From the NCBI GenBank assembly GCA_965645245.1, contig OZ287068.1, positions 2,666,001-2,730,000 on the forward strand: DNA of 64,000 bases. Direction: 5' to 3'. Each line of letters starts with the position of its first letter. The first letter of the stretch is position 1. Made by a program: the position numbers and the translations under genes. Positions 1 through 64,000 of the stretch are shown piece by piece. The DNA comes from Massalongia carnosa. Lineage: Eukaryota. Below the pieces are notes generated by a model. The model saw nothing but the letters and a program-made list of their open reading frames with translations, had not been told where the DNA came from and did no database searches.

Positions 1-660
1 TAATGCACCTCATCGCTGAATCGTACAGAAAACCAGTCTTCATCATCAGGATATCTTTCTTTCATGACGATAGCCCATTCAAAACGACGTTTAGCCGTCG
101 ATTCGCTGACCCAGCCCTTTCTACATGCAATGCATTTCTGATAATTCATCGTACCCATAACTCTCTGAATTGTACGACCACTGCACTCCAGTCCCACCTC
201 GTAGCCCAATTGAACCTACGTTAACCCGAGAGCCTCCATGCCTTCTGTCTCCAAAATACGCTCCATCTCTCGTATGTGTCTCGGGGTCACAATTGAATGA
301 CGTCCACGTGTTTCAGGAACGTCGGCATTGTGTCTAGTACGACTGAAATTTTCTGTTGTCAACATTTTCCAGCCAGTTTGTTTTGAAGTGGCGAAAACAC
401 GAAAAAGATCTTCTTTGAAATAAGGAATCTTCATCGCATCGCAAAACTCCACTGCACCCTGAATTTTGGCCCGTGTGGGGGTAGGATGATGGGTCTGAGC
501 CTCATGCGACTCCAAAACAGGTGTGGTAGCTTTATTCATGGCTAAATGATGGTGTATAAAATGTGGTGGTTGAAAAGGGGTTAAAATTTGATGGTTTGGT
601 GGGGTCAGAATTTGTGAGTAAAATTTTTTTTGTCACCCGCGTGGGGGCTTAGCTGACTTG
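1..660 (-). mobile_element. Tc1/mariner (IS630-Tc1) DNA transposon, partial; transposase interrupted by a premature stop; runs off the window start
   Basis: The ORF at 539..216 continues in frame past TAG(218-216) as VQLGYEVGLECSGRTIQRVMGTMNYQKCIACRKGWVSESTAKRRFEWAIVMKERYPDDEDWFSVRFSDEVH, containing a Tc1 HTH and the first catalytic W..V.FSDE motif. A putative terminus TA|CAAGTCAGCTAAGCCCCC at 662-643 is inferred; the other TIR is outside the window. Confidence 0.85.
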
Positions 661-1627
661 TAGAGCAACGCAAAGTACAGAGTACGAAGTACTCCGTAGA
701 GCTTTGTCTTTCTGTTGACTCATTCCAGCAGTGCTAAAGTTGGAGGAATTGTGCTGAAACCCTCCCTCGATGTTACATATACGATATGTCCTTTCATCTA
801 AATCTGTGGCCGAGTCATGTAGTTATCAGGCGTGCTATCACGGAGTCATGTTTGATGAGTACCTAGTACGGATGCGACCCGGCCTTAAACACAGGACCGC
901 TGGAGCCCACTTGGGAGAATCTTTACTGATCCCATACCCCCAGCTCACTCACCAGTTGCCATAACCACCCATAAATTCTTTGAAGTTCCAGATGGCTTTT
1001 GCATGGAAGGCTTCAGGCCTAACGTATGCTGTGGTGTATCAACCTTCGACCAAGCTAATCATTCTTAGCTTCAACCGATACCTTGCCATCACCGCCCGAG
1101 TAGTCCGACGCTCCCTCAAAGAACAACCACGGTTACAAGCAGAGAGAAGAGGGGAAATGGAATTGAGGTTTGCGAAATGGACAGTTAGTCTATGCGCTCA
1201 AACGGTAACACACGGAGAATAAATTAACTAAATTTGTGTAGAATGGCAAGCAAGGCGAGAATAAAAGTCTAGCGGCTGCGAATGCCGCGGCGATGGCGGA
1301 GGGAGCTGGTCAAGCCCAGCAATGAAGCGTCTTTACTGCCTTCAGTGATTTAAAGGCAACTTTAGCTATAGTCTAGAGGGGCTGTATATATTGGGGGATG
1401 TCGGTGTGGAAACATGGGGGTATAAGAAGTAGGCATAGTTAGCGCTTGCACTTAGACTTGTGTACCAGCTTTCATGAATGGCACTCCGCTTTTATGGACC
1501 TAAAAACTACTCACATTCTTCGAAAGTCCAAATGGATGCCATCAATAATATAAGTTATGTAGAAGAAGGTAATAAGCTAGAGTTCTCCCTCATTCAACAG
1601 CTTCATCTAAACTACCAACCCGCCGTC

Positions 1628-4474
1628 ATGACAGCAACATCCCACCCTCATATTGTGGAGGAGCAACAAAATGCGGACACTATCAAATTTACAGGCCGAA
1701 AAGAAGAATCCCATCGAGTGCTGAACAAGGACGCGTTAGCTCTAGACATTACAAGCAGGTTCAGGTCTGCGGCATCCGGTTTGAGTTTATTTCCTTCTCC
1801 ATTGACTACATCAGGACTGATTATGTGATAGCATTGCAAACGGGTCGGCTTGTTAAGGATGCATTTTTCACTCTATTTGAGGCTGTGGGAGCGCTGGAGG
1901 TATTTATTAAATCTCGCGCTGGACATATTACAGTACCGGTGGGAATATCTGATGACTGAGGGAACTCCGTAGATCATGGACCCAAAAATGGATAGCGGAT
2001 ACCTAGCACCAGGGGAGAGCCTCGACGATGAATACAATATACCCAAGGATCTTCTGCCTGAAGAGGTTCTTGGGGTCATGGACCAGTTGATGTGTTTCGA
2101 GGTGGAATATACTCCGCATATTCTGGAACCACTCTGATGCTGATTACAGGTCTAGTAGATGGCATGGCACATGGGTTACCCACTCTCCCAGTCTCTTTTC
2201 ACATCGTCTTATATCGACAGTTTATTGTGGCCCAAACCAAGGACGCTGGAGGAAGCGCGTTTTGATCGGGATGTAGAGCCCAGGCAGAAAAAAGGGCTTT
2301 TACATTTGGTGCTACGCGCATATTGCCTTGCCTTGATAAAGTCCTGTGGCTCAGTGCTAGGCGTAATATGCAGAGAGAATTTCTATGAAGTTAGTATATC
2401 AAATGTTTCAACTTCTTATCGAAAACGTATTAACGCAACCAGGAGGAAGACTTTGTGAGCAACTTATATCATCGAGATCTCCTATCCAGCTTCGAAGTCA
2501 CCGAGATTGGCAGCCTTCTGGATGCTGCTATTTCGTACGTAGATCATGAGATAACCTTGAGCACCGGGGAGCTTCAAGTTGCATTTTCCGTTCGGCTTGA
2601 GTTACGCAGAGCACTCCTCACAGCGGTGAACCCAGACTCTGATTTATCAGCACATGACCAAGCTCAGCTCTGGGATCAATGCTTAAACCTACTTCCGTTG
2701 ATGCTCAAGACGAAACCCCTAGGCGCTACAGTTGATATCTCATCCAATGCCAAAATACAACGAAGACTTGCAAGCAGCATACCCCCAAGACCCATTGTGA
2801 AAATATGTTTTGACGACGCATATGAATATCTTCGCCAACTGTGTCAAAACGGAAAAGAAGTTTACCAAATCTTAGAACACCCTAGTGGTAACAACTGCAT
2901 AGTTCGTCACTAGAAGTTTGATTCTTTTTGTAGGATTTAGCTGATAATCTTAGACTTTTGTGCTGACCTTCCAATCCCGTGTGCCGCAGCCTTGCGTCTA
3001 CACTCGTTGTTTATTACAATCATTAATAGCCGGTGAAGCAAAATCAGAAGACACAAATTCATTCAAACAATTCATTTTCGATGACCTGGGGGAAATCGTG
3101 CTCCCAGCAAATTTGCTGATCGACCCGGCAAATGACCTTGTTGAAGCTCCCAACGATCCAAGATTTCAAATCGCCCGGAAACTAGAGGATTTTGTAGCAC
3201 GAGGCGGAGAGGTAGATTGGTTTCTTTCAAAATGAAGTGCCTTCGCTAATCGCTGCAAGTTTTATCTAGACGTGTTTCGAGCACTCTGCATGAATCGATC
3301 TCGAATGCGGCGTATGCTTTGCCATCTTATCCTAGATTGGGATGGCTTGCAGCTTGATGTAAGTAATCTCTCCACTCCTAAGAGGAATTGTGTTCTGACA
3401 AATTACTAGGCTGAAGTACTTGACATTGAACTCAGGCTTCATACAAAGGAAGAACCTCTCGGACGGAAATCCACTGAGGAAGAGCTCTGGTCTTTTCCTT
3501 TATCTTCATGGGCATACTATCATAAGTTACAGCAAATAGAGTGGATCGTTCAACTTGGATTCGAGCTGGATATATACCGGCTAGATGAGCTGGCGGGCAT
3601 GTACTGGTAATAATATGCCTCCTGTCAAAATTCTTCTATCCAATTCCCATGGCTGATACCCTTCACCTTTAGGTATCTGCAGTACCTTGCAAGTACACGC
3701 CTTCAGCACCTTGAGAGAATTCAAATGTTTACCATCCGTGCGCTAGCTAGAATTTCGAAACCAACCCCTAAACAAGCTGCTGCCTTCAGCAAGTCCTTCT
3801 CATTTCTAGATTTTGCTATGCTTGAAGCCTCAGCCGTCCAATCATTCGCTAATGGCCTCTCATTCGTAAGCCTCACCAGGGAAATCTCATAAAATCAATC
3901 AAGAAACAAGAGTTCAGTAGATAACAACTGCTAAAAATTCTCGTTCTAGCTTTATTCCTCCCTTACTCACCTTAGTCTCCTCCCCAGCTCAGATCAGCCT
4001 TATCCTTACAGCAATCCCTCTCTCCGCTATGCACTTCGCATGCGGCCCTTTCTTCCTCTTTCCCTGCCGGAAGTGCCCTCCTACCCCGAGTTCGCTGCTC
4101 GTGTTTCGCTCCGCAGCTCAGAGACGACTGACAGCCCGGATCTCCACCAATCTTCAAACGACGTGAAAGAGCAAGCATTGTCGATTCTGGACGCTGCGGA
4201 TCAGACCATGAAAGCGGCTCGCAGGGAGTGGGAGGCAGTTAGCAAAACCGACGCTAAGACGGCGCGATGTTTGGGATGCGAGGAGTGGTGGAAGAGCTCG
4301 GTTAGGGATGTGGTCAGGGCGTGCATTGCGGGGAACGTTGCGGTGGCGACGGCCAAGCGAGGCATGGCGGCACTGAAGGGGCGAGATGTCCCGGACGCGC
4401 TGAAGGTGGAGCTACCGGAGAAGGCGAAGCGGTATCACGCTTGGTGGGTGGTACCGAGCATTCAGGTCAAGTAA
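1628..4474 (+). CDS. MAK10: N-terminal acetyltransferase C (NatC) auxiliary subunit Mak10/Naa35, multi-exon
   Basis: Spliced reading gives DITSRFRSAAS/ALQTGRLVKDAFFTLFEAVGALE/IMDPKMDSGY...VMDQLMCFE/MAWHMGYPLSQSLFTSSY, the Mak10 signature, and C-terminal YHAWWVVP. GT-AG introns with branch points (e.g. 1779-1830). Confidence 0.93.
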
Positions 4475-6938
4475 AATACCTTGGGCCCCTTACGAATATA
4501 CAGATAAGGACTGTGCGGAGGGAGCACGCAAATTGTAAATAGGTAAGGCACTGTAGGTTAGCCAACGACGGTTAGAATAAATAACGCATGTGCTAATCTC
4601 ATGGAAGCGTTTTCCATCTTCAGCCATCGTCACCGCTCCAATGCAGCGTCAGCCCGTAACTACAACCATTCGCCGTCTACGGCTCAGCCAATTCAGCACA
4701 TGCGTTGAAGCTTTTATGATCCATCTTAACCTCTTGAGAGTCCGCAATCTTAGGTTCAGTAATACATCAGTCCCTAACCTCACCAAACTATCATCCCAAT
4801 ACGAAACTTCGCTATGTTGAAGAGAGGGATAGACTGGTTGGTGTGCGTCGATGAGTCTACGGTACTGTCTATAGGCTATTATGTAGAACGAACAAAAAAT
4901 CAAGCCATCAAGTCATCGTGTACGAGTTGACTACATACGAACTGGCTGGTCAGCTGGTTGCGAACGAAGCGAACGTATGTGCAGAAATTCAGATGCCGAA
5001 ATGTTCAAGAGGTAGGCAAGTGGCACTCACTATATGCTGCCTGTTCAGGGGTTAGTCATGTGACTGGTGAGTAATCGGTGCTCAGCAGCAGCACTAGTCC
5101 TCGTTGAATCATGCAATTCACATAGTCATCACAACTGTCATTTGATCGTTTGGTGAAGGATCGCTTCACCTCTTCACATAGTTTCTCTCGACAAATAGCT
5201 GTCGACCCCTGATACCTACTCCTATTCTTCAGACCGTTCATTTAGCAGGCCTCCTACTCAGTTCATCTACTCTTTCGTTGATCCGCAGCACTCGTACTCC
5301 TCGCTATCGAGTCATTCAGTTCTTCAGTCAATCAAATCAGATCTTCAGCAATCATGCTTACTACAGCCCTATCGTTAGCATATAATAAATGACCAGTCAA
5401 CAAAAAATCCATGCATCAGAAATGTAAGATAAAGAACGAACGATGGCTTCGAAGGACTCCAGAATCGGCAGACCTAAAACTCAGAAACAAGCGAAACAAG
5501 CGACAGAGTTCTCCTTAGGATTATCGTTGAAACCTCACTCAACAGGCCCGGTCTGCCGAATCGTTGTCAGCTAAGCCCGATATGTGCTAATCCTCGCAGC
5601 AGCAGCTGTTAACGCTGTCATATGTAGATGACTAAACGATGAACACCTGAACTTATCAGTTGACGGTAGCGTGATAACTAATTGATCGGCGGCGGAGGCG
5701 AAAGACAAAAAAATTATGAGTATTAGCAGGGCAGCGACAGCAGGGTTGGTAAGTGCTCGGTGTAATCGTGAATGGATGTTCTGATTATTTTGCTTGTCAC
5801 GTAACGACTCGAATGCTCGTCAGAACTCTAACACGTAAACGTACCAGTAGCTGCCAAGCCATGCCCGAAGAGGCCCATCAATTTTGTGATTGGGCGGAGG
5901 TTGTCCCGGGTGACAGCACTTTCCAATGAAAGAAGCAGCGGTCTGAGGAATAACAAAATGAACAAATGGATGATGTTACACGAAAACGGCCCACATGGCA
6001 ACGGTCATGCTGAACGTCAGATCGGTGGTTCAGCCATAATTCTGGTGAATAGGTATGTGTAGAAATGCCTGTCTACTCGGTAGTAATGGGCGGAGTTCCT
6101 GTCCCCAGCACGAAACAGTTTAAATAAACTGATGTAAACAGTCCCTGATCCTTGATGCGATAGTCGGCAGCAGAAGTCGGAACCGAAGATCATGGATGAT
6201 GATGGCGGTAATGCACTTATAACTGAACTGCTCGAAGTCCTTTTCATACTAAACGCCCTGGAAACGGTACTCATCTCCCTGCTGCAACTTCGTGTTGCTG
6301 CCATGGCACTTCAAAAAGGCCTATCGAGCGGCCCTCGTGTCCTCTGCTTTCTGCAGTCTATTCAGACGATAGCCCAGAAAGTAAAACTTATGCCCAGTTC
6401 CCAGTAAACAAGCAGATAGATAAATACATAAGCGGTCGGGTGATTGGTTAGAAGGTTCTGACTACACTCATAAAGCCCCGCTCAGCAGCTATAAAACAGC
6501 CGTAAATGTCGGTAGAAACGAGCTTGGCTTAGGTAAAGCAGATCAGTTCAGTGAACAGTTGATAGTCAGTCCTGCTGACTGATGACGAACGGTTCTGCTG
6601 ATGATGGCAAAGTAACAATCTCAGTTGAAGAAAGATAAAGAGGATGGTCATGTGACTTTTCGGTGGTCGGTGCGCAAGTCACTAGCAGCACCAAGTTAAG
6701 TCCTCGCCATCGCATCCTGTTATCTGACCTGAAGGAACACTTCACCCATCCCAAACATCTACATCTATCTTGCGAAGTGCGAACCGGAAGGATCAAGCCC
6801 TAAACTGGACTGTGGCGTGGGGCCTGCAGCATCCATACGACGATGTAGGAAGGTGATGAGCCCGGAATCGAAAGCTAGTTAACGTTACGGCACAAAGCGA
6901 CAAAAGAAAAAGGGGGTGGCAATCACGTCACAACATCT

Positions 6939-7033
6939 GTACTCAGTACTTTGTACCCAGTACTTTGTACTCAGTACTCTGTACCCAGTACTCTGTACTT
7001 TGTACTCTGTACTCTGTACTCTGTACTCTGTAC
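6939..7033. repeat. Heptamer tandem repeat (GTACTCT and variants GTACTCA/GTACTTT/GTACCCA), about 13 units
   Basis: Directly visible: gtactcagtactttgtacccagtactttgtactcagtactctgtacccagtactctg... Confidence 0.95.
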
Positions 7034-7616
7034 AACCGTTGACATTACCTCGGCCCAGCACTCAGTCCTAACTCCCTCAAACACCTTCCAATTTTGGTGG
7101 CCGGCCAATAATAGCCTTGCATCTAGGAAGCATTCTTCACATTCTTCGCTATATCCTTGAATTACTTTATGATCACAATCGTCGTCAACGTCCGTTCATG
7201 CATCATCATGAGGCTATTGAGTCATGCCGGCCAGATATGATGGAATAAATAACCACCAAATGCGATGATTGGGCTCGTTGAGTCGCTTCGGCAATTTCCA
7301 AATTAGACATCTATTAACGGGAAGTCATGCATCTGGACCGTGAATCCTGATGGTCTTGCCTCATGCGCTCCGACGCCCGGGTTCCTGCAAGGTATGCCAT
7401 AATTATGATCTACGGACACCAAGCGTTTCTTGTCGGGGCTAAGAACGTTTGTGGTGATGGGGAAGGGTGAAGATCACTGTATGCTTCAATATCACTGTGG
7501 GGGCTTCAACGGCACTGTAGCGGCGGCAATCTCTATATATTGTTCTCTACCCCTTCTCTACATTTTACAATCACTTTCTTTTCGTCTTTCCCCAGAGCTT
7601 AAGGGTCTTATTCATC

Positions 7617-8697
7617 ATGTCTTTCACATTCTCAAATTTCGTTGCCACTGCCCTCACATTCTTTGTTCATTGCATTGCTGCAAACCCACTTTTACTGAAA
7701 AACAGAGGTTTGTGCTGTATGGGGTGATAGTGAGATCCGGTTGGCTAATTTCATTGGCAGCCATCGACTCGAACATCTTAGCCAATCTCAACTTCTTCGA
7801 GCAGTTTGCCGCTGCAGCGTATTGCGAAGGGAACAACAACGTTCCTGCAGGTGGTCCAAAACTGACGTGCAGCTCTGGTAATTGCCCCCTGGTCGAAACC
7901 AATGATGTGACTACTGTGTATGAGTTTCAAAAGTAAGCCTTGAGTAACCACCTATATGAGAAAGCTCTCTCTCTCTCGATCCTGCAAGAACCACTAACCA
8001 ACTGATGTAACATTCTTTCAGCTCTCTGGTTACCGACGTCACTGGATATATTGCCGTCGACCGCACTCGCGATCTAACGATCCTTGCCTTCCGCGGCTCA
8101 CACTCTGTTCGCAATTGGCTTGCCAATGTCAACTTCGTCGAGGTCCCCACCGACATCTGCACTGGCTGCAATGCTCATCAAGGCTTCTGGGATTCTTGGG
8201 TTGAATCCCGTAATGGAGTTATGGCCGCTCTCACCAAGACAGCCGCGCAGCATCCGTCTTCCAAAGTGGTGGTCGTGGGTCACAGCCTTGGCGGCGCCAT
8301 TGCTACGATTGCGGCGGCTGAGATCCGGAAACATGGCATAGAAGCAGACTTGTACACTTACGGGGCTCCCCGCATTGCAGGGGCAGCATTGAGCGACTTT
8401 ATCACAAATCAAAAGCTCGGCGGCAATTTTCGCGTCACGCACGATGATGACCCAGTGCCAAGGTTGCCGCCTTTGTTTCTGGGGTTTCGGCATGTCAGTC
8501 CGGAGTATTGGATCACGTCTGGGAATCACGTGGCTCCAACAGCGAATGATATCACGGAGCTGAATGGAAACGTCAATCTCAACGGAAACTCGGGCAAGAT
8601 CGCACTGGATGTCAATGCTCACCTGTGGTATTTTGGCGATATCAGTGCATGTAGCCCGAACGGCGGGATTGAAATCAAGAGAAGTGTGTCCTCGTAG
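7617..8697 (+). CDS. Secreted triacylglycerol lipase, class 3 (Thermomyces/Rhizomucor type), 3 exons
   Basis: Signal peptide [41 protein letters not shown] lid region; HQGFW; nucleophile elbow [33 protein letters not shown] catalytic His. Confidence 0.93.
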
Positions 8698-8994
8698 CCC
8701 GCTCCGTCGCCATCACCATACCCTTCTCCATTCTCTACAGCTCCTCACCCAGCATGCGAAGGCATTGGACATTGAGCAGCAAAACTTTTATCATGGTGTT
8801 TGTTTACGTTTGGGATGCATTTTAATTGGCGTTGAACTTTCAAGGATGCTTCGAACACTGTTTGTGTTCCTAAACTGCTGCTGGAAGTAATTTTCGTTTC
8901 GATGATATTTTTATCTTGATGTACGTAGTTATCGTAGTCACTTTTAGTTTTCCAACAAGACCTGAGTTTAGAAAGCGACGTACAGAGCACGAAG

Positions 8995-9035
8995 TATCCC
9001 TCTCGCTGTCATTCTAGCACCCCCCCCCAAGCTAA
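8995..9035. repeat. Terminal inverted repeat of the piggyBac-family element (left, including the outer TA)
   Basis: 41/41 inverted match to 11125-11165. Confidence 0.95.
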
Positions 9036-11163
9036 ACCATTGTTGGTTAGAAAGCGCTAAACCTTAAACTTTTGACCAATCAATATTATTCCTATTCACA
9101 AGAAGTTGTACGGAGTATCAGATACCTATTTACTCGTCCCCTATCATATGAATAGCTTCCCAACAGCTGGCTTTCTTACAGCAGGGCCTGATTGGATTAC
9201 ATCCTCCACAAGCCCATATAGTCTGAGCACCCCTTCGCCTTCTTTTACGCCCATCGACACTTATTTCAGCCAGTGGCTCTCCCTTCCGCTTTGAAGGTCG
9301 TTTTTTCTCGGCGTTACATTGCACACATCTTTTTCTGCCTTCAAGACGAACGTAATGATGAATGGGAGATGGTACTAAAGCATCAATCGTGGTATTGATG
9401 CTTATCTTTGATGAGCCGGGCCTGATGCCCGCTTGATTTGATATCAGTTCAAGAGCAATCCGACGAAGAAATTCAGAACGAGTAAATTTTATCTCCTCGG
9501 AATCGAAAGAGTTCAGCGAGTAAAGTTTATAGGCATTCAATCCGGCTGCATCTAAAATAAAAATGAACAAAGGCCACCAGTAACGATCCGTTCGACGATT
9601 GTATGAGTAAATCGCTCGTTGCTGAGCGTTTCCATCCGATCCCCCCATATGAAGATTATATTCTTTGATTGGGGCTGGTATCGGTAATCCTAAGGGCCGT
9701 TGAACCTCTTGATTGAGCAAGGGAATGGAGTGAGCCAGAGTTGATGGGAAATACGATACAATAGGTTGAAGAGAGGTCTCGGGAATTCCATATCTCTTGT
9801 GCGGATTTATATAGTGCATTTCGTACAAGTCCTGAGGAGAATGACCGGTGGTCATGTACTGCACACCATTATTATCCACCCAGCCCATACAAAGCACCTT
9901 ATCGTCGACCACCATATGGGCCTGAAGACCCCAGTCTTTTCCTTTTGAAGTGACGTCCCGTATGGCCAACAATTCTTCTGGAAAGCCCGAGCCCTTTTTA
10001 GCAGTTCCACTGGCAGCTATTCCGATTGATCGAAGTGCCTTGAATAATTTCGTACTAGTAAAGAAATTATCACAGAAAAGATGATAATTCAGTGAGGATG
10101 GAAGTTCTTTACATAACTGAATCACTAGCAAAGCACTAGGAGTTAGTTTATCTTTTGGCAAAAATCCCAATTGTCTGACTGTTTTCAATTCACTTATTCT
10201 GCTACTCTTCGAGGCAAACATAAATGACAACAGATAATTATCCTGACAGAGACTGTAGATTTTAAATCCTTTATGGGCACTTTTTGTAGTAATCTGCAAG
10301 GTATGTCGAGAACGGCCCTTGAATAACACCAGCTGTTCATCTATAGATATCATACTTCCTGGTCTGCAATGTTTCAATGAAGTCTTTCGGAAATCAGTAG
10401 CCAACGGTTCCAGTTTCTTCCACCAATCAGGTCCTTGACCAAGTCCGATAGGCTCAGTCTGTCCATTATTGATTTTCAAAAATCGTTTGATTTGTTGAAA
10501 TCGACCAAGCGACATCGCGGACAGAATAGGCATGATAACTGGTTTGTCAGGACGTTGATTCCAATAATCCTCTGTAGCAGGTAGATGATCGAGTCCCATA
10601 AGAATTAATATGCCCAAAAAAACCTCAATTTCCGAGTCAGTAGTGTCAGTCCAAACCCGATGATTGTTCTCCTTCTCCTTTTCCATGTAGTTATTTGCCT
10701 TGATATTGGTATGATTTGCGATGATACGACAATGCTGCCTTGTTATAAATAACCGAAATAATCCCAAAGGATTTCGAGAATCGTTTTCAACGAGCGGAAC
10801 AAAAGGCCTGTTTTCAACCCGAATGGGGGTATATTTTGAGGAAATAGGGGGAAGGTCGATTAAAATATCCCGAACACTTCTTTTGCGATTTATTTTATGT
10901 TGCTTCGCTGAAATGGGAGATTTGTCTGATACACTCGGGATTTCTTCTTCATTGAGCGTCATACTTATAATATCAATTCCGAAGCTAGAAGAATAGTAAT
11001 TTATGTGATTTATTTTGATTGAATGACCGAATAGTATTCTTTGAAAAGTAAACAAACGCGCAAACACTCTAGAGAAAACTAATGTTCTGATGACTCATCG
11101 GTGCGGAAGCTAGTCCAATATAGATTAGCTTGGGGGGGGGTGCTAGAATGACAGCGAGAGGGA
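8997..11163 (-). mobile_element. Complete piggyBac-family DNA transposon, about 2.17 kb, with perfect terminal inverted repeats
   Basis: 8995-9035 (TATCCCTCTCGCTGTCATTCTAGCACCCCCCCCCAAGCTAA) is the exact reverse complement of 11125-11165 and encloses an intact PGBD-type transposase. Confidence 0.93.
9130..10962 (-). CDS. piggyBac-family (DDE_Tnp_1_7/PGBD) transposase, intact, 610 aa from the first ATG
   Basis: DDD triad motifs SIDEQLVLFKGRS, LFCDNFFTS and YNLHMGGSDG; MSLGRFQQIKRFL; WWPLFIFILDAAGLNAY; C-terminal Cys-rich domain (RCVQC...CGGC..CCKKASCWEAIH) with a basic NLS-like stretch. Confidence 0.93.
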   Translation of the reverse strand: MTLNEEEIPSVSDKSPISAKQHKINRKRSVRDILIDLPPISSKYTPIRVENRPFVPLVENDSRNPLGLFRLFITRQHCRIIANHTNIKANNYMEKEKENNHRVWTDTTDSEIEVFLGILILMGLDHLPATEDYWNQRPDKPVIMPILSAMSLGRFQQIKRFLKINNGQTEPIGLGQGPDWWKKLEPLATDFRKTSLKHCRPGSMISIDEQLVLFKGRSRHTLQITTKSAHKGFKIYSLCQDNYLLSFMFASKSSRISELKTVRQLGFLPKDKLTPSALLVIQLCKELPSSLNYHLFCDNFFTSTKLFKALRSIGIAASGTAKKGSGFPEELLAIRDVTSKGKDWGLQAHMVVDDKVLCMGWVDNNGVQYMTTGHSPQDLYEMHYINPHKRYGIPETSLQPIVSYFPSTLAHSIPLLNQEVQRPLGLPIPAPIKEYNLHMGGSDGNAQQRAIYSYNRRTDRYWWPLFIFILDAAGLNAYKLYSLNSFDSEEIKFTRSEFLRRIALELISNQAGIRPGSSKISINTTIDALVPSPIHHYVRLEGRKRCVQCNAEKKRPSKRKGEPLAEISVDGRKRRRRGAQTIWACGGCNPIRPCCKKASCWEAIHMIGDE

Positions 11164-11165
11164 TA
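11125..11165. repeat. Terminal inverted repeat of the piggyBac-family element (right, including the outer TA)
   Basis: 41/41 inverted match to 8995-9035. Confidence 0.95.
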
Positions 11166-11477
11166 GAGTATGACAGACAATAGCCCAAAGCCAGTGACTA
11201 GTTTAGGCATTGACAGTCACGTGCAAGTCACGCTTCGATAAATGCCAATAATAGACGTTAAGATTAACATCCACCTCCACTCGTGTAATCCAACAATTGC
11301 CCCATTCGGCATATTTCATCATTTCACTCCAGAGGTATATCCGATAAACTCATAAATTATAGGTATTTTCCGAAAAGCTTCATCTAAACCACATCGAGCG
11401 AGGTTGGTCACTCATCTTTCCATCTTCACACATTCGTTTCATTTCGTGCTGGCCGATTAAGTGACAGAATGTGGATA

Positions 11478-11504
11478 GACTGGCCTGACTGGCCTGACTG
11501 GCCT
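11478..11504. repeat. (GACTGGCCT)x3 tandem repeat upstream of the Abp2-like gene
   Basis: Directly visible. Confidence 0.85.
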
Positions 11505-11647
11505 GTGCCTTCCGCGGGGTCTGTATCCATCTATCTGGCTGCTAGTCCAGTCTCCGTGAGCCGGTCACACCGGGTGCACTGGTGTAAAAAGACCGCCAAT
11601 TTGGTCGTTTGATGCCAGGAAATCGCGACCTGATGTAATCTGGAGTC

Positions 11648-13642
11648 ATGGAAAACCCGTATCAGATTCGCAGTCCGGCGACACAGCGAAACAATCAATC
11701 CGTGACCATGGCCCCCACGGCGTCGATGATTGATCCAAATCTTGACAATCATCGCATGGCCAATTCGCAAATGTCTCATGACTACAACACATCCCAGATG
11801 CAAAGGAACTCGAATATGCTAGACAATCATCATGACCTCCATCAAATGATTGGCCATGCGCCAAACCGGGTCCTACCGTCGGTTGAGGTGAAGGACGAAA
11901 CGATGGACAACGCTTATGTGGACTTTATCATGTACTGCAACCCTGCAATCCCAGCTGATATTGATACCACCGAATTGAGAAAAAGTTTCCGCTCGCCACC
12001 CAAGAGCGATGGGAAGAACTTTAGCCCATTCGTCTTGTTCGGCTTGATATCCAGGTTAGAAGCCAAAGACATCAAGACCTGGACACAGCTGGTGACGGAG
12101 CTTGGGGTCGAGCTCCCTGATGCGGCAAAGAATCAAAGCACGCAAAAGGTCCAGCAGTACGCTGTGCGGCTGAAGGTAAGTACCCCTTTATGTTTTCATC
12201 CATCGATGTTCCAACATGACCGAGTTGGCAGTCCAACAATACTATGACTAATTACGCAGCAGCGCTGGCTTCATGCATTTCATGTGGATGCGTTTTTTCA
12301 TTATTGTTTGGGTATCCCCAACACATATTACACGGACCGACCAGTCCCGACCGGCTCTCTGGTCGATAGCATCCGTGACGGCGTGCCACCGGAAGAAGAC
12401 CTTGCCCTCCGGGCTCTGCTCCCTGAATGGCGACCCAAACGTGGCCGGCGGAAGGCCGACGAGGCGGAAGGTGAAAATAGTGCCAGCAAACGGACCCAGT
12501 TCCGCCGATCGGCCAGCGCCGACTTCTTCAGCAACTTTGAAGAGCAGTACCCGCCTCACCCACAAAGCGGAGTTCCATGGAGCACGCATCCCCAACAGGC
12601 CGATGCCTGGACGGCAGCACAGGTGGCGATCGCGCCTAAATCGCAAAGCACGGCACCAACGCCTACTTTGCAGCACTTGAGCGCGCATACCGCAGGCCAG
12701 CAAATCCGGTGGCGGCTGAACGACCACATCAACACGCCCTCGACCCCCTACCCGCAATCGGCAATCACCCCGCGCAACAGCTACTCCGCCACCGCCTCTT
12801 TCGAGGAGCCCCAATCCGCGAACATGGCCTCCGCCGCGGGTGGGAAATCCCCCTCCAGTCGATCCCGGAAGCGGCATGGCCCCGCCGTCTCCAGCGCCTG
12901 GCCAGGGAGCGCGAACACCACGCCGGGAAAGCTAAGGGGAAGACCCCCGAGCAATCGTTCCGTTCAGGATGGTCCCTTCTCCACGTTCCCGGCGAACCCG
13001 AACCCGAACCCGACCCCAACCCCAAATCCTAAAGATACCCCAACCGTCAACGTCGCCACGTCAACCACACAGCATCTTGCCAGCCCAAGTCCGAACCGTT
13101 CCGCGCAAGGAGAGCGAGCCACGGCGGGAAACGGAAACCCTGTCGCGCAGCTCCAATCGGCCGCCCCGATCACGGGTTCCCCTCGGTCCCCGGTGCCCCG
13201 GCCTCTGCCTCCTCCAACCCCTGAACAACGACCATTTACGCGCAAACCCAGCAGACTGCAGCTCCAAGTGCCCGAGCACGCGGGCGGTCCCGTCCGCCTG
13301 GCGACACCGCCGCGCGTGCTCATCAATGGCGAAAGCGACCGCCAGCAGCATCCTTCCGGCTCCTTGCACAATCCGAATCTCGGCGGGCAGCTGCTGGAGC
13401 GGAGGTCCTCGGCAGATTTCTTCAACGGGATCGACGATGGGTCTGAAGACGAAGGGGGGGGCGGGGGGGACGATGACGAGGGGGGTGGAAGCGAGGAGGT
13501 TGGCGGGGGGAGCATTGGAAATGGAGGGGGAGGTGGGAATGTGGATTGGAAGCGCCGCGCAATGGTTTTGAAGCGGAAACTGGGGGAGAAAGAGGAGGAG
13601 TTACGAGCGTTGAAGAGAAGGGTACTGGAGGCTGTGATGTGA
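11648..13642 (+). CDS. abp2: ARS-binding protein 2 (Abp2) family DNA-binding protein, 2 exons (intron about 12176-12262)
   Basis: DNAYVDFIMYCNP...FRSPPKSDGKNFS...STQKVQQYAVRLK/RWLHAFHVDAFF; WRPKRGRRK; AT-hook-like KLRGRPP; C-terminal DWKRRA..LKRKL coiled coil. Confidence 0.87.
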
Positions 13643-15237
13643 AAATTAATGGGTTTGGTATTTTTGGAAGATATCATGAAGTGTCAAAATATTGTTAGGG
13701 AACTATATTTCTGGAGGATATCGTACAGTTATGGAGTGTTGTGTTCCTTATGAGATTGTTTTATTTCTCGGGAATATTAATTTTTCTTTCTCGTTCTTTG
13801 GAGACTGCGGAATGGTTAGTTCTCCGAAGATGGGGAAATCTGACACCTGCGTGATCGATCTGTTTTTATCTTTTTGTTGGATTGATATGGTATTACTTTG
13901 TTATATATGTTTTTTTCTTTTTCTTTTACTTTTTTTTTCATTCGTAGTTTCCCCCGCGAAAGAGAAAATCTACTAATTACTGGCTAGAAACCTGTCCGTT
14001 CCGTTTCGTTCCGTTCCTTCCAGACCTCCTCCATCCATGCATGCATGGATGTATAAGCTAAATCAACGAACTTGCGACAATTTGAGCCAGTGTTTGAGCA
14101 AGGAACCTAGCAGAGGGTATCTACGAGATATATATATATACCATATACCACCAAAAGCGGGGAGAAAAAAAGGCGAATAGTGAACGCACCCACACACACA
14201 CACACACACAGAGACAAAGAAACGAAAGGGCAAGGAAGAAAGAAAGTAAGGAAGGAGATGAGAGGATGGGAATATGTGTTTTTTGGGAAAGATTGCTGGC
14301 TGTGAGCTTTTTGGGGGGGGGGGAAGACAAGGAAGTGGAATGAGGAGAAACGAGAAATGGGAAAGGGAAATTGGAAATGGGGGTAATGGTTTTGGGGTGG
14401 GGGGTTTCCTGTTAGTTGGGGGCTAGAGGGGTTGGGGGGCAGGGGGCGTTTGGGGGAGTTGATTTCTTGAATTTAATTAAACCGAATCTCGAATCCCGAT
14501 TCTCGAATTCCAACCCCCAAAATCCAAGTACTCCGTACTAGTGGAGAGGATGGTTGATTGATTGATTGATTGCTCGGCCGGCCCTAAAGCTGTATGGATT
14601 TGGTTTAGGGATTCGAGAAGATTCTGAAGAGAGATTGAACGGTGAGCGAATGAATGCTCTGATTATTATTATATACCCCAACTCCCTGAAAGCCGAGTCC
14701 CTAAAACCGACTTTTTCATTAACTAGCCGATTTTCCGCTCCAAACCACCCCCTCCTCTTCTCCTTCTTTTTGTCAGTCAGCTGGGGAAAAAGAAAACGAA
14801 GAAAAACGAGGGCGAGTCTAGTTTTGCTTTGCCTTTTTTCCCTTTTTTTTTTTTCTTCTTCTTGGCTGTTCTCCTGTTGCTACTGTTACGAGAAAATGGC
14901 CTGTATAAGTGGCGAGAGAGAAGTCTATGGGAACGGATTGTTAGAGCAAGGGGAAGGTTGGGAAATGAGGATGAAGAATGGGGGGGGACTTTCGTTGTTC
15001 GAGGACGATAGGGAAACAAGAGAAAATAAATAAACATTTGAAAACAGAAATCAGAATCTTTGTGCTGGGGTTCGAGAATGGGGTTTGGTCGAGATGTGAT
15101 ATAGGTGATACAACAAAACAGTACGCGAAGAGGAAGTAAATAATTGGGTAATCGTTGATAGGTCACAATGCGTATTATATTGGCTAGTTTTTTTACTCCC
15201 CCCTTCCCCTAACCATCACCGTGAACCCTCCAACCGC

Positions 15238-17310
15238 TCAAATCCACCTGCCCCTCCTGCCCCTCGCCCCACCTTCGCCCAACTCTCGTCCCTTTTCCGT
15301 TCGTCTAAAACCATATGCCGATCCTCGCAGATATGGCCCATAACAGATCGCCTGCCTTCGGGGCAGAAAATTCCGACTATCGCCAGAACGGGAAAATGCT
15401 CTTGAGATTGTCGATACTAGGTCCGAGACTCTTGCTGAAGAAGGAAGAGCCCCGGCGAGTGTTTCTGAGAAAGATAAGGGGGCGTTTATGTCATGCTGAA
15501 GTGAGGTGAAGGGGTATGTATCATGGCTATTTCTTATGAGAATTTGGGTTTCTGGAATAGGGGTAAGCATAACCAGTAGTTGTTCAAAAATTGGTAATCT
15601 TTCGCTTCTTAAAGTTTTGTGAAGAATAAGATATAGTTCCTGTAATGCAGCTAGCTGAAGTCCAAGGGGAATCTTCTGGCATTGCGAAAGGGTCGGGGTA
15701 TTCATTGAATAATAGTTAAAATAAGACGACTTCATAGGTCGAGCTTCAAAGTTATATTTCTAGAGTTGGTTGCAGATAGAGACGCTCTCACATTCTTGGA
15801 TATCATCCCACGAAGTACTGCTTCAAGGGTCCCACTCTGTTATCAGAAATCTAGTTGTGAAGTACATTGTCATCTAGATTCCGTAACTTCTCGATCTACA
15901 TACCTGATATTGCCGAATGGCAATGTTAGAAGAAAGGCCCTTGGCTGGGAAAGCGCGCTGTGCATTTCTCATATAAGAAAAACTACTAAACCGTCCGGAC
16001 TCAAAACACTGAACTTAAAGCTATTAGATCCACCTACTTATGGTTGGGAAGCGTTTAGAGGTAAGCCATGCCTGTAGCTGATGAAGCATCTAGTATCATA
16101 CTAACCAGAGTGATAAAAATCCCGCAGAAGTGATCAGATAGACTGAATAAACTGCTGCTCTCTTTCTCGAAGCGTTATTAGCACCTAAAACCCAGTATCA
16201 ATATTTTTTAAAAAGTCTTGAGACATTGGCTAATGTGTAAGCCCAGCTTAGTGAGCTGAAGAGCAAGCATAGAGTGAGGATCGTCTATTATGCTCCAAGA
16301 GAAGAACCCCCCCCCCCCAAAAGGCGTTGAACTTGACATCCATAATCCGAAGCTTTTCAGCTCAACCACAAAAAGTGTTTTCACGTAGGATGAGGTTACC
16401 TCTAGGTTGCTGGCCAGGGAATATATCTCCAGTGTTGGCACTAACCCCCGGGGACTTAGTGATCTCCGGATAGCCTGGTACTGAGCAGGATCATTGTTCT
16501 TCCAGTTATATATCCAGATAAGACCTTTCCATTCACTAACAAAAAGCAGGTTTAGCTTAGACGGTTAAATTGTTAAATTCGCTTCTGGGATCAAGAAAAG
16601 GGCACCGGTTCGAATCAGGTAAAAGAGATGTACAACTCCTAGGTTTCAATTCTAGGAGTTGGAACTCTTTATGCCATTTTATTTGTTGGATGTTTGAATG
16701 GCGTGACTGAATTTTTAAAATAGTTCTTATGGCAATATGACCCATTGCTCACTCGATGCGGTTTGCCTTAATAGTATTGAGAACAAAGTTGCCCTGGCCC
16801 CTTGCCACCGCTTCTTACACACTAGACATGTGCTATGTACACCACCTGCTGGCAGCATTAAATCAACCTCTTTTAGTATTGTATCTAGAATTTACCAACG
16901 AGGAGACGATGACGATATCCACTGGCTATTGGTACACATCGTCCTCTCAACAAGACTTCCGCTTCTTAAGACAGCTGTTCTAGGCTGGAGTCATGTTTTC
17001 CGATCATTGTTGATGGACCAGAATAAAAAGTGTACAGACTCCTTCAAGTGTCAGAAGAAAGCTTCCTGGAATGAGGATAACTCCTTGGATAAGAATAAGT
17101 GTCTTAGGTTTCCAAGGGCCAGGAACTCCATACGTCCCTGAGTTATCCTTGGATAGAAGTAAAATCCTTTTACCTCATGGTCAGTTTCTAATAATTGATA
17201 GGCAAGCTCGACCATGCGGGTAATCCGGGAATCCTCGAATTCGTGCCACACAAGTCATTGGGATGAAGGCACGGGCTGCTGGGACCATGTCTCCCATTCC
17301 CGATGCTGAA
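15238..17310 (-). pseudogene. Possible decayed gene of unknown family
   Basis: A chain of protein-like minus-strand ORF pieces (17251-17051, 16745-16557, 16441-16208, 15735-15238) broken by stops and frameshifts; no recognisable domain. Confidence 0.3.
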
Positions 17311-18794
17311 CGGCTGGACAACGCATGTATTAGAGAAATGGGGAGCACATATTGTTTTGGGACTTTTGGGGGGCGAATATGAAGATAGATAGGGATCCTA
17401 CTATACCCTTAGATGGGGACGCAGACTCTCAACGAAAGCTTGGAAATATAAGATTCGGAACGGGTACTTTAAAATGGGAAGATGTAAACCCCAACCTGTG
17501 GATGTACATTTTCAATGAGAGTTGCTAGCAACAGTCATGGCATAAAAGGCGGCTCTCAACCGTGCTGTGGAATAGATATTTCCCACAAAGAATTGCTCTC
17601 GAAGCACTCCGCTGTTCATTGAGTTAAGGTTCTTACTTGAAAAGCGATATAGCGACAGACTGCACCTACCAGCCCGAGATTTCCATGGCAATGGTTCGAA
17701 AGATTTAAGGATCGCACACTTCAGCCGGAGGCCTTTCGACCAACAAAAAGCCTTGGAAGGTTGCCATGATATAGGTCAGACCATAATGCGTTACTTTGTG
17801 CTACTAGAGCTTCTTTGGGTAACCTGGACCAGCGCGAACGGTAATATTAGGACCAAGTAGAAGGCGATCAGTCACAAAGGATCAAGAAGGAGACCGGTGG
17901 TTAAATAAATGTCTCAATCGACGACCGAGTAGGGGAAATGAGACCAGGAATTATGGCCACGATAGAAGCTTGGGAGATGGAGGTTGCATCATCAATCAGG
18001 AAGCACTATATCTTCTTTCTTTTATGTTTTTTTATTTTATTTTTTATGTCATCATCTTTACAGGGTAGAGAGATTGCTTCCCAACCACGGTGTTTTCGGC
18101 TGGGAAGTTCACTTGATGCAGTTTCTCGGGAGACATCCCGTTTATCGGTTTAAACCTGATCCCTGCAACTCGGGATCGTTAACAGTCATGCAAACAGATT
18201 CCTTCGTACTCACCCTAAACTTGCATTACATCTCTCATCGCATACATACCCAAGAGCCCTCATACTTGGAGTCCGTCTCTCTTACTTTGTATTATCATGT
18301 GTATATTCAGTCCCTCGCTCTTGGCATTACATCTAGGTCTCTTTCTTATGTCCTTCTCCCTGACCTGCTTTTTTCCAATAATTAATATTTCAATTGAGGT
18401 CCATGTTATTTATCACAGCATTAGTAGCACCGCAAGCCTCTCAAGCTCTTCTATTTCGATCATGACGAGGCACGCAATTAGATGAAAGAATCTACAAGAA
18501 GTCATTTACTTTTCGCCTGTCTGCCGTCATCTGCATCAACTGCATCACACATCGCCGATTATCAGACAATTTTCCTAGTCGTCACCGGGTGAACAATTGC
18601 GTTAAGGTGTCTCGGGTATTCAGGAAATTACGTACAGAGTAATATACTCTTCAATAAAAATGTCATGACCCCGCATTGATTGGTATCATAAATAGTCCAG
18701 CCAGTTCCTGAACGCAACTTCATTACGGCTTCGTCTACACGAGTATCATCATCTACCCTATACAATTCCAAAAAACGACCCTGAGTGTTATATA

Positions 18795-19269
18795 ATGCCT
18801 GTATCGGAGCCAACCTATGATAGAAGGTAAAGGAGAATGATATAGCTCATATGAGTGGTTAAACATGCTTTTTGACGACCATTCCTATAGTCGGCCGTTT
18901 CCAAACCTTGAGCTTCTTTATCAGTACCAGCTTCAAAATGCTCCTGGAAAGACTATTCTCGGAATGAAAGTATCGTTCCCACCAAACGGGTCAACACCTC
19001 CTCATCGTCATGCAGGAGCGTCTATTACAGCTCATGTGATTGAAGGCAGCGTTCTCAACAAAATGAACGACGAGCCCATGAAGACTATCAAGGCTGGAGA
19101 GTCGTGGTACGAAGCGCCGGGATGCCATCACAAGATCAGCGACAATGCCAGTGCGACCGATAAGGCACTGCTCCTTGTCACGTTTGTGATAGACACCGAG
19201 GCTCTGGAGCGGATTCTTGAGGATCAGGGGCCTGCGGGTTTGGTTCAGGTCGATGAAGAGTATAAGTAG
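18795..19269 (+). CDS. Cupin-2 (RmlC-like) domain protein, 2 exons (intron 18827-18890)
   Basis: Spliced MPVSEPTYDRSRPFPNLELLYQYQL; metal-binding motifs PPHRH...HVIEG and GESWYEAPGCHH. Confidence 0.88.
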
Positions 19270-20333
19270 GGCTAAACTGAGATGAGCGAGAATGACTCTA
19301 GAACTGAATCATCTCCTTCTCAATGTTACTCAGCTGGGCAAACTATAGCAACTAACGAGGAGAACCTTAAAGCCATACCGATTAACGCGTGATCTATTCA
19401 GGATGTACCTTTTGATTTGAAATAAACTATGTGGCATTATTCTTATTGTCGGGAGTATCGTGCACGGGAAAGGGGCCATGCGGTTAGTAAAGCGCCAGGA
19501 ATCAATCCCTTTCATCATCTTCTTGTTTTTATTTTCCCTCTGTAATCATGATATTACAGGGTAGCCCGAGCTGTAGCGAACAAGGATAGATAGGTGACGA
19601 TTGATTTGATTTAAATCAACCCCCAACAGCGGCGTCGTCAATGCGGGATTCTGGGTATGTAGGGTAGGTAGAGTAGTTAGATAAAGTAGTCACTCACTCA
19701 CTCTTGGCAATATCCGTTCATTCAATCAGCTAATCACTCACCCACTTCTGACCGCTGACCGCTACTAGACCAAGCAAGATGCTTGATTAGCCTCTAATGA
19801 TAAAGACACCAATTAGCGGGTACGAAGGAGCAGGCAGCAGCGATATGTACATGCGTACCCCAAACTCCCCCCCCCTTAAAATCCCATTACCGAAAATAGA
19901 AAAGCCAAAAACCCGCATACATAAACCCCAGAAAGCTCCATCTCCCTCTCCTAGTCCCATAGCAGGGACAGATATAGCAGTTGGGGGGGGGGGGTTGTAT
20001 GCGAGGAGAAAGAGGGAGGAAAGGAGAAAGGAAAAAGATGGATGATCGGGAATGGGAGAAGAATGGTATAAGAGGGGGCAAGTATATTTCGTAGCGGGAG
20101 ATGACGATCCCTAAAGGGCCCTCCTTTCGTGGAGCTAAAGCAAAAATCTGGTTAAGATTTCCCCAGATCTTTTCTTTTTCAAAAAATGCTTGAGGGCTTC
20201 AAAAACGGCGTCGATGGTGAGGACGGGTTCGCTTTAAGCAGTTTTTCGAGTCTCGGAAACTCGAATATAAGTCTTCTTAACACCCTAGAATAAATCCATC
20301 TACCGATTAACCCTTACGCCACCATAAACCCCC

Positions 20334-21962
20334 TCATCCAAGATCCATCTCACCATTGTGCTCCGACCCTCTCCTACCGTTTCTCGGCTCCTCCGCAGCT
20401 GCGGCGGCAGCCAACGCCCCTTCCCGGCTCTGACACCCTGGGCAATTATGCACGACCTCGTGGGAAAAAACATCGCAATCAATGCAGAAGAAGCGACCGC
20501 AATTGCCGCACTCGTAACGGCCGCTCTCGCTCACGCCATCTTTTGAAGTTCCCGTTACAGTATTAGCGTTGGGTTTTGGTTTGATAGGTCTGGAGGCTGT
20601 TCCCGCAAGTGAGGTTTTCCAAAGCTCAACGCTGCTCGACACATCATGCGGGTGAGGCTTAATTGGGTTTTCCGGAAACGCAGCTTGGCAGCCAAAACAA
20701 CACTTCTGCTTTGAATGTGTCGCCCTGGACCAGGAGACTTCGCTCCAGTTCTGCAGAGGGAACAGATGGTGATAGCTTCGTGCTAAGTGTGTGCTAAGGA
20801 TTAGAGTCAGACCGCACGCCGGACACGCGGTCGGAAGCGAGCACACTTTTGAGGCGCAGCGAGAACAATTGTAGCCGCCTCGAGTTGGGCGGGAGTGGCA
20901 TGCACAGAGGGTAGGTGCAGGGTCGACGATGCGGGAGGGAAAACCCATCATGAGGAGGGAAGATTTGATGGCCGCTTCTTCCTCTGCCCCAGTCGAGCTC
21001 GAGGAAGGCGTAGCTGGTGGAGTGGTGGCGCGCATAAGAAGGTCACGATAGTGGGATTCGTCCAAGGCGACGGAGTAGGATTTCCCGGGTGAAAGGAAAG
21101 GGTTGGTACGAGTGACTAAGGTGCGGCAAATGGCGACTTGAGCAGCAAGGCCTATGACCGTACAAGTAATGTGGGAAGCGCAGAGGGCGGTGATACTACT
21201 ATGAATATCGCCTGGGTCGGAAGAAAGTAAGGAGCCATAGAGGATGAGAATTTCACGTGTACCATGAGCAGGAGCATGGCTAGGCGCAAGAATTTAGGTC
21301 AGGACTGAGGGTAGAAGCAAAACGTGGGTCGCACTCACAAGAGAGCGGCGCGGGCCATGTCGAGCCCATTTTGAAGGCTGGGGTTACCTTTGGGTTCTTG
21401 GTCCTGGAAAGTTTGAAGACGAGTTATATGGTCGTTTGGGTTCCCGCTCATGTCGCTAACACGCACAGCCAAACCGTCACGCATGCCTATGATACCAAGC
21501 TGCGAGATGGGGTTTTGCTCAAAAAACTCTGTAACAAACTCCGAGGCATAACGCAACGTGAGGAGATATCGTGTGGGAAGGAGGTCCTTCTCGGCCATGG
21601 CGGAGGAGAGGTCGACGATCAGGATCAAATGGCGGATTATACCTCGCTGTAAGGGAGTAGTGTCTTTGAGCAGTCTGGCAGGAGTGGATTAGCATGTCAC
21701 TTTCCCAGAAAGGGTTGCTGTATCTTCACCATTCCCCTCACCTCTTCCTCTTGCCCGCCGCGAGTAACTCCTCGACCGTGGAGTTGATGGTTCCATCGGC
21801 ACTTTCAACCACATTTTCCCAGGTTCGAGTAACCTCCCATCCTCCACCTCGCATGCCTTGTCCAGAAGCCCTAGTACCCACTCCAGCGCTGCGGGTAACC
21901 TGATGGGCTTCGACTTCTTCATCGGAGATTTCTTGTATATAATCATCGTCCGAGTCGGCCAT
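20334..21962 (-). CDS. SSL1: TFIIH subunit Ssl1/p44 (vWA domain plus zinc fingers), 3 exons
   Basis: MADSDDDY; QRGIIRHLILIVDLSSAMAEKDLLPTRY; FFEQNPISQLG; GFPSR; CACH..GGYNCSRCASKVCSLPTACPACGLTLILSTHLARSYHHLFPL; FCIDCDVFSHEVVHNCPGC. Confidence 0.96.
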
Positions 21963-22449
21963 ACTGATATCTGGAAACTTTAAAGACGACACAAACAAAC
22001 AACAGGTTTGGAGGAATGTGCAGTTCAAGTTGAGTGTTGTCGTGTGGTGTTGAACGTTGGGTTGGTAAGACACCCATCTAGCCCTAGCCCTAAATTTCAA
22101 GGAACAGCTCAGCCCTAATGTGGAATCATCGAGTATTGGAAACAAAAGGTAATTAATTTAGAGTCACAATGGCATGCAATATTACGATCCGTTCATAGTC
22201 TTTATTCTACATATTCACATGCCAGGCCTTCCGACAACATTACAAAGTATTTCCCCCCATTTAAAGCCACCCAGCAGATTGCCTCAGCAAGCCTCCGGAA
22301 ATAAACGCAAAATGCAAACGCCATAGCCGAATATTGTTGACAAGCCCGGTGAGTACCATGATGATATTGTATATCCATAGATGCAGCAGGGTGGAATTAA
22401 CATTAGTCGTCATGTAAGATAGGAAATTTTTGCGCAAGGGGTATCGGTG

Positions 22450-23676
22450 CTAGGTATATGACCCCCCTGCAACGGGAATCGGCCAATCATCTTCCGTGAT
22501 GCTTGACCAGAACTCCCATGTCATAACGACCGAGAGGAGAGTAAAGAACGTTTCGAAGAGTGCGCCATTGATTTTGCCATGGGTGGCATTGCAGAGGTGA
22601 ATGCTGATAACATATTGGAAAATTTGCCCAATCGCGAACAATAACGTGGCAGCCAAGAGATAGACTGTTATCTGTCAGTAGCTGCAGAAACCAAGTTGAC
22701 GGAAGTGAACACGCACGCATTGGCTTCTTCTCCCCTAGTACTCTCAGAACCAGCACTGTTTCCAGGAGGAAGAAGCCGGCAAGGCACAACAATGGTAGAA
22801 GTTGGTAGAGCACATAAAGACCAATGCTGCGGTTGGGTGCCAGCAAACTTGAGTCGAAATGCCCGGTCCAGCTGAAACCAGTATCAAGCGCGATGTAGCC
22901 AGTGCCAACAAATAAAGCCATTGCAGATAGCAACAGCAATCCCAAGGAAAGTGGTGTTCCGTCGTCGAGAAGTTGATAGCCAACGACACCATTGAGAAGC
23001 AGCACCCATAAGGTAGCTACTATGGCACCCAGATGGATTGCTGTGAAGGCCTGGTACACACATCAGCAGGACATCCATCTAGGGGAGGGTGATTGGATCA
23101 TACAAGTCTGACTTTATGGTTGAGAGGAAAGCCCCCAACTGTGAAGATCTCACATATTTCAATGATTATGTAGCCGAGCAAGAATAGCTGAAACTCTCTG
23201 GGAATTATCAGTAAAATCCGCGAGGCTTGCGCAGGACCTCCTGTTTACCTTCGGCCCACCGCAGCTTGTTTTCTCTCTGATCTTAGAAGCAGGAATATAG
23301 TGACGAGAATAGCTAAAGCACAGAACAGTATGGAACCTTGATGCCATTAGCAGGGCTCTTCAATGTATGCTATACAGTCCTAACCCAGATTTTCCAGATG
23401 TCGCCCGCGACTGAGTGCAATGCCTGTCAACGGACATTGCCCATGCGTATCTTTAAACAGCTATGTGGAATGTCAGTCAACTGATCCAGAGCCCACAGCC
23501 AGGTATGCTTCGCATATATGGAGGCGGTCGTTTCATGTGTACGTACATTGCAAACCGGAAGAGTGGAATCCCGACAAAAGTCCTATAGAAATTGCTCATG
23601 TTAGTTGCACAACCCGAGGAGAAAACTTCAAGCGGTCTAAACACACGTGAAAGTTGCCAAACTGGGTGGAACCCAT
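22450..23676 (-). CDS. CHS7: Chitin synthase III export chaperone Chs7, multi-exon
   Basis: Spliced MGSTQFGNFH/DFCRDSTLPVCN/LFKDTHGQCPLTGI.../GSILFCALAILVTIFLLLRSERKQAAVGRR/EFQLFLLGYIIIEICEIFTVGGFPL.../AFTAIHLG...LLLNGVVGYQLLDDGT...FWSSITEDDW. Confidence 0.93.
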
Positions 23677-26600
23677 TATGATTGTTGTTGAAGGTTTGCG
23701 TCGTCGTCAATGCATCGACTCCCCATCCACTGACAAGATCCGCCGTAAAGTGCGAGAATGGAGAGAAATGTGCGCAAGATGACCCAATCTTGAATCAGGC
23801 TCGAGCGCAAGTGAAGGCTGGCCAATGGTTCACAGATGGATAAAATTGCGTTATGACTTGCGACGTGGCTCTGGACTGGGGTCTATCCGTCGTAAATCAG
23901 GAAAAAAGACACGCGAGATCGACAGGGCAACGGGGCAGTGCTTTGAAAGCTGATCCTCTTTCTCGTACTTTTTAGCGAAGCGTTGGCGGAGGAGCAGACC
24001 GGCAAAGTGTCCAGCAGGATGGGACTGCTGTGTGAGATAATTCGAGGATGCGGGGGACAACGGGTTTAATTGATGAATGGATGAAGAAGGGGATTGGTGT
24101 GAAGCGCCTGGGGGGAGGGAAATATTATTGAGGATGGGAAATTAAGTTCTCCAGATGGCTCAACACCAAACTCCACAAGCCTCTCAGCGCCTCTTATGTT
24201 CGTAACTTAATTAACCCTTAAACTCCCTGCTTCAGCCACACGCAAGGGAAGCAAAGCAGGTCCGACTGGCAAAACTAATCTTCCGTCCCGGAGAAGTGGC
24301 TAGTTTGCGAGTTGTGCGAGTTTAATCTCAAACGGGTTAAGTGGGTTTTCTAATTAGTACTTATAGAATGCACTTAGCCTATTCGGGCCTGTTTTCTGTT
24401 TTCTCCCCCCAACCTTGATTCGGTCCTAGTCCTAGCCTGAAGCGTGAGTCTATTTTTGGTATCACGTGCTACATACTCTGTAGTACTCGGAAGATCAGAA
24501 GAGGCGACGACTAGTCTTTCCAGACATGTACTATATCCTCCTCATGAACCACCATCAATGGAACCACCAGCAGCAGCTTCCCATCGTCTCGCGCCGCCAC
24601 TCCGCAGGTTACGTGTCTTCTTTATGATCGCTAGCTTCAATCTCTCAATCACATCGTCGATTCACTTGCATTCTTGAAACCTTCCAACACCTTCTGCAAC
24701 CGCCAGGCTGTGACATCCTTATTGATCATTTGCTGAAATGGCTTTCATAATTAAGGCACTCGATGTAGCATTTTCTTGGTATCATCTGCTATTGACACTG
24801 GCAGTTGCATGTACGGAATAATCTATAGCTGGGTCCCTAGCTTGCCTAGGTTTCCTTGGCTTACTTGCTACTTTCCTTGTTGAAAAAGGCAACCATCGTT
24901 ATCTTGCTCGCGGCCGGAATAGAGGCAGTCTTTGCTTCATGATCATTTCAATACACCTTGTAGCAGTCCAACCTTTCCGTCCCTACTTTATAAATGTTTA
25001 GTGTATATATGCAAGCAATCTAGCACAACTTGCTTGCGCCCTATCCCTTTTTATGGGCCGGTCTCATCTTATCTCAGCCTTTACTCGGTCTCACCAGTTT
25101 GTCATATAACCCTTATCAGCAACAAGGAAATGTTCGCTAGACCTTGGACAGAAAAAAGTCGACACAACGCCAATATTTCCTATTATCAAGTGCCTATACG
25201 AAGGTATAACCAACTCCTTGTTGCATCGTGCTAGCAATCGATTCCGAAATGGAAGGAAATGAACAACATAGCGGTTGGGTCTGCCAGATTTATACCAAGT
25301 ATATTCGTGTTAACATCGTCAAGGAAGATCACTTTTGGGCTGTATTAAGCATACCCTTATAACTGACCTCTCTGCAACTAATTCTCCAAAACGATATCAC
25401 GGGTGGGAGAGTGTTTGCTTATCAAACCAATCGAGCCCCGGCAGGAAGCTGCCAGTATGCGGCCTCAAATCTTGGAGCAGAAGTTTTGGCTGGCTCAACG
25501 ATAGCCTTAACAAGCTACAAGACTCTGAATTCTTTCGGCGATTCGGATTAGTTCCTCATCCCAAATAGAGAAGCGAGCGGTAGTAATAACAACAGTCTAT
25601 CTATATCCGGCTTTAACGGTCAAAAGTCATCTGCAACTATTGTCCCGTCGCTTGCCAAGAACTGAAGCATCTTCGCCGGTTTCTTGCACCCTGCCAGATC
25701 TTCAATGTCTGCGTCGATTCTAACTACCACTTTTCTATCTAATTCGAGACCTTACAGTGATGGCCAATCTTCATCGCTCCAACCCCCTCAGGCCCCAAAC
25801 CGAGAGGCTCTCTCCTGTATTTCCTTCCATTGGTTCATCCTCACTATTGTGTAACAAATATCATCCAAAATCCCCTCTATTATGGCTATGTGACAAACGG
25901 AGAAAAGACTCCGGGTACTTTAGACACATTCAAGAAGAGCTGAGTTATCCAGCGTTTCTTTTAAGTTTCTCGTTCATTCCCAACCCAAGAAACCCCCCTC
26001 CCTTCCTCTCTAACCCTCCAACCCCACGAAACCAACCTCTCCTAGCTGATCGCGCTCTCCCATTCATCTTAATCCACCTATCCCCAAACACCACACCAAA
26101 CGCTCGCTCGCTACCCCACCCTGCCCTACCAGGTCATGTCAAAAGCCTACCTACACCGAAGTCTCTCTTTAGCCATCTACCAGTTCGCTGTGCGTCCGTT
26201 ATCTGGATACCTAACCGAATGCCCACCGCCGAACGCCACAACCGTATTGTAAGGGTACAATTTTAAAAAAAAAAACAAATACCAGCAGCAACAAAATAAT
26301 GCGCCTCCCTGGAAACGCTCGGGCCGAGTTTTGTACACTCAAGCTAAACCGAGTGCCTCGAATAGGGTAAAAGAACCCCCCAATTCGCAGATAAACTAAG
26401 GCATCCCAACAACGGCGATCGATGATTTAAACTAATTCCCCAATGCTAAAACAACTCTCTCTCCTCTTTTTCGGGAGGAAAAAAATCCGGGGGAGTGGGT
26501 AGGTAGTTACATAGCCGCTAGCTGAAATATCGAGACGGGGAAGGGAAGGGAAGAGGTAGGTAAATACGTAGCTGTAAATTTTTTCTAGGGAACGGGAAGG

Positions 26601-26943
26601 AGAAAGAGATGATGATGATGATAATGAAAAATTGGGGAGAAAGAAGAAAAGTCTTCTCTTGTGGTGTGTATCCTTTCTAAAAAAAAATTCCAGATACTTT
26701 TATGCACCACGCGACGAGACGAGAAACGTTATCTACAAAGCTATGTACATAAGAAATAATGGGGAGGCAAGATCCCGATCTGCGTCCGTGAAAAGAATAA
26801 ACAGGGGTGAGTATAGTAGATATTTAGCAAAAGAATCGAGAAAATTCTATAGGTCGCTGGCTATCGGAAATCATTACACGAAACAAAAAGCCATAGAGGT
26901 ATCCGCTCCACCCTCACCCCCAAAAAGGCCCCTTTCAGTATTA

Positions 26944-29346
26944 TCAGTCCTCGTCCTGCCCTAATCGTCTATATTGCCCCTCTGACCCACCTCCACCCCC
27001 GCCCTTATCGCCTCTACCTCCGCCTCTTACATCCTTGCCGCTTCCCCTCCCCAGCCTGGAGATCCAACCCCCTATACCCTCCCCCCCGCTCCCATCGTCT
27101 GGCCCCTTCCCGCCATCCTTACAATTCTCTTCCTCGACCGGCGGGTTGATGTCCAGGCCCGGGATGGCGCTGTCGGCGCTGAAGTGGCCCGGAGCGCCGC
27201 GGCGGATGTCGAGCGAGGGAACAGGCGAGCGCAGGCCCATGAGGGACTCGACTTCGGCATGCTGGGCTGGGGTTGGCATGGCTGTAGTGGCATCACCGAA
27301 AAGCTGGTCCATGTCTTCGAGCCTGATGTTGGCGGTTTCGGGGTAGAGGAAATATACTGAGGGAGGCTGTCAGAGAGTGGTTTGACAAGATTAAGAGGAA
27401 GAACAAGGAAACAGAGACGGATCGGGCTCACCAATAACGAAGCTGACGGCGCAAAAAAATGCATGTACAAGATAGAGCCGCCACTTGATCCATTCCTGCA
27501 GGATAGGGGTTAATTCCCCCACGATCCAGTTGCAAGCCCAATTGGCCGCCGTACTCAGGCTAGCGCCTTTAGCCCGAATGCTGAGGGGGAGGATTTCAGG
27601 GGGGTAAAGCCACGGAATGGGACCCCACGAGGCTCCAAAGGCGGCGTTGTAGATCATGACGAAGATGACAGTCAGCACAGGCGTGTAATGCACGTCGATA
27701 AAGATGAAATAGGAAATCGCGGAAAGGGATATAATCATGGCGATGGCGCCGGACAAAAGAATAATACGTCGACCCCATCGATCAACCAAGTACCATGGGG
27801 GAATTGTTGAAAGTAAATATGTAATGCCGTTAATGCCTGTCATGAGAATGGCATCACGGCCGATCCAGCCGGCGGACTCGAACACAAGCGGCGCGTAGTA
27901 GGATATGACGTTGATGCCGTTGAGCTGGGCCAATGCCTGCGCGGACATGGCAATGAAAAGCCGCTTGTAGTATTTGCGGAACATCTCCCGGTATGAGCGC
28001 TCGCCTTCTTGTCGTTGCAATAAAACGTTCATTTTTATTTCGCGATACTCTTGTCTGGCCTTATCGTTGTGGATATCTCCACCCCCGTAGAGGTTGGCAA
28101 TTACCACAATTCCCTCCTCGTCATGGTCGTTGTCGAGCAGCCATCTGTAGGTTTGATCAGTCCCTTGTATTGCGGCAACCCATATGATCAAGCACCCACC
28201 TGGGAGATTCACAGATGATCAAGCTGCCAAGACCGAGGAGAAGGCCCATGAAACATTGGAGTAGCAGAGGAACTCGCCATGCGTAGTTGCTGGGTATGTA
28301 GCTGCAAAAGTAATCCACCCACACACTCGCCGCATATCCACTGACATTGCCGGTAAACTCGATGCAGGCGAGTTTCCCTCGGTTATGCGGCGGTGATATC
28401 TCCGACTGATAGACCGGTACGATGGTTGATAACGCACCCACGCCAAGACCAGCAATGATCCGCCCTAGGTACATCATCGGCATGCCCGTGGCAAATGTCT
28501 GTAAGGCTCCCCCGATAAAAAAAATAATAGAGCCATATAATATGGTCTTTCGTCGGCCAATCATATCACCTATTCGTCCGACACTCAACGATGCAATGAA
28601 CGCTCCCACTTCTAGTATGGCAACCATAGTCCCTATCTCAGCCCGTGTTGGCTGGTTGAAGTAGTCTTTGAAAAAAGAACCTCTACAGCGCAACGGACGC
28701 AGTTAGCATTGCCTTCGCCATGGATCATCCGTCTCCTACGTTATTATTCCCGACATCACGCCTTGATCGTATCCAAATAAAAAGACCCCCAGCGAAACAA
28801 ACACGCTTGTAAAATACCTAGAGTCGGTCAGCAAATGGTCATGAAGGTTGTTTAAATTCGGGCGTACAAAAGAGGCTTTCCCGTCAAGCCATATGAATGG
28901 CTTGCTTGCTGATCGCCCGTCATAATTGTAGCGAGGAACTTCTCCGCGCGGCTGATAACCCTAAGGGGAGGGTTTGGGATCTGGATAGCCTCTTTGTTGA
29001 CGCCAGGGTGGGGATTTTTGCGCTCTCGATAGCCCTGCGGCGCGTAATGAACGTGTTTAGATTGCCGACCCTGCGGACTTAGGCTCCGGCGAGGAACGGG
29101 ATTATCAAACGAGGACGGAAGATTTATCCGCAGGGGGTCTTGCTCGTCTGCAAGCTGCTCGGCGAGATCACCAGTGTCACTCCACAGCGAAAAGTCGGAC
29201 CCGGCAGAGTCGGACGAATGCCGGCGCCCTTGTTTCTCGTTGGTGGGGTCGAGAAGGGCGGCGGAATGTCCGTCTCCTGGATCCGAAGGGAATGCGAGTG
29301 GGCGAAGCGGGATGCTGACCGATCTAAGAGGCGTTGAGAGAGGAAT
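26944..29346 (-). CDS. MFS sugar porter (monosaccharide transporter), multi-exon; first in-frame ATG at 28923, candidate non-AUG start at 29346
   Basis: YFTSVFVSLGVFLFGYDQGVMSGII; GDMIGRRKTI; GRIIAGLGVG; PVYQSEISPPHNRG; CESPRW; AQLNGINVISYYAP; VDRWGRR; WGPIPWLYPPEILP; PETAN. The start position is uncertain. Confidence 0.93.
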
Positions 29347-31060
29347 GGTGGCGGTAATTATGGACTGACAAATTGCAGCCCGTGAGAGTAGGATCGGAAT
29401 GTAATGGTTTTTCTCTCTCTCGTCGTTTTTTTTTGTTCTTATTAATGTAACGTGAGGGTTTGAAATGGACCAGCGTGGGTTTACTATCCACTCAAGAACG
29501 TGGATCAGATCACGACCGATGGTTGTCTTAGGTTCTGCAGTCCACACATTGAATGCTGCAGCGTGACAATCCCTCGTTCCATGTAAATTGGACACGAGAC
29601 CGGCGGCGTAGCAAATTATAAGCACGATATATGCTGTGTGCTGTGTGCTGTGTGCTGTATGCTCCTAACTGTCCCATATAATGACCAATTGCCAAAATGA
29701 TTAGGAGGTGAACGGTACTTCAGAGCGGAGGGGAGCTTAGTCATCTTGAGGGAGTTTAGCTCCACGCTCCTTTTATTATTTCAAGCAGCCACGAGCAATG
29801 GAATGCATAGGTAAAGTGCTACGACTGTCTATTCTATTCGACCATGCCTTTGAGCTTCTAATCGATGCTCCCTTGAAAAGAACTTGAATCGAAGTAGAGA
29901 ACTCTAAGGCTTGATCATGTTGAATGCTAGAGAGGAACCGCAGAGAACAAGGATCCATATCGCCGTCTTTGAGAAAGCCGAGAGTCTCCGAGAATCATTC
30001 ATGTTCTTCGCGCTTTACAAAAGGAAGCGCAAGCCGGACTTCACTGAATGTAGAGTACAGAAGTACTCTGTAGTTGGTGCCCCGATCTCGCCTGCGCTCT
30101 GCAGGCCGTCTGACTGGTAATAATATCCTCATGACAACATGAGGGAGGAGGTCACGTGGAGAATGATGCAGCATGTGGCTACATGTCCATATTAGTTTTC
30201 CGTCATTGTCCATCACTGCTCATCCGTTCTCCATTCATGCTCGTGGCGATGCCGATGGAAACCTCTTAACTCGGCTTTCTACAGCAATCTACGATTATCG
30301 CTTGTTTTCATCTCTACACATCTAGATATTCGTTTCTCTCGATGTTTACAGCGGATCCAGAGAGACTATACGCTCCTCTAGCTACTTTGAAGTGCATCCT
30401 AGAACGGTGCTTTTCATCTCATAATTTAAGTTGCCTATGTGTGCTGTAAATGTGTGGAGAAACGAAAAGCAAAACAACAAATAGTCAGCTTGTAAAGCAA
30501 GAGAAGTGGATGAAGTGAGAATTCAATATTCATCTTTTAAAAGACGAGCTCAAAGCCTTGAGGGCTGATACAGGCCCCATTTTTTGCTGTGGAAAAGTCT
30601 GCTGAAGCAAGAACTAAAGACTATGATAACTTCAAAGTGTGCGCTACAAAAATATTTCTTGCTATCTCCGGGCTAGATTCTAGACAATTCGTTCCAACTG
30701 GCTTAGAATACCCGTCGCAGATATTTTCCGCTCTGGCCTAGGAGTTATGTTTTGTTGTACTCGTACCTGTATGAGTACGCCGATGTTTCATTATTATTCC
30801 GCCTATGTGCCGTCTATCCCGCAACACCAGGAAGGGCGCGGCAGGTCAAGCCAAAGCCAAGTTTAATTGTTGTTTATATTACATAGTACCTAGGCGCACC
30901 GAACTCCATGTTCTTCAAACATCTACTTATCATATATGAAATTTCATATCTCCTTTATAGCTCTTGCATTCAATGAAATGGTAAACCTTTCCTGCTAGCA
31001 AATATTCAAAAAAAAGTCTTGGTTTCTGGAGAGTCATTCAATAGAATTAGGGCAGGAAAT

Positions 31061-32744
31061 ATGAAGGTTGCGGCATGCTTTATTTATGCAGTTGCATTCA
31101 TCTTGTTCGCTCAGTCTAATGCTCTCGCTGTGGTTGAGCTTGTCATACATCAAGAACGTGTTGGAGATGATATCTTGTCACGACGGGCAACATCCAAGAG
31201 TGTTGGGCAAGGAATTGGAAATGCGGTGAGATCTAAATACTTCCCGTCTCAGGAAATAGTATTAATCCACCTAGGGCGAAATGTGGACGATTAGTATTAT
31301 TATTGGTACACCCCCTCAACCGTTAAGATTGATGGTCGACACTGGTAGTTCTGAGCTTTACGTGAACACCTACACAACCGATAACTGTGAAAACGAGGGG
31401 CACCCTTGCGCTCCTTTCGGCGTTTTTGACCCCGATGCCTCCCATACAAGGAAAATAGTCGGTCATGATTTTCTAGTGGACTTGGAAGTCCAAGGCTCGA
31501 TGAGCGGTGATTATGTCACCGATATCGTGTACTTGGCTGGACAGCGCTTGGAGAACCTACAGTTCGGTGTGGCAATCCACTCTTACTTCCCGTTTGGCAT
31601 CTTTGGTCTGAGCTATGGGACCAACCAAGGACCAGATAACAAGGCACACTATCCAACCGCTATTGACCATCTTTTCAGAAAGCAAGCCATTAAAGTTAAG
31701 GCCTTTAGTTTTTTTATGGATACCCAGAGCACAGGCCGCATTCTATTTGGTGGGATCGATCATGCAAAATTCAAAGGAAATCTTGTGACTATATCTATCA
31801 TTCCAGTTGAAGATGGGATCTACAAGAGATTTCAGGTCAATCTTGGAAAAATCGGATTAGCACGAGGGCCTAAAGCCATACCTTTGCGGTCGGGTAGAGG
31901 GAATCATCCCATAAAAGCTGTCTTGGATAGTGGAACTACTCTGACATATCTCCCTCTTGCTATTGTGGATGATATAAGGTTCGTCCTGCAAGCATCACAA
32001 ACCGATAAAGACGGGTTTCCCTGGGTCGATTGTGGAATTGGTGAGTCAGGTTTGATCTTGCATTTTACATTTGAACAAGTCAAGATATCAATTCCGATAG
32101 CCGCCATGTTGGATACACACACTCCCCCTATAATGGTGGAAGGTGTTCGACGGTGCTTGCTCGGGGTTGGTCCCACTCCAGTCGATGTGTCTCTATTGGG
32201 TAAAAACTTTCTCGCCGCCACTTATGTCGTCTTTGACCTGAGCAACAACAAAATCTCTCTTGCGCCAATTAAGAAAGGGGTAACACAGAGCGATATTGTT
32301 GAGCTTCCCCTATCGGGTGTTCTCGGGTTATCGCATTTGCAGTCCAGTGCTTTCGACGATCTAGATAACTCAGCAGAATCCTTTTCAGGTGATTCTACGT
32401 CGTCAGCCTACAACGTCGATACTAATCCTCTCAACCTGGCAGACGTGTTTGCGGACTCCGATAGTTCTGCCTCTTTGGACGTTAGCGCCACAACCCATAT
32501 GGATACTTCCGGGGCCCCAGGAACTGATACATTCGCCCTAGCACTAAACCCCGTGGACGGAAGCAGCAGTGGTTTTCCAAGCCTCTTTACACCAACAGAC
32601 ACACCGGCTTCTAATCCCTCCAATCCGGAGAATCCCACAGTTGCGGATAATCCCACTAATCCTAGCTCATCCTTTGACATGATGGCATTTTCTCCGCAAG
32701 AACAAGGCTTCTTTGGGGAGACTAATAATGTAGATCATTTGTAA
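31061..32744 (+). CDS. Secreted pepsin-like (yapsin-type) aspartic protease with an acidic Ser/Thr-rich tail, 2 exons
   Basis: Signal peptide MKVAACFIYAVAFILFAQSNALA; dibasic RR propeptide site; IGTPPQ; catalytic DTGSS and DSGTT; ILFGGIDHAKF; YVVFDLSNNKISLA. Confidence 0.92.
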
Positions 32745-33389
32745 TTATCTGAAAGCGTTGGTCAAAGCTCTTCGTTATTTTCTCGGCGGCGTCGGAGGGT
32801 TAATGATAGATTCTGAAAGCTTGAGACAGAAAAACCAAAGCCTAAACTGTATACCCTAAGCGCTTACATCATCCTCCTTATTTGATTTCAGCTCTTTTTG
32901 CTTATGCTCACCTCCCTCGTATAAGTCAGTAATAGAAATATCAGCTTCTGAAATACATCGGCGCGGTGGCAAGTCATACTCCCATCATGTAAGTATGATG
33001 CAACTATGTTTGCCATCAAAGAGCGGTAATCGTGTAGGTATTTGAGCCTGAGTTCTTGGCCGCTATGAGATTGAACGGCCCTTATGCTTCTTACCTCATC
33101 AACAGTTGCAAACAAGCAAGGTCTGATTCTCGTACTTGAAAGGGCGAACCGCCTATTTACGTTTGTAATCGATGCGCATGGAGCTAGAGCTGAGTTCGCA
33201 AGACGTTTAACGGTGTGGCAATACCGCAGGCAATGGCCTCGGCGAGTAAGAAGGTTATTAGATCCTTAGTATTTGTCTATTGAAATTATTTGTATATGTA
33301 TGAGACATGGCCTTTGCTATCGCATCCCAACATCTCATTTCTACTCCTCAACAACTCAACATATCAACCATCAATCCACCCATCAAACC

Positions 33390-33913
33390 ATGCATCTGCT
33401 CTCTCTGCTCTCTCTGCTCTCTCTTATTTCCCTCGCTTTCGCCAGTCCCCATACAAACCGCCAATCCTGCGTAGCAGAGCCTTGGGCCATCCAAGGCTTT
33501 ACTACCTTCACCGCCGACCCTGGCCTAACGGGCATCAGTCAACTGGCCTTCACCTTCACGGATCCCAACACCAATACCACAGGCAGTCGATGCGGCCGGA
33601 GTTTAGCTCTAGGTTCGGGAAAATCGGCCGCGGATCCGAACCGTTTTTATCCTTGTAAGGATCCGTCGATAAGCTATAGGTTTGATGGGGAAAATCTGGC
33701 TTTGCAACACACGTTCGACTGTGACGGGTAAGTCATATTTAGAAAGCCTTTTCTCGGGAGGAATGATGGACTGATCGGTGGGGATGGTTTAGGACGACGG
33801 TGTCGGCGGCGGGAGGTGCTGATTTGAGTCTACTTTGCGTTTGGCTACCGAGGGGAAGGGAGTGTGAAACTGTGGCTCAGGTCGTTATTCCAGTCACTAG
33901 TTTAGTAGCCTAG
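33390..33913 (+). CDS. Small secreted protein with 6 Cys (possibly AA1/Alt a 1-like fold), 2 exons (intron 33728-33792)
   Basis: Signal MHLLSLLSLLSLISLAFASP; W.I..F...LAFTFTDPN...C...YPC.D...YRFDG..L.LQH.F.C pattern; exon 2 TTVSAAGGADLSLLC...EC ends at TAG 33911-33913. The fold assignment is inference. Confidence 0.78.
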
Positions 33914-34607
33914 AGTGAGAAGAATTATAGCGTAACGATAGATTTAGAGCTGACAGAACGTGAAGGACTTCTCCAACCCATGAGAGTTAGGAAACACTAA
34001 TTATATCCGGAAAAATTTTTTCTCGCTGCAGTCGGATGTTTAGCATTCTGACTTGTGAGGATTACCGTTTTCAAGTCTTTGGAACATTTATAAAAGACTT
34101 CAATCCTTTGTGTAGCGGCAATCTAGTGTCTTGATAAGTGTCGTTTTCTTGGATGAGATCAGAAGTTCTAATGAACTTTCCCCTGAGATGTAAATAGCAG
34201 TCACTGCACCAAGCCTTTCCTTAAATAGACTAGTGTTGAGCTGTCGTTTGCAAGGGTACCAAGTACTCTGTACGGAGAGTTAATGGCGTGTTGCGATATA
34301 GGGTTATCCGATCTGGACCTGAACGAGAATGAGCTTGTGAACAACAAGTCAATCACTCTCAGCATCATTCGGAAGGCACTCTCACCCCTTCCAGTATACC
34401 TACTGGTCTATCTTATGAAAGGTTAAAGCATTCTCAACGTTATGAACATCTAGGGTCTTGTAATACAGAAATTTCTTTTACGCTCCTTTTCAGCTCGGCT
34501 GAGGCTACTTCCCCTTGCCTTGCACTTTTCGACCTCCTAGCAGCCACTTTCCTGTTGCGCTGTAGCACTCCACATCGCACTTGCAATTGAACAGATCTAC
34601 CATCATA

Positions 34608-37059
34608 ATGGCGGCTCGAGGCGCCTTCACTACAAGTGCGGAACAAGAGGCTCAAGATCTGAGGAGAAGATATATCCCCAATGATGGCAGTAATGGAAAT
34701 TTTGCAAAGCCAAGCGATGAAAGCGACGACAAAAAGATACGAAAGGTGTTTTCTCTACAGAGATCAATCGGAGAGGGCAACTATGACTGATAGTTTTAAC
34801 AGTCTCACACATCAATCCTCAAAACGCTCGACGAATATGAATTCCTTCTGGCACCTTTAATCTTTACGCTCATCTCCTTCTTCACACGAATGTATAAGAT
34901 AGGTCTATCACCAATTGTTACTTGGGATGAGGCTCAGTAAGTTTATCACTCAGTATATTAGATTAGAACACCGGGCTGATGCATGATGATTACAGCTTTG
35001 GCAAATTTGGCTCGCATTACCTAAAACGAGAATTTTACTTTGATGTCCACCCCCCACTGGGAAAGATGCTTGTTGGCCTTTCGGGCTATCTTGCCAACTA
35101 CAACGGGTCGTTTGAGTTCAAGTCAGGAGAAACGTACCCTGAGGAAGTCAACTACACCTTCATGCGGCTCTTCAACGCCACTTTCGGCGCTCTCTGTGTG
35201 CCTGTGGCATACTACACGGCACGGGAACTGAACTTTAGACGGCCTGCGGTATGGATGGTCACTCTGATGGTGCTGTTCGAGAACTCGTATGCAACCATCT
35301 CAAGGTTTATCCTCCTGGACTCCATGCTGCTCTTTTTCACTTTTACCACAGTACTTTGCTGGGCAAGATTTCATCGATTGCAAAACCAAAGCTTCAGCCC
35401 CGAATGGTTCCTCTGGCTTTTCTTGAGCGGAATAAGTATTGGCTGCGTCACCAGCGTAAAATGGGTTGGACTTTTCTGCACAGCACTCGTTGGACTCTAT
35501 ACTATTGAAGACTTGTGGAATAAATTTGGCGACCTCGAGTTGCCCAAGGTGAGTTGATAGGGCTTTTTCTTAGACCTAGCTGATGATGCATAGGTTGAAT
35601 TTGCCTCACATATTATAGCCCGAGTTGTAGGGCTGATAGCTGTGCCGCTCGTGGTTTACATGTTCTCGTTCTACATACACTTCCTAGTTTTGGAAAACAG
35701 TGGTCCTGGTGATGCACAGATGAGTTCGCTTTTCCAAGCAAACCTCCGAGGGACAGAAGTTGGAAAAGATAGTCCTTTGGAGATTGCCTATGGATCTCGA
35801 GCTACGCTCAAGAACATGGGCTACGGTGGTGGGCTACTTCATTCTCACGTACAGACCTATCCTGAAGGATCCCAACAGCAGCAGGTTACCTGTTACCATC
35901 ACAAGGATGCGAACAACGATTGGTTCTTCTATCCAAATCGGGACTCTCCGGAATATGATCCTGAAGCCGATCTCAAATTCGTGGCTGATAAAGATGTAAT
36001 TCGTCTGATTCACTCGCAAACTGGCCGAAATCTTCATTCACATTTAGTATCAGCTCCTGTCACCAAGGCGGATAACGAGGTATCTTCATACGGCAACACG
36101 ACGATTGGCGATGAGAAGGATCATTGGACCGTAGAGGTTGTCAGCGACGCGGCTTCGAGAGATCGATCTAAGATCAGGACCTTAACCACTTCTTTCCGGC
36201 TGAAACACACCGTACTGGGCTGTTATCTCCGAGCTGGGAACGTAAATCTTCCGCAATGGGGCTTCAAGCAGATTGAGGTCACGTGTGTGAAAGAGAATAA
36301 ACCCCGAGACGTATACACCCATTGGAACGTTGAATCTCACTGGAATGAAAAGCGTAAGGTTTCCAGATCATGTTTGCATGGTCAAAAACTAAACTATCAC
36401 TCCCAGTACCCGCCGGTGACCCTGGTTCTTATAAGTCGCCATTTCTCCGGGACTTCATGCACCTCAATGTCGCCATGATGACCTCAAACAACGCTCTGGT
36501 CCCCGACCCTGACAAGCAAGACGATCTAGCTTCCCAGTTTTGGCAATGGCCTATCCTCAACGTCGGCCTCCGCATGTGTGGGTGGGACGATAGCATTGTC
36601 AAATACTACTTGCTGGGCAACCCGCTTGTCTACTGGGGCAGCACTTTCTCGCTACTCGTCTTCGGCCTCCTCGTGATCTGGTATCTCGTGCGCTGGCAGC
36701 GCGGATACAACGAGCTCACCGCTCGTGATGTGGATCAGATCCATTACTCGGGAGTGTACCCGGTTGTGGGGTGGGTGCTGCATTACCTGCCCTTTGTGGC
36801 CATGGCGCGCGTCACGTACGTGCATCATTACTACCCCGCATTGTACTTTGCCATTTTGACTATGGGCTTCGTGCTCGATTGGGTTACCAAACCGTTAGCA
36901 CGCAAGAACAAGCGGTTTGAGTGGGCCGTGTTTGGCGTGCTATATATCGCCGTTACCGGGCTATTTTGGCTGTTTCGCGCCGTAGTGTTTGGGATGCAGG
37001 GGAGTCATACGCAGTGGGCTCATCTGAAATGGTTTGATAGGTGGAGGATTACGGATTAA
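34608..37059 (+). CDS. PMT2: Dolichyl-phosphate-mannose:protein O-mannosyltransferase, PMT2 subfamily (GT39 with MIR domains), multi-exon
   Basis: IVTWDEAH/FGKFGSHYLKREFYFDVHPPLGKML; SRFILLDSMLL; SVKWVG; GGLLHSHVQTYPEGSQQQQVTCYHHKDANNDW; RVTYVHHYYPALYF. Confidence 0.95.
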
Positions 37060-38154
37060 GGGGGAGGGGTGTTCTCGGTTCTCCCTGACATTGCTTCGGA
37101 GAGGAAAAGGGAGGGTTGTAGTCGGAGCTCGAGGGATTAGGGACTCAACCCAGGGCTTTGAGAGAAGGCGGAAGGTGTTTGTAACGTTAAGAGTTGACTG
37201 AAAAAGCGGTTGGTGGGTAGATAATCGTAAGGCCAACAGGCCTGCTACTATTCAGGCAATTTTGTTTTTAATAGGGGTGGGTTGGGGGTGTTTTTTTCAA
37301 CCTTTTTTTTGGTCATATTGTTGAAACGGGTTTGTTCAGTGCCTCGTTCACTTTCCTCCTCTCATTCTGTCTCCAAATTCCAGTCTCCTAACACCTCTCT
37401 ACCTCCCCTACCCATATTCTGCACCCTATCAATTCCTCCCTACTCCTATTCCCATTCCTATGAAACTCCTTCCCAAGGAACTAGAACTCCCAAGCTAGAT
37501 ATTCCACGACACGGGAATATTTCCCGGGGGGGGGAAGAGAAGAGGGGGAGAAGGAAGGGAAAGGGGGGGAGATCTTCTTGGCAATACATGCGTGTTATGT
37601 AGATAGTTTTGTGGTGGTGGATGGAGAGGTAGCTGTGTGCTAGCTAGGGTTGAATAGACGGGAAGTGACTAGGTAGGTAACCAGGTAGATAATAGACAGG
37701 ATGATAGTTTATATATACCCTCCCTTCTTACTTCCTACCCACCTCTCTATCAATCTACCTACCTACTTGTCTAACCCCTCCCCCTCCCCCCCCCAACGAC
37801 GGGGCGTGTGCCAAGAACCAAAAACCAAACCAAACAAAAACACCTTTTCCGACAAAGTTCTCTTTCGCTTTGGTTGCTCAGACAGACAGACGGGAAAAGC
37901 ACAAGACAAGTTTTTCGTTCGCTCGCTCGCTCGACATGCAATGCATGCATGTAAGACAGATAGAGAGACAGGCAGGGAAAGCAGAACGACTCAAAGGGTT
38001 GCCTCCGCTGTGCCGAGACCCCCCAAAAAACAGAAATCAAAAGTTCGCTGCACTACATCACCCCTCCCATCACTACTTCGTCGCCTCCACTTAGCGAAAC
38101 ATCACAAAGACTCATAGCGACGAACCACCCCGTACCAAAACGCCTACGACCTCC

Positions 38155-40511
38155 TTAAAATCCTCTCTGCTCCTCGCCGCCCTCCTCCTCCCCAAACAAA
38201 TACTCCGCTTCCCGACAGTACCGCACCTCCCCTCTCCCAACCTCGCTTCCCCAGCATACCACCACGGCATCCACAACGCCCGTCAACACCCCGTCAATGG
38301 CGCCCAGAATCCCCCACCCGATCGCCGCGGCGATCAGCCCGACCACATACGCGTACAGACTGCCCCGAAGGCCTGGGGAGGTATGGTCGTTGTCAGCGTT
38401 GATGACGAGGAGGCGAGCCGTGTTGACCCAGGCGCCGAAACCCAGTGCTAGAGACGTGATGAAGCGGGTCGCCCGCAGGAGGAGAAGGGATAGGGTGTAA
38501 GGGAGGAGCGTGTTCATCGAGGAAGTCCGGGCGCGGAAGGGCGCGGAGCCGGGCGTGTTGGGGGAGAGGAAAGAAAGGCGGGTGAGGGCCTTTGAGGAAG
38601 CAGTAAGGGACTGTGAGTGGATGGCGCTGTAGGTGAGCGTGAGGGGGTTGGTGAGAGTGGCTAGTGGGGATGGAATGAGGGTGTATGTGCAGAGGCCGAC
38701 AAGGGCGATGACGCGGCGGGGAAGGATGAGGAAGGGAAGCCGGATGAGGAGGGCTAGTAGCGTGGATAGACAGATAGTGCCGAAAAGGGTGCTGGTGGAG
38801 TGGGTAAGGGCGGCGAGGATAACTTGTCTCGAAGTTGGTGCTGGGACGGCAAGACGGTGAAAGTACCATTGACTGACTGTTGCGGCGGTGGTGGCACGTT
38901 GAATGCCGGAGCCCACAGCCAAAGTCCAGAGGTAGACTAACACAAAGAAGATGCCCAGCCACCAGGTGCTGGCGTTGAGAACGAAGAAGTGCCTAGCATT
39001 GGAGAGATGCCCGCCAAGAAATACTCGGGTGAACATCACCATCCATATCCAACTCCAGGTAATCACACCTATGAGTGTAGCGAATCCGATAGCGAGTAAT
39101 CCTGGGTTCGCGGCGAGAATGCGACAAGAGAATTCGAGGATGCCAATGGCTTTGCCGAAAGAATAGCGACCTCGATATACTGTCCAGGTCCATAACAATG
39201 CGAGGACCCCAGGTATGACTGACATCCACCGCATTATCTTGTCTTGAATGCTTGCCCCGTGCCATTGTCCTCCGTAACTGGAGATGAACGGATAGAGAGA
39301 GAAGGAAAAGAGGATGATTGGGACGGCGACGAGAATTGCATAAACAAGAGGACGGACGTATGAACGTAGAACCGCAAGCCATAGCAAGGATACAATGACT
39401 GCCACCAGCGTATCGATGGCTAGTAAATGGTAGGAAGCTCGTAATGTGGTGTAAATGGTGTCGCCAAGAGGATGCTTGAATGACGGCGGCGAGGTGTGAA
39501 GGTAGACAAGGAAGAAGCTGGAAAATAGGGAGGCGAGAGAAATGAGGTAAAGAGAGCCCCAGAAAGCGTCATGACGTGGGGGTTCTTCCGCAGGGTATGA
39601 TGCTGTTGGAGGAGTCGAGGAAGCGTCCGATTCTGGAGGAGGCGGTCTTTCATACGCGGATTCAGCGCCTGTTTCTTGTGGTTGAAAAGGTGATGTCCGC
39701 TCAAACCGTGTTGTAGGGAGTTTCCGGAATTGCTGTATGGAAGGAGGATCATCATCAGGCGGTATCTCAATCGCCAAATCGTCCGGCGGCTCATCCCCGT
39801 CATGGCCATCTATACTGCTGTGCATTGCACTCTCCAACCCAACATCCACCATGTTACCTTTCCCATTGCTGCTGGCTTGGCTGTCAACCCTGGCCAAACG
39901 AACCGCATCACCTTCCTCCACTATCGCCACATTCTCTTTATTAGCTTTTGCCCTGGACTTTTCTCCTCTCCAAGAGCTCCTAATGCCTGCGCCCCTGGTG
40001 CGGCCTCGTCCATCTATGTTCCTTCCATCACTACTATCATCAAGTCCCGATCCTCTACTTCCATCATCTGCCTCGGAAGACTCGTCTAACCGGCTCCCAC
40101 CGAAATGCCGCCTTGACCGCTGCAGGGCATAAAAGTCCGCAACCTCCCTTTCGTGCTCCTCCTCGTCGTCTTCTTCTCTGAACTCATCCGTGGCGCTGTA
40201 AAAAAGTGGTGCGTTTGGTGCTTGAGATCGGGAAGCAAATGGAAACTGAGAGAGGTGGGATGCGCTGGGTTGGTAGGGATTTGACAAAACATGTCGTTGG
40301 AGATAGGATCTCGATGAAGGAAAGCGGAGGGACCCCTGATCCGGACGTCGTTGTCTCTCTAAAGGATTTCTTGTCGATTCCTCTGGCGGACGAAATCCAA
40401 TTCTGGATTGTGACTGCGCCAAAAATCTACTGGCGTCTACCGGATCTCGTTAGTCTATACACTGCACTCGACTATTATGACTATGATTGTACACTTACAC
40501 TCTGAAAACAT
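38155..40511 (-). CDS. Choline transporter-like (CTL/Pns1/SLC44) family membrane protein, with a short first exon
   Basis: Spliced start MFSE/YASRFLAQSQSR; LFYSATDEFREEDDEEEHEREVADFYALQRSRR; PPRHDAFW; many TM helices; RATTAATVSQWYF; FGTICLSTL; AVVVCWGSE. Confidence 0.88.
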
Positions 40512-41030
40512 GCCGCTCTGATGGTTGAGAAATCAATATGCACAGGCGCGATGTCCGAAATGTTAAGAATATAGATGCCCTAAACAGAGATGGGCCTCTC
40601 GTAGTTGAGCCCGTGATCGTATGTGATTAACAGGCAAATAGCTCATGCTGTCTTGTCATTCGGTCAGTGGTCGTAACCGAAAAGAAAGCAGTGAAGAGTT
40701 ATCACGAGTGTGAGAAGAATCGCGTGCTGCCTGGGCGTGACTAGGTAGCTTTGACTTGTAAATCCGCAGTCAGACATTGTATTTACTCGTATCGAGTCAT
40801 GCTTCTGTTCCTTGTCCCCCACTGCGGCAAGTTCGGCAAGTTCAGCCGTTATGAAAATTCATGCAATCATAAATGACCCTGATCACATCTCAATAACTAG
40901 AGTAGTGCATGCATAAGAATACTCATCCATGCTCGAATTGTTGGTCTTGACACACATAGCATGGCTATGCCTGTTTCTAATCCGTCACTTCCTTCTTCCT
41001 TGATACTCAAACTTCAGCTTCTTGTCTTCA

Positions 41031-41864
41031 ATGTCACAACCATGGGACTACATCGCAAAGCTATGCATCATCGGAGATAGTGGGTGTGGGAAATCTAGTG
41101 TAAGGTCCTTTCCAAATATCGCCTGTCTCCCGCTCATATCCTCTTTCCAGCTCACTATCCGCCTGTGTGAAGGCCGCTTCTCCAACCACCATGACGTGAC
41201 TATTGGTGTGGAATTTGGGTCTCGAATTGTTACCGTTGGCCCTCCAGGTTCTACCCCATCGTCGACATCTCCATCAAATTCCCCTTCCCCCTCACCTATT
41301 CAGAAGCGCATGAAACTGTCTCTCTGGGATACTGCTGGCCAGGAAACCTACAAATCCATTACAAGATCATACTTCCGGGGCGCTTCAGGGGCGCTCCTGG
41401 TTTATGACATCACTCGGCGCTCCACGTTTGAAAATGCTACCGCATGGTTGCACGACCTGCGGCAGATTGCAGAGGAGGGTATCGTCGTCATACTGGTAGG
41501 TAACAAGCGAGATCTAGCATCGGCGAGTACGGTCGGTGAAGACAAGGGTTTGGCCAAGCAGAATCAAAGGGCAGTCACGAAAGAGGAGGCAGAGGAGTGG
41601 TGTAGGAGCAACGGAGTAATCCACTATGTGGAAACTAGCGCCAAGAGTGGGGAAGGTGTGGAGCGGGCATTCCTGGACGTGGCCGAGAAGATTTATGAGA
41701 ATATAGAAAAGGGAAAGTATGACCTGAACGACCGACGAAGTGGCGTCAAAGGCCCCGGGCCGGGAGGTGGAGGTGGAGCGCGGAACGGAGGAACAGTGAG
41801 GCTAGGAATAAACGATGCTCTAGGCAAAGGAGGTAACAAAGGTTGGACGGGTGGATGCTGCTAA
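41031..41864 (+). CDS. Rab GTPase, Rab2/Rab4-like (intron 41100-41150)
   Basis: WDYIAKLCIIGDSGCGKSS; TIGVEFGSR; LWDTAGQE; ITRSYFRGASGALLVYDITRR; LVGNKRD; ETSAK; C-terminal GGCC prenylation motif. Confidence 0.92.
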   Translation: MSQPWDYIAKLCIIGDSGCGKSSVRSFPNIACLPLISSFQLTIRLCEGRFSNHHDVTIGVEFGSRIVTVGPPGSTPSSTSPSNSPSPSPIQKRMKLSLWDTAGQETYKSITRSYFRGASGALLVYDITRRSTFENATAWLHDLRQIAEEGIVVILVGNKRDLASASTVGEDKGLAKQNQRAVTKEEAEEWCRSNGVIHYVETSAKSGEGVERAFLDVAEKIYENIEKGKYDLNDRRSGVKGPGPGGGGGARNGGTVRLGINDALGKGGNKGWTGGCC

Positions 41865-43009
41865 TGCGTGGGTTATGGGATATAAGATACCAGCACAATC
41901 AGCAGCAACGGAGCCAGTAAAAGCAGGAATAATATATGATGCTGGGCAAGACGTCCAGAGGAAAGGTAATAGGTATGATATTTTTATTTATTATTTATTA
42001 ATTCATTAAGCGTATGCATCCTAAGGATATGACGTTGTGACTACTATTTATGTACATAAACAACAGTCAGGAAGTGGAAACCTAGCCCCCAGGTTAAAAC
42101 CACTCCCTTATTCCATATTGAACGCAACGAAATCGTTTTTCTACCACGCGGTGCATACACTCAGATCTTCAAGCGCTAGGAATCCTGTAGACTCGATGAA
42201 CTAGACAGTGTATCTCCACACGTTCGACGAACGTTCTCTCTCTTTAATCGTTTTGACTCAATGAAGGAAAGACTGGCCGTGATCGAGGGCAGATCGTGGT
42301 GTCGTATAAATGAAGGTGTGGAAGTGTGGCCATTCCGAATGAATGGGCTTTGTATGCCTTCGAAGTGGTGAATGATCAGTAGAGACGTTGATCATTCAAA
42401 CTGTCATCAAGGTGGGCTTCCGCGTTGGCGACGATCAGATATTGGCCATCTCCGAGGAGGTGTTGATAGCCTGCACCACGTAGAGGTTTCTGATCTAGCA
42501 GGCCAGGTATGATATTTGGTCTCCATCATAATTCATAAACTTCTGACAGACTGTATACAACAAGGTATTGATTGACATCATGGGAAAGGTTACCTACAAA
42601 TTTTAAATTGAATAAAGAATATTGAAGTTTGTAAAGTAGGGTTTCATTGATTTGAATCTATCATAACTCGGATTATCTTTTATCCGCTTCAATAAGAAGC
42701 AGCGCGTTGCAACATAACTACATGCAGGGAAGGATTTAGCTAGTGTACGTGCATCAAAGCCGCTTACGTAATGGATAAAGCCACGAGGCGTTCGAGGACA
42801 AGGCGTGCAGGGATCTTATTGTGATTAAACCACCGCGTCCAGCAATGGACGCCAACTCATTAGACAAATCTTTCCACCAGCCTTTGTTGTCCACTCCCAT
42901 ATGACGGTAGCTGCTCTTTCACAATGCTGTTGGCATTCTTACGTCAACCTCTATTTCCCAATAGCAAAGTAGCTCGACCGCAACATACCACTGTATACAA
43001 CTGCGCTCC

Positions 43010-46000
43010 ATGAATCGCCCCGAACATACCGAAGCAGCGCTCTTGGAGTGGGTACGTTTCTTAGTGTGAAGCTTTTGCAAAGATTTTTGCTAACTCACTG
43101 CCCACTAGATTAACAGTTTCCCACTTAAGAGGCCCGCAGAAACTCTGGGCACACTGAATGATGGCTTCCAAGTATGGGAGATACTTGGTATGTTCTTAGT
43201 CAGGGAAGAGCTCGGAAAATAGACAGGTATACTGATAGATTCTTTCTAGGCGACATCGACCCAGCATATTTTTCTGGTGACCTTCCCGAGGCTTCATATA
43301 ACACGGGGAATTGGGTGGAAAGATGGCAAAACAGTAGGTCCTTCCGGATAAGACTAGTAAAATACAACTGACTTTTAGCAGTAAGGCAGATTGCTAAAGT
43401 TTTACTTCCCTACCTTACCAATCAATGCGGATGTGCTCTCCCGAATGCTGGTCTCATGGCGGACCTTCAAGCGATTGCAATAGACCACCCAATAGCCGAA
43501 TCGATCAAGGCAGGTTACTGGACCGAAAAAAAATATGGCATTGGATCTCCCGCTGATAATACATTACAGTTTTTGAAACTGATTCTGCTGGTGGCGATCA
43601 GCTCTCCCAGAAAATACGTCTACATCGAGCGGATAACGAAGCTTAGCACGTCCACGCAAGTAGTTCTGAAGGAACTGATTGAAGAAGTACACGCGAAGGT
43701 AAAATCAAGACATGAATTGGCAGCTAACGTTCCTCAGATGGAAGTCAGCGGCCGACCACAGTCGGATGATGACGAACCAGTCCTCTCATCAACACCGTTG
43801 AGGGATACCGAATTGCTATTAGAAGAACGATTCGGAAAGATCATGGCGGAAAACGACGAACACGTACGAGAAAAGAAAGAATTACAAAAGGATCTTCGGG
43901 AACTTCACGAAAGAATGACCCGATTACAAGACAATAACGTATAGCGAGACCAGCCTGAATTAGATTTGTGCTGACTGTTTTTGTAGGACGCTCTCCAGGA
44001 AAGGTTGACTCGGGCAGAGGATCGGTTGCGTAAGGCCAACTCAACAGACTATGTGAGCAATGATGCATCTTTCAAGCAATTGCAGTCACATTTGTAAGTG
44101 AAATTCACCCGAATGTGCAATACCCTACTAATTTAGGTCACAGGCGTCAACAAGAAGACGTAATCGGGAATCAGGAAGTTAAAATTTCCGATTATGAAGG
44201 TCGTATGGCGGAAATGCAGAAGACGGTACGTTTGCTAACCATTCCATTCTAAAGGATTACGGCTGACTTCGATCAAGATTGATAAGCATGCGGCTTCAAG
44301 TGATAAAATCCAGAAACTCACCGACAAACTCGATGTGATGAAAGCGGAAAGAGATAGTCTCGCTAAGAAGGCCAATGTCGCAGAACGATACAAGCAAAAG
44401 CTTCAGGCAAGCCAAGATCTCGAAAAGAAGAACTCGGAACTTCAAGAAGAGCTCGGTGAAGTTCGAGAAGAGTTGAAGTCGGCGCAGTCAGCCAAACAAA
44501 CAGTCGCTGGACTTGAATTGGCCATTCACGAGTACAAACGAACTTTGCCGAAGATTGAACAAGACCGCCATGAACTTCAGATCGTCAAGCAACATTTAGA
44601 GTTTGACAACGCGACGCTTGCTGAAAGATGTGAAGCCGCCAACGAACGACACATTCGAGATAAGGAATTGATTGCAAGCCTTAACGACAAGCTGCGCAGT
44701 TTTCAATCAAGCCGAAGTTCGTCATCGCTCGAAGAAAGAGGACTGGGATCAGAACTTGCTGAACGCACGAACGAGGAGTCTTATTTGTAGGCCGTCATAC
44801 CATATATAACACGTTCGCTGACATCTTCTTAGGAAAGCCAAATTATCGGAACTAGAGGCCGAAAATCAACAGTTAAAGGCAGCAGGTAATGGTTCCAAGG
44901 TCCAAATGCTACAGCAGCTTCTACATGAAGCCAATGAACGACAAGAAGAGCTCAGTAAGAAGCATCTAGCAACGTACCGACGAATGCTCCATCTCGAGTC
45001 TTTAATTTCAACCCTACAGCAAGGGGGATCGATCGGCGAGTTTATGCCTTCCAACATCAACGGCGCGCATATCTCTCCCAGCGCCGAGAGCACAGGGGTA
45101 TTTATCAAGAAACGCGATCAACCCGCAAAGGAGCTTCAGATACGGGCAGAGCTCGAGGCAGAACTTATTGCTGGGAAAGATCAGCTTCAGAAATCTCAAC
45201 GCGAGCCTATGACTACTCAGGACACCTATGGGAACATGCCTGACGTGTGTTCTGACCATCTTGCGGCATCCAGCCCCAACGCCCAAAAGATCAAAGTACT
45301 CACCGATGACAGGAAGCGTCAATCCGCTACACTAACCGACCTCCAGAGCGAAAACAATCCGCTTCAGAAGCAATCCACGAATGTTCGATTCGACATCAAC
45401 CCTCAAGACAGTGCTCTTACAGCAGCGTTGGAAAGTCTAAAAATGACCCGGGCCTCTGGCGATACGACCAAAGACAGTGTCGATGCCCTGCAACAACGTG
45501 TTTCAGGCATGGCGAAGACGATCATGGATGGCCGTAAACGCCTAGCCAAATACGAAGAGGTACATAAATCTTTCGAATCTATCCATTCCCCTGAACCCGA
45601 TGTTCAAGCCCTTCTCATCTCCCCGCCAGAAAGCGCGACTATAAGCACTAGTCGCCGGAGTGCTAGGTTCAGTGACCGCTGCTGACTTTGATCTCCTAGC
45701 CGATTGATCAATCCAACGCCGCTGGCAGCGAAACCACCCAAGACAAGCTTCAACAAGAAACGCGAGTTGGGCATTGTGCCGTGGAAACGCCTCAGGATAA
45801 TATAGCAGGCAATACCAACGAGACTTCGATATCAAAAGTCAGTAACTTACACGTCTCTATCGCCGCTCGTGCATTTCATTCCGTCATTCTGCCCACTAAC
45901 CACCGTGCATTTCCCAAGATCGAAGCGCAACAGCGCCTCATTGAGAATCTGAAGCGGGAGAACCGACTCATGGCGACCGCATACCATGACCTAGCTTCCC

Positions 46001-46110
46001 GGCTGCAAATGAACAACGTGGTGCTGCAGCGACGAAGCGAAAACCCCCAAACTTGGATCAACCGGCAACGGAAACTCGTCGACCATCCGATGTTAGCTAT
46101 GGGAAGATGA
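43010..46110 (+). CDS. Hook-family dynein/early-endosome adaptor (HookA/Hok1-like), multi-exon
   Basis: N-terminal Hook/CH-like domain EAALLEW/INSFPL...LNDGFQVWEIL/GDIDPAYF; long coiled coil (AKKANVAERYKQKLQ); C-terminal LKRENRLMATAYHDLASRLQMNNVVLQRRSENPQTWINRQR. Confidence 0.85.
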
Positions 46111-46815
46111 TTCGCTGTGTTGTGTAACCAGAGGCGCCGACTCGACTCGGGGTATGGCATGATTATCGGGCGCTCATGGGTTGTCTATGCCTTAGAAGGT
46201 ATGGGTGGAGTTGTTTTTCTTGCATAGCCATCGGCGTTGGAGATTCGCCCTATACCCATAGCCTTGTCCTTAAAGTACCTATCAATCACACGCCGTGTAG
46301 ACTTCATTCATGAAGAGGAACCGTCACATTGAACGGTCTTTAAGTAACCTGTTGGGTGATCCCACCACCCGAATGCGCTCATCTGCAATACTTTCCCAGC
46401 CCTTCGATCCGATTCTGCTACAAGTCCGCCTCGCTTCCCTGCACTTGTTCGTTAGGTAAGTATGAGTAGACATCGGCAATCTAATCTTCTCCCTCCCCGA
46501 CTTCCAACCCATTATTCTTCTTTTCTCCCCCCCACACCTTGACTTTTCTCCCATTGCTCATCTATCCATCCATAATAACCCAAATTCCACAAACGAAAAC
46601 ACGAAACTGAAGTAACCTATATACGCGTATTTACATCATTTCCATTTTCCTTTGTCCTTTTCGCTTCAGGCAAAAGCCCGCCCTCCGCCTTACAGCTCGG
46701 CAAACCGCCTCCAGCCTCTGGGAACGTGAAAGGAAAGGAAAGAAAGCAGGCGAGGACGTAGACAGGGAAGGGAAGGAAAGGGAAGGGAAGGGAGGGGAAC
46801 GGAGAGGGAAGGGAA

Positions 46816-47440
46816 ATGTCGGCCGTGTATCCGCGGTATAAGTATTTGATTTCGAGGTAAGTTTGGCTGTTGTTGGTTAGTTGGTTGTTGGGTGATGTGG
46901 GTTTGTAGTTCTTGGGCTCTTTTCTTTTGTGAAGTTTTTTCTTCAGATGAGGGAGAGAGAGAATAGGAGGGAGGGACGGAGAAAGGGAAGAGTGTTTGGA
47001 AGTTCTCGATTCGATTTTTATCTCTTTTCTTTCTTCCCCCCTAGCCTTTTCTCGACCTCTCTATTCTGAATATTCCTCTTTCTTTCCTTCTTTCTCCGCT
47101 CATTGATTCATCATTTACACCTAATACCAAGGTCCTCTTTCAATCCTCCTCTCCCAACAACCCCCCCCCCCTCTCTTTCGTCTTTCCCCTCCCAAATCCA
47201 AGACTAATCCCCTAATAACCTAGAACCCTCGACCCCCTCTTCGCGCTCACGATCGGCTTCTCGGCCGCCGCCGTGCGTATCCGCAGAGAGGAACTGGAGC
47301 AGGGGCGGGACGGGAGCTGGCTTGCCTTGGAGCGGAAGGGGCGAGAGATGGTGGTGAGGAGGTTGGGCTTGCAGGAAGAGGGGGATGGGGTAGGAAAGGG
47401 GCGACAAAGAGGAGAAGGGAGGAGGACGGTAGATGAATGA
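46816..47440 (+). CDS. NCE101: Non-classical export protein Nce101-family small protein (85 aa; intron 46857-47223)
   Basis: Exon 1 MSAVYPRYKYLISR|gtaagt joined to ctaat...tag|TLDPLFALTIGFSAAAVRIRREE gives the YLISRTLDPLFA..IG..AA..RI.REE signature. It is absent from the ORF track. Confidence 0.85.
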
Positions 47441-48673
47441 ACGGAGAAAGGAAGAAAGAGCGAGCACATAACTCGACTCAACCCGGCTTTTTTTTTCCCC
47501 CAGCGAGCGAAACGGATACGAAGGCAGTGCAGAGGAAATTTATGGATCTCAGACGAGATAGCTGTTCTGTTTTGCGATACCCCTTTCTCTCTCTCTCTCT
47601 CTCTCCTCTACATACAAAATAAACAAACATAACTAGAGCCAATCAGCTAGACCGAGCCAAACCAACGGCTATATAAGAAATTTGAGGGTTGGGAGGCGGG
47701 TCTCCTTACGTTTTCTCCATTTCTGGGGATGGGAAAGAAAAAATCGGCTGTTTTTGTTTTACGTATAATCTATCTATTCTATCTATTCTAGCGATCGATC
47801 GATCAATGCTTTATCCAGGCGTGACTTGATGCTTTTCTAGGTTCTTCTTGTATAGCTGTTTGGTTTACCTAATCATATCTAGTGCAATTAAAGTAGGGAG
47901 TTGTTTATTATCTTTCGGTCTTTGGTTTTGTCTTGAGCGTGGGCTGGATTTTCCCTTGTGGGCATGGAGGAGGTTGTGTGTGTACGTATAAATGTAGGTA
48001 GTGCATGGATGGATGGATGGATGGATGGATGGAAATATACATGCAAGCATGACGCCTCATGTGTGTGAAACGTATATATATATACCCATTTACCTGCACG
48101 TGCGCTCACTCACTCGGGCATGACATGGGATGGGATGGGATGGGCGTTTGGGGGGAAGGGGGGTTCTTTTTTCTTCTTTTTCTCATGGTGTAGATTTTTT
48201 AAGAGGGAATTAGGGGAATGATAGAGTAGGTAGGGGAGGTTTAAAGAAGAAGGTAAGGGAAGACTGCGCGCTAGTGCGAGTAGGGGGTTTTAGATTGGAG
48301 CAGCTAGAACCCAGGTATCCATCTACCCATCGATTTTGCCCGAGGCGCAAGCACGGGTCCACACGCCCACGGTTCTCTCGAAGGCGGAGCTCGTGGATCT
48401 AGGGTAGCTGACTGCTCAGAAGGGATGGATGTAGAAGTCAGTTTCTCCCTTCCCCCCCGCCCCTTCTGTGATGTGCATTTCATTCACGTGCGCACCGCCA
48501 GCAAAGACAATGATAGTGAAGAGCCCTTCTATCGAAAAAAAAGGCAAACAACAATAATCAAACAAGCCCGGCCGGAACTACAATTTCCCTCCAAAACGCC
48601 CACATGTGGTCATGTCGCATCGAATCAGCTCGGTACATGAGGCGCTCCTCTGCAAGGGGTGCGCAATGGTCGA

Positions 48674-49270
<597 letters not shown>

Positions 49271-49835
49271 TTTCGAATCGATATACTTTTGTGGTTCTGA
49301 ACTGTGGGTTTGCGCTTTTGACAAAGCTGTTTAGGATGATAGATGATAGATGCCTTAATGTGGGGAGAAGAAGTGAGAAGGAAGAGAGAGACGTGGATTA
49401 GGCGGCTGGATGAGTAAGATGCTTTTAGCGCAGGTCGCTAGCGGTGAGTGAATCACGGGAACGTCGGAGAAAGGCCTATGAGAAGAATTTATAAGGCGTT
49501 GGTATCAGTATGATTGATCTTGAATTTGTAGAGAGTATGGGTGATTGGAGAGTCATAGATCGATGTGTCTTTCTTGGAGTCATTATCAGCTATCCCCGGT
49601 GACTCTTTAACTATTTTGATCATGTGTAAATTCATGTGACTGGTCCTGTACGGAGTGGTTCCTTCTTACAGAGTAGCGTTATCATTTGCAGCACCCTATT
49701 AGTAAGCAAATATATGAACCGTCAGATATTTACTGCTTAATAAGTCGATAAATTAATAGTAGTAAATCAATAACTGATTTAGCGGCGGATTTACTGAGAG
49801 TCGTAGTGGCTTTTTTCCTCTCCAAAAAAAATATT

Positions 49836-49973
49836 GGGTCACGCCTAGATTTGAACCAGGGTCCAAAATATCAAAATGGCACTTAAGGAATTGAAACCCC
49901 GAGCAGGTACGGCACATCTAATAATCGCCTCAGTATTAACAATTGATTTCATCACCACTAGACCACCTCATCC
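49836..49973 (-). tRNA. Degenerate tRNA-like sequence (pseudo-tRNA, possibly intron-containing); identity uncertain
   Basis: Minus strand: A-box TGGTCTAGTGG, T-arm CCTGG-TTCAAAT-CTAGG, 3' end CGTGACCC followed by ATATTTTTTTT (Pol III terminator). The acceptor stem pairs poorly and there is an insert of about 60 nt after a possible anticodon loop. Confidence 0.5.
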
Positions 49974-50204
49974 GTTTGTAAAAAAAAATTTTGTGATTAA
50001 TATTCTTGAATAAACTATTCTCGGAAATATGACTCGGTAAGTCTCGAGTAGCTCTCTATCTACTTCGCTCATACATACTCTCTCCACTTGCAACACAAGC
50101 CGTCCCTTGACGATATTCAAATCTGAATGCGGTTCCCGTGCATACTAACTATCTTTGTTATGCTGCGCTTTTCGACTCATATCATATTTCACTGAGTGGA
50201 TTCA

Positions 50205-51690
50205 ATGCCTCCTGCAGAAATACTTCTTCGTAGGGGCGCCGGCTGTTCATTGCTTCAGACTGTATATCGGAGCCCCAAGATCCAATTACTTTGGGTAAAT
50301 CCTTACAAGATATCCTTGAGATATAAATCAGGTCTCGCGCCAAAACAAAAACCTCAGCTCCAAAAGCCATCCCGTCATGCATCTAACCAAAAACCTATCG
50401 TCCCAAAGCAACCCTCCAGTAAACTGAACAATTTTCCTGTTGCAGAAAAAAACTCTCTTGTACAGCGGAAACCTCGAGAGCCCTCGCTCGTGGGAATTAC
50501 AACCCCCAAACCTAACTCTGAGCCAAGTCAGAAAAGCTCCGGTGTCTATGCCCCCCGTATTCGTCTCACAATCGGCGTTCTCCTCGTCGGCTCCATTATT
50601 TACTCCATGGTATTTTCCCCATGTTCCCGTAATTCCCTTAACTAACTTACTTGCATGCCAGCTCACCTCGCCACTCCAACTTACCGAAGCCCCCTCCATT
50701 GTCGACCGAGACAACCTCTCCAAGCGTGAACGAGGCGTAACCTCCGAATCCGCAATGCGTCTTCGGATGGAAGCTTTTATCAAATCCCAACAATCCGAGA
50801 TCGTCGCCGCCCTTGAAGCTCTTGATCCATCGCACAAGTTTCGCACCGACACATGGAGGCGGCCTACTGGGGGCGGCGGTATTTCCTGCGTGCTGCAAGA
50901 TGGGAATATTTTCGAAAAGGCAGGCGTTAATACTTCCATTGTCTACGGCACTCTCCCGGGCGCCGCGATCCGAAAGATGCGAGACAACCACAAGGCCCTC
51001 GACCCAGACGTGGAAAGCCTTGAATTCTTTGCAGCAGGACTAAGCTTGGTGCTGCATCCGCAGAACCCAATGGCGCCTACGGTACACCTTAATTACCGAT
51101 ATTTTGAAACCATGAATCCGAACGGGGAACGTAACGCATGGTGGTTCGGCGGTGGCACCGATCTAACTCCCAGTTATCTCTTCGATGAAGATGCCATTCA
51201 CTTCCACAAAACCATCAAGGACGTCTGCGATAAGCACAGCCCGGGCTATTACCCTCGCTTCAAGGCCTGGTGTGACAAGTACTTTCGGATCCCACATCGC
51301 GGAGAAGCTCGAGGGCTAGGTGGCATCTTCTTCGACGATCTCGACTCCGAAGAAAAAGACCCGGAGCAGCTCTTTTCGTTTGTCAAAGACTGCGCCACCG
51401 CATTCTTGCCGTCGTATTTGCCCATTCTCGAAAGACGCAAGGAGCTGCCGTTTTCGGAGCAGGAAAAAGAGTGGCAGCAGTTGAGACGGGGCCGCTATGT
51501 GGAGTTTAACCTGATTAACGATCGTGGGACGCAATTCGGGCTTACGACACCTAATGCAAGGGTGGAGAGTATCTTGATGAGTTTGCCGTTGACGGCCAGG
51601 TGGATGTATATGCATGAACCTGAGAAGGGGAGTCGGGAGGAACGACTGCTGGAAGTTTTAAGGGAGCCAGTCGACTGGGTTTCGGCCTGA
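50205..51690 (+). CDS. HEM13: Oxygen-dependent coproporphyrinogen III oxidase with an N-terminal targeting extension (intron 50610-50661)
   Basis: [99 protein letters not shown]. Confidence 0.95.
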
Positions 51691-53519
51691 AACGAGATGG
51701 GTGCGGGCTTGAGAGTTGTACGAGGAAAAAATATGGAAAAATAATAGATTAATGGCATGTTTCATCACCATCAAGCTCTAGTAGCTGAGGCATCCCGTCT
51801 TAGATCTCTACCCGCATTCTTCCTGCTCTTTTCACAATCTCACGCCTTGCGTCTCCCATCCCTTTATTTCCAGATCATTTCGTTCATGCACTGAGTTCGC
51901 AGATAGTAAACGACTCCCCTCTCTCCTGCAGGGCATACCCCCCCGCCCCGCATCATAGTACGTATCTCTTACGTAAAGCGTCTTCGCCAACTTCCGTGCC
52001 GCCCAGTCTCTTTCTGTGACTCGACAGAACGACACCAGTCTAAGAACCGCAGGGATTCCATAAATCTTTTGCCTGCATCCGAGAGAAATCGTTACGAGAC
52101 ACACACGGTAATCGGGCTCATTGTACATATGTCTCCCTTGGCGGTTTTCCGAGGAAAGAAGGCCGGTGTCTGACCGTTGGAGAGGTCTTCTAAAGGGGAG
52201 GGGGATATATAAATAAATAGAAGGCCACAGACAGACAGACAGACAGACATACAGGCGAATAACAAGAGGTCAAAATAGCCGATTTCCGTCTATTTACTAA
52301 CTCGACGGATCCGAGAAATTTGGCCGGATGGGGTGGATTCAACAAATAGGGGGTTTCTTTTTCTTCGACTCTTTGCTTCCTTCGCCTTGAAAATGAAAAA
52401 CAAATTGAAAGATGAAATAGGGAAAAAAACCCCCTTTGAGTTTTCATCAACCACCCCGTCAGGTCCCGAACCTACATATCTACTCAAACACCCTCCCTCC
52501 CTACCCTCCTATTCAGAACCCTCCATCTTCTTTTCGCCAAGTTTATTCGTCTCGGATGTCGGCACTAGCTAGCCGGATGACGAGTTTCCTCCCTAAGTGT
52601 TTATCGGGTTCAATTAGTGGTATGATGGTTTGCTGTTCCGAGTATCAGTTTTTGATACTTTAAGGTGTCGATTTTTCGCCTTGTTGGTTGGCTGGTTGGT
52701 TGAGTAGCTTGGGTTATTCGTTTCCTGTTCCTGGGAATCAGTTATTGCTTTCAGAATCTATCCATCTATCTTTTCTATCACCTTTCTTCTGTTGTCCTCT
52801 TCCTTCTCTAGATATTCTCGGCACTTCTTATTTATTTCGTCCTCGTCAGGATCATCGCTCCTCCCTCTAACCGTGTGAAGAGGTAGTCAGTAGCTTGAAT
52901 GGACAAACTAGAGAGATGGGAAGGGAGAAAGAAAAGCAAAGGGGCAATCAGGAGATAGAGTGACTGAGAGGTTGGAAGATTTTCTTGAGGATGAAGGGAT
53001 AGTCCTACTCTTCAGGCCTTCTGAATTTAGTTGTGATTAAAAGGGATGAGAGAAAATGACTAAAAGATGAGCAAGCCAGAAAGCTTCGAGGGCTCTGAGG
53101 AGGGGAGTGTGTAGACACTGTGAACTTTTCTTTCTTCCAGTGACATGGAAGCACTATAGCAGTAGCAACAACTCATTACTTGTATTGATCGATCGATCGA
53201 TTCACCGAAGCCTGAAAAAACAACTCCACGCAAGTAACCAGAAAACCCGTTGTGGTAAGTGTCTAGCCGCGCTTCACACTCCTTCGAAAACAAAGCTTAA
53301 ATAATTTCGATCGCCTTTCCCTAAACTCTACCTAAGGCATAGGCAAACGTTATAGCCTATCCTCTGGGAAGGCGACCAAACCCCTTCAGGGGGTATCTGC
53401 AACAGAAATTATGCGGCGGATATGAGAGGGGCTCTAAATATTAGTGGTAACGTATAGGCCAAAAAAAGAACAGCTTATTATATATTCATTGATCCTGTGC
53501 GGGCGTTTTTAAAGTAAGA

Positions 53520-54600
53520 CTAAAGAACCACGTTCGAAAACGACGACGGAGATAGCGGCGAAGGCTTGCGTCGCCTCCGCTTCCTCGGTCCAACATCTGC
53601 TCCTGAGTCGCCTTCTCCTGATTCTGGTTCCGACCTCGTTTCGGACCGTGACTCCTTGCTGAAAGTTTCGCTATGTAACCGCTTTCCTGGTTGCTTTAAA
53701 TAGGACTGACACTCATCCGGTGATGCCGTCCAACGCTGCCCAGTCGACGAAAGCAAATCCCTAGAGACGCCGGCTAATAGAAAACCTTCAATGCCCGGGA
53801 AAATGGACCAAGCAAACCGAGCAAATAGGAACTCGGGGCTGCCCTGTCGATCGGATGTAGCTTTGTGTTGTGATACAGTAGGCCTAGCTCCGGAGAATCC
53901 GTGAGGAGATGTGTAACAAAAACAGGAGCCTCATTCGCTTCGGCTTTGGGAACAAAGACAAATTCACGCCGGTCAAAACCGGTATGCAGATCCTCTCGTA
54001 TCAGCATTATATTAGTGGGGTCATCAATAGCGCCGAAGCCAGTCCTTTTTGGGTCGCTTATTGTAGTACTGCATCACGTTATTGATGAGCCAAAAAGTTT
54101 CACTGCGAGGACAGAGATGCGCTTTCTCGCGTCCTTCTTGATGATCACTAATTCGGCATGACGCATTTTGAAAGGTCACTGCTTTTGAGACGTCGTTTAG
54201 AGCACTATCTGACAGATTCGTAGATGCGTAAGTCTCGTGACTCCACAAGGATGGAAGGTTGTTGTGGGGAAATTGCCACTCGCTGAAACTAGGGAATACA
54301 GGATACTTAAAGGTCTCCGAGAAAACTTTGGAATCTAAGCCAGTTAGTATGATTAGAAACGAGAAGAAAAACCGGCTGGCACCTGCCTGGTATTGGAGAC
54401 GGGACATGGAAGAAATATTCCGAATTAAGCAGCACGCCATGAGTGGGAATATTCAAACGAGGGCCATTCGGCAGTTCAGTAAAGTATCCATCCCATCGAT
54501 TCCCCGCGATAATTGCGCAAGCAATCCGAGCTGTCTCATAATGTATACCACCTGTTGGGATGATCTCGAGCCCGCAGCATCAGGAGAGCATTGAATGGGG
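53520..54600 (-). pseudogene. Fungal HNH-endonuclease (HNH_2-type) domain gene, disrupted
   Basis: CRISD....EKAHLCPRSETFWLINNVMQYY, then a frameshift, then AIDDP.., then MLIREDLHTGFDRREFVFVPK...VTHLL..SPELGLLYHNTKLHPI, the typical fungal HNH_2 motif order. Broken by frameshifts and stops near 54000-54050 and 53770-53830. Confidence 0.75.
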
Positions 54601-56683
54601 ACGGATAATCAGGATGTCGAAAGATTACCCGATGCGGAATCTCAACAGAAATTGAAGAGGTATCAAATAGATGCCGCGGTATTACCTGCGTTGGACGAAT
54701 CGTGATTGCTGAATCCGTTGAAATCTAGATTCGAACAGACAAGAAATATATAAGCAAGCAAGGGCGGGAGGCTGTATATGGATGATGATGTCTAGAATTA
54801 GAATGAATGGTTTAATAATTACTTATAATGGTAATTCGAGAATATACATAGGAGGCTAGAAGACGCAGAAGCCAGAACACTTCTATTATATCGATGAGGG
54901 AGAGGGGACGACGACCGAAGATATCTTAGAAACCAGCAGATTGTGTTTTTTTACATTCCGTACTGATTAAAACATAACTCACTCCACCGCAATAGGACAA
55001 AGAAACGTAGGCAGTAGATTCCATTCCGTAATGATGCAGAAATTTTTCACTCCGGAAAGGCTTCACAAGCATGACAACGATGACGTTGGTTGAAACACTC
55101 GCTCGGGTCATTACATAATTTCTTGATCGTTACATTCATGATGAGTGAAGAGAGTAGATACAGCCTGTTCCGACGGAATCTTTCCCGGTGGCCAGCATAC
55201 AACTGATTCACGGTTGAAGATGTAGCTTTCGCCACAGAATCGAGCCACCCATCCGATCTTAGGAGTGTATAGATGAGCCAGGCTGCAAAAAGATAGAGAT
55301 GGCTAAATTGGTACTGTCAGTTCAAACATTGGAGTAAGTTTCTTAAAGCTATAAACAAGACAACGTCACTATTGCATCGTACTGGCAGACCCATTTAGCG
55401 TGTTATATCGCTGTCGAGAAGGTAGGTACGGCTTTATTTGGGAAGTTCCTAGCGACACCAACCCTTTCTTTGAGTCAGAATTCCCAGTCGAGAGGTTTCA
55501 AAAAAGTGTCTGAACGCAATTGAGCTGGCAGCAGCGCCTCCAGAAAGAAGGTCGTTATTAGGTCCGCAAATCCAACCACGGATTAGCTCAACTAATGTCT
55601 CGTTGTGTCTCGTCTCAGGCTGGGAGTTGATAGGTGTATATGTAGCTTTGGAACAGATTCATAACCCATCGTGTCCATGATATGACCCGCTGAAGATATT
55701 TTTTTTGGAATATAGTGCTTGATTCACGTGCCTGATTACCCCAGATAGTATCAAAGGCATTGTTCTAAAGCGCTGTAAAAATGTTTGGCGTGTGGAGGCT
55801 TCTACGGCTAGCCGCGTTACAGGCGTCGAAATAAACAGGGAAGTTCTGGCCTCAAGCGAATAAGGTCGTGGAAGTTGACATGCGCTGTATCTCGAGTTCT
55901 TAATCAAGCAAATGAGCGGCCGACGGCTTTGAGATATTGTGCGATGTCTATTTCTATGTCGCCTTCATATTCTTAGCGCCATGATGGGTATTGCAAGGAC
56001 GAACATGTAAACTCCAGCTTTCCAGAAACATTGTGTCGACAAACAGCATACCTGTAAAGCTGCAAAAACAATCAAGGAGCTAGGACCGATCCGTTTCCTG
56101 CATGGAGTGAGATAGATGTTTACATGCATCAAAAGTCTCCTCCTCGTGTTCCCTTTCTCATGGGACAAGCGACCACTTTTTCATCGAGAACTTGGCTTTA
56201 TCAATCGTACCTATCACAGGTTGAATGAACTGTGTTCGTAAATAAGTGAACGTGTTGTAAAGACCGTCGTAATAAGCTGATGAACGAAATCACTAACTAA
56301 TTTAGGGATTGAATTGCTCAGGAGGGAATTGTCTGGCATGTTATAAACGTAGGTGAATAGGAGGTACCGAATGGGCGAGGGTATCTTATTCCCCATATTC
56401 AAAGTTGGGGTATGCGATAGCGTGTTGCCCCCGTATCAGTTTTTGTGTAATGCCAAACTATAGGTGTACATACGGGATCTACCTCCTGGGTTGGAGAGCA
56501 GTTCATTTTGTGCCATCGGGTCTTTTTCATTGACTTTGGCTACAATATAATTTAACTGTGAATACTTTTCAATCTGCCATTTCCTCCCATAATCTCTACC
56601 ACATCACGTTGTTCACGCCCCACTCAAAAAATGGCACCATAACCACCCACTCCCCTCCTATCACCGCCTTGTGGGCGCTCGAG

Positions 56684-57269
56684 TCAGTAACAGCCCCTCG
56701 TCACAGTGGTGAAGCTAGTTGAGTGGCACGCCCCTTCACATCCCGTAACGCACGTCGGACGCGGCTCCACGGTGATGGTGGGCGTCACTTCGGGGCAGCA
56801 TTTGCCGACGCAACCCACCGTGAAGGTGGATCTGGCTGTTTGTATCGGGCAGTGGCAAATGGCCGTGTTGGGGGGGCAGGCCACGCCGATATTGAGGAAT
56901 TTGGTGACGGTCGGGCACGCTGGTGCGATAATGGTATGTCCTTGCGTCGTGGTGGTGCTGAGGGGGCACTCGGTGGGTAATTCTGGTGCTAAGGTGACGA
57001 GGGCTTGAGGGCTAGAGAGAGCGCGGTCGATCAGACTAAGAGTGGGTTTAGTGGGTGAGCGAGCAAGAGCCTGAGATGTTGTGGGAAGAGGAAATCAAAC
57101 GAGTGGAAATTTCTGGGCTGGCGGCCTGAGAGCCATCTCTTCGAGCATGGCGATCTCAACGCATCAAAATAGTTTGTTTGGATTATCCATATAAGAAGAA
57201 TAACAATGTTTCTTATGCGTACCTCAAGCCCAAAACCAAAGCTGACACAATTTTAATCGAAGTAAACAT
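56684..57269 (-). CDS. Small secreted Cys/Thr/Pro-rich protein (about 124 aa, 12 Cys), 2 exons (intron 57222-57012)
   Basis: MFTSIKIVSALVLGLS|gtacgc...ctctctag|PQALVTLAPELPTECPLSTTTTQG...ACPTVT...ACPPNTAICHCPIQT...GCVGKCCPEVTPTITVEPRPTCVTGCEGACHSTSFTTVTRGCY*; GC-rich coding-like exon 2. Exon 1 choice is inferred. Confidence 0.7.
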
Positions 57270-60200
57270 GTTTAAATTCGAACTAATGTTCGAGCGAGGA
57301 TAGTTTTTTAGAGACTTGAAGATATTGGATGTAGGATAAGAGTAGGGTGATGAAGTCCCTTTATATGATAGATTTCAAAAGCCTAAATCACTGGGTAACT
57401 CTGGTTACAAAAGGATCAGAGGATTGATTGCATCTGATCCTATTGGTATGCCGACCTCACAACATATACCGACTTATTTTTCAGCCTTCGGTCGACAGTT
57501 GTAGAATAGAGCATGTTTTCCGTGAAAGGGACTTTTGCTGGCTAGTTGAGGATACGAGGTCTTGTGTTCGGGAACGTATACACGACAAGCCAGGCTGCTC
57601 GTTTTACGTTCCCGGTATTGGTGGAATAGAAAGACGTGACACGCCGATCGGGCCTGTACCCGGTGATTTTGTGTAGTAAGTTTGGCAGTCAGAAACCCGG
57701 CCAGTCGGTCGTAAGAATAAGCTGAAAATGAGAGGTTGAGAAAGGCAGGCTTACGGTGGCGACCGGCCATGACTATGCAGCCTTTGCACAGCCTCTAACT
57801 TAGCCTGCGTCGGCCCAACATACTGTCACGCTTATGACCAGGACTGGAGGGCGTTTGCAGCACCTCCCGAATAATAATAATATTCGGACAAACGATGGGC
57901 TCTCGGTGACAAGAAATAAAAACAAAGAAATTCTGCTATCAGGACGTAATGCTTCGATATATTCCCTAAAGTAAGTGAGCTTCTTCAGACAATGGAGCAG
58001 CCGTTGAGGCAAAAGGATGAGTGAACGACATCGGGCGATCAACAGCCTATTAACGGGGTTTGAGATGGCTAGTCAAGGTTGGAAGCAAAAAATTGCCCGT
58101 GATCAATCTGCAGATGACGAGTTTGGCTTCGGCATAGAGAAAATATCAACCTTCAGCTGTAGAGTTTAAAACTCGGCCTTTATTCCGCGTGACGCTTGCT
58201 AAGCCAGGATAGGTAAAGAAGACCAATTGCTGGAGAAATAAAAAGACTATAGAACAGATTGGTTTTTAGTCTGCTTATATGTTTGATTGCGTAAGACAAC
58301 TAGTAAGCAAGAGCAAAAAGATTTCTTCCATCGGGAAATTTAATTTCTGGACGAAAGCACAAGGCTAAAAATCCTACAGTGTCTTGGTCTAGTATGACAG
58401 CCCTCACACTGTAACGTGATGAAATTTGGAAGTCCATCAGTATGGACATCTTTGATTGAAGGCATAGATCTCAGCTAATGGTTTTTGCCACTTATCAGTT
58501 CGTAATCTCCACCTACTAGTTCGTAAGCACAATAAATAGGTATTGTGCCGAACTTCTTGGTTTTCGTCGATCATGATGTTCCTAAGACTGAACATCATAA
58601 GGCTAGGCAGTGGATCTAAGTTCAGACAATCTCGATTAGATGTTTCATGTTAGTTTGCCGTGAACATTTCTTCAAAGTCTAGAATCCGCTACCTCACTTC
58701 TCAGTACGCATGTGGTGATGATAGCTACATTATAGAACAATGTGTCTATAGATCACTGGATCTCATTTGCGCTATGTCTAGACTGATGGTGGTGCCGAGT
58801 TGGATGAAAACGAGAATGATGGTCATCCTCTTTTGCATGTTTATTAAAAGCAATGCCGTTTTCCTGCGCAGTATTATGGAGATCAGTTTGTGTTACGGTA
58901 ACTGTTGACTCAGCTTACTTACGTTATGGTTGCTAATGAAAACCTATGCATCTCAAAATCAATATCAGCTACCGTTTCATCGTACATGAGAAGACTGTAG
59001 TAAATGGCCTCAAGGAGAGCTGAATACCTACTCTTTGTAGCCACCTCAATCCCAGGTCTTTGCGAAACGTGAGATTAAACGCCATGTCACCCCAAAGGCT
59101 ATTCAGCTAGTCATAACACGCCGAATGAAAGAACAATTGGTTCCTCATTAAAGGATGATGACGGATCGAGTCCGTTCCTGCTCAAATGCAGCGATAGAAG
59201 ACGAATTCCTATACACCATGTGATTGACGATACGAACCTATGAAATAAAATTACATGAAGAAAAGTTAAAATTTTTTATAAAATCGTACTCGATTACTAA
59301 TTAGTTATCGTGCTGCACATGAATCTTTCAGACTTAGTCCGATTCGCAGTCTTTCGAGCGATCATGTAAAGAGGTTGAGTTTTTGTCCCCCAACTTGACT
59401 GAAGTACCTAGGTAACTCTTTTGGAAAGATCAATATTGACGAAAAGCGAATCATCGCCGACTGGAGTTAGGCAGGCATATAGTTAGTGTCAAGAGAGACA
59501 CCATGTTTTCTGTTGAAAGATCAAAGAAGCACCCTTCGTAAAATAGAGACAGCAAAAATGGCTATCACGTGATGGGTAATAGATTAGAGGGTTTTTTATG
59601 CTCGGAGTTGCTGCAAATCGTTCGGTCATGGACTAATCGCTTCATCCCAGAGCCATCACTGAAAAGCAAAAACCTACTCGATCCTCCTTTCTTCCTCTAA
59701 TAGATAAGCAAACGTTCCGCAATGCATAAAGAAGCCGCCCTCATCATCTCTTCTTCATCTGACCTAGGCTACCATCTCCCTTAAACTCATTACACTCCCT
59801 TCTCCACTCAATCCACCCTAGGTCTCCGAGTATGCGGAGGCGGTAAGGCTCACCTCGGGACGTCATTAGAACCATACTCCGTCGCTAGCGAGTCATTGCG
59901 TCCGCCCCCTGCTTCGAGGCCATTCCTTTTTCGCTTACCCTGGCCAGGTGTGGTCTTCCTGAGCGGTGCGATGCGCTTGGGGGGTGCGATTCTCTGTCTG
60001 GTCCTCACGTCCCTAAGAGTTTGTCCGCCTGCCTTCCCGTTGAGCTCCAGTCGTCACTCCATGCTCGCGGTTAGTACCACTTGCGTTACAGCCGCCCACC
60101 CGTTCGGTGCCCGCTTGGCTTGGTCCGCGGCGAGTTGATGCGCTCCTTCGAGCGTTCAGTGCTGCTTATCGCATGCTTTGAGGCGACTGATAGTCAGCTT

Positions 60201-61151
60201 GAGCGGCAGGTACAGCGCCAGGATAAATGGCCCCACCCCTACTAATCGCATCCCTATTCACTTCAATGAATTTAGGATAGTCATAAGGGTTTTGGGGATC
60301 ACAGGAAGGGTTCTCCACGAAGCCCGGTTGAGGGCCTCAGCGTTCAACCGCGTCCCCGTCGGTGTTGTCCGCTCTACTGTCACTGCTGCCGAAACAACAC
60401 ATCTCTCAAAAACTGTGGTTAATGCATCTCGACGGATGCCTGAGCGGTTTGACAGAAACAGATAGTGGTCACGTTTAGTTTAGCTAATGAAGAGGTAAGG
60501 AGATTATGACGGAAGGAAAAGTGTATCTATATCATAGCAGGGAAATCGGTGTGGCTTGAGCTCCATTACTGGTTATATATACAAGCTATTTGCCGGAGCT
60601 GCAGTCCAAGAGTCTTATGATTCTTAGTCATAATTGATGCTGTAGATTACTTAAGAAATCCATGACAGCCCCACAATGCCTTCATAATCGTTTATGATCC
60701 TGATCGTGAAGGTAAATTTACTGTTTATTCATTTATTGTGTAGCATGAGAAAGGCTCTCCAACAATCATAAGTTCTCGGCATCCATTCCGAAAGCCATGA
60801 TCTCATAGAGGAGCATCTACTTAGACAATAATTATTTCTCATCGTTCTTAATCTGATCCCTAGGACTAACCAGGATTTTCCGGATTCTGATAAGGGCCAT
60901 TAATCCTATACCCGTAAGCTGAAACTCTCACAATAGTATTATAGGAATACATCAAAGTAGACAGATACAATTTGTACGGCCACATTTTTTGACCAACAGA
61001 ATCCTTAGTATTTTGCAAAGAAAGTGAAGGTGTTCTCCTCGAAAATGGTAGCTGTAGAAAGCCCAATCTAATTTCAGTAAGAAGCCAACTTATCCAGTAA
61101 CCTAGGAATCTCTTTTTTGTAGGATTGAGCGGGTTTTCTTCCATCTAGTTA

Positions 61152-61682
61152 CTATTCTTGAATACCTTCGGCTTTGGTTTTCGTATCTTTTGCTTCTTCA
61201 GGAATAACCCGCAACTTCTCCCTTGCTTTCTCAAAACGACGTCCCCAATCACCTCCCAGTCTGAATAGCTTCACAGCTTCCATAGCGCTAGGCATTCCTG
61301 CGTCTGGATCTGCGCCGCCTTTCAGTAGCGTTTCTATCACCTCCATCTCGTTTTTAAACACCGCACCAGCAAGTGGGGATTGCTCGCGGTCATTGAGCGT
61401 ATTCGGATTTGCCCCATGGGATAAGAGAAGGGCTACAAGGGGAGCATGCCCGTGATAAGATGCTAGCATAATCTATATAACGCTGTTAGAAGTGAGATTT
61501 AATACATCTAGAGTAATGACGCGGACTAAACTATCGCCCTTATCATTAGTCAAATTGGCCGGAAGTCCAGCGGGGAGTGCTTGTTGGAAAACATCTAGTT
61601 GTCCCTGGCGCGCTGCATTGTACATGCGAGTCGCAAAAGCTGACAGCTCAGGCGGAATGGCGCCTTTCGAAGAATTCTCCAT
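61152..61682 (-). CDS. Small ankyrin-repeat protein (YCR051W-like), 2 exons
   Basis: FATRMYNAARQG...GLPANLTNDKGDSL/IMLASYHGH...GANPNTLNDREQSPLAGAVFK...LLKGGADPDAG. Confidence 0.9.
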
Positions 61683-62485
61683 TGTCGGGAATCTTGTTCA
61701 TTTGAAGATGGTGACGTTCATTTGTGATGGGGAAGTGAGTGTGGCATTGCAGTTATTAGTTGTTAGCTTGCCTCAGTACCTCACACGTGCGTGGCTTTAT
61801 GAGCCGGCTAAGTGGCCTCCGGATTAGCCTATTTCGCTAAGCGTAGCATGAGTTGTAGTCAGCTAAATGGTCGCTAACCCGAAGGGGCTTAGCTGGCTCA
61901 TAGAGCCACGCACGTCTGTGCTCCTAATGTAATTACTTTTTGGGTCCGCAAGGGGTTTTTTGTTAGCGCGGTACAAGCACGGATAACAATGCGCTAATAT
62001 TTTGTGCAGAAGGATCAATTCTTAAAATACATCCTATATTTAATTGGTGGATACATGTAAAATTGGACTTCCGGAAGATTATGTAAGATTATATAATAAA
62101 TTGTTTTTCATCATCGCATTTGTTGAATAGACATTATCGCCTAAACACGTATACAAATCTCATAGCTACCATTATCCTAGCCTACAGAGTACTTCTTAAC
62201 ACTACTCCTCCCTTAACTCGGCCAGGCTGGCAAATGATGGCTTACCTCTTACCTTTCAAATGTTATCGACTTCTGTATGATGCTTTTTGCTTTCGATCGG
62301 CCGTAAACTGAATGGTTCAGAGTCTGTGGCTAAACGTACGCCAAGTCTTGAGGGCGTCTAGGTATTACAATTCATTCACCTATTATATTGAACCTGCGTT
62401 AGGGCGTTCGCTTTCTTTCCTCTTTTCCCCTCGTTCTGATACGTACAAGAATGTTATCAATCATGTTTAAAACGCAATCGGCATT

Positions 62486-62554
62486 TGTCGCCCAGAAGTG
62501 CTCGGTTTTTTGTACATCAACCCCAAGAAAAAACTCGAGCACTTCTGGGCGACA
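62486..62554. repeat. 69-bp inverted repeat (hairpin or mini-MITE-like)
   Basis: TGTCGCCCAGAAGTGCTCG (62486-62504) is perfectly inverted at 62536-62554, extended by GTTTTTT/AAAAAAC with a 1-nt bulge. Confidence 0.85.
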
Positions 62555-64000
62555 CGAGTAGATATTGTCTTGTTTCTGTCGCTGTATTCATGTTGCAGGT
62601 CTGATTCCTACAGACATTCAAAACAAAGCAACAGTCGAGAATTCTAGTCAGCCCCTAAACCTCAACATGTCTCTGGCCAAGGATGGGCGTGTGCAAAAGC
62701 CACATCATCTGGGCGAGCACACAGGTCGGGATTTCTTGGATAGAGTTGAGAGTCGACCATTGAAAACATTCTTAACGTATACTTGCCATTTCGGCTTTAC
62801 GAGTTGATACCGTCCTAGCAACCGTTAAGATCACATAGCGATCTTCTACAGACCCATAACCTTTATAGGGTATTAGAGCTGGCTATAGATCATCTACAGT
62901 CTGTCAAGATCTCTCATCTGCTGATGATTCTGGAGTATTATGGAGGACTTTGATTGCAGATACACATCATGATAAACCAGCTACCGATATTCCGGCCGGA
63001 TGTTTCACGACTGGCTAATGTCCTTATTATGAAAGACCTGCCACTAGGTTTCGGAATTTAATTCCCTTGAATTCATAAGATCGACCAAGAGAACAAGATC
63101 GTGAGCTCAAAATATTGGACAACAGCGGCTCGGGGCCTGACCCAGACATTATAGCCATGCCTTAAACAGTAAATCAGGTGGGACTTATCAAAATATTGTA
63201 CATAACAGCATGGAATACAAACATAACATGCACCAGGGGCACATCAAGCGGCGGCTGTTTTGAACGAGTAACTCCCTCTTAGGACTAGACTCCGAGTCAC
63301 TTCGCGTCGACGACAAAGTGGTTATTGCAACAGGCTCAGATGTGCCGCTGATTCTGAGATCGGTGGCCGGCAGACCCAATGCCTTTTAATTTCTTGGTCA
63401 AGCATACGTTCACGGGACCATGCACGGAGAGGCGCTGAAATTTTTTTTTTGAAATCCATTCATCTTTCGAAAACATTGCCCTTGTGTGGTTGAAATTAGT
63501 GAGTTTAGACAACAACCAGCTTCTTCCCCTATTTCCCCGGCCACCTGGCATAAGGCCATAAAAGCAAGAGCTTTACTAGCGATGGTCTGTTTGACAGTCA
63601 AATATTTGAAATCCACGAGCATTCTCAGACGTGCAGATATATCTCTCCCGACAACAGCCCAGGACGGGCGGAAACTATAACGTCTCGGGCACTCTTATCA
63701 CACCTACAGAGTAAGCACGTTACTCTATAGAGATACTTCGAAGTGCTCACTATCGGGGCGAGGCCTTTCTAGCTAAAAGATGGAAGGTGGGTGCCCTAGG
63801 ATCGGACGATCGTGCTTGCAGTAGCCACCTTATGCCCGAAAAGGCTTATTTAACAGACCCAAAGTGCTCGCCATGAGGGATATGTTGACTCTACCACCAT
63901 GTCACACGTCCACACCATTTCAGCGTTAATAAACTTAGTTGAGCCAGTGTCTCTGTCAGGGAAATGAGATAACGAGACGGTGGGTGCAATGACTAAACTT

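Follow-up and report, generated by a model that had tools for sequence, protein, structure and literature searches.

The window analyzed here, a 64,000-nucleotide stretch of Massalongia carnosa DNA (GCA_965645245.1, contig OZ287068.1), contains a sugar-porter gene whose translation appears to begin at an AUU codon, probably with leaky scanning to a conserved AUG 141 codons downstream. From the comparison of related loci, we give this reading a probability of roughly 0.78. The comparison supports the gene as a putative new case of an already known phenomenon, the conserved non-AUG-initiated N-terminal extension: (i) ahead of the annotated AUG, the frame remains open and shows coding-level conservation, (ii) it holds no in-frame AUG able to start the extension, (iii) a near-cognate codon in favorable context lies at the 5' edge of conservation, and (iv) no strong AUG lies between the two proposed starts, the second of which is conserved and in good context.

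Gene structure and protein family

All features described here lie on the minus strand of the window. The coding part of exon 1, counted from the ATT, spans 28868 to 29346 and ends ...CCT CTT TT before the 5' splice site GTACGC. Intron 1 (28818 to 28867), as read from the sequence, is 50 nt long (GTACGC...CTGAC...TAG); homologues of the end of exon 1 read on as ...GKPLLYFTS, and removal of the intron yields ...KPLLYFTSVFVSLG, which matches them. Exon 2 (28740 to 28817) encodes the first transmembrane helix, YFTSVFVSLGVFLFGYDQGVMSGIIT, and is followed by intron 2 (GTAGGA...). The remaining sugar-porter gene, with further exons and introns and a long conserved C-terminal tail, occupies positions 26944 to 28702, the stop codon being at 26946-26944.

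The two large exon ORFs match Pfam Sugar_tr (PF00083) with E values of 1.8e-38 and 4.9e-51 (133 and 174 bits; cutoff, 22.3), and the full-length homologue P0004 scores 351 bits against the same model. Judged by its predicted protein, the gene is an MFS sugar porter (PF00083) of a Pezizomycotina orthogroup. The protein body matches Sugar_tr over its full length, whereas the N-terminal extension lies outside the model and, when searched against Pfam alone, matches no family.

The extension as conserved protein sequence

Ahead of the first in-frame ATG (A at 28923; MTGDQQ...), its reading frame continues without interruption as far as a stop slightly above 29664 and reads ...SDSAGSDFSLWSDTGDLAEQLADEQDPLRINL...ISRAEKFLATIM, in agreement with the first-pass annotation, which had described a protein-like open frame above this ATG. 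That annotation had also noted that the 623 nt from 28924 to 29546 contain no coding-strand ATG in any frame. This is correct, the bounding ATGs lying at 29549 and 28923; its estimate of about 10 expected ATGs was too high, since the composition of the stretch itself gives 7.1 (mononucleotide) or 5.0 (first-order). The gap comprises the extension of 141 codons (28924 to 29346) and the ATG-free part of the presumed 5' leader (29347 to 29546). It is the second-longest ATG-free gap on the minus strand of the window, after one of 748 nt at 23724 to 24472, and is by itself unusual but not unique. We read it as more than chance because, of the 77 sequences that cover the site, 76 share the ATT, its context, and the ATG-free stretch.

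At the protein level, the extension matches 113 of 1029 candidate proteins at an E value of ≤0.01, with the best matches reaching 1e-59, and 162 clusters (50% identity) at ≤0.001. Named matches are sugar porters of 700 to 790 aa from five Pezizomycotina classes (Lecanoro-, Eurotio-, Leotio-, Dothideo-, and Sordariomycetes). Sordariales and species of Aspergillus are represented among the protein matches. The conserved blocks of the extension are IPxS, IPLRxL, RRxSS.S..SDFSLWSDTGDLAEQLADE.DPL, HVHY, and KEAIQIPNPP.R.ISR.E..LA.I. In the ESM Atlas, the best scores obtained with the extension were 0.77 to 0.80, below a meaningful level.

The comparison set consists of 80 related metagenome loci and the window (81 sequences), with details taken from 41 distinct sequences, which are mutually related and in many cases come from a few lichen metagenomes, so that counts over them are not counts of independent events. 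Over the extension (124 to 156 codons in each of the 41 sequences), frame 0 contains no stop codon, whereas the other two frames contain 92 and 261, and the pairwise differences at the three codon positions are 0.38, 0.31, and 0.61. Codon-level conservation upstream of the ATG, which the first-pass annotation had proposed as a check, is thus present, and an unconserved extension, which it had named as the opposite outcome, is ruled out. The same pattern bears on the idea that 28924 to 29346 are an untranslated leader conserved for RNA-level reasons, with the protein starting at the AUG. Such a leader would explain a region that is ATG free, like many 5' leaders, and matches no Pfam family, but it is contradicted by the stop codon counts, by variation that is greatest at third codon positions, by invariant residues that are encoded by all their synonymous codons, and by a sequence recognizable as protein with E values down to 1e-59. 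We therefore give this idea almost no credence.

We propose that the extension forms an acidic, Ser-rich cytosolic tail of 141 residues. Because an RRxS site is followed by an acidic stretch (both motifs were assigned by eye), the tail may serve in regulated trafficking or turnover of the transporter. The sorting or sensor signals suggested in the first-pass annotation are likewise hypothetical.

The ATT codon and its context

The in-frame ATT at 29346-29344, the proposed AUU start, had been singled out from the window alone, in the context ACCGCCACC-ATT-CCT. Both are as described (29341 to 29355; the C at -4 is 29350 and the A at -3 is 29349), and 141 codons separate the ATT from the ATG. An in-frame CAnnATT is present in 76 of the 81 sequences; of the other five, three are cut short, one (L028) breaks off immediately 3' of the site, and one (L076) has an ATG. 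At the proposed start, ATT is invariant in the 41 distinct sequences, as are C at -4, A at -3, and C at +5 (41/41 each), so that the conserved near-cognate codon in good context that had been suggested as a check is found. Position +6 is T in 38 of the 41, and position +4 is C in 36, versus G in the classical consensus. An assembly error at the ATT, raised earlier as an alternative, is implausible, given the identical ATT in 75 related loci.

As a control, six other conserved Ile columns of the same sequences use ATT in 61 of 222 cases. Among the 13 columns with invariant residues, 12 use at least two synonymous codons, and only the first is fixed (ATT in 41/41). Codon turnover is visible in the control columns of these related sequences. 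L076 was considered as a direct replacement of ATT by ATG, but positional homology is unsupported, its Met lying 22 residues before the IPL block versus about 12 for the ATT elsewhere.

The frame boundary and a putatively spliced relative

Coding conservation starts exactly at the ATT. Farther 5', the frame is interrupted by in-frame stops and by a 1-nt indel among close relatives, located just upstream of the ATT (L047 versus L053). The nearest in-frame stop lies 3 to 106 codons upstream of the ATT, with a median of 22 and with 15 codons or fewer in 16 of 41 sequences; the window is open for 106 codons, and L030 and L047 have a stop only 3 codons upstream. The spacers between the ATT and an upstream hairpin (see below) occur in all three phases. 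Among the window and the examined loci, only L076 has an in-frame ATG in the interval from the upstream in-frame stop to the conserved ATG.

L047 reads TAA ACC TTC ACC ATT, with neither AG nor a near-cognate codon between the TAA and the ATT. It is without four segments (49, 52, 49, and 62 nt) that are present in the 85%-identical L053, each of the form GTAGGA or GTAAGT...CTAAC...AG. The two sequences are collinear for 362 nt upstream of the ATT, a region with only two tiny uORFs, and, starting from its ATT, L047 has no stop for 622 codons, up to where the contig ends. The leader, hairpin, TAA, ATT, and ORF follow one another uninterrupted in this contig. Solely from the missing introns, we infer that L047 is a spliced, cDNA-like contig of RNA origin; a retrocopy would be expected to look no different. 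In this one relative, an upstream exon with an AUG, which the first-pass annotation had put forward as an objection, would then be excluded by the TAA three codons before the ATT.

More generally, many public models assume that the AUG comes from an unrecognized upstream exon, joined by splicing to the extension a few codons ahead of the ATT. These orthologue models have an initial Met, from which short upstream pieces lead into the conserved block (e.g., MIARLPTITGIIPSS in Peltigera), and an acceptor site could hide in the 106 open codons above the ATT of the window. However, ahead of the IPSS block, the N-termini vary from model to model in both length and sequence, the sequence above the ATT changes frame among relatives, and L047, with four introns apparently already spliced and with collinearity to genomic L053, leaves no AG between its TAA and the ATT. 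Separately, the public model of Exophiala dermatitidis shows, in the protein model alone, a Met located 16 residues before the aligned position. An upstream exon also offers no reason for an ATT that is fixed among its synonyms, and we consider such an exon very improbable. A 3' splice site in the pyrimidine-rich CCTTCCTCAA after the ATT was considered separately and rejected; there is no conserved AG, and the IPSS codons stay in frame.

The extension might also start at another non-AUG codon, or at several lineage-specific ones close to the ATT (ACG, AUC, or CUG), and something else would then account for the conservation of the ATT. In some lineages, ACG or ATC immediately precedes the ATT or an in-frame CTG lies 9 to 36 nt upstream, and the available text on cpc-1 describes the use of several near-cognate codons (PMC5487733). 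Nevertheless, no alternative near-cognate position is common to the loci, and ATT is the only invariant codon, standing alone with an invariant C at -4 and A at -3. Together with the absence of any near-cognate codon between the in-frame stop and the ATT in L047 and also in L063 (within 16 codons), this makes a start other than the AUU improbable.

The downstream AUG and probable leaky scanning

The conserved downstream ATG (28921 to 28923; IM-T/S-G), the proposed start of a short isoform, has A at -3 in the window. It is kept in all 41 sequences, 39 of them with A and 2 with G at -3. No Met codon occurs among the 5,778 codons of their extensions, and only 9 out-of-frame ATGs are present, against 65.7 ± 5.7 expected from synonymous-codon shuffling (minimum, 51 in 200 shuffles). 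The extension is without any ATG in 32 of the 41 sequences, and the other 9 have a single out-of-frame ATG each, always with a pyrimidine at -3. This strong depletion in all three frames lends indirect support to leaky scanning, which had been suggested from the window.

Instead of by leaky scanning, the short isoform could arise from a second transcription start site, located within the extension or 3' of it; alternative start sites are a common route to N-terminal isoforms and are mentioned for aminoacyl-tRNA synthetases in the available text of Wallace et al. (PMC7049704). The absence of Met and the depletion of ATGs in three frames over about 420 nt (9 versus 65.7) are, however, the prediction of scanning, and an internal promoter predicts neither these nor the pyrimidine at -3 of every remaining ATG. 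The two mechanisms could coexist, and we consider a second transcription start site unlikely as the substitute for scanning.

According to the reading with AUU initiation and leaky scanning, the mRNA would carry two start sites that share a frame. The first to be reached by scanning 43S complexes would be the AUU (29346-29344) in the strong fungal context CA-C-C-AUU-CCU, at which Met-tRNAi would initiate at a submaximal rate, giving a long isoform with the 141-residue cytosolic tail. Complexes that bypass the AUU would scan about 420 nt kept AUG free by selection in every frame and would start at the conserved AUG (28923), giving a short isoform with an ordinary N-terminus of about 20 residues. 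Since AUU ranks with the weaker near-cognate codons, little of the long isoform may be made.

A conserved hairpin upstream of the ATT

The 5' leader contains a stem-loop at 29362 to 29381, with the 5' arm GGGCUG (29381-29376), an 8-nt loop (29375-29368), and the 3' arm CAGUCC (29367-29362). In the window, the hairpin includes one G.U pair and ends 15 nt before the ATT; across relatives, its 3' edge lies 9 to 17 nt upstream of the ATT. The stem was tested by the stated structure, by per-sequence folding, and in a model-fitted alignment, which leans towards structure. Of 41 relatives, 35 have a stem of at least 6 bp in the corresponding position, versus 19% of shuffles. Hairpin cells are paired in 91 to 96% of cases versus 27 to 54% when the structure is slid, and 9 to 10 cells have compensatory changes, which are confined to 2 of the 6 hairpin pairs. 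Downstream of the AUU, the first 45 nt are poor in structure, with a stem of at least 6 bp in 0 of 41 sequences versus 19% of shuffles. RNAalifold on the raw MAFFT alignment gave only 4 pairs and -0.54 kcal/mol, a weak result because MAFFT split the 3' arm, and the covariance models of Rfam 15, run over 28800 to 30400, gave no match at an E value of ≤1. Because the opposite strand could form an almost equally good palindrome, the hairpin may instead have a role at the DNA level. A pairing of GAGG before the hairpin with CCTTCC after the ATT was dropped by eye; GAGG is absent in Lecanoromycete-like sequences.

The hairpin lies where the mRNA would leave the 40S exit channel when the AUU occupies the P site, and it could tune the frequency with which the AUU is chosen. 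A tentative and rather doubtful proposal is that the stem-loop is a dedicated cis-element for start codon choice that acts from the trailing (mRNA-exit) side of the 40S subunit. As such, it would refold as its 3' arm exits the channel, just as the AUU reaches the P site, and could then hold the complex or be recognized by eIF3 subunits. In this way, it would set how much long transporter is made relative to short, perhaps responding to helicase or initiation factor activity under changing sugar supply. L076, the sole lineage with an ATG at this place, is without the hairpin element, a single case that fits such a cis-element.

A hairpin at +14, downstream of the start codon, is said to assist non-AUG initiation, as Kozak reportedly found. 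Structure-assisted non-AUG initiation has also been described as START in the available text of PMC11165317. These systems and the transporter have in common a local RNA stem-loop close to a near-cognate start codon. They differ in that the structure there is positioned 3' of the start codon and arrests the 40S subunit at its leading edge, whereas the stem-loop of the transporter lies upstream, its 3' edge 9 to 17 nt before the AUU. If the proposed cis-element is real, it would be an upstream counterpart of the known enhancement of non-AUG starts by downstream hairpins.

Comparison with known non-AUG starts

AUU starts in strong context are known from fungi. The Pezizomycotina gene cpc-1 has a near-cognate N-terminal extension in which the conserved near-cognate AUU is designated NCC7, as described in the available text of Ivanov et al. 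(2017; PMC5487733). Both extensions are conserved across Pezizomycotina and have no in-frame AUG, and both have conserved near-cognate codons that stand in good context and have A at -3; in cpc-1, an AUU is among them. However, cpc-1 has several near-cognate codons, keeps its AUU in 64 of 100 species, and acts together with two uORFs (PMC5487733), whereas the transporter has a single AUU, invariant in 76 of 77 site-covering sequences, and is AUG free in all frames down to the AUG, with no conserved uORF seen and with a conserved hairpin just upstream of the AUU. The word "transporter" has 0 occurrences in the available text of PMC5487733.

The mitochondrial isoform of Cryptococcus ArgRS starts at an AUU as well, according to the available text of Wallace et al. 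(2020; PMC7049704). In both genes, an AUU whose context is otherwise strong (cccaccAUU in ArgRS and ccgccaccAUU in the transporter) starts an N-terminal extension, and the second isoform comes from a downstream AUG via leaky scanning, as reported for ArgRS and proposed for the transporter. The ArgRS extension is a short mitochondrial targeting signal on a soluble enzyme of a basidiomycete; in contrast, the transporter would have a conserved 141-residue cytosolic tail on a plasma membrane-type protein of ascomycetes. A literature search for this transporter or its family with a non-AUG start found nothing relevant.

Implications for annotation and for sugar porters

Some public models of the orthogroup are fused to a neighboring mitochondrial-carrier gene. 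If the AUU is the start, the public models carry invented N-termini or gene fusions and should begin at the AUU. The gene would then be among the clearest natural non-AUG starts in eukaryotes, combining a single invariant AUU with a sharply delimited start of coding conservation and some 420 nt without AUG in several ascomycete classes. The hairpin poses the question of whether RNA structure on the exit side can tune near-cognate initiation. The AUG-free span is kept across filamentous and lichen-forming ascomycetes, and the pattern implies that both the long and the short transporter matter to these fungi. The conserved tail, which lies outside known families, may constitute a novel regulatory module in sugar porters.

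Gene structure and the ATG-free stretch

The first in-frame ATG of the transporter has its A at position 28923 on the minus strand and begins the translation MTGDQQASHSYGLTGKPLL, after which lie a 50-nt intron (28867-28818, minus strand, GTACGC...TAG) and, directly following it, the first transmembrane helix, YFTSVFVSLGVFLFGYDQGVMSGIIT, as read from the sequence. Upstream of this ATG, the transporter frame is open as far as just above 29664. A script listing every minus-strand ATG found none in any frame in 28924-29546 (623 nt, bounded by the ATGs at 29549 and 28923), where the composition of the stretch itself predicts 5.0 to 7.1. An in-frame ATT (29346-29344) lies 141 codons 5' of the ATG in the context ACCGCCACC-ATT-CCT. 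The open frame, the ATG-free interval, and the ATT from which the first-pass annotation had proposed an AUU-initiated extension are thus all present in the window. Taken alone, the ATG-free gap is only mildly unusual, ranking second among the minus-strand gaps of the window after one of 748 nt (23724-24472), which might itself be a long leader or a comparable case.

Within about 1.7 kb upstream of the transporter, no gene on the same strand able to donate an exon was found. On the far side, the closest gene is a plus-strand open reading frame (ORF) in divergent orientation at about 30977-32744, with a signal-peptide-like start, DTGSS and DSGTT motifs, and then a Ser/Thr/Pro-rich tail; by these two motifs it resembles a pepsin-type aspartic protease. 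The nearest minus-strand ATGs 5' of the ATG-free stretch, at 29549 and 29582, share a frame and the same TGA (14 and 25 codons) and would be short upstream ORFs (uORFs) if the transcript extends there, comparable to the two in the leader of a relative (L047; see below). At the other end of the protein, the transporter has a long, conserved C-terminal tail (26944-27369, minus strand; ...SPVPSLDIRR...AIPGLDINPP...GIGGWISR...) that matched no Pfam family.

Conservation of the extension as protein

A 160-residue query (P0002), covering exon 1 from the ATT onward, matched 113 proteins at an E value of ≤0.01 among 1029 candidates, nearly all of them 700 to 790 amino acids long with Sugar_tr and MFS_1 domains. 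The top named match is from Peltigera leucophlebia (66% identity), and further matches carry names from Aspergillus, Penicillium, Exophiala, and Onygenales (Eurotiomycetes) as well as Leotiomycetes, Dothideomycetes, and Sordariales; the taxonomic class was looked up for four of the named matches. An exhaustive search of cluster representatives with the extension gave 162 clusters at E values of ≤0.001, including 111 at ≤1e-10. Pfam identifies the body of the protein as a sugar porter and has no match to the extension.

The annotated N termini of the homologues agree from an x-I-P-S-S block onward; 5' of this block they have neither length nor sequence in common. In several Penicillium and Onygenales models, the transporter is joined to a mitochondrial-carrier domain lying upstream (PF00153 plus PF00083; 940 to 1120 amino acids), and other models of the orthogroup bear unrelated invented N termini (fused or odd models: P0056, P0057, P0072, P0078, P0089, P0092, P0093, P0098, P0102, and P0104 to P0107). 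Systematic misannotation is the probable explanation: with the AUG missing, gene predictors fail to find a start codon.

A coding signature that ends at an invariant ATT

Scanning metagenome contigs with the extension alignment yielded 80 related loci. In 76 of 81 sequences (the window and the 80 loci), the conserved DTGDLAEQL block is preceded by an in-frame CAnnATT that continues with (C/T/G)C; of the other five, three end before the site, L028 ends just 3' of it, and L076 has an ATG. Detailed counts refer to 41 distinct sequences (the window and 40 loci), a set that leaves out exact or near-identical copies (e.g., L003, L004, L006 to L008, L011, L013, L016 to L019, L021, and L023 to L025), truncated loci (L028, L029, L061, and L078), L072 (5' flank of only 34 nt), and L076. 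Their best protein matches point to Lecanoromycetes, Leotiomycetes, Chaetothyriales, and Penicillium; a few of the sequences reach no more than about 40% identity to any named protein.

Over the 124 to 156 codons that separate the ATT from the conserved ATG, frame 0 has no stop in any of the 41 sequences, against 92 and 261 stops in the other two frames, and mean pairwise differences at codon positions 1, 2, and 3 are 0.38, 0.31, and 0.61. Thirteen residue columns are invariant, 12 of them encoded by two to six synonymous codons; the first, Ile at the ATT, is the only one with a single codon. At six other well-conserved Ile columns of the same sequences ATT is used in 61 of 222 cases, and the remaining Ile codons of the extensions comprise 150 ATC, 76 ATT, and 73 ATA. 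Because this first ATT is fixed while other Ile columns vary, it is constrained as nucleotides rather than as isoleucine.

Its context is likewise conserved: C at -4, A at -3, and C at +5 occur in 41/41 sequences and T at +6 in 38/41, with C (36), T (2), or G (3) at +4. The Neurospora start consensus is CAMMATGGCT, with which we take the C-A at -4/-3 and the C-T at +5/+6 to agree. The importance of A at -3 is described in PMC5487733.

The coding signature does not extend past the ATT in the 5' direction, with in-frame stops 3 to 106 codons away (median, 22; at most 15 codons in 16/41), as in TAG CTG CCC ACA ATT (L030) and TAA ACC TTC ACC ATT (L047). A 1-nt indel, located between an upstream hairpin and the ATT, distinguishes L047 from its close relative L053, yet the ATT is in the transporter frame in both. 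No other near-cognate codon upstream of the ATT is common to the loci, and none lies between the in-frame stop and the ATT in L047 and L063.

A conserved hairpin upstream of the ATT

An inverted repeat immediately 5' of the ATT is common to the relatives. In the window it reads GGGCUG-caauuugu-CAGUCC (29381-29362, minus strand) and ends 15 nt before the ATT; homologous stems end 9 to 17 nt 5' of the ATT, in all three phases. A contiguous stem of at least 6 bp, G.U allowed, is found in 35/41 sequences, the control rates being 19% (shuffled sequences), 20% (-110 to -66), and 0% (+4 to +48). Variants include GGACUG/CAGUCC, GAGCUG/CAGCUC, GGCGCUG/CAGCGCC, GGGCAG/CUGCCC, and the G.U form GGGCUG/CAGUCC. 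In a plain MAFFT alignment of 35 sequences, 91.4% of cells are paired (27 to 47% with the partner slid), and double-sided changes occur in nine cells at two of six pairs, equalled in 1/500 shuffles. Searched with a covariance model derived from 13 sequences, the window and 50 of 52 loci each gave a single match where expected, and three weak additional matches lay elsewhere (E values of 0.49 to 0.85); L076 and the truncated L028 were unmatched. In the model-fitted alignment, which is fitted to structure, 96% of cells are paired (27 to 54% slid), with ten double-change cells, reached by 0/500 shuffles. The -46 to -5 region has a mean minimum free energy of -11.6 kcal/mol (mean z-score, -1.5), and the hairpin has no Rfam match. 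With covariation in two pairs only, these data give moderate support for a conserved structure. As a palindrome, the element is nearly equal on the reverse strand (stem of at least 6 bp in 80%); the G.U intermediates favor a sense-strand RNA.

A 2026 preprint (10.64898/2026.05.12.723742) assigns mRNA positions -9 to -14 to a clamp at the 40S exit, with positions -17 to -20 lying on eIF3a and eIF3d. With the AUU in the P site, the stem would therefore lie just outside the 40S exit, and we suggest that it may tune AUU selection.

Separately, the divergent L076 has an ATG (GGA ATG ACA; position 2354) close to where the other loci have the ATT. This could reflect a natural switch from AUU to AUG accompanied by loss of the element, but the two positions are not evidently homologous.

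Intron-less contigs and two proposed isoforms

The 2,228-nt contig L047 is continuous across the exon junctions, whereas L053, 85% identical to it, has four additional segments (49, 52, 49, and 62 nt), each of the form GTAGGA or GTAAGT...CTAAC...AG, which by these signals are introns absent from L047. Judged by the missing introns, L047 is most simply explained as an assembly of spliced mRNA. Its leader extends 362 nt 5' of the ATT, shows no gap of 15 nt or longer against the collinear L053, and includes the hairpin and a TAA three codons 5' of the ATT; its only upstream ATGs, at -196 and -95, begin uORFs of just 8 and 2 codons. From the ATT, the frame is open for 622 codons to the end of the contig. 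In this presumed mRNA, then, the conserved extension has no AUG from which it could be translated. L072 (2,639 nt), with an unbroken 739-codon ORF from ATT to TAA, 34 nt 5' of the ATT, and a 385-nt 3' tail, lacks insertions of about 54 nt present in L063 and is probably the same kind of contig, the two being only 72% identical.

The 41 extensions contain no Met among 5,778 codons (3.2 to 3.6% Met in the transporter bodies of four homologues). Only nine out-of-frame ATGs occur, in nine sequences, leaving 32/41 with none, against 65.7 ± 5.7 expected (minimum, 51) when synonymous codons were shuffled within each sequence (200 shuffles); all nine have a pyrimidine at -3. Counted more crudely in 49 sequences, some of them with an ATT farther upstream as the anchor, ATGs numbered 12, versus 243 predicted by composition and 443 in an equal length downstream. 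The downstream ATG is invariant (41/41), with -3 A in 39 and G in 2. Ribosomes passing the first start would scan on to the second in-frame start, and selection against every AUG between the two is the expected footprint of such scanning. The depletion thus provides good indirect support for two isoforms from a single mRNA; a second transcription start site could also be the source of the short isoform. We hold leaky scanning with somewhat less confidence than AUU initiation itself.

Comparison with known systems and implications

Non-AUG N-terminal extensions are established in fungi. Examples are the conserved ACG, AUU, and CUG codons of Pezizomycotina cpc-1 (PMC5487733), the cccaccAUU start of Cryptococcus ArgRS (PMC7049704), and the peroxisomal isoforms of 6-phosphogluconate dehydrogenase (PMC7214817). 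On every sequence feature examined, the transporter extension fits this kind, but it differs in its single invariant AUU, its very clean AUG-free zone, its membrane-transporter product, and a hairpin that is upstream rather than downstream. A full-text literature search found no paper on a non-AUG start in this transporter family, and the word "transporter" does not occur in the text of PMC5487733.

Comparative genomics and one apparently spliced contig of a relative (L047) lend good support to the first-pass reading, and we put the probability that the extension is initiated at the AUU at about 0.8. By our own reading, the tail contains an RRxS site and, after it, an acidic stretch; these motifs suggest that it may serve phosphorylation-dependent trafficking or turnover of the transporter.
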